This document shows positions 1 through 64,000 of a stretch of 64,000 nucleotides of DNA, in pieces (the stretch's first letter is position 1; every line of letters begins with the position of its first letter). Position numbers and translations under genes: made by a program. This DNA comes from Alphaproteobacteria bacterium. Its GTDB lineage: Bacteria > Pseudomonadota > Alphaproteobacteria > SP197. Below the pieces are notes generated by a model. It was not told the origin of the DNA, searched no databases, and saw only the letters and a list, made by a program, of their open reading frames with translations. The stretch covers positions 1,216,001 to 1,280,000 of the forward strand of contig OZ219920.1 in the NCBI GenBank assembly GCA_964291415.2, written 5' to 3'.

Positions 1-1575
1 TCCGATGGCGAGCCCGATCACGCCGGCGCCTGCGAGCAATGGAGTTATGTCGAGTCCCAGCTCTCCGAGAATCGTCATGACGGCCACGCTCCCGATCACC
101 ACGACGAGGATGTTCCTCGCCAGCGGGAGCAGGGTGAGGACCCGCGGGTTGGCCCCTTCCCCGTGACTGCGCCTGAGCTGGTTGGCGATGACCCCGTCAC
201 CGACTTCCCAGACCAGTACAGCGATCACCGCAATCACGATGATCGCTATCAGCCTCCCAAGGAGATCGAGTCCCTCCGACGACAGGAAGATGTGCGTCGC
301 CTCGACTCCCCAACTTTCCAGTGCGGCGATGATGGCGACGGTCCAGATCACCACATTGGTGAGGACGCCCACAAGATAGAGATAGCGATTGCTGCGCCGC
401 TCAAGATCCGGAAATCTCTCCCTTAAGTCAGCGCCGATACGAAAGAGCCTCGACAGGGACCGCCGCGCCAGGGTGCTGGCCAATGCCCCGGCCAGCCCGG
501 CGAGAAACGTGAAGGCAAGACCATGGAGAATGAACACCGTCCCCGAGCGCGCCTCGAAGACCCACACGGTGTAGGTGATGGCAACCGCAAGAATGGCCAT
601 GACGTGCCAGACATCACCGAGGCGAGAGCGCATGAAATGCGTCCGGCCATCCGCCCCGCCGCCGATCCAGGCAGCGACGCCAGCCCGGTTCTGCAGGATG
701 ATGACAATCGCCATGATGGCGAGAATCAGCCCGATGACACGTACCAGAGAGCCGACGCTCGCTTCGGGCGCACCCATCGTTTGCAGCAGGTCCGTGGCCA
801 GGAATCCTGCGAGTCCAACTCCCCAGAAGCGGTTGAACCAGACCACCAGGTAGGCCGCCTCGCGATCGGCAATCGGCAACAGCCGGATGGCCGGGCGCAG
901 CGGTGACAGGATGACCCGGACCAGAACGACGGCAGAGGCGTAGAGCCCGGCGATCGTGGCTGCCGTGAGGATGACCGCCATGGCGGCGGCATCGGGCGTC
1001 AGAACGACGGTGGCAAGCCAGGTCACAAGGAGGAAACCCATGACCGGCGCAACGCCAAGCAGAAATCGGGAGCCGGCATCGATCAGCCGCTCCATCACGC
1101 TTGCTCCCTCGTCTTCCTGCAATCTCTTCCGTGGAGCGGCTGTGAGACCGAGGACTGCCAGCCAGGCGAGGATGCCGGCGGCCAGGGCGAGCCCGGCCTG
1201 GCCCGCGATCCGGAAGAGCCCGGAACCGAAGTCCTGGCGCGACACGCTATCGATGATCCAGCCTGTCAACTGTCTGCCGTCATCAAGGCTCGCCAGGAGA
1301 TCCTTCATTCTCTGATCGAGTCCGGAGATGCCGGAGACGTTTTCCTGTCCTGTGGCCTCGTCTCCGCTCGATGCCAGCGCATTGAGACTGTCGATCAGTT
1401 GCTGGCGCTTGGCAGGATCCTCGAGAATGGACACGAGCTCGGGGATGGCGTCGACGGTCTCCTGTGCCGCAGCAGGCGCAAGAGGCAAGGTGAACATCCA
1501 CAGTGCGAGCAGCCCCGGAAGCGGGAGATGGCGCAGCACGGTCAGCATGAACTGGTATCCCGGATACTGGGTCAT
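1..1575 (-). CDS. Large MscS-family mechanosensitive channel (YbiO-like), 3' end runs off the window
   Basis: Not in the ORF track because it has no stop in the window. The minus frame is open from ATG 1575 to base 1. It has a signal-peptide-like N-terminus and many TM helices, and ends in RVLTLLPLARNIL...ELGLDITPLLAGAGVIGLAIG, the MscS TM3 signature. Confidence 0.85.
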   Translation of the reverse strand, partial: MTQYPGYQFMLTVLRHLPLPGLLALWMFTLPLAPAAAQETVDAIPELVSILEDPAKRQQLIDSLNALASSGDEATGQENVSGISGLDQRMKDLLASLDDGRQLTGWIIDSVSRQDFGSGLFRIAGQAGLALAAGILAWLAVLGLTAAPRKRLQEDEGASVMERLIDAGSRFLLGVAPVMGFLLVTWLATVVLTPDAAAMAVILTAATIAGLYASAVVLVRVILSPLRPAIRLLPIADREAAYLVVWFNRFWGVGLAGFLATDLLQTMGAPEASVGSLVRVIGLILAIMAIVIILQNRAGVAAWIGGGADGRTHFMRSRLGDVWHVMAILAVAITYTVWVFEARSGTVFILHGLAFTFLAGLAGALASTLARRSLSRLFRIGADLRERFPDLERRSNRYLYLVGVLTNVVIWTVAIIAALESWGVEATHIFLSSEGLDLLGRLIAIIVIAVIAVLVWEVGDGVIANQLRRSHGEGANPRVLTLLPLARNILVVVIGSVAVMTILGELGLDITPLLAGAGVIGLAIG

Positions 1576-1950
1576 GTGAGTGTAGCGATGCCGGGATGGC
1601 AATCCAGTCGCCAGGAAAATCCCGCGCAATGAGCGGTGGAGTGTTCCGGCGACACCGTGCGGAACGCACTCAGTCGACCTTGGAACGGTGCCCGACTTCA
1701 ATCCATCCTGCGCCGCGATGTCGTGTTCGTCGTTGCATGGCGGCTGCCGTTCAACCCGGAATCGGCACTCTTCCCACTGTCGTTCCCTTGAAGGGCGGTG
1801 CGCAACCGCAGGGACCCGGCGCGATCTGGTCGGTCGGCGGTTCGCCGTCACCGGGGCGGCGCTACTCAGCCTTCTCCCGTGCTTGAGTGACGGGCTCCCT
1901 GCCGATACAGTCCGCGCCGCTAGTGAAGACAGTCCGATCGGGAATCATCC

Positions 1951-2088
1951 ATGGCCGAAGTCATCGCCGACTGGCAACGTGCCGACAGCGAACACCTTTC
2001 CACCTACAAGCGGGTGATGCGCCTGACCGTGGCGTCGACGGTGTCATGCATCGTTGTTCTCGTGCTGCTTGCCGTCTTCCTGCTTTGA
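1951..2088 (+). CDS. Small membrane protein resembling aa3-type cytochrome c oxidase subunit IV
   Basis: 45-aa ORF below the track cutoff: MAEVIADWQRADSEHLSTYKRVMRLTVASTVSCIVVLVLLAVFLL. It has an EHxxTY motif followed by one C-terminal TM helix, as in alphaproteobacterial subunit IV. Confidence 0.65.
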   Translation: MAEVIADWQRADSEHLSTYKRVMRLTVASTVSCIVVLVLLAVFLL

Positions 2089-2561
2089 AGGTCATTTCCG
2101 GGGGGCAGACGGGCGCCGACAGGGCGGCGCTCGACGCCGCGCTGGCCCGTGGCGGGCCAGCCGGCGGGTGGTGTCCCAAGGGCCGAATGGCTGAAGACGG
2201 CATCATAGACGACCGCTATCCACTGACCGAAACCTCCCGGCGTGACTACGCCCAGCGCACGCGCTTCAACGTGCGCGATTCCGACGCCACGCTCATCGTG
2301 GCGCGACGGCCATTGACAGGAGGCACCGCGCTCACCGAACGACTGGCACTGGCATCCGGCAAACCCTGCCTCGTGGTGCATCCCGACGATACACCGGATG
2401 TCATCGCCGTCTGCCGGAGCTGGATGGAACGGCACGGGGTGCGGACTCTCAATGTCGCCGGCCCCCGCCACAGCACCACCACCTCGGCTTACTCCGACAC
2501 CAGACGCATCATGGATGACCTGCTCGCCCCCTACTCCTCGTCACGCAGCAGCCGCAGGTAG
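2085..2561 (+). CDS. Putative molybdenum carrier / circularly permuted YpsA SLOG-family protein
   Basis: Motifs ISGGQTGADRAALD, GGWCPKGR, RTRFNVRDSDATL and LNVAGPR. The probable TTG start at 2085 overlaps the upstream stop (TTGA). Confidence 0.85.
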   Translation: MKVISGGQTGADRAALDAALARGGPAGGWCPKGRMAEDGIIDDRYPLTETSRRDYAQRTRFNVRDSDATLIVARRPLTGGTALTERLALASGKPCLVVHPDDTPDVIAVCRSWMERHGVRTLNVAGPRHSTTTSAYSDTRRIMDDLLAPYSSSRSSRR

Positions 2562-3444
2562 GTCTCCATGCGACCTGATGGAATGGCCCCGGACCGGACT
2601 GCCACACGCACGGCGCATCCCGGTTCGTGGTCGTGCGTGCAGTCACGGAACCGACAGCGATGGCCGGTCTCGTCAATGTCGGGGAACAGCTCGGACAGTT
2701 CTTCGCGGGTGATGCCGGCAAGGCCCAGGGAACGGATTCCCGGAGTATCGATGAGGGCCGTGCCCCCACCAAGGTCATAGAGCGATGATCGGGCGGTGGT
2801 ATGCCTCCCTTGCCGCCGCCGGCCGCCGAGACCTCCGACGCGGGCATTCTGCGAGCCGGTCAGCGCGTTGACGAGGGAGGACTTTCCGACACCGCTCGGA
2901 CCGGTCAGGACAACGGTCTTTCCCCTGATACAGCCGACCAGCCGGTCCAGTCCTTCCCCCGTTGCCGCGGAAACCTCAATGATCGTCAGTCCCGCCCGGC
3001 GGTAATCGGCAAGGTCCGGACGCGGTCTCTCGAGGTCGATCTTGTTGAGCACGACAATGACCTCGACACCGCCTCTGGCGGCGATCACCGCGTAGCGGTC
3101 GATGATGCGGGGATGAAACGGCGGATTGGCCACCGAGACGACGACAAGGGCGTGATCGATGTTGGCTGCGAGAACGTGTTCCGTGGCACCCCCGGAAAGG
3201 CGCCTGCTGGCATCTCGTCGCCAACGGGCCAGCACCCCGCGTCTCTCAAGGACCGTGTCGATCCTCGGCGGCCTGGTTCCTGCTGTGACGCGCACCCGGT
3301 CGCCCACCACCGGATAGGGATCGATGCCCGGGCGTGGAGCGCAGCGTACCGGGTCACCATCCAGTTCCACGGTCACGAGTATTCCATGCACCTCGATGAC
3401 GCGGCAGATGCGCCCAATCCCCGTTGTCGACTTGGCAGGTCCTG

Positions 3445-3448
<4 letters not shown>
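2531..3448 (-). CDS. rsgA: Ribosome small subunit-dependent GTPase A
   Basis: Circularly permuted GTPase motifs NKID, GPSGVGKS, GRHTT and DTPG, plus a C-terminal Zn finger CRFRDCTHDHEPGC. Confidence 0.93.
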
Positions 3449-5121
<1,673 letters not shown>

Positions 5122-5241
5122 GGTCGGGGAGGCCTTCTGCACCTGTACACCGCGTCATGTTAGCACGACATGGTCATCGGCAAGACGCGTGAGCGCCCGT
5201 GAATTTGGCCACCGACGGGTGCGATGCCGTATGGTTGTCGC

Positions 5242-6513
5242 ATGACCTCGCTGTGCCGCACTTGCGGCCATCGGCCGCAATCCGGTTCCGAGGCTTGCGA
5301 TGCCTGCGGGTCACGACGCATCGTGAGCCATCCGGAGCTTGATGAACTCGCCATCGCCCATCTCGATTGCGACGCCTTCTATGCGACTATCGAGAAACGG
5401 GATCGACCGGAGCTTGCCGATGTGCCGGTGATCGTCGGCGGCCGCCATCGCGGGGTGGTCGCCGCCTGCTGCTATATTGCCCGGTCCTTCGGTGTGCGCT
5501 CGGCCATGCCCATGTTCCGAGCCCTGAAGCTGTGTCCTGAAGCCCATGTCATCGCCCCAGACATGGGGAAGTACGTCGCCACGGGGAATGAAGTCCGCAG
5601 CTTGATGCAGAACGTGACACCGCTGGTTGAGACACTCTCGATCGACGAGGCGTTCATGGATCTCTCCGGAACCAGGACCCTGCATGGTGGCTCGCCCGCC
5701 CGGACTCTTGCACGCCTGGCCAACCAGATCGATCGGGAGCTGGGCATCACGGTGTCCATCGGACTGAGTTACAACAAGTTTCTTGCCAAGATCGCCTCCG
5801 ACCTCGACAAGCCTTGCGGGTTTGCGATCATCGGTCGTGGCGAGGCACGGCGCTTTCTTGCCGACAAGCCCGTCAGCCTTCTCTGGGGCGTGGGCCATGC
5901 GACCCGTCGCCGCCTGGCACGCGACGGCATCACCCTGATCGGTGACCTTGCCCGCATCGATGAAGCGGAACTGGTCGCGCGCTACGGCAAGATTGGCCAC
6001 CGATTCTTCCGGTTCAGCCGGGGCGAGGATGATCGAGTGGTGGAGCCGGAAGGCGAGACTCGGAGCATTTCTTCCGAGACCACCCTCCATGACGACACGG
6101 CGGAGTTTCCGATACTGCGCAGGGTGCTCTGGCAGCTCTCGGAGAACGTCGCCGAACGCATGAAAAAGGCCGGATTGGCCTCAAGAGGTGTCGCGCTCAA
6201 ACTGAAGACCTCGAACTTTCGCATCATCACCCGCACCCGCCACCTGCAACATCCCACCCGATCGGCCGAGGAGATCTTTCTTGTCGGTGAAGGACTGTTG
6301 GCCCGCGAAACCGATGGCCGGCGCTTCCGTCTGATCGGCATCGGCGTGCACGACTTCGTCGATTCCAGAGATACCGCGTTTGGCGACCTCTTCGAGCACG
6401 CGCGAAAGCAGTCCAACGCACGGGTTGACGAGGCGCTCGATGCCGTCCGCGAGAAATTCGGGAAGGACTCGCTGGTCAGGGGCCGCGGCTTCGGCGACCC
6501 TTCGGAGCCGTAG
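5242..6513 (+). CDS. dinB: DNA polymerase IV
   Basis: Y-family motifs HLDCDAFYA, GVRSAMP, SIDEAF and NKFLAKIAS, with an N-terminal CxxC-x10-CxxC extension. Confidence 0.95.
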   Translation: MTSLCRTCGHRPQSGSEACDACGSRRIVSHPELDELAIAHLDCDAFYATIEKRDRPELADVPVIVGGRHRGVVAACCYIARSFGVRSAMPMFRALKLCPEAHVIAPDMGKYVATGNEVRSLMQNVTPLVETLSIDEAFMDLSGTRTLHGGSPARTLARLANQIDRELGITVSIGLSYNKFLAKIASDLDKPCGFAIIGRGEARRFLADKPVSLLWGVGHATRRRLARDGITLIGDLARIDEAELVARYGKIGHRFFRFSRGEDDRVVEPEGETRSISSETTLHDDTAEFPILRRVLWQLSENVAERMKKAGLASRGVALKLKTSNFRIITRTRHLQHPTRSAEEIFLVGEGLLARETDGRRFRLIGIGVHDFVDSRDTAFGDLFEHARKQSNARVDEALDAVREKFGKDSLVRGRGFGDPSEP

Positions 6514-6520
6514 GCAGTCA

Positions 6521-6547
6521 GGGCGCCAGGCGAAACACCTGGCGCCC
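6521..6547. terminator. Hairpin between convergent dinB and sHSP genes
   Basis: GGGCGCCAGG-7 nt-CCTGGCGCCC, a perfect 10-bp stem. No clear U-tract. Confidence 0.55.
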
Positions 6548-6570
6548 CGATGCAGGATGGAGTGAAGGTG

Positions 6571-7032
6571 TCAGGCCGCCTTGCGCGGATTCTCGATCTG
6601 GCGCTGGTCCTGGCCCGTCGAAATCCTGATCGTCCGCGGCTTCAGCGCTTCCGGCACCTCTCGTACGAGGTCAACGTGAAGCAGTCCGTTCTCCAGTGCC
6701 GCTGCGGACACATGGACATGGTCTGCCAGCTGGAAGGCGCGCTTGAAGCTCCGGCCCGCGATGCCGCGATACAGATAGGTGCGCTCCTTGTCACCATCGG
6801 CGTTGACCGAACCGGAAACCGTCACGGTCCCGTCCTTGACCTCGATCGTGAGGTCGTCCTCGCCGAAACCGGCGACGGCCATGGTGATGCGGTAGTCGTT
6901 GTCGCCCCTCTTCTCGATGTTGTAGGGCGGATACCCATCCTCGCCCGTGCGGGAACTGGCTTCGAGCAGATTCATCATGCGGTCGAAGCCGACGGTCGAA
7001 CGAAACAGGGGAGAAAAATCGAAGCGTGTCAT
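6571..7032 (-). CDS. ibpA: Small heat-shock protein (Hsp20, IbpA family)
   Basis: MTRFDFSPLFRSTVGFDR, YPPYNIE, YLYRGIAGRSF and LENGLL. RBS GGAGG upstream. Confidence 0.93.
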   Translation of the reverse strand: MTRFDFSPLFRSTVGFDRMMNLLEASSRTGEDGYPPYNIEKRGDNDYRITMAVAGFGEDDLTIEVKDGTVTVSGSVNADGDKERTYLYRGIAGRSFKRAFQLADHVHVSAAALENGLLHVDLVREVPEALKPRTIRISTGQDQRQIENPRKAA

Positions 7033-7100
7033 CGTACATATCCTCCGGTTGAGCGGTATGTGCAGTCGGTCCCCCCGAAGGCAGGACCCCTTTGCTCCCG
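7030..7100 (-). promoter_or_regulatory. ROSE-like RNA thermometer in the ibpA 5' UTR
   Basis: The minus strand reads ACATAC-CGCTC-AACCG-GAGGATATGT. This forms an SD-sequestering hairpin with a bulged G opposite the SD, and a second GGTCC...GGACC hairpin lies upstream. Confidence 0.55.
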
Positions 7101-7141
7101 TCTGGTCTTCCATATGAGGCAAGGGACGGTCGCACCCGGTG

Positions 7142-7169
7142 ATATGGGATGAAGACGGGCGCTTTCAAG
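7142..7169 (-). promoter_or_regulatory. RpoH (sigma32) promoter
   Basis: Minus strand CTTGAAA-N14-CCCATAT about 110 bp upstream of the sHSP start, matching the sigma32 consensus. Confidence 0.85.
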
Positions 7170-7276
7170 GCATCAGCGACGATCCGCCAGCCGCCTCGGG
7201 AACCTGTTGCGGAAGACTGTCTGCATCGCCGACTGTCTGGTACCAATGGCGGCGGACAGTGCAGGAGTTGGCAGCC

Positions 7277-8371
7277 ATGCCGGAATCTTTCGACCTGCTC
7301 GCCCTGGGTGGCGATGGCATCGGGCCGGAAGTAACCGGCTGCGCGCTCAAGGTTCTCGAGAAGGCCTGCGACAGCGACATTCGCGTCGACATTACCGAGG
7401 ATCTCCTGCACGGCGCCTGTTACGATGAAACAGGAACCTTCCTCGAGGAGACAACTCTCGACCACGCCAAAAGTGCGGACGCCGTTCTCGTCGGCGCCAC
7501 GGGAGGTCCTCGATGGGATCACATCCGCCCTGCCGGTGAGGCGGCCCAGTCGGACGGCCTCATGCAGTTGCGCATGGAACTCGACACCTATGCCGGCCTG
7601 CGCCCGGCACGCGCGATTGACTGTCTCGAACCGCTGACCCCCTATCGGCCGGGTCTGACGGCCGGTGCCGATGTGCTGGTGCTGCGGGAAATGACCGGTG
7701 GCAACTTCTTTTCCGCAGAGAGGGGAGTCGACCGGCCGCCGCAAGCCCCTCGGCGGGGATACGATCTCGGAGTCTATGACGAGTATCAGATAGCCCGCTT
7801 CGCCCACGTCGGCTTCCGGCTTGCCGAAAAAAGGCGCCGGCATCTTGTTTCGGCCGACAAGTCCAACGTCATGGAAATGCACGTCCTGTGGCGCGAAGTG
7901 GTCTCCGAGGTCGCCCTGGACTATCCCGGAATCACTCTGGAACATCTCTACGCCGACAACGCGAGCTACCAGCTCGCCCGCGACCCGGGACGATTCGACG
8001 TCATCATGGCCGACAACCTCTTCGGAGACGTACTGAGCGACCAGGCAGGCGTCATTGTCGCCAGCCTCGGCATGTTGCCTTCGGCCTGTCTGACCGGATG
8101 TCCCGACGACGCCACGCGGGTCCGCGGTATCTTCGAACCGGTCCACGGATCCGCCCCCGACATTGCCGGCGAGGGAATAGCCAATCCCGTCGGCGCCATT
8201 CTCTCGGTCGCCATGATGTTTGACTACGCCTTCGGCCGTGCGGATATCGCGAGGACCATCGAAGGCGCCGTGGTCGCTGCTCTCGAAGGGGGCGCCCGGA
8301 CGCGGGATCTCGGAGGCAGGCTCTCAAGTGCTGCCATGACCGACGCTGTTCTCGCAGAACTTGATGCCTGA
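7277..8371 (+). CDS. Isocitrate/isopropylmalate/tartrate dehydrogenase family protein (divergent LeuB paralogue)
   Basis: GDGIGPEV, ADKSNV, DNLFGDVLSD and FEPVHGSAPDIAGEGIANP. Confidence 0.88.
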   Translation: MPESFDLLALGGDGIGPEVTGCALKVLEKACDSDIRVDITEDLLHGACYDETGTFLEETTLDHAKSADAVLVGATGGPRWDHIRPAGEAAQSDGLMQLRMELDTYAGLRPARAIDCLEPLTPYRPGLTAGADVLVLREMTGGNFFSAERGVDRPPQAPRRGYDLGVYDEYQIARFAHVGFRLAEKRRRHLVSADKSNVMEMHVLWREVVSEVALDYPGITLEHLYADNASYQLARDPGRFDVIMADNLFGDVLSDQAGVIVASLGMLPSACLTGCPDDATRVRGIFEPVHGSAPDIAGEGIANPVGAILSVAMMFDYAFGRADIARTIEGAVVAALEGGARTRDLGGRLSSAAMTDAVLAELDA

Positions 8372-10005
8372 TGGAGACACAGTCCATGACGAACCGGATG
8401 ACATGCGGTGAAGCGACGATCCGACTCCTGGGACACTACGGCGTCCGGGAGGTCTTCGGCATCCCTGGTGTCCATACCCTCGACTTCTGCCGGGGTCTCG
8501 ATACCGGTGAGGTCCGCCACATCCAGTCGCGCAATGAACAGGGGGCGGGGTTCATGGCCGAGGGGTACGCCCGGGCCACCGGAAAGCCCGGGGTGGCGCT
8601 GGTCATCTCCGGACCAGGTGTGACGAATGCCGCCACCGCCGTCGGCCAGGCCTGGGCCGATTCGCTGCCCCTTCTCCTGCTCTCGGCGGAGGCATCGAGC
8701 GAGACCATCGGCAAGGGCTGGGGTGTGCTCCACGAGATCACCGAACAAAGGGAAGTCACGCGGCCCCTGACGGCTCTCAGCGCCACGGCACACCGGCCGC
8801 AGGATGTTCCCGAACTGATGGCCCAGGCGTTTTCCATATTCGCCGGCGAAAGACCCCGGCCGGTCCACTTGTCGATCCCGATCGATGTTCTCGGTCAGGA
8901 GGTTGGCGATGACTGGCAACCGGTGCCCCTGCCCTCGAGGCCCGGGCCAGCCGCAGGCCTGGTGGACGACGCAGCGGCAGTGCTGCGTGCCGCCACGCGG
9001 CCCGTCATCATGATAGGAGGCGGGGCAGCGGAAGCGGGGCCCGGTCTCACCCGGGTCGCCGAAGCTCTGGGCGCCGCCGTCATCGCCAGCACCGCCGGCA
9101 AGGGGATCGTTCCGGATGACCATCCCTTGAGTCTCTCCGGCAGCACGGTCCGCGAGGAAGTCCGCCAGTTCCTCGGGCAGGCCGACGCTATCCTTGCGGT
9201 CGGCACGGAACTCTCCGAGACCGACAGCTTTGTCGAACGCCTCGACATCAATGGCCGACTCATCAGGGTCGACATCGACCCAGGCAAGATGAACGATCTC
9301 TATCCAGCGGATGTCGCGATCATTTCCGACGCCGCCCCCGTGATCGAACGACTGGCTTGCCTGCTTGAAGGCCATGACGGCGCCACCGTGCGCCGCAGCA
9401 CCGAGAATTCCATCAGGTGCATTCGATCCGCGATGATGACCAACCTGACAACGTCCGAACGCCAGCATGTCAGACTTCTGGAACGCCTGCGATCCGTGAC
9501 ACCTCGTGACACGGTGTTTGCCGGCGATGCCTGCCAGCTGGTCTACACCGGAGCGTTTGCCTTTCCGGTCTTCGCGCCCCGCCAGTGGTTCTACCCTGCC
9601 GGGTACTGTGCCCTTGGCTGTGCGCTGCCCAACGCCATCGGCGCCATGCGTGCGCCCGGCGAGCGACCTGTCGTCGCCATCGCCGGTGATGGCGGCTTCA
9701 TGTTCACCATGCCCGAACTCATGGTTGCCAGTGATCTCGGGCTGGCGCTGCCCGTGATCATCTGGGAGAACGGCGGCCTCAAGCAGATCCAGGATGATCT
9801 CGACAGCCGCGGCATCCACCGGGTAGGGGTGGAGGGGAGCAATCCGGACTTTCTGATGCTCGCCCGTGCCTGTCGTGCCCATGCCGTACGTCCGGACAGT
9901 CTCGACGGCTTCGCGGATGCCGTCATCCAGGCTCTCGGGGCATCGAGGCCGACCATCATTGCTGTCGAGGAGGGAGCCTCCTGGCTCATGGCGGATGACA
10001 CCTGA
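8371..10005 (+). CDS. ThDP-dependent enzyme, 5-guanidino-2-oxopentanoate decarboxylase (AruI)-like
   Basis: VFGIPGVHTL, RNEQGAGFMA, ISGPGVTNA, GVLHE and the ThDP motif GDGGFMFT...WENG. The start may be 8386. Confidence 0.8.
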   Translation: METQSMTNRMTCGEATIRLLGHYGVREVFGIPGVHTLDFCRGLDTGEVRHIQSRNEQGAGFMAEGYARATGKPGVALVISGPGVTNAATAVGQAWADSLPLLLLSAEASSETIGKGWGVLHEITEQREVTRPLTALSATAHRPQDVPELMAQAFSIFAGERPRPVHLSIPIDVLGQEVGDDWQPVPLPSRPGPAAGLVDDAAAVLRAATRPVIMIGGGAAEAGPGLTRVAEALGAAVIASTAGKGIVPDDHPLSLSGSTVREEVRQFLGQADAILAVGTELSETDSFVERLDINGRLIRVDIDPGKMNDLYPADVAIISDAAPVIERLACLLEGHDGATVRRSTENSIRCIRSAMMTNLTTSERQHVRLLERLRSVTPRDTVFAGDACQLVYTGAFAFPVFAPRQWFYPAGYCALGCALPNAIGAMRAPGERPVVAIAGDGGFMFTMPELMVASDLGLALPVIIWENGGLKQIQDDLDSRGIHRVGVEGSNPDFLMLARACRAHAVRPDSLDGFADAVIQALGASRPTIIAVEEGASWLMADDT

Positions 10006-10006
10006 A

Positions 10007-11456
10007 ATGACAATTGCATTTCGGTCGGCAGAAGATCTTGCCGGCATGATCCGGCGCCGCGAAATCAGCGCGGTGGAACTGCTGGAGATCTACCTGGGGC
10101 GCATCGATGCCCTGGATACGACCATCAATGCCGTGATCTGGCAGGATCGCGAGGCAGCGCTCGAAACTGCGAGAGCTGCGGATTCACGAACCATCGCGGG
10201 TGATGATCTGCCGCCGCTGCACGGTGTGCCCATGACGATCAAGGAGAGCTTTGACGTCGCCGGCGCCCCCACCACATGGGGGGATCCGGCCTTCCGGGAC
10301 AACGTTGCCATACATGACTGCGTTGCCGTGGAACGTCTGAAGCGCGCCGGCGTGACTCTCTTTGGCAAGACGAATGTCCCGCTCAACCTTGCCGACTGGC
10401 AGAGCTTCAACGACATCTACGGGATCACCTCGAACCCCTGGGATACCGGACGCACGCCCGGGGGATCCTCGGGCGGCTCTGCCGCCGCCCTGGCCGCCGG
10501 ACTGACGGGTATCGAAACCGGCAGCGACATCGGTGCGTCGATTCGCAATCCGGCCCACTACTGTGGTGTTTTCGGTCACAAGCCGAGTTTCGGGATCTGC
10601 CCGCCCCGGGGGCAGGCCCTGCCCGGAGTCCTCACCGGAGCCGACATGGCCGTGATCGGACCGCTGGCGCGTTCAGCAGGCGACCTGGAGGTGGCGCTGA
10701 ACGTCATGGCGGGGCCGGATGTCCTCGATGCCGCCGGCTGGCGACTCGAACTTCCCGCCCCCCGCGCCCGCACACTCGGAGACTTGCGCGTCGCCGTGAT
10801 GCTCGAAAGCGGATTGTCCGAGGTGGACGGCGCCTACCTCGACATGCTGCAGGACCTGGTGGACGGCATTGCCCGCACGGGCGCCACGGTCAGCGATGCG
10901 GCGCGGCCCGACCTCGACATGCGCGATGCCCACGAGATTTACATTCAGCTGCTTCGCGCCGCCACCAGCGCACGGTTGCCCCAAGGAGAAGCTGGAGGAC
11001 TTCCAGGCGGCGCGCGCCCGGCTTGAGCCCGGCGACACCAGCTACTTTGCCCTGATGACCCGTGGCAACACCATGACCCATCGCGAGTGGATGGCTCTCA
11101 ATGAACGGCGTGAACACATCCGGTGGGCCTGGCACCGGTTCTTCGAGAGCTGGGACATTCTGATCTCGCCCGTCGCTGCTTCCACGGCCTTCCCTCATGA
11201 TCACTCCGGCGAACGGCACGATCGCACGATTCCGGTGAACGGCCACGAGGCCCCGACCACCGATCAGATGTTCTGGGCCGGATTTGGTCTCTTGGCCCTG
11301 CTCCCGGGAACCGTGGCCCCGGCCGGCATCAGCCGCGACGGCCTGCCGGGCGGGGTCCAGATCACCGGGCCGTGGCTGGGAGATCTCACGACAATCGAGG
11401 TGGCCCGCCTGATCGAGCGCGAGTTCGGCGGTTTCCAGCCGCCTCCCGGATTCTAG
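10007..11456 (+). pseudogene. Amidase-signature family amidase with an apparent +1 frameshift near 10980 (pseudogene or assembly error)
   Basis: The first frame has TIKES, GGSSGGS and GSDIGASIR. The C-terminal amidase sequence (DGLPGGVQITGPW) continues in another frame. Removing one C from TTGCCCCAAG joins them. Confidence 0.85.
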
Positions 11457-11493
11457 ATCACCAACCTGATATCCCGGACGATGGAGAAATCTC

Positions 11494-12462
11494 GTGTCTG
11501 ATGACCTGCGCCTTCTGGTTCTGGCCGAAGACCCCGATGTCGTCGTGTCCGCCATCGAATCCCGGTTCTCCGGACTGCGGATGACCACGGTGGCGGACTT
11601 CGACATGCTCGGCGAGGCCATCGGATGCGATCCCCATGTCGCCTACACCGAGCGATTCAGGCCTGGTCCCTTCCCGCGCGACATCCTGTTCAGCCAGCCG
11701 TCCCTCAGGTTCGTTCATGCATCGGGGGTTGGGGTCAATCACCTTGTTCCCTGGGATCCGGCGCAGGTGGACGTGTGCAACGCCGCTGGCGTTCAGGATG
11801 AGGCAATGGCCCAGTTTGCCATTGCCCGGCTGATCGCCATGACCTGCCACTTCTTCCGCTATCACGATCAGCAGAAGCGAAGGATCTGGAAGGGGCACGA
11901 TGCCCTGCGCTCGACGGGAGGAACGCTGACCGTCGTCGGCCTCGGCAGGATCGGAAAGGCCTGTGCGCGGATCGCGGGAGCACTGGGCATGACAGTCCAT
12001 GGCGTCAAGGCCCGAGTGGAAGCCGTACCGGGAGTCTCACGCGTGGTGGGACCCGATGACATCAACGATGTTCTCTGCCTTTCGGATTACGTGATCATCG
12101 TCACACCACTCACCGAGGCCACGCGGGGCCTCATCGGACCAGAGGCCATCGCCGCGATGAAACCCGGTGTCATGATTCACAACATGTCGCGTGGCGGGGT
12201 GGTGGACGAAACGGCGCTTGTGGAAGCCCTGCGAAGCGGTCATGTGGGGGCCGCATCCCTGGATGTCTTCGAAACCGAACCGTTGCCCGCAACGAGCGTG
12301 CTCTGGGAGATGGAGAATGTGCACATCACGCCGCACAACGGAATCATGATGACCTGGGGCGACTACATCCACGACGCCATCGAGGTCTTCATGGCAAACC
12401 TCGACCGCTACATCAACGGTATCGCGCTGAAGAATGTCGTCGATCCCTCCAGGGGCTACTGA
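11494..12462 (+). CDS. D-2-hydroxyacid dehydrogenase
   Basis: VGLGRIG, NMSRGGVVDE, LDVFETEPLP and ITPH. Confidence 0.9.
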   Translation: MSDDLRLLVLAEDPDVVVSAIESRFSGLRMTTVADFDMLGEAIGCDPHVAYTERFRPGPFPRDILFSQPSLRFVHASGVGVNHLVPWDPAQVDVCNAAGVQDEAMAQFAIARLIAMTCHFFRYHDQQKRRIWKGHDALRSTGGTLTVVGLGRIGKACARIAGALGMTVHGVKARVEAVPGVSRVVGPDDINDVLCLSDYVIIVTPLTEATRGLIGPEAIAAMKPGVMIHNMSRGGVVDETALVEALRSGHVGAASLDVFETEPLPATSVLWEMENVHITPHNGIMMTWGDYIHDAIEVFMANLDRYINGIALKNVVDPSRGY

Positions 12463-13590
12463 TCACGCCTGCAGCCAGGCCAGGGCAATGCGCCGGTAGA
12501 GTTCGACTGCCCTTTCGACATCGCTCACCATGACGTGTTCATCGGTCCTGCCACTCATGCCGAGGCGCCCCGGACCGATGATGACCATGGGAAGATCAAA
12601 GGCAGGCGACAGGACTGCTGCGTCGGAATAGTAGGATGCGCCGCCAGGTTGAGCCGGCATTCCACGTTCAGCCGAGACCACGTCAAGGCACAGGTGTGCA
12701 AAGGGATGATCGCGCGCAGTCTCGACCGCCGGCTTGTGATCGAGGCGCTCGAGTTCGAGGTCACGGCCGACATGATCGAGAATGTGCCTTTCTACCTCGT
12801 CGGCCACCATGCCCGGCAGCGTGCGGATGTCGATGTCGATTTCGCACCTGTCCGGGGTCAGGTTCACCACCGTTCCGCCCTCGATGCGTCCTGCGCTCAC
12901 GGTCGGCAGACCAAGAAGGGGATGCGGGCAAACGTCGAAACTCAGTGTACGCAGGTCGCACAGAACGTCGGTCATGCGTTCGATGGCGCTGCCGCGGGAT
13001 CCCTCCTCGGCCGACGGATGCCCCGATGACCCATGGGCGGTCAGACGCAGCCACAGGGCGCCCTTCTCCGCCAGCAGCACCTCCATCGACGACGGTTCGC
13101 TCACGAGCAGTGCTCCTGCGCCTTCCAGAGCGCGGGACCGAGAGAGTTCTGCTGCACCGAGACAGTTCGAGCTCTCCCCGGCGGTGAAGGCAAGCACAAG
13201 GTCACCGGTGAGCACCGCCGGTCCGGCCGCGAGTGATTCGGCGGCGACGATCATCGCCGCCATGCCGCTCTTCATGTCGGCTGCACCGCGGCCGTGAAGG
13301 GCGCCATCGACGATCTGCGCACCGAAGGGATCGTGGGTCCATTCTTCGTTGCCAAGCGGAACGGTGTCGAAGTGAGCGGAGAACACGAGAGCGGGCCGTT
13401 CTCCCCTCCCCTTGAGCCGTGCCACGACATTGGCCCGTCCGGAGGTGAATTCGTCGAGAACGCTGTCGATTCCGGCCCCCAGGAGACGATCGTGGACAAC
13501 TCGCGCCATGTCGATTTCGCAGCCAGGCGGATCGCGGGTGTCCATCCTGACCAGCGTCTGCAGAAGTTCCGTCACGCTGGACCGTTCCAT
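12463..13590 (-). CDS. M20 family (ArgE/DapE-like) metallo-deacylase
   Basis: FSAHFDTV, HGRGAADMKSG, VSEPS and IIGPG. Confidence 0.88.
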   Translation of the reverse strand: MERSSVTELLQTLVRMDTRDPPGCEIDMARVVHDRLLGAGIDSVLDEFTSGRANVVARLKGRGERPALVFSAHFDTVPLGNEEWTHDPFGAQIVDGALHGRGAADMKSGMAAMIVAAESLAAGPAVLTGDLVLAFTAGESSNCLGAAELSRSRALEGAGALLVSEPSSMEVLLAEKGALWLRLTAHGSSGHPSAEEGSRGSAIERMTDVLCDLRTLSFDVCPHPLLGLPTVSAGRIEGGTVVNLTPDRCEIDIDIRTLPGMVADEVERHILDHVGRDLELERLDHKPAVETARDHPFAHLCLDVVSAERGMPAQPGGASYYSDAAVLSPAFDLPMVIIGPGRLGMSGRTDEHVMVSDVERAVELYRRIALAWLQA

Positions 13591-13699
13591 GATCATCCCG
13601 CCTGCGTCATCCTGCGGGCACTCTGCCACGACACGTGCTCCTGACAAGACTGAAACGGCGGGATACGATGGACTCATCGTCGCCAGGAGGAGCGCAGTC

Positions 13700-15760
13700 A
13701 TGGCACGGGACAGCCGCTACGACATCCTCTTCAAGCCCATTGCCATCGGGCCGGTCACAGCTCCCAACAGATTCTACCAGGTGCCCCACTGCTCGGGCAT
13801 GGGATTTGCCCTTCCGCAGACCCTCAATGCCATGCGAGGGATCAAGGCCGAAGGCGGTTGGGGCGTCGTGTGCACCGAGTACTGCTCCATTGATCCTTCT
13901 TCAGATGATTTCGGTCACCACTACTGCACCCTGTGGGATGACGACGATGTCAGCGTTCAGGCCGCCATGGTCGAGGCGGTACACCGGCACGGATCGCTTG
14001 CCGGAGTTGAGTTGTGGCACGGCGGCTATGCCTCGAACAACGCTCTCACGCGGGTCATTCCGGCAGCTCCGATGTCCATGCCGGTGTGGCATGGCTTCAC
14101 GCAGACCAGGGCCATGGACAAGGCCGACATCCGGGAGTTCCGCCGTCTGCACCGGCTGTCGGCCCTTCGTGCCCGCGAAGCGGGATTTGATCTGGTCTAC
14201 GTCTATGCGGCGCACGGTTATCTTCCGGCCCAGTTCCTCTCGCCCGTCCAGAACCAGCGCTGTGACGAATACGGAGGCAGCTTCGAGAATCGGGCGCGGC
14301 TGATCCGGGAACTGCTGGAGGAGACCCGGGAGGCTGTCGGTGACCGGTGCGGCGTCGTGCTGCGCTTTGCCGTCGACAACCTCGATACCGACATGGGCAT
14401 CACGTGCGACGGCGAAGGACGTGATCTTGTCGAGTTCGTGGCCGAGCTTCCGGACCTCTGGGACGTCAATATCGCGAACTTTCCGGCCGACGCCCGTACC
14501 GCACGCTTCGCCGAAGAGGGTGCCCAGGAAGACTACATTGCCTTCGTCAAGCAGGTGACCACGAAGCCGGTTGTGGCGGTGGGTCGCTACACCTCGCCGG
14601 ACCGCATGGTGTCGGTCATCAACAAGGGACTCATGGATCTCATTGGCGCGGCCCGGCCATCGATCGCCGATCCCTTCCTCCCGGCCAAGATCCGTGACGG
14701 TCGCCTCGAGGACATCCGCGAGTGCATCGGCTGCAACATCTGCATCCTCAGCAACGGCCTGGGCGTGCCGTTGAGATGCACGCAGAATCCGACCATGGGC
14801 GAGGAATGGCGGCGTGGGTGGCATCCCGAGATCATTGCTGGGGCCTCGTCTGATGAGAAAGTGCTCGTGGTTGGCGCCGGACCTGCCGGACTTGAAGCGG
14901 CTCTCTCGGCCGGGCGCCGGGGCTACACGGTGGCGCTCGCCGAAGCCACCACCGAACTCGGAGGGCGGGTAAGCCGGGAGGCGACGCTGGCAGGCCTTTC
15001 GACATGGTCGCGGGTCAGGGACTGGCGACTGGGCCAGATCGACAAACTCCCCAACGTGGAGGTCTACCGGTCGAGCAGACTGAACGCCGAGCAGGTTCTG
15101 GAGTTTGGTTTCGGACACGTGTGCATCGCCACCGGCTCGACCTGGCGGCGCGACGGCACCGGACGCTCGAGCTTCTCACCATTCGAGGGGCATGACCTCG
15201 ACGGCGTCATCACGCCCGACGACGTCATGGAAGGAACGCCCGTCGACGGCCCGGTGCTGGTCTACGACGACGATCACTTCTACATGGGCGGTGTCATCGC
15301 CGAGACGCTCGCCGGACGCGGCGTTGACGTTGTGGTCGCCACCAGCTCCGGAATCGTGTCGCCCCTGTGTACCCATACACTCGACCAGGGACGCATCGAG
15401 GCCCGTCTCATCGAGATCGGTGTCGTCACCTTGACGTCGCGCCTGCTGCGCTCCTTCGATGGCAGCGAGGCGGTTCTTGCCCACGCATCGGGATCAAAGG
15501 ATGTCACGATTCCCTGCAGAAACATCGTCGTCGTCACGTCCCGCCAGCCTGCGGATGGCCTGTGGAGGGCGGTCATGGCCCGCCAGGCGAAGCATGACGG
15601 CGCCGGCCTGAAGAGCGTGCGCCGCATTGGAGACTGCGAGGCGCCGCAGACCATCGCCGCGGCAGTCCACGCCGGCCACCTCTATGCCAGGACTCTCGAT
15701 ACGGTGGATCACGTGAAGCGCGACCGGGTCCTGGTGGCGCCAGGCGGGGGCACTTCCTGA
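13700..15760 (+). CDS. Trimethylamine/dimethylamine/histamine dehydrogenase-family flavo-Fe-S protein
   Basis: NRFYQVPHC (Cys for covalent FMN), TEYCSI, YVYAAHGY, CIGCNIC...CTQN and GEEWRRGWHPE. RBS AGGAGG. Confidence 0.9.
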   Translation: MARDSRYDILFKPIAIGPVTAPNRFYQVPHCSGMGFALPQTLNAMRGIKAEGGWGVVCTEYCSIDPSSDDFGHHYCTLWDDDDVSVQAAMVEAVHRHGSLAGVELWHGGYASNNALTRVIPAAPMSMPVWHGFTQTRAMDKADIREFRRLHRLSALRAREAGFDLVYVYAAHGYLPAQFLSPVQNQRCDEYGGSFENRARLIRELLEETREAVGDRCGVVLRFAVDNLDTDMGITCDGEGRDLVEFVAELPDLWDVNIANFPADARTARFAEEGAQEDYIAFVKQVTTKPVVAVGRYTSPDRMVSVINKGLMDLIGAARPSIADPFLPAKIRDGRLEDIRECIGCNICILSNGLGVPLRCTQNPTMGEEWRRGWHPEIIAGASSDEKVLVVGAGPAGLEAALSAGRRGYTVALAEATTELGGRVSREATLAGLSTWSRVRDWRLGQIDKLPNVEVYRSSRLNAEQVLEFGFGHVCIATGSTWRRDGTGRSSFSPFEGHDLDGVITPDDVMEGTPVDGPVLVYDDDHFYMGGVIAETLAGRGVDVVVATSSGIVSPLCTHTLDQGRIEARLIEIGVVTLTSRLLRSFDGSEAVLAHASGSKDVTIPCRNIVVVTSRQPADGLWRAVMARQAKHDGAGLKSVRRIGDCEAPQTIAAAVHAGHLYARTLDTVDHVKRDRVLVAPGGGTS

Positions 15761-16681
15761 TTGAGCGCGCCGCAGGCGCCCTCCCCCACCCGCAGCGCGC
15801 TGCTCTCCGGAAACGGGGCAGCGCTCGTTCTCGTGGTTGCCTGGGGCATGAACTTTCCCCTGATCGAGCAGTTGCTGGGTCACTGGGACATCCTCTCGAC
15901 GACCCTGTCGCGCCAGATCATCGGAGCCACTCTCCTCGTCATGTTGCTGTGGATACGCACGCGACGCTTCCCGATCCATCGTGCTCTGCCCTGGCGGCGC
16001 ATGACCATCCTGGGGTTCATGGGTCCGTTCTGCGCATCACTGCTGACCACGCTCGCCGTCTTCTCTGCCGGATCCGTTGCGGTTGCCATCGTCTATGCCA
16101 TGGCGCCCCTGATCGCGGCCGTGGTGGCCCGGGTGTTCTTCGCCATTTCGCCCGCCCGGGGCATCATCATCGGCATCGCTCTGGCGGTGACCGGCGGACT
16201 CGTTGTCAAGATCCACGAATTCTCCAATGCGAGCATGACGGGGGGCGAAGGATTCATGTTTCTCGCCCTGGTGACCTGGACGTGGCATTCGATCGCCGCA
16301 CAGAGGTGGCTCAAGGGCTTCAGCCAGACGGAGATCGCCGCCTACACCATCCTGCCGGGAAGCATCCTTCTCACAGTGGCTGTGTTCATCGCCTGGGCAT
16401 CGGGCCTCGCAACCCTCAACGCACCGTTGACCGAAACCACGATCGTTCTCGCCGTCGCCATCGGTGTTGTGCCGATCGCCCTCGGCAACCTTATGTGGCA
16501 CGTCGGGGTCAACAGGCTGGGCGTGACCCCCATGGCTCTGTGGGGAAACCTGGTGCCGGTAGCCGCCATTGGCCTCGCTGCCTGGTTCGGCGCCGTACCG
16601 CAACCCGCACAGATCGCCGGCGGCCTCATCATTCTGGCCGGTGTCGTCTACGCCCAGGTCGCGTCACTCAGACAGCCATAG
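15761..16681 (+). CDS. DMT/EamA family transporter
   Basis: About 10 hydrophobic segments, an N-terminal AWGMNF motif and C-terminal NLVPV...GGLIILAGV. Confidence 0.85.
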   Translation: MSAPQAPSPTRSALLSGNGAALVLVVAWGMNFPLIEQLLGHWDILSTTLSRQIIGATLLVMLLWIRTRRFPIHRALPWRRMTILGFMGPFCASLLTTLAVFSAGSVAVAIVYAMAPLIAAVVARVFFAISPARGIIIGIALAVTGGLVVKIHEFSNASMTGGEGFMFLALVTWTWHSIAAQRWLKGFSQTEIAAYTILPGSILLTVAVFIAWASGLATLNAPLTETTIVLAVAIGVVPIALGNLMWHVGVNRLGVTPMALWGNLVPVAAIGLAAWFGAVPQPAQIAGGLIILAGVVYAQVASLRQP

Positions 16682-16900
16682 GCGAGAATCTGCGGCTGCG
16701 CTTGACTGCCGCCAATCCGACAAGCACGTCACGGCCACCGCTCGAAGGCGCCAAGTGTGTCCAGCATGACTACGATCGGGCGTGAGTGGCAACCCGTCCC
16801 CTACGACAGTATTCTGCTACCCGCATGTGTCTCGGGACAGTGATCGATCCCAATCCGGGCTTGTAGCGCACGTCCCGAAAACCTGTGTGAGGCATGGGGA

Positions 16901-17887
16901 ATGACATCACTGACCCTCTGGCAAAACATCGAGTCTCGCCTCGACTCGTCGCTCAAGGGCTGGCGAGGTCGGATCGACGATCTTGACCAGCTGGCGGCAG
17001 TCGAAGCCAGGTTGGCCGGCCAGACATGGAGCGACAATGAGACCTTCAAGGGGCTGTTGCTTGCGGTGCTGTCCAGCAACACCGACTGGTCGAAGATCGA
17101 GCGAATTCAGGATGAGTTGGCACAACTGTTTTCAGAATTCGATCTCGAATCGTTTGCCGAACTTCCGGCCTGCGAGGTCGGCGACCGGTTGCTGCCTTGG
17201 TTTCTCAACCGCAAGGCGGGGTCGATGACCCTCAAGCGGAACCTCGTCAATCTCATCGACGCCGCACGGTTGCTGAACGAGCACAGCCGCAATCACGGCA
17301 CAGCGGAAAGCTATTTCACCTCACTCTTGCGACATGTTGACGGAGACCCCAAACAGGCGGCGCTTCTCTTGGGATGCCGAAGCGAGTACAAGCTCCCCGC
17401 ATTCGGGGTGGCGTTGGCTGCCGAGGCACTCAAGAACCTTGGCTTCGACGTGGCCAAGCCCGACCGCCACGTCATCCGAGCCGTCGCTTCCTTCGGGCTG
17501 GTGCCCTTCCGGAATTGGCCCGACAGAACCGGCAGGTCTTCGCCAGCTGTCTCCTCCAGAACTTCCTATCTGGCAGTCATGGGAGCCGTGCAGGATCTTG
17601 CGACGGCTGCCGGCTTGCCTGTGGTCATGGTCGACAACGCTATCTGGCTACTATGCGCAAGGAGTGGTCTTTACCTTAGCAATCCGGAACTCGCCGAGAT
17701 GGCTCGCGAGAGCCGAGATACGACGGAACGCGCACAGACCCTCGGCTCACTGATCCGTTCCTGGGCGGAAGAGCAGGACGACGGTGAGCAACGGGAAACC
17801 ATTGAAGCCCTCGTCGATGGCCTGGATCGCGAGCGACTATCCCTGCGGAAGCTCTTTCCCGAGGAGTCGAAGGGGCGGAGCTGGTGA
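16901..17887 (+). CDS. Hypothetical protein: HhH DNA-glycosylase-like domain fused to a C-terminal antitoxin-like segment
   Basis: HhH-like KLPAFGVALAAEAL followed by AKPDRHV, and VDNAIW. The tail LIRSWAEEQDDGEQRETIEALVDGLDRERLSLRKLFP resembles small proteins I recall upstream of this PIN subfamily. Confidence 0.6.
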   Translation: MTSLTLWQNIESRLDSSLKGWRGRIDDLDQLAAVEARLAGQTWSDNETFKGLLLAVLSSNTDWSKIERIQDELAQLFSEFDLESFAELPACEVGDRLLPWFLNRKAGSMTLKRNLVNLIDAARLLNEHSRNHGTAESYFTSLLRHVDGDPKQAALLLGCRSEYKLPAFGVALAAEALKNLGFDVAKPDRHVIRAVASFGLVPFRNWPDRTGRSSPAVSSRTSYLAVMGAVQDLATAAGLPVVMVDNAIWLLCARSGLYLSNPELAEMARESRDTTERAQTLGSLIRSWAEEQDDGEQRETIEALVDGLDRERLSLRKLFPEESKGRSW

Positions 17888-18330
17888 CGCGCACCATATT
17901 GCTTGACAGTGGTCCTCTTGGCTTGGTCACCAATCCCAGGGCGTCGTCGATAGCTGCAGATTGCGGGGATTGGGTCGTGAACGCAATCCGCCGCGGCGCG
18001 ACAGTGTTGGTGCCTGAAATTGCTGATTATGAGGTGCGCCGGGAACTCATCAGGGCGCAACGCGACGCTGGTCTTGCGCGCCTCGACGCATTCATCGAAC
18101 AAGTTGAATTCCTGCCCATTGAAACCGCCGCAATGCGCCGAGCCGCATCGTTCTGGGCCGAAGCGCGCCGACAAGGAAGACCGACTGCACCGGATCCTGC
18201 GCTCGATGGCGACGTGATTCTGGCTGCACAGGCAGCTATTCTCGACCGCACTGATGTCATCATTGCCACGACCAATGCGAGACACCTGTCACGTTATGTC
18301 CCCGCGGAACTCTGGACCAATATCACCTGA
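17884..18330 (+). CDS. PIN-domain (VapC-like) toxin
   Basis: ILLDSGPLG, VPEIADYEVRREL, ALDGDVILAAQA and IATTN. GTGA overlap with the upstream gene. Confidence 0.88.
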   Translation: MTRTILLDSGPLGLVTNPRASSIAADCGDWVVNAIRRGATVLVPEIADYEVRRELIRAQRDAGLARLDAFIEQVEFLPIETAAMRRAASFWAEARRQGRPTAPDPALDGDVILAAQAAILDRTDVIIATTNARHLSRYVPAELWTNIT

Positions 18331-18538
18331 GTTCCGGGCCAAGCAGTTTCCAGCCGTGCCACACGCGTCCGCCAACGCTCGCATCAGCAGCCCAGCGCAA
18401 CCGATGCCCACGGGAATGGCTGTCCTCGCCCGTGAGTTGTGTCTCTGTGCCGGATGCGTGTCCGACGCCGTCATCAGCTTCGGAGCCCCAAACACACGAA
18501 GTCCTCGATGACCGCGCGGGATGTGGGTTGCGCGGGAT

Positions 18539-19843
18539 TCAGTCGCGCATCAGTTTGCGGTCGGCACGCCTCATCCAGGCGGTGATGAGAGGCAGGAACC
18601 AGGGATTGCCACGGTAGAAGGGTATGGTACGGAAGGGTCTGTCCGTGAGTGCCGTCCTGGCGTCGCTGTCGCCGAGAATGCGCTGGGCCGTCTTGTGTCC
18701 GAGCCAGGTTCCCATCGGCACGCCGGACGCACACCAGCCCATGGCGTAGTGGATGCCGTCGGCAAATCCGTTGTGGGGCAGGAAGTCGAAGGGAAAGGCG
18801 ACCTGTCCGCTCCAGCAGTGTGTCAGTTTCGTTCCCTCGAGGTCCGGCACGACCCGCAGCAGCTCCCGATGAATCCGCTGCGCCTTGTCCGGGATCGATG
18901 TGCTCCCTTCTCCCGTGGTGCCGCCGAACAGCAACCTTGTCCCGTCCTCGGTGGGCCGCAACCACAGCGGTGAATTGCGGTTCTCGATCATCGGACGTCC
19001 CCGGGGCAGGACCTTCCTCATGAGAACCGGATCGATGGCCTCGGTGACGACGTTGAAGGCCTGGACCGGGACGACCCTGCGGCGATGCCAGGGAAGGGCC
19101 TTCGGCGTGTAGCCGTTGGTGGCGACCATGACGTCACGCGCCGCCACCCTGCCCTTCGGCGTGGAAACAACAAAACCCCTGCGTTGGCGTTCGACCCCGG
19201 TCACCGGACAGTATCCGATCACGGTCGCACCCTGGGCGCGGGCGCGGTCGAGCAGGCCCTGGTGGTACAGTCCGGCATGGATGAGGCCGTTGCCGTGCAG
19301 CACCTGGCCACCGTGGTAAAGATCGCTTGCCACCTCTTCTTTCAGCTTGTCGGGCGAGATCATGTCGGCCTCCACCGGAACCCCGTCGGCCTCCATCATC
19401 TCGAGGTCGCGTTCAAGCTTCTCGTACACCTTCCTCGAGGGTGCGGTGATGAGACGGCCCGTGTTCTGGTAGAAGCAGGCAATCTGCTCGTCGCGAATGA
19501 GGCCTGCCGCAAAGTCGTGAGCCGTGGCGGCCTCGCGGGCAATGTCACCGGCAGCCTCCCGGCCGATGCGCCTGACCATGTCGCCGTACTTGAACCACAC
19601 CGTGCGGCCGAGGTAGCCGGCATTGCGGGTGCTGGCGCCGTGACCTGCGGCCTCGGCATCGAGGACGAGAACATCCCGGCCCCCTCGCGCCAGGGTGAGT
19701 GCCGCCGACAGTCCGACATTGCCGGAACCGATGACCACGACATCCGTGCTGTCAGGTGGCGCCGACTCGTCGAGCCGGGGGCGCGGCGCGAGATCCCACC
19801 AGTACGATGCTTCCTTGAAACCCTGCGCGAACATGTCCTGCAT
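18539..19843 (-). CDS. FAD-dependent oxidoreductase (DAO / PuuB-like amine oxidase)
   Basis: SYWW, DVVVIGSGNVG, GASTRNAG, VATNGYT and HCWSG. Confidence 0.88.
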   Translation of the reverse strand: MQDMFAQGFKEASYWWDLAPRPRLDESAPPDSTDVVVIGSGNVGLSAALTLARGGRDVLVLDAEAAGHGASTRNAGYLGRTVWFKYGDMVRRIGREAAGDIAREAATAHDFAAGLIRDEQIACFYQNTGRLITAPSRKVYEKLERDLEMMEADGVPVEADMISPDKLKEEVASDLYHGGQVLHGNGLIHAGLYHQGLLDRARAQGATVIGYCPVTGVERQRRGFVVSTPKGRVAARDVMVATNGYTPKALPWHRRRVVPVQAFNVVTEAIDPVLMRKVLPRGRPMIENRNSPLWLRPTEDGTRLLFGGTTGEGSTSIPDKAQRIHRELLRVVPDLEGTKLTHCWSGQVAFPFDFLPHNGFADGIHYAMGWCASGVPMGTWLGHKTAQRILGDSDARTALTDRPFRTIPFYRGNPWFLPLITAWMRRADRKLMRD

Positions 19844-19959
19844 GGCCTTGAATCCCCGGGTACTGCAAGCCGCCGCCATCGCACAAGGAGAGTGGTGGCG
19901 CCTCCCCTGCCGATTGATATGATCCGCGCAACGCGGCTCGATCATGGGAGGAGAAAGCG

Positions 19960-21594
19960 ATGCTCTCCGGGAGAATGATGGACAGGCCCCTGCTGGTCAG
20001 CGACATTCTACGCCATGCCGCCGAGGCATTCCCAGTATCCAGGATCATTTCCCGCACCGTGGAAGGGCCAATTCACCGCTACACCTATGCCGATGCACTC
20101 CGGCGAACCGCCGGACTGGCCCATGCGCTCGGACAACTCGGCATCGGCCCCGGCGACCGTGTCGCCACCATTGCCTGGAACACCTATCGGCACTTCGAGC
20201 TCTACTACGGCGTCTCCGGCATTGGCGCCGTCTGTCACACCATCAATCCGCGATTGTTCGCCGACCAGCTCGACTACATCGTCAACCATGCCGATGACAG
20301 GGCAATCTTTGTCGATCTCGACCTTGTGCCGCTCGTCGAGCAGCTCGCCGACAGGTTTTCCGGGGTGCGTCATGTCGTCGTCATGACCGACCGGGGGCAT
20401 ATGCCTCGTACGTCTCTCAAGCAAGCTCTTTGTTACGAGGAACTGCTTGAAGGCATGCCGGAAACGTTCGACTGGCCCTGCCTCGACGAAAACACCGCGG
20501 CGGCGATGTGCTACACGTCGGGCACCACCGGCAATCCCAAGGGATCGCTCTACAGCCATCGCTCCACCGTCCTCCACGCCATGGGGGTCCTGGCGCCGGG
20601 CATCCTTCCTCTCAACCGCAAGGCCGTGGTCATGCCTGTGGTGCCGATGTTCCATGTCCAGGCCTGGGGGCAGCCCTACGCAGCCCCGATCTGCGGGGCG
20701 TCATTGGTCCTTCCCGGTGCAAAACTCGATGGCGAAAGCCTCCATCAACTGATGGAATCCGAAAGCGTGACACTGGCGCTGGGCGTGCCCACCATCTGGC
20801 TGGGTCTGCTGGCCTGGCTGCGCCAGGCCGGCGAGAGGCTCACGACCGTTGGCCATCTCGTGACGGGTGGTTCTGCAGCCCCACCCACCATGTTCAAGGC
20901 CTGGGAGGAAGAGTACGGCATCGAGGTCCTGCAGGGCTGGGGCATGACGGAAACCAGTCCCGTGTGCGCCTGTGGTGCCTATGGCAGCGCCCTCGATGCT
21001 GCCGATGGTGACGAACGCTACGCGCACAGACTGCGCCAGCAACGCGTCTTCGGAGTCGAACTGCGCCTCGTCGATGACGACGGCCGGCCAGTGCCCGCCG
21101 ACGGCGTCTCCCAGGGGGAACTCCAGTGTCGCGGTCCCTGGATCATCGACAGTTACTACAATGATGATGCAGCGAGTGCAGCAGCCATCACCGATGACGG
21201 CTGGTTCCGAACAGGCGACGTGGCGACGCTTGCCCGTGAGAGCATGCTGCAGATCACGGACCGCACGAAGGACATGATCAAGTCCGGCGGCGAGTGGATC
21301 AGTTCCATTGATCTTGAGAGTGAGGTGATGAGTCACCCGGCGGTCGCCGAGGCCGCGGCCATCGCCATGCCCCATCCACGCTGGCAGGAACGCCCGATGC
21401 TGGTCATCGTCCTCAACCCCGACCAGACTGCGGACTCCGGCGATATCCGCCGCCACCTTGAGGGACGAATCGTAAAATGGTGGATGCCGGACGAGATCGT
21501 GTTCGTGGACGACCTTCCCCACACGGCGACCGGAAAGGTCTCGAAACTGCAATTGCGTGAACGTTTCCGCGATCATGTCCTGCCCACCGCCTGA
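19960..21594 (+). CDS. Acyl-CoA ligase (DmdB/AlkK-like)
   Basis: [35 protein letters not shown] and TGKVSK. Confidence 0.92.
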
Positions 21595-21613
21595 TCAATC
21601 GACAAGGACCGCC

Positions 21614-22861
21614 ATGCCCTCTCAAAGGACCCCCGGGGTCGAACGTCTCCTCGAGCGTGTGGCCGCGTTCATGGACGAACACGTCTATCCCGCCGAGGCA
21701 CTCTACAAGGAACAGGTGAAGGAGCACGGTTGGACCAAGGCGCCACCCGTCATCGAGGAACTCAAGACGAAGGCGCAAGGCCAGGGACTGTGGAACCTGT
21801 TTCTGCCCGACAGCGAACGGGGTTACGGTCTGTCGAACCGGGACTACGCGCCCCTGTGCGAACTCATGGGACGCAGCCCCATCGCTCCCGAGGCGTTCAA
21901 TTGTTCGGCGCCGGACACCGGAAACATGGAGGTCCTGGAACGATACGGGACCGACGAGCAGAAACGGGAATGGCTCGAACCACTGCTCGCCGGCACCATC
22001 CGCTCAGCCTTTGCCATGACCGAACCCGATGTGGCCTCGTCGGATGCCACAAACATCCGCACGCGCATCGAACGCCGCGGCAACGGGTACCGGGTCCACG
22101 GGCGCAAGTGGTTCATCTCCGGGGCCGGCGATCCGCGCTGCCGCATCCTGATTGTCATGGGAAAGACCGACCCCGATGCCGACCGCCACAGGCAGCAATC
22201 CATGATTCTCGTGCCCATGGATACCCCTGGTGTCAAGGTCATCCGCCCCATGAGAGTCTTCGGCAACGATCACGCACCGCACGGCCACATGGAGGTCGAC
22301 TTCGACGATGTCCAGGTACCGGCGTCGAACCTGCTGCTTGGTGAAGGCCGGGGCTTCGAGATTGCACAGGGCCGCCTCGGGCCCGGCCGCATCCATCACT
22401 GCATGCGATTGATCGGACTCTCGGAACGCTGCCTCGCCATCATGTGCCGCAGGGTCAAGGAGAGGGTCGCGTTCGGCCGGCCTCTGGCAAGCCGTGACAC
22501 CATCCGCGCGGACATTGCCGACAGCAGGATTGAAATCGACATGGCGCGCCATCTGGTGCTTCATGCAGCCGACATGATGGACAGTGTCGGCAACAAGGAG
22601 GCGCGAAGCGAAATCGCGGCCATCAAGGTCGTGGCCCCGAATCTGTGCCAGCGCGTGGCCGACCGCGCCATCCAGGCGCATGGCGCCATGGGCATCTCCC
22701 AGGACACCATCCTGGCAGACGCCTGGATGTACGCCCGCACCGTGCGCTTTGCTGATGGACCCGATGAAGTCCATCGCGCCGCGATCTCAAGGATGGAGCT
22801 CGCAAAACATGATGCGAATGACAATCAATCATTATCCAATGGAATGTATGAAAGTAATTGA
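21614..22861 (+). CDS. Acyl-CoA dehydrogenase (ACAD10/11 / LvaC-like)
   Basis: [41 protein letters not shown] and [10 protein letters not shown]. Confidence 0.92.
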
Positions 22862-22929
22862 AATAGATTGCAGATGTGTTCCGGTCTCGTGCAGTGTCAC
22901 GGTCCGGCAGGAATTCACGGGGGAAGAGC

Positions 22930-25036
22930 ATGTCACTGGTTGATTACGAACGGCGCGGGAGCGTTGCTGTTCTCATCGTCAACAATCCGCCGGTCAACGC
23001 CATGAGCCCGGGAGTGCCCCGTGGCATCTGTGAAGGCATCGCCCGCGCGTCGCGTGACCGGGACGTCGGCGCCGTTGTCCTTGTTGGCGCCGGTCGCGGG
23101 TTCATCGCAGGAGCCGATATCCGGTACTTCTCGTTGCCCTGGCCCGAGGGCGAAGAGAACTTTTCCGATGTGATTCGCGCGTTCGAGCACAGTTCCAAAC
23201 CGGTTGTCGCCGCCATTCACGGCCATGCCCTGGGTGGCGGACTGGAGGTCGCGATGGCCTGTCACTACCGGGTCATTTCGCCTGGCACGCGGGTCGGCCA
23301 GCCCGAGGTCAAGCTCGGGTTCCCGCCAGGCGCCGGCGGCACACAGCGACTCCCCCGCCTTGCCGGAGTGGCGGCAGCGCTCGACATGATCGTTTCCGGC
23401 TCTCCGGTCACGGCGCCGCGAGCCGTGGAACTCGGCATCGCCGACAGCCTGATCGAGGACGACCTCGTGGAAGGCGCCTGCCGTTTCGCCGAACAAACGG
23501 CGAATTCCGGTGGCCCCCACCGGCTCGCGCGGGATCTTCCGGTCAACCTCGATGACCCTGCCATCTTTGACGCGATGCGCAGGAAGATTGCCCGCCGCGC
23601 GCGCGGCATGCGCGCGCCCTATGCCTGTATCGAGTGCGTCGAAGCGGCCGTGAACCTCGATTTCGACGCCGGCATCGCAGAGGAACGCCGTATCTTCGAA
23701 TCATGCGTGCACTCCGACGAATCGAAAGCACTGCGCCATGTGTTCTTCGCCGAGAGGGCAGCCGGCAAGATTCCCGGGATCGACAAGGGCACCTCCTTGC
23801 GCGAGATTGCTTCGGCAGGCGTCGTCGGTGCCGGCACCATGGGGGGCGGCATCGCCATGAACTTCGCCAATGCCGGCATCCCCGTCACCATTGTCGAACG
23901 CAATGCCGAGGTTCTCGAAGGCGGCATGGCAGTCATCTCGCGCAACTACGCGGCCAGCGTGTCGAGAGGGCGGATGAGTCAGGCGGCTCACGACCGCGCC
24001 ATGGCCCTCATGACGCCTTCCATCACCATGGAGGATCTCGCTGACGCCGACATCATCATCGAAGCCGTGTTCGAGGAGATGGCGGTCAAGAGGGCGGTCT
24101 TCGCCGAGATCGACCGGGTGGCACGGCCCGACGCCATTCTCACGTCCAACACCTCCTATCTCAATGTCGATGACATCGCCGCTGCCATGCCCGACCGCCA
24201 CGGCCATGTCCTGGGCACGCACTTCTTCAGCCCGGCCAACGTCATGCGCCTGCTTGAGGTCGTGCGCACCGCCAATGTCTCGGCGGAGAACCTCGCCACC
24301 GTCATGGCCCTGGCACGCCGGATGGGCAAGCTTCCGATTGTTGCCGGTGTCTGCCACGGGTTCATCGGCAACCGCATGCTCGAAGGATACTTCGGCGAAG
24401 CCTCGCTCATGGTCGAGGAGGGCATTGCGCCCGAGCGCATCGACCGCGTGATGTTCGAATTCGGAATGGCCATGGGACCGCTTGCGGTCATGGATCTTGC
24501 CGGGCTCGATGTCGGCTGGAGCAAGCGCAAGGACGCCGGTGGCGGCACCGCCACCGAACGCCGCGGTTCCTGGATCGCCAACCGTCTGTGCGAACAGGGA
24601 CGTTTCGGGCAGAAGACCGGACGGGGCTATTACATCTACGAGCAAGGCAGCCGCACGCCGACTCCGGATCCGGAGATCAATGACCTGATGGAGGCCGCCC
24701 GCCGTCACTTCGGTCTCGGGCCCCCTGACCTTTCGGATGCGCAGATTCTCGAGCGGTGCCTTTACCCCTTGGTCAACATCGGCGCTGCCATTCTCGCCGA
24801 AGGGCATGCCCTGAGGGCCAGCGACATCGATCTTGTCTACATCAACGGATACGGGTTCCCCGCCTGGAGAGGTGGACCGATGCACTGGGCCGGCAATGTC
24901 GGTCTCGATCGCATCCACGAGGCAGTCTGCCGCTACCACAGGGAACTCGGCTTCCCGCAGTGGACACCATCATCACTTCTGAAGGAACTCGCTTCCTCCG
25001 GCCGCACATTCGAAGATCATGACAGGGACCATCGCC

Positions 25037-25044
<8 letters not shown>
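22930..25044 (+). CDS. Enoyl-CoA hydratase / 3-hydroxyacyl-CoA dehydrogenase (PimF/FadJ-like)
   Basis: [39 protein letters not shown] and GFIGNRM. Confidence 0.92.
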
Positions 25045-26221
<1,177 letters not shown>

Positions 26222-26231
26222 ACACCTGGCG

Positions 26232-27293
26232 ATGACGTTCCATGATCCCGAGACCATGGAGGTCCGGCCGGAGGAACGGCTCGACCTGAAACGTCTCGAA
26301 CCCTGGTTGCGTGACAACCTCGAGGGAGCAGCCGGGCCGCTCGCCGTTCGCCAGTTTGGTGGCGGTCACGCCAATCTGACCTATCTCCTCGACTTCGCCG
26401 GGCGGCAGTACGTGCTGAGGCGTCCGCCGTTGGGGCCGGTTGCGCCGTCTGCCCATGACATGCGCCGGGAGCATCGCATTCTCTCACGCCTGTGGCGGGC
26501 GTGGGATCTGGCGCCACGAAGCTACGTCCTGTGCACCGACGCCGCCATTCTGGGCTCCGACTTCCATGTCATGGAACGCCGCCACGGTCTGGTGCTGCGA
26601 GCCACCAATCCTCACATCACTGACGGCAAGCCTGAGGTCTGCCGACGCATTGGCGTGATGGTCGCCGAGGTTCTTGCCAGCCTGCACGAAATTGACGCCG
26701 ATGCGGTCGGTCTCGGTGATCTCGGTCGGCCTGATGGATTCGTGAACCGTCAGGTCGAGGGCTGGGCCGAACGGTGGGAGGCCGCGCTTGATGATACGTC
26801 TCCGGACGCTTCCGCATTGGTCCGCTGGATTCGCGAGGAACGGCCGGCCTCCGGCGCGGCGACGCTGGTCCACAACGATTTCAAGCTGGACAATATCCTG
26901 GTGGCACGGGACGACGTGGCGAGGGCGACGGCGGTCCTCGACTGGGACATGTGCACGCGGGGAGACCCCCTGCTCGATCTGGCCAATCTCGTGGCCTATT
27001 GGTCCGAGGAAAACGACAGCGCAACATGGCGACAGGCGGTCTGGATGCCCACCGACAAACAGGGTTTCCCGACACGCGCCGAACTGGTCGATCTCTATGC
27101 CGGTCTCACCGGATTCGATGTCTCGCGGTTTGCCTGGTACGAGGTCTTCGTCACCTTCAAGATCGCTGTCATCATCCAGCAGATCTACATCCGTTACCTG
27201 AGGGGTCAGACAAGCGATGAGCGCTTTGCCATCATGGGTGACCGGGTAGAGGCGCTGATTGCCAAGTGCGAGGAACTGACGGTACGTCAGTGA
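26232..27293 (+). CDS. APH-family phosphotransferase (ACAD10/11 N-terminal / LvaA-like)
   Basis: FGGGHANLTY, VLRRPP, AHDMRRE, VHNDFKLDN, VLDWD and GDPLLDL. Confidence 0.88.
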   Translation: MTFHDPETMEVRPEERLDLKRLEPWLRDNLEGAAGPLAVRQFGGGHANLTYLLDFAGRQYVLRRPPLGPVAPSAHDMRREHRILSRLWRAWDLAPRSYVLCTDAAILGSDFHVMERRHGLVLRATNPHITDGKPEVCRRIGVMVAEVLASLHEIDADAVGLGDLGRPDGFVNRQVEGWAERWEAALDDTSPDASALVRWIREERPASGAATLVHNDFKLDNILVARDDVARATAVLDWDMCTRGDPLLDLANLVAYWSEENDSATWRQAVWMPTDKQGFPTRAELVDLYAGLTGFDVSRFAWYEVFVTFKIAVIIQQIYIRYLRGQTSDERFAIMGDRVEALIAKCEELTVRQ

Positions 27294-27778
27294 CCAAACA
27301 TGCGCCGCAAACCAAAGTGTTGCTGGCGTTTTTCCATGAATCTCTGATGATAGTCCTCGGCCATCCAGAACGTATCGGCATCGCAGATTTCGGTGACGAT
27401 CCTGCGTCCGTCACGGCGCTGGGACTGCTGCTCTTCGCGTGAAGCAAGAGCAGCTTCGCGCTGATCATTGTCGTGAACGAAGATTGCCGAACGGTACTGG
27501 GTGCCGATGTCCGGTCCCTGCCTGTTGGCCGTGGTGGGATCGTGCATGGCCCAGAAGTGGGACAGCAACTCTCGGTAGCTCACGACATCGGGATCGAACG
27601 TGACCAGAACGGCCTCCGCGTGGCCTGTACTCCCCGTGCACACCTCGTGATAGGTCGGGTGTTCCAGGTAGCCGCCCGTGTAACCGACGACAGCATCACG
27701 GACACCCTCGATCTCCCTGAACCGGACTTCAGGTCCCCAGAAACATCCGGCGGCAAACGTTGCTTTCAATTCAGCCAT
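27287..27778 (-). CDS. msrA: Peptide-methionine (S)-S-oxide reductase
   Basis: FAAGCFWG, TGHAEAV, RQGPDIGTQYRS and AEDYHQ. Confidence 0.95.
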   Translation of the reverse strand: MAELKATFAAGCFWGPEVRFREIEGVRDAVVGYTGGYLEHPTYHEVCTGSTGHAEAVLVTFDPDVVSYRELLSHFWAMHDPTTANRQGPDIGTQYRSAIFVHDNDQREAALASREEQQSQRRDGRRIVTEICDADTFWMAEDYHQRFMEKRQQHFGLRRMFGH

Positions 27779-27793
27779 GTCGGCGGCCTCCCC

Positions 27794-28564
27794 TTACAGT
27801 CCCGCGGCGATGGTGGCGCCGCCATCCACCACGATCGTCTGGCCGGTAATGTAGCGTCCGGCGTCCGAAGCAAGGAACACCGCCGTACCGGCCATGTCAT
27901 CGGGCTCGCCGATGCGCCTCATGGGATAGTGCTCTTCGACCATGGCCAATCGTTCGGGATTCTCCCACAGCGCCTTCGCAAAGTCCGTGCGCACAAGACC
28001 AGGGGCGATGGTGTTGACCCGAACGCCGTGTTCTCCCCAGGTCACCGCGAGATTGCGCGCCATGGCGATGACGGCTGCCTTCGAAATGCCGTAGGTGCCG
28101 ATGTCGTCGGTTCCCTTGATGCCGGCGATCGATGAAACGTAGATGATGGTTCCGTCACCGCGTTCGGCCATGCCGGGGAGGACCAGTCGCGCGAGCCACA
28201 GGTTGGCCCTGACGTTGCAGTTGATGATCTTCTCGAAAGCGCTCTCGCCGATAGTGGTCATCGGGCCATAGTGCGGATTGACCGCGGCATTGCCGACGAG
28301 GCAGTCGATCCGGTCGAACACGTCGATTGACGTTGCCACCAGGTGTTCCAGCTGGTCGATGTGGGTGACATTGCAGGCCACTGCGGCTGCCTCCCCGCCA
28401 GCCTCGCGAATCGTCCGGGCCACCTCTTCGCACGCGTCAAGCTTGCGGCTGGACACCACGATACGGGCGCCGGCGTCGGCCATGCGCAGAGCCATCGCGC
28501 GGCCGATACCCCTCGATGCGCCGGTGATGACAACCACCTTCCCCGTCAGGTCAAAGAGTCCCAT
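27794..28564 (-). CDS. Short-chain dehydrogenase/reductase
   Basis: TGASRGIG, YGISK, RVNTIAPG and ITGQTIVVDGG. Confidence 0.92.
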   Translation of the reverse strand: MGLFDLTGKVVVITGASRGIGRAMALRMADAGARIVVSSRKLDACEEVARTIREAGGEAAAVACNVTHIDQLEHLVATSIDVFDRIDCLVGNAAVNPHYGPMTTIGESAFEKIINCNVRANLWLARLVLPGMAERGDGTIIYVSSIAGIKGTDDIGTYGISKAAVIAMARNLAVTWGEHGVRVNTIAPGLVRTDFAKALWENPERLAMVEEHYPMRRIGEPDDMAGTAVFLASDAGRYITGQTIVVDGGATIAAGL

Positions 28565-28652
28565 CGCCCTCTCTCCCGTCGTTGCGCATCGTTGCCACGC
28601 CATACTAGATTGTCCACTCAAATCCGTGGTCAGGAATGGGGATACCGGACGC

Positions 28653-29834
28653 ATGCAGATGACGTTTACAGCCGCCGATGAGGCCTTTCGCGATGAACTC
28701 CGGGACTTCATCGGGCGGGAATGCGACCCGCGCTCGCGCGAGCGCGTGGAGAAAGGCCTTGGCATCGGCAAGGAGGACTATGTCGACTGGCACCGCAAAC
28801 TCGCCACGAAGGGCTGGTCCTGTCCTCATTGGCCGGTCGAACATGGCGGTTGCGACTGGACGCCCGTGCGTCACTACATCTTCGAAGCGGAAACCGGCGA
28901 GGCCTGTTGCCCGCCACCAGTGCCGTTCGGTCCCGAAATGGTCGCGCCGGTGGTCTGGACCTTCGGCACACCGGAACAGCAGCGACAGCACCTGCCCCCC
29001 ATCCTGGCCGGCGACCTGTGGTGGGCCCAGGGTTACTCCGAACCCAATTCCGGCTCGGATCTCGCCAGCCTGAAGACCGCGGCTCGTCTCGACGGCGACC
29101 ACTACGTTGTCAATGGCATCAAGACCTGGACGACAATGGCCCATTATGCCGACTGGATCTTCCTCCTGGTACGCACCTCGAGCAAAGGCAAGAAACAGGA
29201 GGGAATCACATTCCTCCTTGTCGACATGACGTCGCCCGGGATCACCATCCACCCGATCATCACCATGGAAGGCGGCCACGAAGTGAATCAGGTGGTTTTC
29301 GATGACGTCCGCGTTCCAGTCGCCAACCGCATCGGCGAGGAAAACCGTGGTTGGACCTATGCCAAGTTCCTTCTCGGCTACGAGCGCTTCAACATGGCAG
29401 GCATTCCCCAGGCCAAACGCCAGATGAAGCGCCTGCGTCACATCGCCGGAGACCAGGGCATCGACAGCGATCCGGGGTTCCGGGCGAGGATGGCCGACGC
29501 CGAGATCCAGATCATGGCTCTTGAATCGACGATGCTGAGATTGCTGTCGTCCGTCGCCGCAGGCAAGGACCCCGGCAATGAATCCTCCTACATCAAGATC
29601 CGTGGCACCGAGATCGATCAGCTGATGACCGAACTCGCCATGGAGGCTGCCGGCCCCTACGTGCTGCCCTACGCGCCGCGGGCCCTCGAGGAGGGCTGGA
29701 ACGAGGAACCGCTGGGGCCTGACTATGCAGCACCCGTTGCACCCGACTACTTCAATACCCGCAAGGTGACGATCTACGGCGGATCCAACGAGATCCAGAA
29801 GAACATCATCGCCAAGCACGTACTGGGGCTCTAG
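28653..29834 (+). CDS. pimC: Acyl-CoA dehydrogenase, pimeloyl-CoA dehydrogenase large-subunit type
   Basis: WAQGYSEPNSGSDLASL, KKQEGITFLL, GWTYAKFLLGYER and IYGGSNEIQKNIIAK. Confidence 0.8.
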   Translation: MQMTFTAADEAFRDELRDFIGRECDPRSRERVEKGLGIGKEDYVDWHRKLATKGWSCPHWPVEHGGCDWTPVRHYIFEAETGEACCPPPVPFGPEMVAPVVWTFGTPEQQRQHLPPILAGDLWWAQGYSEPNSGSDLASLKTAARLDGDHYVVNGIKTWTTMAHYADWIFLLVRTSSKGKKQEGITFLLVDMTSPGITIHPIITMEGGHEVNQVVFDDVRVPVANRIGEENRGWTYAKFLLGYERFNMAGIPQAKRQMKRLRHIAGDQGIDSDPGFRARMADAEIQIMALESTMLRLLSSVAAGKDPGNESSYIKIRGTEIDQLMTELAMEAAGPYVLPYAPRALEEGWNEEPLGPDYAAPVAPDYFNTRKVTIYGGSNEIQKNIIAKHVLGL

Positions 29835-29838
29835 TGAC

Positions 29839-30951
29839 ATGCTGAATCTGGAGCTGAACGAGGGGCAGCTGCTCCTCCGGGAAAGCGTCGATCGATTTGT
29901 CGAGCGTGAGTACGATTTCGAACGTCATCGCGCGTCGGTCGCCGATGACGAAGGGTTCAGCCGCTCGCTGTGGAAGGAGTTTGCCGAACTCGGCTGGCTT
30001 GGCGTCGGCCTTGATTCCGAGTTCGGCGGCGCCCGGGATGTCGCCATCCTGATGGAGGGGCTGGGACGCGGTCTCGTGGTCGAACCGTTTCTCCCCAGCA
30101 TCGTGATGGCAGCAAAGGCCATCGCCATCGCCGGTGGCGGGGATGAGGGCTCCGAGATCATCGCCCGGGCAGCGACCGGTGATCACCTGCTGTCGTTCGC
30201 CTTTACCGAACCGCGCTCGCGCTACCACATCGACCACGTGACCACCCGCGCCACACGATCGGGGGACGGCTGGTCTCTCAACGGTCGCAAGAGCCTTGTC
30301 TTCAACGGTGACACCGCCGACTCGCTCGTGGTGACGGCAAGAACATCGGGCAGCAACCGGGACCGGGGCGGTCTTTCGCTCTTTCTGGTCGACGGTGAAG
30401 GCGATGGCGTTTCCAGGCGCGCTTATCCGACCAACGACAGCAGGCGGGCCGCCGATATCGATTTCCACGATGCTCCAGGCCGTCTGCTCGGCATGGCCGA
30501 TGAAGCCCACGCCGTGATAGCGGAAGTCGTCGACCGTGCCGCCGCGGCCGTCTGTGCCGAATCGCTCGGCCTCATGTCCCGCCTGAACGACCTCACGGTT
30601 GAATACTCGAAGACCCGCGAACAGTTCGATCAGCCGATCGGCCGGTTCCAGGTCCTGCAACATCGCATGGTGGACATGTTCGTGGCACTCGAGGAGTCGC
30701 GCTCAATGACAACCGTCTACATGGGCGATGTCGATGCCACCGATGCCATCGAGCGGCAAAGGGCGGTATCGGCCATGAAAGTGCAGTGCGACAAGGCCGG
30801 ACGCCTGGTCGGTCAGGAAGCGGTGCAACTTCACGGCGGCATCGCCATGACCCAGGACTACGAAGCCGGCCATCACTTCAAGAGACTGAGCGTCATCCAT
30901 CGCCTGTTTGGCGACATCGACTGGCACCTCGATCGCTTCGCCAGCCTCTGA
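29839..30951 (+). CDS. Acyl-CoA dehydrogenase, small-subunit (PimD-like) partner
   Basis: LGRGLVVEP, REQFDQPIGRFQVLQHR and QLHGGIAMT. Starts 4 bp after pimC. Confidence 0.85.
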   Translation: MLNLELNEGQLLLRESVDRFVEREYDFERHRASVADDEGFSRSLWKEFAELGWLGVGLDSEFGGARDVAILMEGLGRGLVVEPFLPSIVMAAKAIAIAGGGDEGSEIIARAATGDHLLSFAFTEPRSRYHIDHVTTRATRSGDGWSLNGRKSLVFNGDTADSLVVTARTSGSNRDRGGLSLFLVDGEGDGVSRRAYPTNDSRRAADIDFHDAPGRLLGMADEAHAVIAEVVDRAAAAVCAESLGLMSRLNDLTVEYSKTREQFDQPIGRFQVLQHRMVDMFVALEESRSMTTVYMGDVDATDAIERQRAVSAMKVQCDKAGRLVGQEAVQLHGGIAMTQDYEAGHHFKRLSVIHRLFGDIDWHLDRFASL

Positions 30952-31009
30952 GGGTGCCCCACGCGAAGCCGGGAGAGTGTCTTTTCGGTCACGTGACGGA
31001 TGGCGATGA

Positions 31010-32206
31010 TCACGTGGCAAGGGCGTGGGCGATGGCCCTGAACGAGCGCTCCATGTCATTGAAGAACTTCTCATCCGCCGGGGCGGGGTGACTCGAGTGG
31101 CGCGCGCAGACGACACCGGCAACCGGGTCGACGAAGAGCATCTGACCGTGGATTCCGATGCCGAAGAATGGCCGGTGGGGATCATTGAGGTCCGTGTACC
31201 ACTTGGAGCGGTAGTGGCATCCCGGCATCATGTCGACGAATGAGCCGCGATCCCATGCGTCGCTGTCGCCATTCTCCCTGAAGTCCCTGATCCACGATTC
31301 AGGAATGATGCGCCGTCCGTCCATGATCCCGTTCTGGAGGTGAAGCTGGCCAAAGCGGGCAAGGTCGCGCGTGGTGACGCACAGGCCGCCGTCAGTTTGT
31401 GGCGCCCCGAGTCGATCGAGCGCGACGTAGGCGTCTTCGCCCGCCCCCATCGGCTGCCAGATTTCGCGGCTGAGCAGCGTGGCAAAGTCCGTTCCCGACA
31501 CCCTCTCCAGGATCCAGCCCAGAAGATCGGTGTTGGTCGACACATAGTGGAAGATCTCTCCATGCGATCCCGCAGGACGCATTGTCGCGATGTAGTCCCG
31601 CAAGTTGTCGGGCGCGCCTTCGATGGCGGGGCGCCAGCCGCATGCCGCATCAAGCTCGGCCATGTCACTTGCGGGATTGTCGTAGTCCTCGTCGTAGTCC
31701 ATGCCCACGGTCATATCGAGCACGTGGCGAACCCGGGCACCGTCGTATGCCGAACCCCTGACTTCGGGAATGATGTCGGTGACGAGATCGTCGGGTGAAA
31801 GGAGACCGCGCTCGACAAGAATTCCGGTGAGCGATCCGGTGAAGGACTTGGTCACCGACATGAGGAGATGCGGCTCATGGGGAGCCACGCCCTCGGCATA
31901 GCGTTCGGTGACAATGACGCCCTGGCAGAGCACCACCAGACCGTCCATGTACCCGGTCTCGATTGTCCTGCCGACGGTTGTCGTGGCTCCTTCGGCATCC
32001 TCGAACTCGATATCGTCGAGCCACACCGCCTCGTGCTGCAGCGGCCGCGCCGCCGCGTCGCCGCGCCAGACATTGCCGGTAGGAAGCATGCGGCGCATGT
32101 TGCGAAACGCCCAGCGGTTGAATGGCCCCTTCTGCATGTTGGCAAGGATGACCTGTTCCCCCGGAGCGGCCGGAAAGGTCCTCATCAGTTTCAGGGATTC
32201 ATTCAT
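31010..32206 (-). CDS. Serine hydrolase (beta-lactamase fold, NylB 6-aminohexanoate-dimer hydrolase-like)
   Basis: HLLMSVTKS (SxxK), FHYVSTNTD, TRDLARFG and GIGIHGQ. Confidence 0.88.
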   Translation of the reverse strand: MNESLKLMRTFPAAPGEQVILANMQKGPFNRWAFRNMRRMLPTGNVWRGDAAARPLQHEAVWLDDIEFEDAEGATTTVGRTIETGYMDGLVVLCQGVIVTERYAEGVAPHEPHLLMSVTKSFTGSLTGILVERGLLSPDDLVTDIIPEVRGSAYDGARVRHVLDMTVGMDYDEDYDNPASDMAELDAACGWRPAIEGAPDNLRDYIATMRPAGSHGEIFHYVSTNTDLLGWILERVSGTDFATLLSREIWQPMGAGEDAYVALDRLGAPQTDGGLCVTTRDLARFGQLHLQNGIMDGRRIIPESWIRDFRENGDSDAWDRGSFVDMMPGCHYRSKWYTDLNDPHRPFFGIGIHGQMLFVDPVAGVVCARHSSHPAPADEKFFNDMERSFRAIAHALAT

Positions 32207-32507
32207 GGCGGGGAAAACTCCAGGTCAGCAGGCCGTTCAACCATGCAGTCGGCAAGACCTCCGCGCAACCGGACGAGGCGGTTCCTGGGCACAGGCTTCT
32301 TGCAGCTCAACATTCTGCAGCGCCTGTTCTTCTGATCGGCATGGCATCAGACGCCCTTCGGGTTCAATCTGCCGGACGTCGACTCAGACTGATTCCCGGC
32401 CTGAACCTGACACACTCTCATGACCGCAGCCCGGTGTTCCGGATGCGATCGCGTATCGTGACGTCACGTCCGTATCTTCCGGGTAGATCGACAGCCGCCG
32501 CTTCGGG

Positions 32508-33527
32508 TCAAGTCGCGGGGTTGTCGCTCACCTGGACGAGCAGTTTGCCGAAATTGCTGCCGTCGAACAGGCGATTGAACGCCGCTGGCGCGTTTTCCAG
32601 CTCCTGCACGATGTCTTCACGCCACACCAGAAGGCCGTCGGCAATCCAGCCGGCCAGTTTGCGGCGCGCCTCGTCGTGTTGCTTGGCAAAGTCCGTCACC
32701 AGAAAACCCTCGATGCGGATACGGCGTACAATGAGCCACCAGAGATGGTCCTCCACCATGTCCTGGCCCATCGCATTGTAGTTCGAGATCGTTCCGCAGA
32801 CCGCCATGCGGCCATGCTCGTTGAGGCTCATGATCGCGGCCCGCGCAATCGGACCGCCGACATTCTCGAAGTTGACATCGATTCCATCGGGACACATGGC
32901 GGCAATGGCCTGCTGCGGATCGGCCGCGTCCCTGTGATTGAAGCAGGCATCAAATCCGCAAGCCTGGAGGCACCAGTCGACCTTGTCGTCGGAACCCGCA
33001 CATCCCGTCACGCGGCACGAGAGAATCTTCGCGATCTGTCCGACTGTGGCGCCGACTGCGCCGGACGCGGCCGACACGAAGACGGTCTCTCCAGCCCTCG
33101 GCCGGCAGACATCGACAAGGCCGTGATAGGCCGTGAGGCCCGGCATGCCCAGCACTCCAAGCGCGGTGCTGACAGGTGCCAGAGAGGGATCAACCTTCCG
33201 GAGAGTGTAGCCATGTGCCAGCACGTGGGACTGCCATCCACCCTGGGTTTCGACAATGTCACCGACGCTGAATGCCTTGTGACGCGAGTCCAGCACCACG
33301 CCAACCGTGCTGCCGATCATCACATCACCGATCTGCATCGGTCCCGCGTAGGACTCGGCATCATCCATCATCCCCCTCATGTAGGGATCGAGGGAGAGAT
33401 AGATGGTACGGGACAGCACCTCGCCCGGACCCGGCTCTCCGGCACTTTCTTCGACGATCCTGAAGTCATCCGGCTTCGGCAATCCATGGGGGCGCCGTGC
33501 CATCACCACCTTGCAGTTCTTCACCAT
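32508..33527 (-). CDS. NADP-dependent oxidoreductase (CurA / prostaglandin reductase-like MDR)
   Basis: LSLDPYMRG, LGMPGLTAY, VSAASGAVG, FENVGG and NFGKL. Confidence 0.92.
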   Translation of the reverse strand: MVKNCKVVMARRPHGLPKPDDFRIVEESAGEPGPGEVLSRTIYLSLDPYMRGMMDDAESYAGPMQIGDVMIGSTVGVVLDSRHKAFSVGDIVETQGGWQSHVLAHGYTLRKVDPSLAPVSTALGVLGMPGLTAYHGLVDVCRPRAGETVFVSAASGAVGATVGQIAKILSCRVTGCAGSDDKVDWCLQACGFDACFNHRDAADPQQAIAAMCPDGIDVNFENVGGPIARAAIMSLNEHGRMAVCGTISNYNAMGQDMVEDHLWWLIVRRIRIEGFLVTDFAKQHDEARRKLAGWIADGLLVWREDIVQELENAPAAFNRLFDGSNFGKLLVQVSDNPAT

Positions 33528-33647
33528 GGGTCGCTCCCTTCCCCGACGTCTCCATCATAGGCCATCCGGGCCCTTTCGAGTCCTGCTTCCTTGTCGTCCA
33601 CGATCGTCCGTGCCACAAGGAAGCGGCTACACTGGGGGTGAACGCGC

Positions 33648-34088
33648 ATGTCCGGAACCATAGTTGCCATAGCACGGCGTGCCGCATCAAGAGCGCCCAT
33701 GGAGGAGATCGACGCAACGACGATCAGCGTTGAGAGCGGGGTCGAAGGCGACCTGCGCGGCGAACCGGGCGACCGACAGGTCACCATCCTGACCCGGGAG
33801 AGTTGGGATGCGGCATGCAGCGAACTGGGAGAACGCCTGCCGTGGACAACGCGACGGTCGAATGTTTTCATTGCCGGTCTTCGTGTCGAGGGCCAGCTCG
33901 GCCGAACCGTTCGGATCGGTGATGTGGAACTCGCCATCACGGGCGAAACCGATCCATGCTCCCGCATGGAAGAACAGGCTGCAGGCCTGCGTCAGGCCCT
34001 CGCCTTGAACTGGCGTGGCGGCGTGACCTGCCGCGTTCTCAAGTCCGGTTCCATCAGGGTGGGTGACAGGGTAGAATTTGCATCGTGA
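33648..34088 (+). CDS. MOSC domain-containing protein
   Basis: GVEGD, RQVT, RRSNV, ETDPCSRM and WRGGV. Confidence 0.88.
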   Translation: MSGTIVAIARRAASRAPMEEIDATTISVESGVEGDLRGEPGDRQVTILTRESWDAACSELGERLPWTTRRSNVFIAGLRVEGQLGRTVRIGDVELAITGETDPCSRMEEQAAGLRQALALNWRGGVTCRVLKSGSIRVGDRVEFAS

Positions 34089-34118
34089 TCTCAACCGTAA
34101 ACGCCGAGGGAGGATGAC

Positions 34119-34730
34119 ATGGCAGCTCTGACCGAAGGCAACCCTGCCCTCATCATTGTCGACATCATGGGAACAGGACGGCCCGAAGACGATGACGGCG
34201 GCATTCCCAGCATGGGTGGAGAGGAGGAGCGCGTTGATCGCGTGATTCCGCTCATCGAGGCTGCGCGTGCCAGCAACATACCTGTCATCTACATCATCGA
34301 GGTGCACCGGCCCGATCACGTGGATTTCGGACGCGAGCTTGACGGCGACGAGGGAGTACACTGCGTCGAGGGACATCCGGGCACGCGCATTCACGTTCGT
34401 CTGCCCTATCGCGAAGGTGTGGACTACCTGATCCCGAAACGTCGCTATTCCGCCTTCTTCGGAACCGACTTCGAGATTCTGCTGAAGGGACTGAAAGTCG
34501 ATACGCTCTTCCTGTGCGGTGGCCTGACCGATGTCTGTGTTCACTACACCTTCGTCGATGCACACCAGCACGACTATCATGCCCACGTTGTCGAGGACTG
34601 CGTCGGCGGGTCCAGTTTCGAGGCTCACAACGCCTCGCTCAGGGCCATGGAGTATCTCCAGCACGGTGCAAGGTGCAGCAGCCACGATGTCATTGCTGCC
34701 TTCCGGGAGCGTCAGCGCAAGGCCGCCTGA
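34119..34730 (+). CDS. Isochorismatase-family cysteine hydrolase
   Basis: Triad ALIIVD / KRRYSAF / TDVCV. RBS GGAGG. Confidence 0.9.
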   Translation: MAALTEGNPALIIVDIMGTGRPEDDDGGIPSMGGEEERVDRVIPLIEAARASNIPVIYIIEVHRPDHVDFGRELDGDEGVHCVEGHPGTRIHVRLPYREGVDYLIPKRRYSAFFGTDFEILLKGLKVDTLFLCGGLTDVCVHYTFVDAHQHDYHAHVVEDCVGGSSFEAHNASLRAMEYLQHGARCSSHDVIAAFRERQRKAA

Positions 34731-34758
34731 ACACCAGTTGATCGGGTGAAACGGGACC

Positions 34759-36717
34759 ATGGCGGACCGTTTCCCTAACCTCTTTTCCCCTCTTGACGTC
34801 GGGCCGCGGAGGTTTCGCAACCGCATCTTCTCGACCGGTCACATGACCTGTCTGCTCGATGCGGACATGCTTCCTGACGAGCGTTTTGTCGCCTATCATG
34901 AAGCCCGCGCACGAGGTGGCGCAGGCCTCGTCATCACCGAATCGGCAAGGGTCCACGCCAGCGGCGGCTGGCGCAATCTCGATGCCTCCAGAGACGCCTG
35001 CATCGCGCCCTACCGGCATACCGCCAATGCCGTCCATCGCCACGGGTGCATGATCTTCGGCCAGCTCGGTCATCCCGGCGCCTATGGCGTGACAACGCCC
35101 GACGGCAGTCACGGCGTCGCGCTCGGCCCCTCCCAGGTGAAAGCACAGCGCTCCCACACCATCGCTCGCGCCCTGTCGCTCACCATGATCGGCGAACTCG
35201 TCACCGCATACGGAGCGGCTGCCGGCCGCATGAAGAAGGCCGGTCTGGACGGAGTCGAGATCCTCGCCAGCCATAACCTGCTCCCGGCGCAATTCCTCAA
35301 TCCGGCCATGAACAGACGCCAGGACGCCTATGGCGGATCGCTGGCGAACCGCATGCGATTCCTCGAAGAAATCATCGCCTGCGTACGCGACCATGCAGGC
35401 CCGTCGATGGTCGTCGGCATGCGGATCTCCGGCGACGAGATGGAAACCGAAGGAAACGACCCCGAAGAACTGCTCGAGGTGTGCCGGCGGCTCGGCAACG
35501 GGAGCGCTCTCGACTACATCAACGTCATCGCCGGTTCCATGACGGGTCTCAGGGGATCGATCCACGTGGTGCCGCCGATGAACGTCGAAAACGCCTACCT
35601 GGCACCGTTGGCCGCCACCGTGAAGCAGCTGGTGTCGATACCGGTGTTTGTCGCCGGCAGGATCAATCAGCCCCAGGATGCCGAAACCATCGTCGCCACC
35701 GGACAGGCCGACATGACGGGGATGACCCGGGCCCAGATTGCCGATCCCGACATGGCCAACAAGGCGAGGGCCGGGCGCATCGACGACATCCGTGCATGCA
35801 TTGCCTGCAATCAGGCCTGTATCGGACACATGCAGTCCGGCCATGGCATCTCCTGCATCCAGCACCCGGAAACCGGCCGGGAACTGCAATACGCTGACAA
35901 GTCTCCGGCCAGGATGCCGGGGACCGTGATCGTGGCAGGCGGCGGACCGGCGGGCATGAAGGCTGCAGCGGTTGCCGCGGAACGCGGCCACCGGGTCATT
36001 CTTGCCGAACAGACACGCCGCCTGGGAGGCCAGGTTCTGCTGGCCCAGGAACTGCCCGGACGCGCCGAATTCGGCGGCATCGTGACCAATCTTCAACGGG
36101 AGATGGCATGCCACGCAGTCGAGGTGAAACTGGGCACCAGGGTGACACGGCAGATGCTCGAGGACTGGGGCGCCGACTCCGTGATCGTGGCGACCGGCGC
36201 AAGGCCGCTCATTCCTGACATCGAGAACGATGGCCAGACCATGCTTGTAGACGCCTGGCAGGTCATTCGTGGCGAGGTTTCAGTCGGTTCCCGCGTCGTG
36301 ATCGCCGATTGGCGCTGCGACTGGACGGGCCTGGGCCTGGCCGAGAAACTCGCACGGGAGGGATGCCGCGTGACACTGGCGGTCAATGGCACGATGCCTG
36401 GTCAGATGATCCAGATGTACGTGCGCGACCGCTGGGCAGGTGAACTCAACCGTCTTGGCGTCGATATCGTCCCCTACGTTCGTCTCGTTGGCGCAGACTC
36501 CTCGGGCACCTGGCTGCAGCATGTTACCTCGGGCGAGGTCATTCTCATTGAATCCGTCGACACCGTGATCGCGGCAGTCGGTCACATGCCCGATACCACG
36601 CTTGCCGAAGAGCTTGCCGACTGGTCCGGAACATGCCTCGAGATTGGTGACTGCCTCAGCCCCAGAACCTGCGAGGAAGCAGTCCTCGAAGGCATGAAGG
36701 CGGGGTGTTCCGTATAG
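34759..36717 (+). CDS. NADH:flavin oxidoreductase with Fe-S and FAD domains (OYE / DgcA / FadH-like)
   Basis: NRIFSTGH, ARARGGAGL, YGGSLANRMRF, CIACNQAC and GGGPAG. Confidence 0.88.
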   Translation: MADRFPNLFSPLDVGPRRFRNRIFSTGHMTCLLDADMLPDERFVAYHEARARGGAGLVITESARVHASGGWRNLDASRDACIAPYRHTANAVHRHGCMIFGQLGHPGAYGVTTPDGSHGVALGPSQVKAQRSHTIARALSLTMIGELVTAYGAAAGRMKKAGLDGVEILASHNLLPAQFLNPAMNRRQDAYGGSLANRMRFLEEIIACVRDHAGPSMVVGMRISGDEMETEGNDPEELLEVCRRLGNGSALDYINVIAGSMTGLRGSIHVVPPMNVENAYLAPLAATVKQLVSIPVFVAGRINQPQDAETIVATGQADMTGMTRAQIADPDMANKARAGRIDDIRACIACNQACIGHMQSGHGISCIQHPETGRELQYADKSPARMPGTVIVAGGGPAGMKAAAVAAERGHRVILAEQTRRLGGQVLLAQELPGRAEFGGIVTNLQREMACHAVEVKLGTRVTRQMLEDWGADSVIVATGARPLIPDIENDGQTMLVDAWQVIRGEVSVGSRVVIADWRCDWTGLGLAEKLAREGCRVTLAVNGTMPGQMIQMYVRDRWAGELNRLGVDIVPYVRLVGADSSGTWLQHVTSGEVILIESVDTVIAAVGHMPDTTLAEELADWSGTCLEIGDCLSPRTCEEAVLEGMKAGCSV

Positions 36718-36720
36718 GAG

Positions 36721-37491
36721 TCACGTCACCCTGCGCCAGGGCGCAAACCAGCCAAGGCCCTCCTGCGTGGTTCCGGCAGGTGTGTACTCCGCCCCCACCC
36801 AACCCCTGTATCCGCTGCGATCGATCAGATCGAAAATCCAGTCGTGATTGATTTCACCGGTGCCCGGTTCATGACGGCCCGGGTTGTCCGAGATCTGGAC
36901 ATGCCCGATCAGGGGCAGCTGTTCCGTGAAGTGCCGGGAGAGATCTCCCTCGGTGACCTGACAGTGGTAGAAATCGAACTGGATTCTGACGTTCTCCCGG
37001 TTCACGGCCTTGACCACGCGTCGCGCCTGGTCCTGACGCGTCAGGATGTATCCCGGAACGTCGCGCCCATTGATCGGTTCGATGAGCAGCGTGACGCCCA
37101 GAGAGGAGGCTTCGGCGGATGCCCGGCGAAGGTTGTTGACGAGCACCTCTTCACAGGCCTCAAGGGCAGTCGCCGGCGGAAGGACTCCGGAGAGTACGTG
37201 GACACGACCGGTGCCGGTCACGGCGGCATAATCGAGCGCCACCTTCAGGTTTGCGCCGAATTCGCTCTCGGAACCCGGAAGACCTGCCAGTCCCGCCTCG
37301 CCACCAGGCGCGTTGACGAGCACCAGATCGAGACCATGTTCCTTCAGCGTCCTGGCAACCGTTGCGGCCGGAAGGTCATAGGGTTCCTGGATCTCGACGG
37401 CCTCGAATCCCGCGTCGGCGGCCAGCGCGAACCGCTCCCGAAGAGGCACTTCCGTGAACATGGTGGAAAGGTTGGCGGCAAAGCGCGGCAT
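36721..37491 (-). CDS. Hydroxypyruvate isomerase family (Hyi/OtnI) TIM-barrel protein
   Basis: [35 protein letters not shown] and GAEY. Confidence 0.9.
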
Positions 37492-37662
37492 GGAGACGAA
37501 CCCGGGAGGCGGCATCATTCAGAACTTATGGTGCCGGGGTCTCGTTGGGAAGCAGGACGAATTCTCCCGGCTCGCCGTTTCGTTGGACAGGCCAGGAGCC
37601 ATCCTGTAACGCTTGCCCCGGCACCCGGCGGATGCCAGTCACGACATTGGGGAGGCAGGGTC

Positions 37663-38430
37663 TTGGACAGGCCGGATATCGCCTTCGTTGCATCAACCGA
37701 TACCAAGGCACAACGGGCACGTGACGAGCTTGTCACTCTTTACGGTTGCTCGGATGTTGACGATGCCAAGGTCATCGTTGCCCTGGGTGGCGACGGATTC
37801 ATGCTCGAGACCCTGCACCGTTATCTCGACAGGGATGTGGGGGTCTATGGAATGAACACGGGTTCCATCGGCTTCCTGATGAACACTCTTGCGAGCGGAG
37901 ATCTGATCGAACGGCTCGAAGCCGCCAGGACGACGATTCTGAAGCCTCTCTCCATGACCGCCATCGATGTCGGGGGAGTTCGCCACGAGGCTGTGGCCAT
38001 CAACGAGGTCTCGCTGTTTCGCGAGACAAGCCAGACTGCGAAGATCCGAATTCGCATCGATGACGTCGTGCGCATGGACGAACTGATGTGCGATGGCGTC
38101 ATGGTCGCCACCGCCGCCGGCAGCACCGCCTACAATCTCTCCGCCCACGGACCGATCCTGCCCATCGGATCTCACACGCTGGCCCTGACGCCGATCAGCG
38201 CCTTCCGCCCACGTCGCTGGAGGGGCGCCATCCTGCCGGACGACTCCGGTGTCGGCTTCGAGGTTCTCGATCATATCAAGCGGCCGGTCAGTGCGGTTGC
38301 GGATTCCGCGGAGGTTCGCGATGTCGTGAAGGTTGACGTGATACCGGACAGGAAACGTTCCGTGCGGCTACTGTTCGATCCCGAACACAATCTCGAGGAA
38401 CGTATTCTCAAGGAGCAGTTCATCACATGA
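37663..38430 (+). CDS. nadK: NAD kinase
   Basis: [21 protein letters not shown] and [24 protein letters not shown] start inferred after GGAGG. The upstream part of the track ORF is antisense to hyi and spurious. Confidence 0.93.
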
Positions 38431-39386
38431 ACGACGGCACCGACGCCAACCTTGGAGTCCATCTTCTACCCTGTGACATTTCGGCCTATCGCAAGGGCAA
38501 CACCGGCATCGACTACGTCACCACCTTCGACAGCGGTCTTCCCGGCCCTCACGTCATGGTGAATGCGCTGACCCACGGCAACGAGCTGTGTGGCGCCCAC
38601 GCACTGGCATACCTGTTCGAGAACGACGTGCGACCGGTCCGGGGCCGGCTCACCCTGAGCTTTGCCAATGTCGCGGCCTACGAGTCATTCGATGCCGCCA
38701 ATCCCTATGCATCCCGTTTCATCGACGAGGACTTCAACCGGCTGTGGGATCAGAGCACCCTGGATGGTCCACGAACGAGTTGTGAACTCATCCGTGCCCG
38801 TGCCATGCGCGAAGTGTTCGCAGCCGCCGATCATCTTCTCGATATCCACTCGGTCGATCTCCCGCAACCCGCCATGTTGCTGGCCGGCGGGAAAGCGAAG
38901 GGCCGCGCCCTGGCGGCGGCCATCGGCAAACCGCGCCATGTCGTCATGGACCGCGGTCATGATGCCGGAAAGAGAGTGCGGGACTTTGCCGCATTCGACG
39001 ACGCGGAGAGCCCGAAGAGCGCCTGTCTTGTGGAGTGCGGCTATCACTTCCACACCCAGGCGACGGAGATCGCCATTCAGACGTCACTGCGTTTTCTCCG
39101 ACACTTTGGCATTGTCTCGGATGGCTTTGCCAACTCCCGCCTGCCTCAGGAGGAGGATGAACCGCAGCTCTTTGTCGAGGTGACCGATCCTGTCACCATC
39201 GAAACCGACGACTTCCGGTTCGTGCGCACCTTCCAGGGATTCGAGGTCATCCCTGAAGAGGCAACGCTGATCGCCCATGACGGCAGCCGCCCCATTCACA
39301 CTCCCTACCCTGACTGCGTTCTGGTCATGCCGGCCCGCGAACCCCTGCCCGGCAAGACCGCCGTGCGTCTCGGCCGGTTCGTGTAG
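38427..39386 (+). CDS. Succinylglutamate desuccinylase/aspartoacylase (M14) family protein
   Basis: THGNE, DFNRLW, LDIHS and VECG. ATGA overlap with nadK. Confidence 0.88.
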
Positions 39387-39391
39387 GCGTC

Positions 39392-39670
39392 CTATCCTCC
39401 ACCCTTGTGGTAGACGCGGTCAAAGTGCGCCAGGAATGCGGCGACCTCGGATCCATCCATGCCACTGAACGCCAGTTCCACCCGGCATCGCTCAAGAACG
39501 AGTCCGGCAATGCGGCGCGGTTCGAGAATCCGGGTTGTGATGACAATTCCCTTGTCAGCCTCTCCAATGCGCACGCGTCCTTCTTCCGTGACGCAGGCCA
39601 TGTCCCGGGTCAGCCGTGGAAGCAGGCGATGAAACTCAACAGGAGTGATCGCCATGTCCTTTGCGACCAC
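39392..39670 (-). CDS. Small hypothetical protein of the type found after moaD in aor loci (AorE-like)
   Basis: DMAITPVEFHRLLP...FLAHFDRVYHKGGG directly downstream of moaD. Start uncertain. Confidence 0.6.
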   Translation of the reverse strand: MVAKDMAITPVEFHRLLPRLTRDMACVTEEGRVRIGEADKGIVITTRILEPRRIAGLVLERCRVELAFSGMDGSEVAAFLAHFDRVYHKGGG

Positions 39671-39683
39671 TCCTTGTGTCCCA

Positions 39684-39935
39684 TTACCCACCGGCGACTG
39701 GAGGCCAGGCGGCCAGGGTATCACCGTCCATGAGGACCCGCGTGTCGCGTGCCGACGGTGGCACAAAGAAGCCGTTGACCAGAACGAGGTGACACATCTG
39801 ACGTGGAACGGCGCACCGGTCGAGGACCGCACCGATAGTGGTGCCCTCGTCGAGTTCGAGTGGAACCGCATTTTTGTACGCGTCGTCCGGTAGATAGGGT
39901 GCCAAAGACGCAAAGAGCTTGAAGGTGATCTGCAT
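39684..39935 (-). CDS. MoaD/ThiS sulfur-carrier protein
   Basis: 83 aa, KLFASL...LVLVNG...WPPVAGG with C-terminal GG. Confidence 0.9.
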   Translation of the reverse strand: MQITFKLFASLAPYLPDDAYKNAVPLELDEGTTIGAVLDRCAVPRQMCHLVLVNGFFVPPSARDTRVLMDGDTLAAWPPVAGG

Positions 39936-40065
39936 GCTTCTCCAGGCAGGCCAGCCGCGGCGACAGAGTGTGCCGCTTCTCGGGTGTTTCGACAAGCAGT
40001 GACGGCTCTGCATTGCCCGTCGAACGGCCATCCACTAGCATCGGGCCAACCGGATGGAGGATGAG

Positions 40066-40917
40066 ATGGGGATCGTCACTGACGTCATTCTTCCGATTGC
40101 TCTGGCGTTCATCATGTTTTCGCTGGGCCTGGGTCTCACCGTCAATGATTTCGCACGAGTGGTGAAGCGACCGAAGGATTTCTTCGTTGGCGCCGTCTCG
40201 CAGATCGTTCTCCTGCCGCTGGTCGCCCTGATCCTGGTCAGCCTGTGGCCGCTGTCGCCGGAACTTGCGCTTGGCGTCATGATCATCGCCGCCGCTCCAG
40301 GCGGGGTCACATCCAATCTTCTGACATCCTTCGCTCGCGGTGACGTGGCCCTGTCGATTTCACTCACTGCCATCATCAGCCTTGTCAGTGTGATCACCAT
40401 TCCGCTGGTCGTGGTCATGTCCTACCAGTATCTCATTGGTTCCGATGATCCTGGCGACATCTCGGTCGCCGAAACGGCTTTCAGCGTGTTTGTCATCGTG
40501 ACCGTTCCCGTGTTGCTCGGTGTAGCCTTGCGTCACTTTGCCTCGGGTCTGGCGCTGGCTGCGGAACCGTGGTCGCGACGTATCTCGACGGTCCTCTTCG
40601 TTCTGGTCCTGGCCGGAGCCATCTTCCAGGAACGTGACAACATCGCTCCCTATTTCGCGGATGCCGGCCTTGTCACTCTGGTGCTCAACGTGGTCATGAT
40701 GGCGCTCGCCTACGGCCTTGCCACGGCCCTGGCATCGGGGAAGGCGCAAAGGGTCGCCATTTCGATCGAGTGCGGCCTGCAGAACGGCACGCTTGCCATC
40801 ACGGTTGCCGTGCTGCTGTTTGGCGCCGGGCCCGTCGTCATTCCGGCGGCGACCTACAGTCTCATCATGTTCGCCACCTCACTGCTGTTCATCGCTTTCC
40901 TGCGGCGGTCACCTTGA
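40066..40917 (+). CDS. Bile acid:sodium symporter family protein
   Basis: IMFSLGL, PGGVTSN, GDVALSISLT and SIECGLQN. Confidence 0.92.
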   Translation: MGIVTDVILPIALAFIMFSLGLGLTVNDFARVVKRPKDFFVGAVSQIVLLPLVALILVSLWPLSPELALGVMIIAAAPGGVTSNLLTSFARGDVALSISLTAIISLVSVITIPLVVVMSYQYLIGSDDPGDISVAETAFSVFVIVTVPVLLGVALRHFASGLALAAEPWSRRISTVLFVLVLAGAIFQERDNIAPYFADAGLVTLVLNVVMMALAYGLATALASGKAQRVAISIECGLQNGTLAITVAVLLFGAGPVVIPAATYSLIMFATSLLFIAFLRRSP

Positions 40918-40953
40918 CCGCGGCACCGCACGCCCCTTAAGGAACAGTTCTCC

Positions 40954-41040
40954 GGATGGGTGGCCGAGTGGTTGAAGGCACCGGTCTTGAAAACCGGCAG
41001 GCGTCAAAGCGTCTCGTGGGTTCGAATCCCACCCCATCCG
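40954..41040 (+). tRNA. tRNA-Ser (TGA)
   Basis: GGATGGG acceptor stem paired with CCCATCC-G, D-loop TGGCCGAGTGG, anticodon loop CT-TGA-AA, long variable arm, GTTCGAATC T-loop. Confidence 0.96.
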
Positions 41041-41343
41041 CCGCTTCCCGGTTGCGTGGCGACGGTCCAGGAACATCGTCTGCCTCTTGTCATTGAGGGC
41101 ATGAGACTGTTCCGCCAGGGATCGGCGTGTGGCATCGAGAAAGGCAACCGCTCATCGAGACCGCCACAGGCGATGAATCCGACCACCGCGAACTGCGACC
41201 TCAACCAAACGCCGACTGCCGGTGGAATGGGCTGAAGGTTCAGTTCTGGAAGTTTGACCGGTTCCCAAGGCTTGTTGACGGCCGCCTTGCGAACTCGAGG
41301 AATTCGGAGAACCATATGGGAGAGCTTGCGAAGGGAGGCGGCC

Positions 41344-41853
41344 TTGGTCGAGGTGGTGCACCGGATCATCGAGGACAGCGGAGACATCCCCAACAATCCC
41401 AGACTTCCCCTGATCCTCTACAGGAACGCGCTGACGTTCACGACGGACAATCCCGACGATGATGTCCAGCGCGCTTTCCATGCGAACGGCTGGGGCAACG
41501 GATGGAAGGGCCAGGCGATCTTTTCCTATCACCACTACCACGCCGAAGCCCACGAGGTGGTGGGAATTGCCCGGGGCAGCGCGGTCGTGCAGTTCGGTGG
41601 GCCCGACGGTCCCGTCTTTTCAGTCAAGGCGGGCGATGTGGCGCTCATTCCCGCCGGCGTCGGCCACTGCCGACTCGATGACGAACCGGGCCTCTCGGTG
41701 GTCGGCGCCTATCCACCGGATCAGAACCCGGACCTCAGACGCGAGGGCGAATCTGCGGGGGAAGCCATGCGCGAGGCCGTGCGTAACGTTCCGCTGCCTG
41801 CAACCGATCCCGTGACCGGCGCCGACGGAGCATTGCTTGATCTCTGGCACTGA
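41344..41853 (+). CDS. Cupin domain protein (YjlB-like)
   Basis: IPNNPRLPL, YHHYHAEAHEV, IPAGVGH, VVGAYP and PATDPV. TTG start inferred after GGGAGG. Confidence 0.88.
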   Translation: MVEVVHRIIEDSGDIPNNPRLPLILYRNALTFTTDNPDDDVQRAFHANGWGNGWKGQAIFSYHHYHAEAHEVVGIARGSAVVQFGGPDGPVFSVKAGDVALIPAGVGHCRLDDEPGLSVVGAYPPDQNPDLRREGESAGEAMREAVRNVPLPATDPVTGADGALLDLWH

Positions 41854-42108
41854 GAGTGCCGATCCGTTCATCCAGGGAAACCGCGGCTCGGTTGTCGACG
41901 ACGCCGACAACTGATACCGCCGGGTGAGGCAGGGGCTGCACGGTTGTCGGGATCGACTGTGAGCAAGTCATCCTTCGTCCAACGCTTTCCACGGGTTTCT
42001 TCAGGTGGCCCCTTGACCCCTTCCACGCCTTTCGGGCCCTGCCCCGATGACAATTTGTCCGCTGCGCAGCCTGCGTCATACTGACGGGAAGCAACAACGA
42101 GACCACGA

Positions 42109-42981
42109 ATGACTGTCGCCGCCGAATTGCCGGTCATCAAGCATCCGGTCGCACTCCCGGGGTTTGAGGTCACGGAATCGACGGTTTCCGAGGAAGCCAT
42201 CCAGGCCTATGAGCGGGATGGCGTCGTCTGGCTCCGGAGTGTCTATTCCCGGGACTGGGTGGACCTCCTGGCCGAAGGCATGGAAGTCTCGGTCGCGAAT
42301 GCGGGCGACAACACAGATGCGTTCAACATCGCTGCGCCGGGCGAACCCGGCTTCTTCTACTACGACACATTCATGTGGCGGCGCATCGAGCAGTTCCGGA
42401 GATTCTGCCTGGAGTCGCACGCACCTGACATCGCCATGCAGGTCATGCGTTCGAAGACACTGATCTTCTACTTCGACTTCATGCTGTTGAAGGAGCCGGG
42501 CACCAGCCGCAAGACACCCTGGCACTATGACGAGGCCTACTGGCCGGTCGCCGGCGAACAGATATGCAATCAGTGGATCGCGATCGACCGGATTCCGGTC
42601 GAGACGGCGTTGCGGTTCGTTCGCGGCTCTCACTTGATGCGCGACCAACGCTATCGCTCGGTTCACTTCGATCCTGACGACGCCTATGCCCGACCCGAAG
42701 ACCTGCCCGCGCCGCCCGACTGGGACTGCATCGAAGGTGATCACGAGATTGTTTACGCCCCCATGGATCCCGGAGACTGCCTCGTCTTTCACAGCAGGAC
42801 CCATCACAGCGCGCCCGGCAACCTCGCCACGGCGAACCGTCGCCGTGCGCTGGCAACCCACTGGATCGGCGACGACATCACCTACAACGACAAGCCCATC
42901 GAAACCGACCCGCCTCAGCGAGGAGAGGGCCTTGTTCATGGCGGCTCAATGGAGTGTGCGCTCTTTCCGCGGGTGCGGTGA
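42109..42981 (+). CDS. Phytanoyl-CoA dioxygenase family (Fe/2OG) protein
   Basis: YERDG, KEPG..TPWHYD (HxD), FVRGSH, PGDCLVFH..THH and RRA. Confidence 0.9.
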   Translation: MTVAAELPVIKHPVALPGFEVTESTVSEEAIQAYERDGVVWLRSVYSRDWVDLLAEGMEVSVANAGDNTDAFNIAAPGEPGFFYYDTFMWRRIEQFRRFCLESHAPDIAMQVMRSKTLIFYFDFMLLKEPGTSRKTPWHYDEAYWPVAGEQICNQWIAIDRIPVETALRFVRGSHLMRDQRYRSVHFDPDDAYARPEDLPAPPDWDCIEGDHEIVYAPMDPGDCLVFHSRTHHSAPGNLATANRRRALATHWIGDDITYNDKPIETDPPQRGEGLVHGGSMECALFPRVR

Positions 42982-43183
42982 CATCTCCACTTGACGAGAA
43001 CAGAGAGACGCCAGCCCGCGACGGAGTAGACCGAGAGAGACGACATACTGCACACCGCGCACGGCAATGGCGCGGTCTTCAGGGACGTGTTTCCCGGATA
43101 CAGGATGGGTCAGGTAACGCACGTGATTCGGGTCGAGACCTGTCGGAATTCGCCGGGAGCCGGAAGTCCGGATCCCGGAATCG

Positions 43184-43217
43184 GGCGGCCCCTTCCCGAG
43201 ATCAGGAAGGGGCCGCC
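43184..43217 (-). terminator. Strong hairpin downstream of aorB
   Basis: GGCGGCCCCTTCC-8 nt-GGAAGGGGCCGCC, a perfect 13-bp stem 23 bp past the AOR stop, between convergent genes. Confidence 0.65.
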
Positions 43218-43240
43218 TGGTTCAGCCGATTGTCGGCAGT

Positions 43241-45088
43241 CTACAACCCGAGGCGCGCAATGGTCTCGTTGCTCGGGACACCGTCCGGCGTCCAGCCGCG
43301 AACCTCATAGTACTCGGGCAGCATGGTCTCAAGGCCATTGACCTTCCCTTCGGCGGGACCGGTCTTCGCCGCATCCTTGAGGAGGCGTGGCGGCAGATTG
43401 TCATCGGCACCAGTGAAGCCGGCGGCAATGTTGAACTGCCGCTCGAGGTTCCAGATCCTCTCACCTGTCTCGAGAAGACGTTCTGCAGTCCACTCTCCCT
43501 CACAGGCCGCATCCACCTGTGGCGCGAAGTCCTCGAGGGTCCATGCGAATGTCGTAAAGACACACATGCCGGTCGAGTCGACCGCCGCCGTGGCGTCCTG
43601 GAAGGCCCGCACCAGACCGGCCTTGCCATCCGGCACCAGCGGATCGGTCTTCTCGGGGATGCCGAGAATCTCCGATGCCACCGTGTAGCTCCTGAGATGA
43701 CAGGCGCCGCGGTTGGAGGTGGCATAGGTCAGTCCCATGCCCTGGATGCCGCGGCTGTCATAGGCCGGGAACTCCTGGCCCTTGACCGACATCGAGAGTT
43801 CGGGCCGGCCGTGCTTCTCGCACAGCAGCTTCGAACCCAGGCCGATCTCGGCACCGAAGCCCTCGCCCTTGCCGGTCAGTTCCGCAACCTTGCACAGCGC
43901 CTCGGCATTGCCGAAGTTGAGTTCGATACCGCCGGTGTCATCGGTGCTGATCACACCTTCCTCGAACAGTTCCATGGCCGAACCGACGGTGGCGCCGAAC
44001 GAAATCGGATCGAGCCCCTGCTCGTTGCAGATGAAGTTGGCGAACGTGAGCGCCTCCAGATCGTCTACGCCGGTGGCCGCGCCCAACGCCCAGGCCGCCT
44101 CGTACTCGAGACCACCCGAGATGATCTGGTATTCGGGCCGCTCGGCAACCGAGAAGTGAGTCCGGTCGATCTCGGAGACCCGGCCACAGGCAATGGTGCA
44201 GCCGAAGCAGGCCGCATTGGTGACAAGGTTCTTCTTGCCGTCCGTCTCCCGTACCTCGGCCATGGCCTCCGCGGAGATGTTGTTGGCGCCCTCGAACTGG
44301 ACATCACGGTGATTACGCGTCGGCAGTGCGCCAGTCTCGTTGATGACGTTCATGAGAACCTGCGTTCCCATGGCGGGCAGCCCCTGGCCGGTGACCGGAT
44401 TGTCGGCAAGGACCTTCTTGGCCGCCGCGGTCGCGTCCATGAAGCGGCGGGGATCCTTGACGCTGACGCCCAGCGTGCCGCGGATGGCCACCGCCTTGAG
44501 GTTCTTGGACCCCATCACCGTGCCCACGCCCGAACGACCTGCCGCCCGGTGCATGTCATTCACGACGCAGGCGTACTTGACGCCGTTTTCGCCCGAGACA
44601 CCGATCGATGCGACCCGGATCAGCGGATCGCCATGGTCGTGCTTGATGGCTTCTTCGGTATCCCAGACCGATGTCCCCCAGTGCTTCGACGCGTCGATGA
44701 GACGGACATTCCCGTCAAGCACCAGGAGGTAGACCGGTGACGGCGACCTGCCTTCGAAAATGATCATGTCCCAGCCGGCATTCTTCATCTCGTTGCCGAA
44801 GAATCCGCCTGAATTGGAACAGGCGATGGCGCCCGTCAGGGCTCCCTTGGTCACCACGGAATAGCGTCCCGCCGTCGATGCGCAGGTCCCCGTCAGGGGG
44901 CCTGTCGTCATGATGAGCTTGTTTTCCGGTGACAGGGGGTCGACCTTGGGATCGATTTCCTCGGAGAGATACTTGGTCGCGAGACCGCGCTGGCCGAGAT
45001 AGGCCTGCGCCCACTCCATGTTGAGAGGCTCACTCTCGCAGGTGCCTTCAGAAAGGTTGACCCGCAGTAATTTTCCAGCCCATGCCAT
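43241..45088 (-). CDS. aorB: Aldehyde:ferredoxin oxidoreductase (tungstopterin family), catalytic subunit
   Basis: RAAGRSGVGTVMGSKNLKA, CFGCTIACG, GLEYE, SNRGACH and YYEVRGW. Confidence 0.93.
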   Translation of the reverse strand: MAWAGKLLRVNLSEGTCESEPLNMEWAQAYLGQRGLATKYLSEEIDPKVDPLSPENKLIMTTGPLTGTCASTAGRYSVVTKGALTGAIACSNSGGFFGNEMKNAGWDMIIFEGRSPSPVYLLVLDGNVRLIDASKHWGTSVWDTEEAIKHDHGDPLIRVASIGVSGENGVKYACVVNDMHRAAGRSGVGTVMGSKNLKAVAIRGTLGVSVKDPRRFMDATAAAKKVLADNPVTGQGLPAMGTQVLMNVINETGALPTRNHRDVQFEGANNISAEAMAEVRETDGKKNLVTNAACFGCTIACGRVSEIDRTHFSVAERPEYQIISGGLEYEAAWALGAATGVDDLEALTFANFICNEQGLDPISFGATVGSAMELFEEGVISTDDTGGIELNFGNAEALCKVAELTGKGEGFGAEIGLGSKLLCEKHGRPELSMSVKGQEFPAYDSRGIQGMGLTYATSNRGACHLRSYTVASEILGIPEKTDPLVPDGKAGLVRAFQDATAAVDSTGMCVFTTFAWTLEDFAPQVDAACEGEWTAERLLETGERIWNLERQFNIAAGFTGADDNLPPRLLKDAAKTGPAEGKVNGLETMLPEYYEVRGWTPDGVPSNETIARLGL

Positions 45089-45103
45089 TGTGCGTTCCCT
45101 CCC

Positions 45104-45577
45104 CTAGGCCTGCGCTGCAGCGTCGGCCACGGCGGCCGAGGCGCGCATTCTGTCAAGACCGGTCCAGTTGGCATCGACATAGGTGATGGCTTCGGTGGGA
45201 CACGCCTTGGCGCACTCCGGATCGCCACCACACAGATCGCACTTGATCACCTTGCCGGTCGACTGGTTGTAGTTGATGGTGCCGAACGGGCACGCGATGG
45301 TGCATACCTTGCAACCGACACACAGCGCATCGCTGACCACCTTGGCGCCGGTATCCCGGTCAACCGAAATGGCGTTCGTCGGGCAGGCCTCGGCGCACCA
45401 GGCCTCGTCACACTGGGTACAGGTGTAGGGAACGAAACGTCCCTTCCCTTCGAAGTTGAAGACCTTGATCCTCGACTTGGAAGGGTTGAACACCCCTTCA
45501 TTGTCAAGCGAACAGGCCAGTTCGCACTGAAGGCAGCCTGTGCACTTGTTCGGGTCGATGGACAGAGATTTCTGCAT
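45104..45577 (-). CDS. aorA: 4Fe-4S polyferredoxin subunit of AOR
   Basis: Four Cys clusters (CTGCLQCELAC, CTQC..CAEACP, CVGCKVCTIACP, CDLC..CAKACP), ending 15 bp upstream of the AOR gene. Confidence 0.9.
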   Translation of the reverse strand: MQKSLSIDPNKCTGCLQCELACSLDNEGVFNPSKSRIKVFNFEGKGRFVPYTCTQCDEAWCAEACPTNAISVDRDTGAKVVSDALCVGCKVCTIACPFGTINYNQSTGKVIKCDLCGGDPECAKACPTEAITYVDANWTGLDRMRASAAVADAAAQA

Positions 45578-46188
45578 CAATAGAGCCTCCCTAGAGCCGA
45601 CACCACAACATCGAAGAACGGTAGCGCTCCGGCCAGGAAACTGCAAACACAATCATCGACTTGCAACTCGGAACCATTCCCAACTTCAGTCATGGATTCA
45701 AACGGTGTCAGCTTCGACGGCGTGTTCCTCCCGGAACCAGGGGACGTGTCTCGACAGCACTGCCTGTAACAACACCATCGGGCGACTGGCCATAGGCATG
45801 GAGTACGTCGAGAAGCGCCCTCGCGGTGTCGTGATCGGGTGACATCCTGGTCGCCAGCAGCGGCGGTTTGCCACGTTGCATCGCCACCGCATTGCAGGCG
45901 TCGGGACAATGAGTCAGGCACACGATCGGGTGAATGCGCTCCCTTTCTGCCGGCGAGGCGATGGCGCAGGCAATGTCGTGGAGCCGCTTTCCCGGCAGGT
46001 CGTCACCATCCGGCATGACGTCAAGCGCCCTCCAGCGACAGGTCACGCAGATGCGCAGACTCGCCGGCCGGACACCTCTGGATCCACGTTTGCGCATGGT
46101 GCCACTCTCCGGGTGACCCTCACCGGATGCGGTTTTGACACAATCCGCGGCGCTGCGATAGTTGAGGCATCAAAACGGGAGATCCGCC

Positions 46189-47685
46189 ATGAACAGGCGT
46201 GCGGTCGTCGCCATGATGGAACACGAAACCAACACCTTCTCGCCGGTGCCGACACCGCTTTCCCGTTTCGGCTCGCCTGACGTTCCGACGGGCTCGGAGG
46301 TTTATCGACGCTTCAAGGGAACCGGAACAGGAATTGGCGCCTTCCTCGATGTCGCCGATGAAGCTGGCATGGAGATCGTCACGCCGATCGCCGGCAACGC
46401 CGCTCCTTCAGGTGCGGTCGAGAGTCACGCCTATCAGGTGATGTGCGATGCCATCATGGAGGCCGTCAAGGCTGGCTGCGACGTCTGTTTCCTCGACCTC
46501 CACGGTGCCATGGTCACCGAAACGACCGACGACGGTGAAGGTGGTCTTCTGAAACGAATCCGTGATGTCGCGCCGGACCTTCCCATCGCCATCAGCCTCG
46601 ACCTTCACGCCAATATCACGCCTGACATCGTTGAAAACACGGACGTGATTGTCGGCTACAAGACCTACCCGCATCTCGACATGTACGAGGCCGGCTATCA
46701 TGCCGGACGCATCATGGTGGATGCCCTCGACAGGAAGGTGACACCGGTGATGGCATGGGGACAGCGCCCCATTCTCGCGCAGACCCTGCGCATGGGCCAT
46801 GACGACGAACCCATGGGGTCGATGATCGCCATGGCCCGCCAGGCGGAAGAGACCGGACTGCTGGCAGTGAGCGTCTTCGGCGGCTTTCCCCTGGCAGACT
46901 TCCACAATGCGGGCCTCTCCGTCGTGACGGTGGCCGATGGCGACCGCGGCGAAGCCCAGGAGGTTGCGGAACGCCTGCTCGGTGAAGCGTGGCGCCGCCG
47001 CGACGAATGGCTCTTCGAGGGCGAGACGCTGGAGCACGCGATAGCCCGTGCCGGACAGATGGAGGAAGGTCCGGTCATTCTCCTCGATCATGCCGACAAC
47101 GCCGCTTCCGGGGGAACACAGGATACGGTCGCCGTCTTGCGGGAGGTCATGCGCCAGGGACTTGAGAATGTCGCCATGTTCGGCATCTGCGACGAAGCGG
47201 CAATCGATGCGATGACAGCGGCCGGCGTCGGCAACGAGGTCACGATCGAGCTCGGCGGCAAGGTCGACATGCCCGAGATTGGCAGAAAGGGGGAGCCGCT
47301 CACCGTGACCGGGAAGGTCCGCTCCCTCACCGACGGCGATTTCACCGTCACGGTACCGATGGGCCGGGGAACGACGATGTCCATGGGACGATCCGGCGTC
47401 CTCCAGACCGGCAACGTCGAGATCGTCGTCGTATCGCGCCAGACCGAGCCCTATGACCCGGGATGCCTGCGCAGCGTCGGGATCGAACCCCTCCACAAGC
47501 GCTACATCATCCTCAAGTCGCGCATTCACTTCCGGGCGGGGTTCAGCGACATCGCCGCTGCTGAAGTTCCCTGCAATGGCGTCGGCGTGACGAGCAGCGA
47601 CAACAGCCTCTTCACCTTCCGCAAGGTGCGCCGTCCCATCTTTCCCCTCGACCCCGACTGCCCGGAACGGCCCAACTACGCCTGA
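46189..47685 (+). CDS. M81 family metallopeptidase (MlrC-like)
   Basis: HETNTFSP, LHGAM, LDLHAN, YPHLD, DNAASGG and KSRIHFRA. Confidence 0.9.
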   Translation: MNRRAVVAMMEHETNTFSPVPTPLSRFGSPDVPTGSEVYRRFKGTGTGIGAFLDVADEAGMEIVTPIAGNAAPSGAVESHAYQVMCDAIMEAVKAGCDVCFLDLHGAMVTETTDDGEGGLLKRIRDVAPDLPIAISLDLHANITPDIVENTDVIVGYKTYPHLDMYEAGYHAGRIMVDALDRKVTPVMAWGQRPILAQTLRMGHDDEPMGSMIAMARQAEETGLLAVSVFGGFPLADFHNAGLSVVTVADGDRGEAQEVAERLLGEAWRRRDEWLFEGETLEHAIARAGQMEEGPVILLDHADNAASGGTQDTVAVLREVMRQGLENVAMFGICDEAAIDAMTAAGVGNEVTIELGGKVDMPEIGRKGEPLTVTGKVRSLTDGDFTVTVPMGRGTTMSMGRSGVLQTGNVEIVVVSRQTEPYDPGCLRSVGIEPLHKRYIILKSRIHFRAGFSDIAAAEVPCNGVGVTSSDNSLFTFRKVRRPIFPLDPDCPERPNYA

Positions 47686-47748
47686 CCGGCAGCGCCGGGA
47701 AAGCGACTCCCTTGGGGAAGGCGTTGACACGAGTGGACAAGATGCGCT

Positions 47749-48072
47749 TCAGGGCCGTTCGAACATCCTACCGGGAACATCCCGTGCGCCGTGAAGGACG
47801 CGCCAAACATCTACTTCCGCCTCCCTCTCGATATAGAAGATCAGATACGGAAACCTCCCGACGGTCCGGAAGCGCAGGCCGGGAATGTCCAGCTCGTGAG
47901 CGTAACGCGGCGAGCCACTCTTCGGCCGCAAGCCGATCTCGCGGAGGACATCCTCGAGCGCATCAACGAAAGTGAGTGTGACTGCCGAACCCGCTTCGGT
48001 CAGATAGTGTTCGATTGCATCATTGATGTCATTCTGCGCCCGTTCGCGAAGAACAACGGGCTTTGCACTCAC
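47749..48072 (-). CDS. parE: RelE/ParE family toxin
   Basis: AQNDI..AIEHY, GSPRYA, RFPYLIFY and VWRVLHGARD. GTGA overlap with the antitoxin. Confidence 0.88.
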   Translation of the reverse strand: MSAKPVVLRERAQNDINDAIEHYLTEAGSAVTLTFVDALEDVLREIGLRPKSGSPRYAHELDIPGLRFRTVGRFPYLIFYIEREAEVDVWRVLHGARDVPGRMFERP

Positions 48073-48308
48073 CGTCGGCCGGATTCATGGACCCGGCCGC
48101 GAAGACTCTCAAAATAGTCTTCGTCAGCATGGACCGATGGCGGCGATACCGCTCCTTCGAGAAGCAGATCGCGCATTCGCTGGCGATCCTGGTCCGAGCG
48201 AATCAGTTCGCGAACGTACTCACTCGACGTGCTGTAGCCACGTTTAGCGACCTGATCTGCCACGAAGTCCCTGAGTGCTTGGGGCAACGATATGTTCATT
48301 GTGCTCAT
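48069..48308 (-). CDS. parD: ParD-like ribbon-helix-helix antitoxin
   Basis: MSTMNISLP..LRDFV..GYSTSSEYVRELIR. Confidence 0.9.
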   Translation of the reverse strand: MSTMNISLPQALRDFVADQVAKRGYSTSSEYVRELIRSDQDRQRMRDLLLEGAVSPPSVHADEDYFESLRGRVHESGRR

Positions 48309-48326
48309 GTCTCGACACTAACGACA

Positions 48327-48344
48327 TTGGCAAACTTTGGCAAA
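48327..48344 (-). promoter_or_regulatory. Putative ParD operator
   Basis: TTGGCAAA repeated at a 10-bp period (48327 and 48337), 18 bp upstream of parD. Confidence 0.5.
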
Positions 48345-48500
48345 AGTCTAAACGACCAGTGTGGTCATACCTACTCAACGCGGCCCCATGATCAGGAGGA
48401 ACGGCGTGTCCGAAAGGGCTTCCCCTGCCCTCTGTTCCGGCAGCCGCTCGTGCATGGGTCGTGCCACGCCCTGGTTTCTGCCGATTGGAAGCGTACAACA

Positions 48501-48566
48501 TGACAATCAGAAGTCATTGCACTGACAGTTAGAAGTCAGTGGAGTGACAATTGGGAATCGAGGCGC
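48501..48566. repeat. Three 22-bp tandem units carrying TGAC-N8-GTCA
   Basis: TGACAATCAGAAGTCATTGCAC / TGACAGTTAGAAGTCAGTGGAG / TGACAATTGGGAATCGAGGCGC. Confidence 0.6.
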
Positions 48567-48922
48567 CTGTCACACCTCAATCTGCGGTCTCTCAACGTCC
48601 ACGCGCAACCATCCCTTCTGGATGTGGCCTCCTTCCGGTAAGGCAGGCGGGTCCGGTTTCGGGTCCCGACTCCGTGAACCGTGCTCTTTCACGGATATTC
48701 AATGCATCAGGTGCGAGTTCAAGGGTGTCGGCACTCGGGGAATGCGGAAGAGGGCTCGCCGTATCGCTCGGCGCCGTGGAAATCCGGTCTCCGGATCCGA
48801 CGCGGAACCCGCCCGGAATCGCTCCGGCGGTTGCAGGTGGTGGTCGACGCCGCATCGGCGCCTCAGTCCACGGAATCGCCGCGTGGCTGAGGGGGGTCGC
48901 TTCGACTTGCGGGAACCGTGCC

Positions 48923-51288
48923 TCAGTGCAGGGCGTCGAGTGCGGTGACGACGTTTTCGGGTGTCATGGGCATGTCGACCCAGGTGCCGATGGCATTGTA
49001 GACGGCCTGGGCGATGGCCGGTCCGGATGCTGCCGCCGGTGCCTCCCCGGCGCTGCGAGCGCCGAAGGGGCCCACCGGGTCGTAGGACTCGCCGTATATC
49101 ACCTCGCCGCGCAGCGGGAAGTCAGCTGCCCGCAGGAGCTTGTAGTCGAGAAGGTTGGCATTGAGGATGCGGCCATCGTCGTCAAAGGACAGCGCCTCAT
49201 AGATGGCAAATCCGGCGCCGCAGATGGCGCCGCCGATCATCTGGTTCTTCATCACCTGGGGATTCATGATCGTGCCGCTGTCCTGGGTCGCCAGAAAGTC
49301 CAGCAACCTGATCTCGCCGGTCTCGATATCAACCTCGACATCCGCAAAGTGCGCCGCGAAGTGTCTGGCGAATGTGCTGGCCGGTGGCATGGGGCCCTGT
49401 GGCCTGCCGGTAATCGACGATGCCTGACCCAGCGCGTCGGTGCCACGGAAGTGATTGAGTGCCTCCTCAACCGTAATGCGGATGTTCCGCTTGTTTGGGT
49501 CCTTGGAGTAGATGACACCGTCGGCCACATCGAGCTCCTGGCGGGGTGAGTCGAAGAACTCCCTGCCGGCAATGTCCAGCAACTGGCGTTTGGCGTCATT
49601 GGCTGCGGCGCGTGTCGCCCAACCGACGCGGTACATGGTGTTGCTGGCCAGAGACCCGTGACTCCAGGGGCAGGAATCGGTATCGCCTGTCTCGATCTCC
49701 ACCTTGTCAAATGGAATGCCGAGTTCCTCCGCCGCCACCTGGGCCTGGGTTGTCTCGCTTCCCTGACCCTGCCGGCCGACAGCGCAGTGGACCTTGGCGC
49801 TTCCGTCCGGATTGATACGCACGACGGCCGAGACATTGCCCTCGAATTCGACACCGCAGACATGGGCCCCCGTGCCGACACCAACGGCCCTGCGTCGGGG
49901 CCCGTCCACGGCATAGGGCACTCCCCAGCCCTTCCACTTCGACGACCAGTCGAAGGCCTCGGCGCCCTTGCGCAGGATTTCGTCGGTGGAACCGCTCGAC
50001 AGATGAAAGAGCTTTGGCCATTCCTGACGTTGCTCCTCGGGAATGCCCTCGAGATACTGCTCGAGCGATCCCTTCATGTACTGCCGGCTGTGCTGCATGC
50101 GCAGGCGTTCGCCAGGCTTGATCTGATTCTTCAGACGGAACTCCACCGGGTCCATGCCGAGACGAATGGCACACATATCGGCCACCCTTTCCACGACCGA
50201 GCCCAGGGTGACATCGCCGACCGCACGCATGCAGCCTGCGGTCAGCAGATTCGTGTTGACGCCGTGAATGGCATAGTGCCCGTGTTCCGCGCGACCCCAG
50301 TTGTCGACACAAAAGAAGCCGACGTCATCCTTGAAGCCATAACCGCCGTTGTCGATGATGTGGTCGAACTCCGCCAGGGTCAGGGTGCCATCGTTGCGGC
50401 ATCCCATGCGGCCCCTGGAAACCTCTATGTGCCGGCGCTTCACCGTCGCCATGCACTCCTCGTTGGACAGCTCGATCTTGACAGGCTTGCGTACCTTGCG
50501 GGCAAGCAGAGCCGTGATGAGCATGAAGTTGGCGCTCCACCAGTTGCCAAAGGAACTACCTGACGGCAATGCGATGACACGGACCCGGCTGAGCGGAATT
50601 CCGAAGGCCTCGTGGATGCCGTCACGCAATTCCGAAGGTGTCTGGGACGAGGTCCACAGGGTCACGCGATCACCGTTCCATTCGGCGATACAGGCATTGC
50701 GGCCCAGCGGAGCCATTTGCTGACTGGCAAAGCGGATCTCGGTCTCGACGATGAAGTCCGCCTCGTCGGCTCCCTTCGCGACGTCGCCCCACTCGACGAC
50801 ATAAGGGTCACGAAGGTTGCCCTCCTCGCGTATCTGCGGGCCTCGGGCTGCATCGCCTCTTCCGGATCGAAGACCGCATCAAGAATCTCGTACTCGACAT
50901 CAATGAGCTCAAGCGCCGCTTCGGCAACGTCCTCGCTAACGGCAGCCACCGCCGCCATGTCGTCACCGTGAAAGCGGGCAATGCCGTCAAGAATCTTGCC
51001 GCGATAGTTGAACCAGGCGTTCTCCCAGACATTCTGGGGCGTGTCGTGATGGGTGACGACGCCGAGCACGCCGGGGAGTGCCTCGGCCCTTGTGGTGTCG
51101 ATGGAGACGATGCGCGCATGCGCATGGGGACTGCGCAGGATCTTGCCGTGCACCATGCCCTGGACTTCAAGATCGACAGCGTACTTCAGTGCGCCCGTGA
51201 CCTTTTCCCGGGCGTCCTTCACGGGAATGCCCTTGCCGGCGATCCTCCAGGCAGACCGGTGTCCCATTGATTCTGTCGTTGCTGCCAT
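48923..51288 (-). pseudogene. Xanthine dehydrogenase-family molybdopterin-binding subunit with an apparent 1-bp deletion near 50839 (pseudogene or assembly error)
   Basis: N-part KVTGALKY..ILRSPHAHARI, C-part MDPVEFR, QGQG, NQMIGG and GARSAGE. Adding one C to GAGGCCCGCAG restores EAPQIREEGNL...EWGDVAKG continuity. Confidence 0.87.
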
Positions 51289-51304
51289 CGTCCCTCTCCC
51301 CTCG

Positions 51305-51793
51305 TCAACCGGTGTCCGAACCCGGGTCCCCTTCCCTCAGTCGTGCCGCCGCATTCATGACGGACTTCACGATGTAGGGATAAGCCCCGCAGCGGCATAT
51401 GTTTCCGCTCATGGCCATGGCGGCCTCTTCCTCTGTTGGATCGGGATTCTCATCAAGGAAGGCCTTGGCGGCCACGATGAAGCCCGGTGTACAGAATGCA
51501 CACTGGAACCCCTGTTCCTCGATGAAGGCCTCCTGAATCGGATGGAGGTTGTCCTCGTTGCCAAGCCCCTCGATGGTCACAATCTCGCGTCCCTCGGCCT
51601 GCATGGCGAGGACAAGGCAGGATGTGACAGGTTCGCCATCCATGATCACCGTGCAGGATCCGCATTCCCCCTCGCTACACGACACACGCACTCCGTGAAG
51701 TCCAAGAGCGCGTCTCAGAAGATCGCAAAGGCGCTCGTGCGGTTTCGCATCAAGGTCGAATGTCCGGCCATTGACGGTCATGCGAATCATCAT
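51305..51793 (-). CDS. (2Fe-2S)-binding subunit (CoxS/XdhC-like)
   Basis: CSEGECGSCTV...SC, QCAFCTPG and NICRC. Confidence 0.93.
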   Translation of the reverse strand: MMIRMTVNGRTFDLDAKPHERLCDLLRRALGLHGVRVSCSEGECGSCTVIMDGEPVTSCLVLAMQAEGREIVTIEGLGNEDNLHPIQEAFIEEQGFQCAFCTPGFIVAAKAFLDENPDPTEEEAAMAMSGNICRCGAYPYIVKSVMNAAARLREGDPGSDTG

Positions 51794-52668
51794 TCGTCCC
51801 TTCCGAGTCGCTCCAGCGCATCGGCGAGCGCACGACGGACGAGGACCGGACACATCCGCGCGCGATAGCCGGCGCCGGCACGGACATCCGAAATCGGCCG
51901 TGCGACCGCCGCGGCATGACCGGCGGCTTCCTCGAGGTGTGTCGCGTCAATGTCATCCAGGGACCTGCCGGCAACAGCCTTCTCGCCTTCCTTTACGCGA
52001 ACCGGAACCGGCGCCACGGAACCCAGCGCAATGCGCGCGTCCGTGACGGTGCCGTCATCAGCGGTCAACGACACCGCCGCACTCACCAGGGCGATGTCGA
52101 CGACCGTGCGGGCAACCCTGCGATAGCTTGCTTCGCGCCGCGCCTGCGGCACCGGCACGACAATGGCGCACAACAGTTCTTCCGCCTTCAGGGCCGTCGT
52201 GTTCACGCCTGTGAGGAAATCCTCCATCGACACTTCCCGCCGACCGTTCGGGCCCTGGATCAGACAGCGGGACTCGAGCGCCACAAAGAGTGGCGAAAGA
52301 TCCGCTCCCGGCGAGGCGTTGCACATGTTGCCGCCGACCGTGGCCAGAGTGCGGGTCTGCTTCGTGCACATGAGCCGTGCGGTATCGCCAAGCGCTTTCA
52401 TGACCGGATGCATCGAGGCGGCATGGTCTAGGTCATCGAGGGTCGCCATCGCCCCGATCCTGATTTCACCTGGCACCGCTTCGATACTGTCGAGCCCGTT
52501 GAGGTGTGTCAGATCGATGCAATGGTCGATCGCCACCTCGCCTTGACGCCACTGCAGCATCAGGTCTGTACCGCCTGCCCAGTAGCGGGCGCGCTCGCCA
52601 TGACGGGATTTCATGGCAATCGCCGCATCGATGCTGTCGGGGCGCAGGTAGTCGAATTGTCGAATCAC
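51790..52668 (-). CDS. FAD-binding subunit (CoxM/XdhB-like)
   Basis: FDYLRP, AGGTDL, RIGAM, ATVGGNMCNASPGAD and PISDVRA. GTG start inferred. Confidence 0.92.
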   Translation of the reverse strand: MIRQFDYLRPDSIDAAIAMKSRHGERARYWAGGTDLMLQWRQGEVAIDHCIDLTHLNGLDSIEAVPGEIRIGAMATLDDLDHAASMHPVMKALGDTARLMCTKQTRTLATVGGNMCNASPGADLSPLFVALESRCLIQGPNGRREVSMEDFLTGVNTTALKAEELLCAIVVPVPQARREASYRRVARTVVDIALVSAAVSLTADDGTVTDARIALGSVAPVPVRVKEGEKAVAGRSLDDIDATHLEEAAGHAAAVARPISDVRAGAGYRARMCPVLVRRALADALERLGRDE

Positions 52669-52836
52669 CGGGCGTTTTCCGGAATTGGCTGCAGCAGGGC
52701 TATTTCCGCATATCGGTTCGTTCAGTTCAAGGCGTCGGCATGGCTTCTTGATCGGCACGTGTGACTGTTGATATCGTCACCGTTGCGGGGAGGATGCTTC
52801 CATGTGTTGTGCGCGCCCGGACGATCGGTTTCCGGC

Positions 52837-53688
52837 ATGATCAGGCTGCGAAGGCGCAATCGCGAGGATGTTGATCAGATCGCCCGACGCAGTGTGTCGC
52901 TCTTCGAACTGCGTACCGTACTCTCCGGCAGAACCACGCTCCTTCTGGGTCTCGCCGGAGCAACCGGATTCTTCGTCATCTGGGAAATTGGCCACTACCT
53001 CACCCCTGAAGAAAGTCAGAGATTCCTTCCGGCGCCCCAGGAAGTCCTGGGCGCCCTCATCACCCTTATCGTGGAAAAGGACTATATCGCTGACATTCTC
53101 AAGAGTTGCTTTCGCATCTTCGCCAGCTTCTTTGCGGCCTGTCTGATCGCTGTGCCGCTCGGCATCGCCATGGGTTGTTTCATGAGGCTGAGAGCGCTTC
53201 TCAATCCGACGATCTCCGCCTTCCGCTACCTGCCCGCTGCCTCCTTCATTCCCCTGCTCCTGGTGTGGTTCGGCCCGACGGACACACAGAAACTGGCCCT
53301 GCTGGTGCTGGGTGTCATCTTCTTCCTTGTGGCGCTCATCCTGGACAATACCAAGGCGGTGCAACCGGAACTGATCGAGGCGGCGCTGACCATGGGAGCC
53401 GGACGGCGCCAGGTGGTGACCGAGGTCGTGGTTCCGGCCGTGGCGCCCGCCGTGGTGGACTCCATGCGCAACATGATCGCCGTGGGCTGGACCTACCTCG
53501 TCATCGCCGAGATCGTCGCGGCGTCGGACGGCATCGGCGCCGTCATGATGCGCGCCGGGAGGTTTCTCAAGGTCGATATCATCATGGCGGGGATTCTCAC
53601 CATCGGTTTCCTCGGCGTGGCTACAGACCTCCTGTTCCGCCTTGCTGCGCGTTACGCCTTCCCATGGAACCGCGAACGCGGTGATTGA
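52837..53688 (+). CDS. NitT/TauT-family ABC transporter permease
   Basis: FLPAP, FRYLPAASFIPL, EAA motif LIEAALTMGA, and WTYLVIAE. Confidence 0.92.
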   Translation: MIRLRRRNREDVDQIARRSVSLFELRTVLSGRTTLLLGLAGATGFFVIWEIGHYLTPEESQRFLPAPQEVLGALITLIVEKDYIADILKSCFRIFASFFAACLIAVPLGIAMGCFMRLRALLNPTISAFRYLPAASFIPLLLVWFGPTDTQKLALLVLGVIFFLVALILDNTKAVQPELIEAALTMGAGRRQVVTEVVVPAVAPAVVDSMRNMIAVGWTYLVIAEIVAASDGIGAVMMRAGRFLKVDIIMAGILTIGFLGVATDLLFRLAARYAFPWNRERGD

Positions 53689-54488
53689 TCATGCCGATTG
53701 ATCAGGCGCCGGCACGTACGGCGATCACGGCCAGCAACGTTACGCGCCAGTATGTTGGCGGCACCTTCACCGCTGTCGACAACATCTCGATGGAACTGCG
53801 GGAAAACGAGATCGTCTGCTTCATCGGACCGTCGGGGTGCGGCAAGACGACCATGCTGCGCATGATCGCCGGGCTCGAGTACCCCTCGATGGGCGACCTC
53901 ACGATCTTCGGCAAACCCATCACTGGCCCCGGTCCCGACCGAGGCATGATCTTCCAGGCCTATACGTCGTTCCCGTGGCTGACAGCGCGCAAGAACATCG
54001 AATACGGCATGAAGATCATGGGATTGTCGCGGGATGAACGCAGCAGGCGGTCTGATGAGTTTCTCAAGCTGGTCCATCTCGACGGCTTCGGCGGTTCCTA
54101 CCCGGCGAGCCTCTCGGGAGGCATGAAGCAGCGTGTGGCGATTGCCCGCACCCTGGCGCAGAACCCGGGGGTGCTGTTGATGGACGAACCCTTCGGTGCC
54201 CTCGATGCCCAGGTACGCTGGGAAATGCAGGAAATGATGATCGAGATCATCGAACGCGAGAACACCACGGTCGTCACTGTCACCCACGACATTCAGGAAG
54301 CCATATATCTATCGGATCGCATTATCTTCTTCACCCGTTCACCCGGGCGCATCAAGGCCGACATTCCGGTGTCGTTCAAGGAGGGACGGCGTATCCCGCG
54401 CAAGGAGGAAATGCTGGCACTTCCAGGCTACGTCGACCTCGAACGACAGCTTTTTGCCATGATGCGCGAGGAGATTCAGCAGAGGTAA
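53685..54488 (+). CDS. NitT/TauT-family ABC transporter ATPase
   Basis: GPSGCGKTT, LSGGMKQR, LLMDEPFGALD and VTHD. Confidence 0.95.
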   Translation: MIMPIDQAPARTAITASNVTRQYVGGTFTAVDNISMELRENEIVCFIGPSGCGKTTMLRMIAGLEYPSMGDLTIFGKPITGPGPDRGMIFQAYTSFPWLTARKNIEYGMKIMGLSRDERSRRSDEFLKLVHLDGFGGSYPASLSGGMKQRVAIARTLAQNPGVLLMDEPFGALDAQVRWEMQEMMIEIIERENTTVVTVTHDIQEAIYLSDRIIFFTRSPGRIKADIPVSFKEGRRIPRKEEMLALPGYVDLERQLFAMMREEIQQR

Positions 54489-54517
54489 GAGAGATCAACC
54501 AAGGGAGGATATGTGTC

Positions 54518-55663
54518 ATGCAAGGATTACTGAAGCGTGCAACCGGTCTTGTCGCCGGTCTGCTGCTGGCGGTCACCCTGACCGCCGGGAGCGCCCCGCG
54601 CGCAGCGGAGGATGTGACCGTCACCCTCATTCCTGTCTCCGTCTACGGACCCTGGTTCATCGTCCAGGAAAAGGACATGGCTGAAGGCATCAATCTCGAG
54701 GTGCAGATCATCGAGGACATCACGGCACGCAATGCCGGCCTCTCCACCGGTCACCTGCAGTGCATGATGACGACCATGGACTCCACCGTCGTTGCCCATG
54801 CCGCAGGCATCCCGGTAAGGCATGTGGCAGTACCGCTGATGTCCTACGGGCTTGACGAGATGGTGGTGGCGTCCGACATCCAGTCGGTCGAGGACTTCGC
54901 GGGGCGTTCCTACGCCGCCGACTACGGCTTTCTCAACCACATGTGGATGTTGCTGACCCTCAAGCGCGCGGGCATGGACTTCGATGCCGCAGAGCACAAG
55001 ATCATGCTGCCGCAGGATGCAACCGCTTCCTTCGTCAGCGGGGCCCTCGATATCGATGTCAACTTCATCCCGTTTTCCACGCAGTCCCAGGAACGCGAGG
55101 ACTCATACCTCTTCAAGAGCAGCCGCACGGACCGCACCTGGGAACGCGGCCTGATTTCCGACTCCATCGCCTGCAACACGACATGGATGGCCGAAAAGCC
55201 GGAGGTGGCCAGGGAACTGCTGCGCTCATGGTTCGAGGCCGTGAACTGGTGGAAGGAGAATCCGGCGGAAGGCAACGAGATCGTCGCCAGGGGTCTGGAC
55301 TGGCCGGTCGGGGACGTCGAGATCACCCAGCAGGGAACCGTGATGCTCAACATCAACCAGAATCTCGGCGCAATCGGCGTCGAGGGTGGTGTGCCGATGT
55401 GTGCCAGCATTCCCGAAGGGGCGCCGCTTCCTCCTGACGAGCCGAGCAACTGGGGTCAGATGTTCGGCGGAGAGGACTGCGAGGCCGGATACCTGAATTC
55501 GACCTGGGACATCTTCGCCTCTGTCTACCACGAGGCTGGCGTGACGGATAACGAGCCGACAGCCGAAGACGGCATCGACAACAGCCTTCTCTTGTCGCTG
55601 GCTGCCGACGGTTTCGGCGAGACGTACAATTCCAACAAGTGGATTGGCCGTTCCGGCATGTAG
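54518..55663 (+). CDS. ABC substrate-binding protein (SsuA/THI5-like)
   Basis: Signal peptide (..APRAA), acidic periplasmic sequence, SYGLD and LISD motifs, and position after the ATPase. Confidence 0.85.
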   Translation: MQGLLKRATGLVAGLLLAVTLTAGSAPRAAEDVTVTLIPVSVYGPWFIVQEKDMAEGINLEVQIIEDITARNAGLSTGHLQCMMTTMDSTVVAHAAGIPVRHVAVPLMSYGLDEMVVASDIQSVEDFAGRSYAADYGFLNHMWMLLTLKRAGMDFDAAEHKIMLPQDATASFVSGALDIDVNFIPFSTQSQEREDSYLFKSSRTDRTWERGLISDSIACNTTWMAEKPEVARELLRSWFEAVNWWKENPAEGNEIVARGLDWPVGDVEITQQGTVMLNINQNLGAIGVEGGVPMCASIPEGAPLPPDEPSNWGQMFGGEDCEAGYLNSTWDIFASVYHEAGVTDNEPTAEDGIDNSLLLSLAADGFGETYNSNKWIGRSGM

Positions 55664-55672
55664 GACTCGATG

Positions 55673-55706
55673 GCTGCCCTGCCCTTTTCAGCAAGGGCGG
55701 GGCAGC
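55673..55706 (+). terminator. Intercistronic hairpin after the binding-protein gene
   Basis: GCTGCCCTGCCCTT-6 nt-AAGGGCGGGGCAGC, a 14-bp stem with one G-U pair and no U-tract (stabiliser or weak terminator). Confidence 0.55.
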
Positions 55707-55736
55707 ACATCCGCGGCATGATAGGGAGGTTGAGAC

Positions 55737-56684
55737 GTGGCTGATGTTCTCAAGATCGATTCCCATGTCCACATCTATGAGACCCACGAGATCGGCAGAG
55801 CCGAAAAGACGGGTTACGAGGTCTGGGAGTACGGAGAGCTTGCCGGAGTGAGGGCCAGCGCTCTCGACGGCACGGTCGACGAGTTGCTGGAGTCCATGAC
55901 CTCAGCCGGGATTTCGCGTGCCGTCATCGTCAATCTCTATACCACTGACGAGATACGTTCGCAGGCCGTCGCCCGCCTCGAACCCGGGCTCACCGCGAGC
56001 ATGCGCGAGAAGGCAATCGCGGACATCGAAGCGCGCATGACGGACGAGATGCGGCAGTTCAACCTGTGGGCCTGTGGCGTCGGGCACCAACACCCGCAAC
56101 TCGCGATCTTCATTGCCGCCGACCCCCTGCTGGCGCCCGATGAGGCGGGTGCCGCCCTGGTCAGCGAACTCCACGAGTCCCATGGCGCCCATGGCGTTAA
56201 ACTCCATGGTCCGGCCCAGGGGTGCATGATGTCGGACCGGCGCCTGTGGGCCACCTACCGGGCCTGCGAGGAACGCGCCATGCCGATCATTGCCCATGCC
56301 GGCCCCGACCGGCAGGGAATCGGGTATTCAGATCCACCTGCCTTCGTCGACATGTTGCGGGACTTTCCCCGCCTCAAGGTCGTGGTTGCCCACCTTGGCG
56401 GCGCCTCGTGGCGTCAGACTCTGGAGGTGGCGGAGGCCTTTCCCAACGCCTACTTCGACTGTTGCGAGATCATTGACTGGACGGGAAGCCCCAATGGTCC
56501 AAGCGAGATGGAACTCGCCCGCCTCATCAGGGAAATCGGCACGCACCGTGTCATGATGGGTTCCGACTACCCCTGGTACGATCTCGACAACACCGTCGAT
56601 CGCGTCATGGAGCTGCCCCTGCTTTCAAAGGAAGAAAAAGAGAGCATCCTGGGAGCCAACGCACAATCCATCCTCGGTCTGTAG
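55737..56684 (+). CDS. Amidohydrolase family protein (amidohydro_2)
   Basis: IDSHVH, GVKLH, IAHAG, VAHLGG and GSDYP. GTG start after GGGAGG. Confidence 0.9.
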   Translation: MADVLKIDSHVHIYETHEIGRAEKTGYEVWEYGELAGVRASALDGTVDELLESMTSAGISRAVIVNLYTTDEIRSQAVARLEPGLTASMREKAIADIEARMTDEMRQFNLWACGVGHQHPQLAIFIAADPLLAPDEAGAALVSELHESHGAHGVKLHGPAQGCMMSDRRLWATYRACEERAMPIIAHAGPDRQGIGYSDPPAFVDMLRDFPRLKVVVAHLGGASWRQTLEVAEAFPNAYFDCCEIIDWTGSPNGPSEMELARLIREIGTHRVMMGSDYPWYDLDNTVDRVMELPLLSKEEKESILGANAQSILGL

Positions 56685-56906
56685 CCGCGCCCGGACCCGC
56701 TGCGCTTCATCTTTGCTCCGGTTGGCATTCCCATCAGGAGAAATCGACATGTCGTCGAACCTGTCCTGCTGGTCAGCGCCAACGGTCTCCGGGTGTGCGC
56801 AAGCCGCTCCGGAACACAGGACCCGGACTCACCGACCTCCGGGTGAATACGGAGGAATCGCCGATTCTTCGGCCAAGGGGCACCAAACTTGGTGGCAGCG
56901 CTTCGG

Positions 56907-58091
56907 TCAATCCGTCATGACGCTGTCGCGGTGGCCGAGCTTGCCTTCCACCACCATGGTGCCGATGGTATCGAGGATGACCCGGCACGCCAGCTGGGAG
57001 GTATTGTCGTTGACATCGTAGGGCGGGGAGACCTCGACGACCTCCATGCCGCACAGGCCTTCACGGGCGATCAGGCGCACCATCTCCAGGGCCTCGCGGG
57101 GCGTGAACCCCCCGGGTTCCGGGGTGCCGGTGCCGGGTGCGAAGCCAGGGTCGATGGAATCGATGTCGAACGAGAGATAGACAGCCTTCGCTCCCTTCCA
57201 GGCAAGTTCGAGGGCGACTTCCGCCGTCTTCCTGGTGCCGAGTTCCTCGACGTCGGTCATGGTGAGCACACTGGTGCCGCGCTCGCGGGCAATCTCGGAA
57301 CCACGCCTTGAGCCGTACCAGCCACCGATGCCGATCTGCACGAGGTTCTTCGGCGGACAGTTGGCGAGACCGACGTCGTGCATGTGGGTATGGGCATGGT
57401 GGGACTCCGCCCGGTCGACGCTCTCGTGATCGTTCGACGTCCAGTACCACGGAGTCGTGTGCATCCGCTCGTCCATGTCCATGTCGGCCATGTCGATATG
57501 CCGGTCGAAATGAATGATTCCGACGTTTCCATCGATGTGGGGCGCTATGCCGCGAACGTTGGGATAGCCGAGGCTGTGATCACCTCCCACGAGGATGGGA
57601 AAGGCGCCCGAGGTGTAGACGTGGGAAACCGCCTTCGAGACCTGGTCGAAGGTCTTCTCGATATTACCCGGAATGACGAAGACATCGCCGGCATCGGCAA
57701 GATCGAGTTCTTCGGGAAGATCGATGCCTCCATCAACGCTGTAGCCGTCATAGACAGCGGAAATGCGCCTCACCGCCTGGGGACCGAACCGGGTTCCCGG
57801 CCGGTACGTTGTCCCGGTGTCGAAGGGGATGCCCACGAAGGCGGCCTCGTAGTCGCCGATCCGCCTGATGTCCTCGCAGTAGGGCGCCTTCATGAAGGTG
57901 TTGATGCCGGCAAAGGCTGGCAGATGGCCGCGGCTGAACAGCGAGATGGTCCTGTCATTGATGGAATCAGCGGCCTCAAGACCGAGTTCCAGCCCGCGCT
58001 GGATCTCCTCTTCCTGCTTGGTCTGCGAAATGCGCGCCAGGCGATGGAGATTGCGTGTGCCCCTGAAGGCCTGGTCGTCCCTGTCGGCCAC
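56907..58091 (-). CDS. Ureohydrolase (agmatinase family) closely resembling guanidine hydrolase GdmH
   Basis: GLEAA.SI.DR.I..FSRG.LP.FAGINTF.KAPY, TTYRPGTRFGP, GGDHS, HFDRH.D, DERMHT.PW and SFDID. GTG start after GGGAGG. Confidence 0.85.
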   Translation of the reverse strand: MADRDDQAFRGTRNLHRLARISQTKQEEEIQRGLELGLEAADSINDRTISLFSRGHLPAFAGINTFMKAPYCEDIRRIGDYEAAFVGIPFDTGTTYRPGTRFGPQAVRRISAVYDGYSVDGGIDLPEELDLADAGDVFVIPGNIEKTFDQVSKAVSHVYTSGAFPILVGGDHSLGYPNVRGIAPHIDGNVGIIHFDRHIDMADMDMDERMHTTPWYWTSNDHESVDRAESHHAHTHMHDVGLANCPPKNLVQIGIGGWYGSRRGSEIARERGTSVLTMTDVEELGTRKTAEVALELAWKGAKAVYLSFDIDSIDPGFAPGTGTPEPGGFTPREALEMVRLIAREGLCGMEVVEVSPPYDVNDNTSQLACRVILDTIGTMVVEGKLGHRDSVMTD

Positions 58092-58155
58092 GTGGCGATC
58101 CTCCCGGTCTTGCCGGGCGATAGTGCCGGAGCGCGGATCATCAATCAACGAGGGA

Positions 58156-58230
58156 TGGTGGGCGCGGCTGGGATTGAACCAGCGACCCCTACGATGTCAA
58201 CGTAGTGCTCTCCCGCTGAGCTACGCGCCC
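58156..58230 (-). tRNA. tRNA-Val (GAC)
   Basis: Reverse complement GGGCGCGTAGCTCAGCGGGAGAGCACTACGTT-GAC-ATCGTAGGGGTCGCTGGTTCAATCCCAGCCGCGCCCACCA. Confidence 0.97.
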
Positions 58231-58425
58231 CATCGGCGACTAGATATCCGACAGCCCCCCACCATGCAACCGGGGACTGTGACACCGTGCTCCTGCCAGC
58301 ATGGCGTCATCCGACAAACCCGGCTTCGACAATTCTTCGGTGTCTCCGGGTTTTTCCGGTTTGGCGACGAGATCGGCCGGTTCCGCCCCGTTCAAGGATC
58401 CATCAGCCCTGGCGATGGCGCCTCG

Positions 58426-59181
58426 TCAGTTCAGGCCGCGTTCCTTCTTGATACGGTCCCAGGCGGCGTTGATTTCGGCCATCTTGCGGTTGGCGACCTC
58501 GATGAACTCCTCCGGCAGCCCCTGGGCAGTGACCCGATCGGGATGATTCTCCCGAAGCAGCTTGCGGTAGGCCGCCTTCACGTCGCGATCACTGGCCTCC
58601 GCCGACACACCGAGAACCTCATATGGGTCGCCGGAGGTCTCGCCGGCTACCGTGAACATGCCTTCGAGACGCCTCATGTCAGCGGACGAGAATCCGAAGA
58701 TGCGCCCGACATCGTTGATGATGGCGCGCTCGGCGGCGTGATAGTGGCCATCCACGTGAGCAACCATCAGCAGGGCGCCGAGGAGATCTTCCCTCACCGC
58801 CCGCGAGTGTCCGAGCAGGGACGCGATCTGACGGGCATAGGACTCGTAGCCCTCAGCGCTTTCCTTTGCGGCATTGAAAATGCGACCGACATCTCCCGAA
58901 GCCGATTGTGGTACGGGGAGAACGCGCTTGAGCGCCTGCACCTCGTCCCGCGTGACGCGGCCATCTGCCTTGGCAAGCTTGGCGACCAGGGCGATCACGG
59001 CCAGGGTGAAGGCAACCTGAAGCTCGTCCGTCGACGAACCCTGGTGCGTGACCGCGGGTCTCTTGCCCTTCAGGGTCTGATCAACAAGGTGCCCCGCGGC
59101 AAGCCCCATGAGAGCGCCAAGCGGGCCTCCCAGTGCGAAGAAGCCGACCGTGCCACCGATAATCTTGCCCCAGACGCTCAT
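58426..59181 (-). CDS. djlA: Co-chaperone DjlA (TM + TerB-like + J domain)
   Basis: MSVWGKIIGG, AKLAKADGRV, DPYEVLG, HPD and EINAAW. Confidence 0.9.
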   Translation of the reverse strand: MSVWGKIIGGTVGFFALGGPLGALMGLAAGHLVDQTLKGKRPAVTHQGSSTDELQVAFTLAVIALVAKLAKADGRVTRDEVQALKRVLPVPQSASGDVGRIFNAAKESAEGYESYARQIASLLGHSRAVREDLLGALLMVAHVDGHYHAAERAIINDVGRIFGFSSADMRRLEGMFTVAGETSGDPYEVLGVSAEASDRDVKAAYRKLLRENHPDRVTAQGLPEEFIEVANRKMAEINAAWDRIKKERGLN

Positions 59182-60077
59182 GCAACGGTCTCTTGTTGTC
59201 TGAGAGATCCACGGGCGTGAAGGGATCCACCGCGGATCCAGTCCGCCAGTGGATTGCACCTCGACCAGTGGCCGGCGTACCCGGCCAGAGTGTCGAACAC
59301 GACCCCGTCGTGTTCGCAAAAGAAATCGATCAGGCGCTCCAGCATCATCAACCGGTGGCCACGTCCGATCACCTGGGGATGCATGGTGAGATTGTAGATT
59401 CCACCTGGCACATGAGTGTGCGCCCATGTGAATTCCTGGCGCCAGATTTCCTCGACATGGGAGGCGGGCTTGAGACCGCCGCCCGTGTCGTCGAGTTCAA
59501 AATAGGGAAAGTCATCGAGTCCCCAGGTGACCGGCAGTTCGACGATGTCGAGATGTGTGCCGAACTCGTAGGGCTCGGTGGCCGGGGCCTTGTCCCCGGT
59601 CCGCATGTAGTAGGGCGTGAAGTCGTCTCCCATGAGGCTCGAATCGTAGAGGAAGCCGAATTCCTCGAGGAGATCCGCCGTGCGTTCGCTGAAGTCCCAG
59701 GCCGGCGACCGGTAGCCCACGGGCCGCACCCCGCAGGCCTGGTCGAGAGCCTCGAAACCGCGTTCCAGATTGCGCCGTTCCCCTGTCTCGTCAAAGTCCG
59801 CAGGATTTTCATGAACCCAGCCGTGGTGGGCGATTTCGTGCCCGGCATCATGGATGGCCCTGACCAGGTCAGGCCAGGCAAGGGCCGTGTGCCCAGGTAT
59901 GCAGAAGGTGGCCTGGATCGATCGGCGCTGGAGCAGGTCGAGAATGCGGGGGATGGCGACGGCGCCGAATTCGCCCCGGGAGATCTCGCTGGGATTGCTT
60001 GACCGATAGGAGCCGATCCACACCGACATGGCATCGAAATCAAAGGTCAGACAACACGTCAGGCGTGGTTGGTCCAT
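59178..60077 (-). CDS. Polysaccharide deacetylase family (CE4; PuuE/HpPgdA-like)
   Basis: LTFDFDA, HEIAHHGWVH, GYRSPAW, YDSSLM and MHPQVIGR. Confidence 0.9.
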   Translation of the reverse strand: MDQPRLTCCLTFDFDAMSVWIGSYRSSNPSEISRGEFGAVAIPRILDLLQRRSIQATFCIPGHTALAWPDLVRAIHDAGHEIAHHGWVHENPADFDETGERRNLERGFEALDQACGVRPVGYRSPAWDFSERTADLLEEFGFLYDSSLMGDDFTPYYMRTGDKAPATEPYEFGTHLDIVELPVTWGLDDFPYFELDDTGGGLKPASHVEEIWRQEFTWAHTHVPGGIYNLTMHPQVIGRGHRLMMLERLIDFFCEHDGVVFDTLAGYAGHWSRCNPLADWIRGGSLHARGSLRQQETVA

Positions 60078-60083
60078 GGCCTT

Positions 60084-60335
60084 CTACCCTCCATCGATCG
60101 GAGGCATGACGACCAGGCGATCACCATCAGCGAGCCTGTAGTCCGACCGTAATGCCTCCCTGACAACATGATCGTTGACCAGTGTGAGCGCTGGTCGCTC
60201 CTTCAGCGCTCCGAGCCGGACAAGGGCGCCAGCGAGTGTCGTGTCCTCCGCAAGATCCCATTCGCCCCTGCCGTCAGCACCGATGTCGGGAACGGTCTCG
60301 CCTGCGTAGGCGGCGAGTTTCACCGACACCTTCAT
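60084..60335 (-). CDS. MoaD/ThiS sulfur-carrier protein (second copy)
   Basis: 83 aa ending LADGDRLVVMPPIDGG. ATGA overlap with the second AOR gene. Confidence 0.85.
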   Translation of the reverse strand: MKVSVKLAAYAGETVPDIGADGRGEWDLAEDTTLAGALVRLGALKERPALTLVNDHVVREALRSDYRLADGDRLVVMPPIDGG

Positions 60336-62158
60336 GACAACCCGAGGCGATGAAGGGTCTGGCCGCGCGGTACACCTTCCTCGTCCCAGCCGCGCATCTC
60401 GTAGTAGTCGCCCAGCATATCACCGAGCCGGGCCACCATGCCTTTCGCCGTTCCGCCCGGCGCAGGGACGTTCAGCATGCGATGCGGCAACGTGTCGTCG
60501 CGCCGACCGAGACCGGCGGCGATGTTGAAGAGTCTCTCCAGGTTCCAGATTCTCTCACCCGTCTCGCGCAGGCGTTCGGGCGTCCACGAGGATGCAAGGG
60601 CGCCATCCAGCATGGCCGCGACCTTCTCGATGGAGACGGCTGCCGCCGTGAAGGCACACAAGCCCGATGAATCGAACATTGCAGCCCGTTCGTCCTGGCT
60701 CGATCGCACGATGTCGGCCTTGCCCTCGAGTTCGGTCGTGGCGAAGTCCGAGGCGAAGGGGCTGGCGCGCAGGTGACAGGCGCCCCGGTTGGAGGTGGCA
60801 TAGGCAAGCGCCATCCCCTGCATGGCGCGTGGATCATAGCCGGGGAACTCCTGGCCCTTGACCGTCATCGAGAACTCGGGTCTCGCGTACTTTTCGCACA
60901 ACCTTGCTGCTCCCAGCCCGATCGAGGCCCCGAACCCCTCGCCCCTGGCGCAGGCCTCGACCATGGCGACGAGTCCCTTGGCGGAACCGAATGAGAGATC
61001 GACACCTGTCTCGTCCACTGTCACGACACCCGTCTCGAAGAGTTCCATGGCCGCCGCGAGAGCGCCGCCGAAGGAAATGGTATCCATCCCGTGTTCGTTG
61101 CACACGAAATTCGCAAAGGTGACGGCATCGATGTCGTCCACTCCCACCATGGCGCCCAGCGCGAAGACGTTTTCGTACTCCAGCCCGCCTGATGCCGTGT
61201 GATACTGCGGGCGCCCCTTCACCGAGAAGTGATCCGGGTCGATCGTGGCAATACGGCCGCAGGCAATAGTGCATGCGAAACAGGCCTTGTTGGTGACCAG
61301 ATTGACGGTGCCATTGGGACCGTGGGGGCCTTGTGAGGCGGCCACGTTCAGCCGCTCGGTTCCCTCAAACGTCACGTCGCGTTCGTTGCGGGTCGGCAGA
61401 CTGCCGTAGCTGTGCGTCATGTCGAGCATGGCATGGGTGCCGTACCGCGCCAGGCGCTCGCGGGAAGGATGCGCGGCAAGGCCCGCTTTCGCGTCGGCAA
61501 CCGCCGACATGAAGGCCGCCGGATCATTGACCTGGACGCCTCGGCTCCCCCGAGCGGCAATCGCCTTGAGATTCTTCGCTCCCATGACGGCGCCCACACC
61601 GGACCGGCCTGCAGCACGGTGCAGGTCGTTGACGATACAGGCAAAGCGGACGCGCCTCTCCCCTGCCAGACCGATGGAGGCAATCTTCACCGCGGGGTCC
61701 TGGAGTTCCGCTCTGATGGCCGGCTCGGTCTCCCAGACCGAGCGTCCCCACAGGTGGCGCGCATCCCGCAATTCCACCCGGTCGTCATCGATCCATAACC
61801 ACACCGGATGCGGTGAGGCTCCCTCGATGACGACCATGTCCCAGCCGGCAAGCTTGATCTCGGCGCCGACCTTGCCGCCGGAGTTGGAACAGGCGATGGC
61901 GTTGGTGAGAGCACCCTTGGTGACGACCGAATACCGTCCCGCCGTTGGCGCCATGGTGCTGGTGAGAGGGCCCGTGGCAAGGATCAGCACATTGCCGGGA
62001 GCCAGGGAATCCACCGCCGGATCCATCGCTTCCATCAGGTACTTCGATGCCAGGCCCCGTTGCCCGAGGAACTGCTCGGCCCAGTCCTGATTCAGCGGCT
62101 CGCCTTCACAGCGTCCACTGCCCAGATCGACCCGCAACACCCGACCGGTCCAACCCAT
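60332..62158 (-). CDS. Second aldehyde:ferredoxin oxidoreductase-family catalytic subunit
   Basis: RAAGRSGVGAVMGAKNLKA, CFACTIACG, GLEYE, SNRGACH and YYEMRGW. Confidence 0.92.
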   Translation of the reverse strand: MGWTGRVLRVDLGSGRCEGEPLNQDWAEQFLGQRGLASKYLMEAMDPAVDSLAPGNVLILATGPLTSTMAPTAGRYSVVTKGALTNAIACSNSGGKVGAEIKLAGWDMVVIEGASPHPVWLWIDDDRVELRDARHLWGRSVWETEPAIRAELQDPAVKIASIGLAGERRVRFACIVNDLHRAAGRSGVGAVMGAKNLKAIAARGSRGVQVNDPAAFMSAVADAKAGLAAHPSRERLARYGTHAMLDMTHSYGSLPTRNERDVTFEGTERLNVAASQGPHGPNGTVNLVTNKACFACTIACGRIATIDPDHFSVKGRPQYHTASGGLEYENVFALGAMVGVDDIDAVTFANFVCNEHGMDTISFGGALAAAMELFETGVVTVDETGVDLSFGSAKGLVAMVEACARGEGFGASIGLGAARLCEKYARPEFSMTVKGQEFPGYDPRAMQGMALAYATSNRGACHLRASPFASDFATTELEGKADIVRSSQDERAAMFDSSGLCAFTAAAVSIEKVAAMLDGALASSWTPERLRETGERIWNLERLFNIAAGLGRRDDTLPHRMLNVPAPGGTAKGMVARLGDMLGDYYEMRGWDEEGVPRGQTLHRLGLS

Positions 62159-62273
62159 GTTCCATCCTTCCCGTCAATACGTCCTGCGAAGGCGCGGAGG
62201 ATAGACCCATTGGACCGCTGCGCCAAACATCCTGCAGACAAGAGAGAGTCCCGAAACAGCAGTGACTCCCCAG

Positions 62274-63689
62274 TCACCGCACCAGTGCAGCGTATCCTGC
62301 AAACACCGAACCTGCAGCGAGGACCATGACAGTGCAGTACAGTGCATTCCAGCGAGGAAACGACCAGTTTGAAACCCCGCTCCGGGCCGCGAGAACCAGA
62401 TTGATACCGGAGTACGGACTCCCGGCCGAGCCGATACCCCACCCCATCACGCAGACCGCGGCAAGAAGTGTTGGATCCGGCGACGCGGGTGACGTGACAG
62501 CGATGAGCGTGGTGACCGACACCAGCGGATGCACACCGGCCAATGCCACGACGACTATGCAGGCGAGCGCAAGAGTTGCGGTCACCGGATTGAGCGTGAA
62601 ATCCGGCACCATCAACGGGTACGCGGACACCAGACTGGTCAGCCCCCCTCCAAGCACCCCGGCAGCGAGAAAGAGCGTGAATTCACCGCTCCGGCCGGAC
62701 AACTCGGTCAGCACGAACCGCTTCAGGGTCCGGTTCGCGCTGGCGATTCCTTCTCGTGCCAAGAGGACTGCTGCTGCGAGTGAAGGCGCAATCAAGGCTA
62801 CCAGCAACAGAATTGACAGCGACGGCCACATCCAGTGCGCGGCCGCTGTCGAAAGCACGAGCGCAGTCGGCAGCCAGAGACTTTCCAGACGAAACGGATA
62901 TCCTTCGAATCTGGAAAGCGCCTGGCCTTCTTCGAAGCGACCAATGATGGCGATCGCAAGGAAGCCAATGCAGGCCAGCGCCACACCAGCCATCACGAGT
63001 CCCGGGAAGTGCACTCCCGGCACCAGGCCTACAGCGAGGGCCACTCCCCCGATAAATGGCGAATAAAATGCAACCATCGAATATGAACGCCCGAGCATCG
63101 CCACCTCGCGGCGCGCAAGCGGCGCTGATCGGGCCAGCCGTTCGGAGAACACCACTACTGCAGAAATGTTGATGACGGCGCCGAACAGGTGAACGCCTGC
63201 CATCGTACGCAGATAGGCGCTGAAACCACGGGATGCCGGTGTGCCTGTCCTTGCTGCCGCGTTGGCGGGATAGACCAGGCGCAGGAACGCCACTCCGGCA
63301 AGCACAGTGAGGATGGGCAGCGAGCCTCCCGTCGCGATTCCCCATGCCACGTTGCCGCCGCGAGCCGCCGCAACCGCGATACATGCAAGCCCGATTCCGA
63401 GCATGACCCCGACCTGCACCTGTACGCGCAATGGCAGCCGGCTCCACGCAGCAAGCCCCGCAGTCCAGGCCGCCAGCACGCCAATCTCCAGCGGGAACGC
63501 GGGTGCCAATCCATGCACGACCGAGGCCACGAGCATCGCGCTGATCATCAGTCCGGAAAATGCTTCGCGACGGGCTGACGGCTGGACGAGCCTCGAAGAA
63601 TCCGGCTTCGCCAACCAACAAACCTCCCTCTGGACGAATGACAGGCTAGCAGAATGGAGGTCAACTCCGAACAACGATCCCTGATCCAT
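62274..63689 (-). CDS. Multi-pass membrane protein, possible transporter
   Basis: About 12 hydrophobic segments, with HLFGAVINISA, FYSPF and EFTLFLAAGVL motifs. Start uncertain. Confidence 0.65.
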   Translation of the reverse strand: MDQGSLFGVDLHSASLSFVQREVCWLAKPDSSRLVQPSARREAFSGLMISAMLVASVVHGLAPAFPLEIGVLAAWTAGLAAWSRLPLRVQVQVGVMLGIGLACIAVAAARGGNVAWGIATGGSLPILTVLAGVAFLRLVYPANAAARTGTPASRGFSAYLRTMAGVHLFGAVINISAVVVFSERLARSAPLARREVAMLGRSYSMVAFYSPFIGGVALAVGLVPGVHFPGLVMAGVALACIGFLAIAIIGRFEEGQALSRFEGYPFRLESLWLPTALVLSTAAAHWMWPSLSILLLVALIAPSLAAAVLLAREGIASANRTLKRFVLTELSGRSGEFTLFLAAGVLGGGLTSLVSAYPLMVPDFTLNPVTATLALACIVVVALAGVHPLVSVTTLIAVTSPASPDPTLLAAVCVMGWGIGSAGSPYSGINLVLAARSGVSNWSFPRWNALYCTVMVLAAGSVFAGYAALVR

Positions 63690-64000
63690 GGGCGACGGAG
63701 ACACTGATCGATATCGCACGGAACACCAGTCAAACTCGTCGCGCCGTTGCCAGACGCATCACGCCAGGAATGAATTTCGACTAAAAGTCGGAACCGGATG
63801 CGAACCGCAAGGTACCGGGCGCAACCGGGCATCGGCAGTCTCCAACTCGATCAGTCAGATTGTCATGGAGCGAGAACGGCCACGACATTTGTAACCAATG
63901 GCAAACGACAACCCGATACTTCGGGCGTAAGCTCTTTCCTCAGAGGCTGGCGCTGGAACTGTCCGCGCGACACCACAGGCATGGTGGCTTTCGTCACCAT

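Follow-up and report, generated by a model that had tools for sequence, protein, structure and literature searches.

A mobile VapC-like PIN cassette in which a predicted antitoxin tail is fused to a divergent HhH-GPD glycosylase-like domain

We analysed a two-gene cassette on the forward strand of a 64,000-nucleotide stretch of the alphaproteobacterial contig OZ219920.1 (the whole of this stretch is referred to as the window). A 328-aa protein, P0001, is encoded directly upstream of a 148-aa PIN-domain protein, and the pair is surrounded by genes for an Oxidored_FMN/FAD oxidoreductase, an EamA transporter, a DAO oxidoreductase (on the minus strand), and an AMP-binding ligase. The cassette and its upstream region comprise the following features, in window coordinates:

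16820..16857, + strand: promoter-like block preceding the cassette (from 17 aligned upstream regions; putative function)
16901..17887, + strand: gene of the 328-aa protein P0001 (ATG start)
16901..17020, + strand: N-terminal helical extension of P0001, aa 1-40 (AF2 pLDDT 89-98)
17021..17695, + strand: HhH-GPD-type DNA glycosylase-like domain, aa ~41-265 (Foldseek, sub-threshold profiles, D188 alignment)
17696..17887, + strand: predicted PIN-neutralising antitoxin tail, aa 266-328 plus stop codon (profile, complex model)
17882..17887, + strand: TGGTGA junction, where the last Trp codon and stop codon of P0001 overlap the GTG start of the PIN gene
17884..18330, + strand: gene of the putative VapC-like PIN-domain toxin, 148 aa (GTG start)

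A first-pass annotation, made from the bare sequence, had described a 328-aa/148-aa gene pair sharing GTGA. Both open reading frames were confirmed, as was their overlap, which lies within TGGTGA. This hexamer recurred in 25 of the 26 foreign loci with an intact PIN gene (the exception being L019) as well as in the window's own copy. The P0001 and PIN genes are translationally coupled through this overlap. All the motifs that the annotation had quoted were found in the P0001 translation, namely SDNETFKGLLLAVLS, DWSKI, KLPAFGVALAA, KPDRHV, VDNAIW, and LIRSW..EQRET..LD.ERLS.RKLFP. It had also remarked on the absence of a separate small antitoxin gene, and we indeed found no such open reading frame between the EamA gene (15761-16681) and position 16901.

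The N-terminal part of P0001 had been likened to HhH DNA glycosylases, and structural comparison bears this out. Searching Foldseek with the AF2 model of the protein (pLDDT 87.7) placed MjOgg (3knt; E 1.2e-4, TMt 0.72) and TM1821 at the top. All six PDB matches at E ≤ 1e-3 were chains of the Ogg2-type entries 3knt, 3n0u, and 3fhf, and EndoIII, MutY, TAG, and AGOG appeared as weaker matches. The HhH hairpin corresponds to LPAFGVALAAEALKNLG (aa 165-181), the Pro-Asp loop to AKPDRH with D188, and VDNAIW occupies aa 244-249. The domain is preceded by three helices (aa 3-17, 21-26, and 30-38 in the AF2 model), within which L6, W7, L14, and W21 are invariant in the alignment. Since the sub-threshold glycosylase-profile matches all start at aa 42-44, this extension probably lies outside the glycosylase core.

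Compared with the solved Ogg2 enzymes (MjOgg 3knt/3fhf, TM1821 3n0u, and SsOgg 3fhg), P0001 adopts the same fold, with a TMt of 0.66-0.73 at 21-23% identity. Features in common with both Ogg2 and TAG (3-methyladenine glycosylase I) are the HhH hairpin and the Asp within ..DRH.., both of which align, and sub-threshold profile matches, among them Pfam Adenine_glyco and NCBIfam Ogg2-type models. It differs from Ogg2 in lacking the lyase Lys (A171 in P0001) and in carrying the three-helix N-terminal extension, an insertion at aa ~200-220, and the antitoxin tail. Specifically, D188 aligned with MjOgg D147 (..IIDRH..) and A171 with K129, two residues that we take to be the catalytic pair of MjOgg; among the structure sequences, 3knt has Q where 3fhf has K.

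That the catalytic Asp is present and the HhH Lys absent had been anticipated, and both points hold well beyond the window. D188 was kept in 47 of 49 relatives (33/33 of the tail-bearing proteins and 14/16 of the others, with Glu in L035 and L036), and P187 and H190 are invariant among the relatives. Position 171, where Ogg2 has its lyase Lys, was occupied by A, P, T, S, R, or I in 49/49 relatives and never by Lys. Judging by these residues, the domain is at most a monofunctional enzyme, devoid of the lyase Lys. P0001 scored under all curated cut-offs, including those of PF03352 (Adenine_glyco; 19 bits against 25), PF22175 (12.4 against 27), and NF002305 (18.4 against 183), and one relative, L037, exceeded that of PF03352 (26.7 against 25). 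By these profile scores, the domain represents a new, divergent Ogg2/TAG-like subfamily and not a member of a named family. We also considered and rejected the PADLOC label 'OGG' (PDLC00910), presumably a model of a CBASS type IV ancillary protein: the match spans only 36 aa, aa 164-199, which is the HhH motif (E 8.4e-5), and no cyclase or other CBASS gene was found among the window neighbours of P0001.

The downstream protein is presumably a VapC-like nuclease that acts as an RNase and a putative toxin. Its AF2 model (pLDDT 88.1) best matched, in Foldseek, the VapC proteins of Shigella, the F-plasmid, Rickettsia, and M. tuberculosis, with FitB following at E 2.2e-3. There were 19 PDB matches at E ≤ 1e-3, and the matches listed among them were VapC toxins and the uncharacterised archaeal protein 1y82. 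Residues D8, E50, E54, D108, D110, and T129-T130-N131 were invariant in 20/20 PIN sequences; the last conserved position is an Asn (N131), not an Asp, and order and spacing suggest how these residues map onto the canonical four positions. At the sequence level, the PIN fell under the curated cut-offs (PF01850, 19.4 against 23.6, E 1.7e-3; NF047863, 19.8 against 140), and a PDB sequence search with a profile of the 20 PINs returned no meaningful match. Across 401 genomes of the window's phylum, a PIN search gave a convincing match in the window's genome only, the other three matches being marginal (E values from 1.7e-5 to 6.9e-4), two with internal stops, so that these genomes offered no local context for small antitoxins.

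The tail that joins these two proteins functionally, if our predictions are correct, is made of two helices followed by a C-terminal RKLFPEE..KGRSW, and it was modelled with low pLDDT by AF2 when taken alone. A profile of 25 tails retrieved 940 clusters at E ≤ 1e-3, mostly proteins of 55-110 aa with the motif at their C-terminus, and no Pfam or NCBIfam match covered the tail in any tail-bearing protein scanned. Above the Pfam cut-off, the heads preceding the tail were Phd/YefM, HI1420-antidote, DUF433, and HTH_17; a FitA-like RHH was detected at sub-threshold scores. Small tail proteins with classical antitoxin heads (90-130 aa) were found upstream of the same PIN family. For example, on the Nostoc plasmid NZ_CP091915.1 the gene of a 94-aa RHH-tail protein shares 4 nt with that of a PIN having 55.8% identity to the window's, and on the Pseudanabaena plasmid NZ_CP112875.1 a 117-aa protein whose tail is a variant form has a 4-nt overlap with such a PIN. 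A PIN match was also present in a second Pseudanabaena record, and on a Calothrix plasmid a 137-aa protein with only a partial, divergent tail precedes, by 14 nt, a PIN of lower identity (39.9%). The tail profile and the plasmid loci thus verify a likeness that the first-pass annotation had proposed, between the tail and stand-alone small proteins preceding such PINs. Two families for which we came across no covering model emerge from this work: the PIN-neutralising tail and the divergent Ogg2/TAG-like glycosylase subfamily.

Other searches with the tail were less informative. A close-word search for stand-alone tails gave only five matches at 67-84% identity, apparently fragments of the same fusion, and the PDB sequence matches of the tail region were designed cage proteins only, which we took as artefacts of helix composition. 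In the window's own genome, the tail profile detected a single copy, that of the cassette.

Modelling of the complex with the PIN gave a median ipSAE of 0.89, against 0.01 for the best of three controls, a score obtained with our own alignments that may be inflated by the model's memory of solved VapBC complexes and for which the calibration is only rough (58 of 80 solved complexes reached the mark, as did 2 of 110 mismatched pairs). The model runs had at least 89% of their contacts in common, with a partner pLDDT of at least 80. In the modelled interface, PIN residues 8-10, 50-55, 106-110, and 129-131 face tail residues 274-328, and all nine invariant tail residues lie within it. In this prediction, the tail covers the active site of the PIN. 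The proposal that the tail is an antitoxin-type module is supported both by its presence in small proteins encoded ahead of the same PIN family and by this predicted binding.

We next consider how the cassette is conserved and distributed. P0001 had 367 homologues at E ≤ 1e-3, and among the best 120, 113 cover at least 98% of its 328 aa; such full-length homologues, together with the conserved junction, rule out a chance loss of a stop codon as the origin of the fusion. In 58 related loci, a PIN gene or its remnant was located directly downstream in 36/36 loci with the tail and in 0/22 loci without it. The fusion proposed from the window is thus conserved and linked to the PIN. Ten of the 36 tail-bearing loci were degraded, indicating that the cassette is often dispensable, and in three Ca. 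Foliamicus loci an intact HhH-tail gene adjoins a PIN remnant of 41-51 aa. In 11 pairs, dN/dS ranged from 0.12 to 0.33 for the HhH part and from 0.06 to 0.31 for the PIN, and comparisons of this kind indicate purifying selection on all three parts: the HhH domain, the tail, and the PIN.

The cassette was present in Pseudomonadota, Acidobacteriota, and Binatota, and its GC content was 58-61% compared with 63-67% in the flanks. Because the flanks vary by lineage, three phyla are involved, and the GC content is below that of the flanks, we regard the cassette as mobile. In 12 intact loci the domain stands alone (262-306 aa), and these forms were nested among the tail-bearing ones in the tree. A single clade of tail-bearing proteins was rejected (AU p 0.025, at least three changes) on a quick, unrooted tree of HhH-only columns. 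A distant stand-alone homologue resides on a Cupriavidus plasmid, ~2 kb from imuA-imuB-dnaE2.

Aligning 17 upstream regions revealed that similarity begins ~100 nt before the start codon and that the farther flanks are unrelated. The promoter-like block has the alphaproteobacterial consensus CTTGT-N17-CCTAAT, from which the window copy has diverged. A simple scan of the window detected no sigma-70 consensus upstream of P0001, and an operator scan of the window's upstream region yielded a weak palindrome at 16835-16856 (77% complementary). With no clear operator-like palindrome and no sigma-70 consensus, classical autoregulation is without support. HhH-GPD domains bind DNA without sequence specificity, and hence an operator-binding role is a poor fit for this one. 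We infer that the domain has a job of its own beyond operator binding, given that it is under purifying selection, keeps D188, and persists in lineages without the tail and PIN. It most probably remains an active monofunctional glycosylase or, failing that, a DNA binder that flips bases.

Type II antitoxins combine a toxin-binding tail with a small DNA-binding head. We consider it quite likely that the cassette is a horizontally mobile type II toxin-antitoxin of the VapBC/FitAB kind, in which a glycosylase domain replaces the DNA-binding head. The ~60-residue tail would wrap the PIN and cover its acidic active site, thereby neutralising it, and the 265-aa Ogg2/TAG-type HhH-GPD domain would have taken the place of the small head (RHH, Phd/YefM, HTH, or DUF433). 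The head of P0001 would then be an entire base-excision enzyme domain, apparently still catalytically competent, in a combination kept across three phyla. Glycosylase activity, and any coupling of DNA-base recognition to toxin release, are putative properties of this arrangement.

As in VapBC and FitAB, the antitoxin gene comes first and its translation is coupled to that of the toxin gene, the PIN most resembles VapC and FitB in fold, and the C-terminal part of the antitoxin is predicted to cover the PIN active site. The usual heads of the tail are likewise FitA-like RHH, Phd/YefM, and HTH, and the cassette is a mobile chromosomal element that is often in decay. Unlike in those systems, a 265-aa HhH glycosylase domain with a catalytic Asp stands where a small sequence-specific DNA-binding head would be, the window PIN is under the Pfam and NCBIfam cut-offs, and the tail has no Pfam or NCBIfam match in the tail-bearing proteins scanned. 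DarTG also has an antitoxin built around a DNA-acting enzyme domain. The DarG macrodomain reverses the DNA modification made by its own toxin, whereas the chemistry of the glycosylase domain in P0001 bears no evident relation to a PIN RNase, and neutralisation is predicted to be achieved by the tail.

Within this architecture, the domain could be an ordinary accessory base-excision repair enzyme tied to a selfish PIN with no cross-talk between them, the antitoxin-tail fusion serving only the retention and spread of the cassette. We regard this as possible, if on the unlikely side. The stand-alone forms inside the tail-bearing tree (the 12 intact loci) indicate that the domain works in the absence of both tail and PIN, and this reading is also favoured by the three Ca. 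Foliamicus loci in which only the PIN has decayed to a remnant, by the position of the Cupriavidus homologue near imuA-imuB-dnaE2, and by the housekeeping flanks. However, the fusion and its junction are maintained down to 44% identity, which suggests selection on the combination. Moreover, in Bryobacterales the same HhH domain is fused to a NucS_C+DUF5655 nuclease (L031, L037, and L046; the two are separate genes in L045), and this nuclease matches the PADLOC phage-defence candidate PDC-S18 (E 2.1e-65). Addiction alone does not readily account for this parallel fusion to a candidate defence nuclease. Our literature search found no paper on a glycosylase-antitoxin fusion and none naming PDC-S18. 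Should the domain do nothing but repair DNA, the cassette would clearly illustrate how fusion lets a selfish toxin stabilise a useful gene.

We hold it to be unlikely that P0001 is instead a sensor-antitoxin for defence, a reading that builds on the toxin-antitoxin architecture and does not replace it. Here, the HhH domain would recognise phage-modified or heavily damaged bases and free the PIN RNase, leading to abortive infection; engagement with odd DNA would sequester or destabilise the antitoxin, and the infected cell would be arrested. Consistent with this, the domain has been joined twice to nuclease-type effectors (the PIN and the PDC-S18-like nuclease of Bryobacterales), the cassette is spread across phyla, and the nearest fold relatives are guanine-lesion enzymes. 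Brig1 reportedly resembles Dag in being a divergent HhH glycosylase fold that escapes sequence annotation and is carried on mobile DNA. According to the Dag preprint (bioRxiv 10.1101/2025.10.29.685425), Dag1, Dag2, and 17 of 22 tested HhH-superfamily clusters protect against 7-deazaguanine-DNA phages, and the Dag glycosylases, too, are divergent HhH folds that sequence annotation misses and that reside on mobile DNA. Dag proteins are single-gene effectors, Dag1 with a Lys-Asp pair and apparently bifunctional, whereas the P0001 family lacks the Lys and has a toxin-antitoxin partner.

A sensing role for such folds is also described for the END nucleases, in which inactivated EndoIII/Ogg domains sense hypermodified DNA (PMC12191111). 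In both cases, a domain of the HhH superfamily and a nuclease effector are physically linked, and the one-chain fusions of Bryobacterales are similarly laid out. END proteins are without catalytic residues and carry a fused PLD nuclease, whereas P0001 keeps D188 and its PIN is a separate gene.

Several observations nevertheless speak against the sensor-antitoxin role. The first-pass annotation had looked to enrichment near defence genes, and we found none in the flanks of 24 loci: these were mostly housekeeping or catabolic genes, with a TA- or defence-like neighbour in 3/24 (AbiEi in L017, a second PIN in L025, and DUF3800 in L019). No record in the phage collection that we searched matched a P0001-like protein, and the PADLOC match of P0001 itself is confined to the 36-aa HhH motif. 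With D188 kept, an active glycosylase could damage modified DNA alone, leaving no obvious need for the PIN, and no mechanism is known that leads from HhH substrate binding to the release of a C-terminal tail. If base recognition does control toxin release, the cassette would introduce a new trigger logic for toxin-antitoxin and abortive-infection systems and would connect to HhH glycosylase folds as anti-phage effectors and sensors.

A DNA-base-triggered toxin-antitoxin switch, in which the antitoxin becomes trapped on flipped modified or damaged bases, loses or fails to renew its hold on the PIN, and lets the cell be shut down by it, is a conjecture that we rate as quite improbable. The HhH-PDC-S18 fusions of Bryobacterales would then be a one-chain, DNA-cutting version of the same sensor, and we would be dealing with a family of base-excision-fold sensors arming different effectors.

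It is very doubtful that the PIN is not a toxin at all, the tail being a docking peptide that recruits it, in a repair or restriction complex, as the strand-cleaving partner of a monofunctional glycosylase without an AP-lyase Lys of its own (in the Bryobacterales fusions, the NucS-like nuclease would fill this role in cis). Such a reading is favoured by the absence of the lyase Lys in 49/49 relatives, by an independent association of the domain with another type of nuclease, and by the action of some PIN-like nucleases on DNA, as is generally known of the FEN/PIN-like superfamily, but the predicted interface would bury D8, E50-E54, D108-D110, and T129-N131 in an inhibitory geometry, the same tail and PIN family occur with classical antitoxin heads in proteins of 90-130 aa, and the closest solved structures are VapC RNase toxins.

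Finally, the cassette is also represented in assembled sequencing reads. One 265-nt contig from an RNA library, a kind of record that cannot show transcription and in which gaps prove nothing, spans 16750-17003 with no difference from the window. Near-identical pieces were found in contigs of sequencing runs labelled sponge metagenome.

The cassette is, by direct observation or strong prediction, a VapBC/FitAB-like toxin–antitoxin pair in which the DNA-binding head of the antitoxin has been swapped for a helix-hairpin-helix (HhH) glycosylase domain. The first-pass annotation had described two overlapping ORFs, and their coordinates, lengths and stop/start overlap (TGGTGA) are seen in the sequence, as are all the motifs it quoted from the translation of the first gene:

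16901..17887, + strand: P0001, the HhH glycosylase-like protein with a C-terminal tail (aa 266–328), 328 aa
17884..18330, + strand: P0002, the PIN protein, 148 aa, GTG start

A separate small antitoxin gene is absent, as had been noted, with no candidate small ORF upstream of 16901. The cassette has a GC content of 58–61%, against 63–67% around it. Neighbouring genes encode an Oxidored_FMN/FAD oxidoreductase, an EamA transporter, an AMP-binding ligase and, on the opposite strand, a DAO oxidoreductase. Across the stop/start overlap (17882–17896) lies a small hairpin, TGGTG-ACGCG-CACCA, which might modulate translational coupling.

P0002 scored below the cut-offs of Pfam PIN (E = 1.7e-3) and the NCBIfam VapC models. 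Its AlphaFold2 model (pLDDT 88.1) matched VapC of Shigella, the F plasmid, Rickettsia and M. tuberculosis, as well as FitB, with TM scores of 0.6–0.7, and all 20 PIN sequences aligned share D8, E50, E54, D108, D110 and T129-T130-N131. The family is rare: across 401 genomes of the window’s phylum, the only convincing match was in the window’s own genome.

The tail, by its sequence relatives, appears to be an antitoxin module of wide distribution. When a profile was built from 25 tails and searched against 1.84 billion cluster representatives, it matched 940 proteins at E ≤ 1e-3, of which 163 reached E ≤ 1e-10. Most of the 150 matches listed were 55–110 aa long and carried the motif at their C-terminus; a form of 93–95 aa was common among them. 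The 94-aa proteins open with an RHH-like segment and close with the tail sequence ...LDEDRLS.RKLFP..LKG.TW; FitA-like_RHH scored below threshold in 6 of 10 examined, with HicB, NikA and ParD alongside. In longer tail proteins, other head domains exceeded the Pfam cut-off, namely Phd/YefM (P0192, P0244), an HI1420-type antidote domain (P0144), DUF433 (P0164) and HTH_17 (P0272). The tail itself matched no Pfam or NCBIfam model in any protein scanned. Annotated plasmids bore out the resemblance, put forward in the first-pass annotation, to stand-alone small proteins upstream of such PINs. On a Nostoc sp. UHCC 0870 plasmid (NZ_CP091915.1), the gene of a 94-aa RHH–tail “hypothetical protein” shares 4 nt with that of a “nuclease” 55.8% identical to P0002. 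On a Pseudanabaena plasmid (NZ_CP112875.1), a 117-aa protein with a tail variant overlaps a PIN gene (49.7% identity) by 4 nt, and a second Pseudanabaena record holds a PIN match of 49.0%. A Calothrix plasmid encodes a PIN 39.9% identical, 14 nt downstream of a 137-aa protein whose C-terminus is only partly tail-like. Three further proteins, P0129 (281 aa), P0154 (215 aa) and P0200 (213 aa), carry three tandem tail motifs and no recognised head domain, and could perhaps hold several PINs together.

Structure prediction of the PIN with aa 266–328 gave a tail–PIN complex, with ipSAE values of 0.81, 0.89 and 0.89 (best control, 0.01), at least 89% of contacts in common between runs and partner pLDDT of at least 80. 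Of 80 solved complexes, 58 attained the ipSAE mark, as did 2 of 110 mismatched pairs; these counts are only rough since our own alignments were used, and solved VapBC complexes may also aid the model. The predicted interface covers PIN residues 8–10, 50–55, 106–110 and 129–131 and takes in each of the nine tail residues that are invariant (L284, W288, T300, R312, K317, F319, P320, K324 and W328), a modelled geometry that would occlude the active site.

Curated profiles matched the N-domain of P0001 only below threshold: Adenine_glyco (E = 1.4e-3), whose cut-off one relative (L037) passed, Ogg-HhH (E = 0.12) and an Ogg2-type NCBIfam model (aa 44–251, E = 1.1e-3). The AlphaFold2 model, built from a 51-sequence alignment, was confident over aa 1–265 (mean pLDDT 87.7, pTM 0.79), with the tail as two helices of lower confidence. 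Foldseek against the PDB agreed with the HhH fold first suggested, placing Ogg2-type 8-oxoguanine glycosylases on top (MjOgg 3knt, E = 1.2e-4, TMt 0.72; then TM1821 and 3fhf), followed by EndoIII, MutY, TAG, the DUF2419 queuine-salvage enzyme and AGOG. In a phmmer alignment, a 25-residue MjOgg stretch aligned to AFGVALAAEALKNLGFD-VAKPDRH of P0001, with D188 at MjOgg D147 and A171 at a Lys position, which Gln occupies in the DNA-trapped 3knt. This Lys and D147 make up the Ogg2 catalytic pair. The reported combination of a glycosylase Asp and a missing hairpin Lys held in nearly all relatives: D188 is kept in 47 of 49 relatives, including 33/33 tail-bearing ones, and Lys occurs at position 171 in none of the 49, while P187, H190, D45, S58, W63 and D245 are invariant. 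Because of this pattern, we consider the domain a divergent HhH-GPD member that would be monofunctional at most, with a strongly constrained catalytic Asp.

Among 5.8 billion proteins, a word-seeded search recovered 367 homologues of P0001 at E ≤ 1e-3, and none of the best 120 listed carries a name. Invariant residues in a 24-sequence alignment fall in the HhH region, in the VDN motif and in the tail, up to the C-terminal Trp. A scan of one genome per species gave 58 loci, all metagenome-assembled, and every ORF of 40 aa or longer in them was compared with the HhH protein, tail and PIN. The fusion and its linkage to PIN were kept: the tail was present in 36 loci, each with a PIN or PIN fragment immediately downstream, whereas none of the 22 loci with a tail-less homologue had a PIN (L042, L052–L054, L057 and L058 of these being fragmentary). 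The PIN was full-length in 26 of the 36. A chance fusion was ruled out, as 113 of the best 120 listed homologues spanned at least 98% of P0001 and the TGGTGA junction recurred in 25 of the 26 full-length loci (exception, L019). The remaining 10 were decayed, with the PIN truncated (L013, L022) or split (L021, L049) or the HhH gene broken (L048, L050, L059). In the other three of these 10, all Ca. Foliamicus loci (L029:4001–5149, L032:4001–5149 and L056:3986–5201), the HhH–tail gene is intact and the PIN is a C-terminal remnant of 41–51 aa; here the toxin is gone and the antitoxin-enzyme kept. Nei–Gojobori dN/dS over 11 pairs was 0.12–0.33 for the HhH part, 0.06–0.31 for the PIN and 0.04–1.03 for the 63-codon tail, where the estimate is noisy.

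By record titles, genomes with the tail-bearing form are Alpha- and Gammaproteobacteria, Bryobacterales and Binatota, and those with tail-less forms are Gemmatimonadota, Latescibacterota, Bryobacterales and Gammaproteobacteria. A quick unrooted tree of HhH columns rejected a single tail-bearing clade (AU p = 0.025; at least three changes); the domain therefore survives both with and without the toxin–antitoxin part. Similarity among the copies’ upstream regions starts ~100 nt before the start codon and includes a promoter-like block, which is the cassette’s left edge in alphaproteobacterial copies:

~60–95 nt upstream of the start, L003–L020: CTTGT-N17-CCTAAT, alphaproteobacterial copies
16820–16857: window copy, diverged, with a weak palindrome at 16835–16856

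Simple scans upstream in the window found no consensus promoter and no clear operator.

Four Bryobacterales loci, forming one clade (SH-aLRT 97), join the HhH domain to a second nuclease:

L037:4001–5887, L031:3917–5887 and L046:4001–5887: HhH–nuclease fusions, 628–656 aa
L045:4001–5008 plus 4996–5886: split version, the HhH being a separate adjacent 296-aa gene

The partner half, C-terminal in the fusions, resembles NucS_C plus DUF5655 (NCBIfam NucS, E = 2.6e-4; Atlas feature score 0.95 to DUF5655/NucS_C clusters). It matched nearly the whole PADLOC model PDC-S18 (E = 2.1e-65), PDC models being defence candidates unproven as defences; a full-text literature search found no paper naming PDC-S18. 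The fusion is like the END nucleases in layout but, unlike them, retains the catalytic Asp.

What the HhH domain contributes admits three live readings and a fourth, less likely one. It may be a generic DNA tether or regulator, the reading to which we leave the probability not taken by the others. It is somewhat doubtful that the domain is a repair enzyme which a selfish toxin stabilises, without cross-talk between the two. An antitoxin-borne sensor of modified or damaged DNA is, in our analysis, unlikely. It has precedents in HhH-fold Dag glycosylases protecting against 7-deazaguanine phages (bioRxiv 10.1101/2025.10.29.685425) and in END nucleases, whose inactivated EndoIII/Ogg domains sense modification (PMC12191111). 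Against it stand the retained catalytic Asp and the housekeeping contexts: flanks vary by lineage and are mostly metabolic or housekeeping genes, and the enrichment near defence genes raised in the first-pass annotation did not appear, with toxin–antitoxin- or defence-like neighbours in only 3 of 24 loci (125 ORFs scanned). That the PIN serves as a strand-cleaving partner is very improbable. The antitoxin architecture is new within the type II toxin–antitoxin kind, and two families come with it for which no covering model was found; full-text searches returned no description of a glycosylase–antitoxin fusion, though relatives might be listed in the supplementary tables to the Dag and END papers.

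Among the 24 loci, toxin–antitoxin-type neighbours occurred only at L017, where the cassette adjoins genes for an AbiEi antitoxin and an HTH protein (3077–3685 and 5960–6385), and L025, where another PIN gene, of canonical type, lies 2.4 kb downstream (7810–8307); the neighbour at L019 is DUF3800. No phage record matched P0001. A Cupriavidus pinatubonensis plasmid encodes a distant stand-alone HhH homologue (“hypothetical protein”, NZ_CP080768.1 202367–203251; 27% identity over aa 21–271, E = 3e-20), ~2 kb from an imuA-imuB-dnaE2 mutagenesis cassette. Near-identical pieces of window 16750–18400 were found in contigs of three further runs labelled sponge metagenome, among them a DNA contig of 245 nt that crosses from the tail into the PIN gene and an RNA-library contig of 265 nt that covers 16750–17003; these place the cassette in such samples, transcription not being thereby demonstrated. 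Many related loci also come from Ca. Palauibacter, Ca. Foliamicus, Binatota and Latescibacterota, which are sponge-associated lineages; together with the contigs, this suggests spread of the cassette within one habitat.
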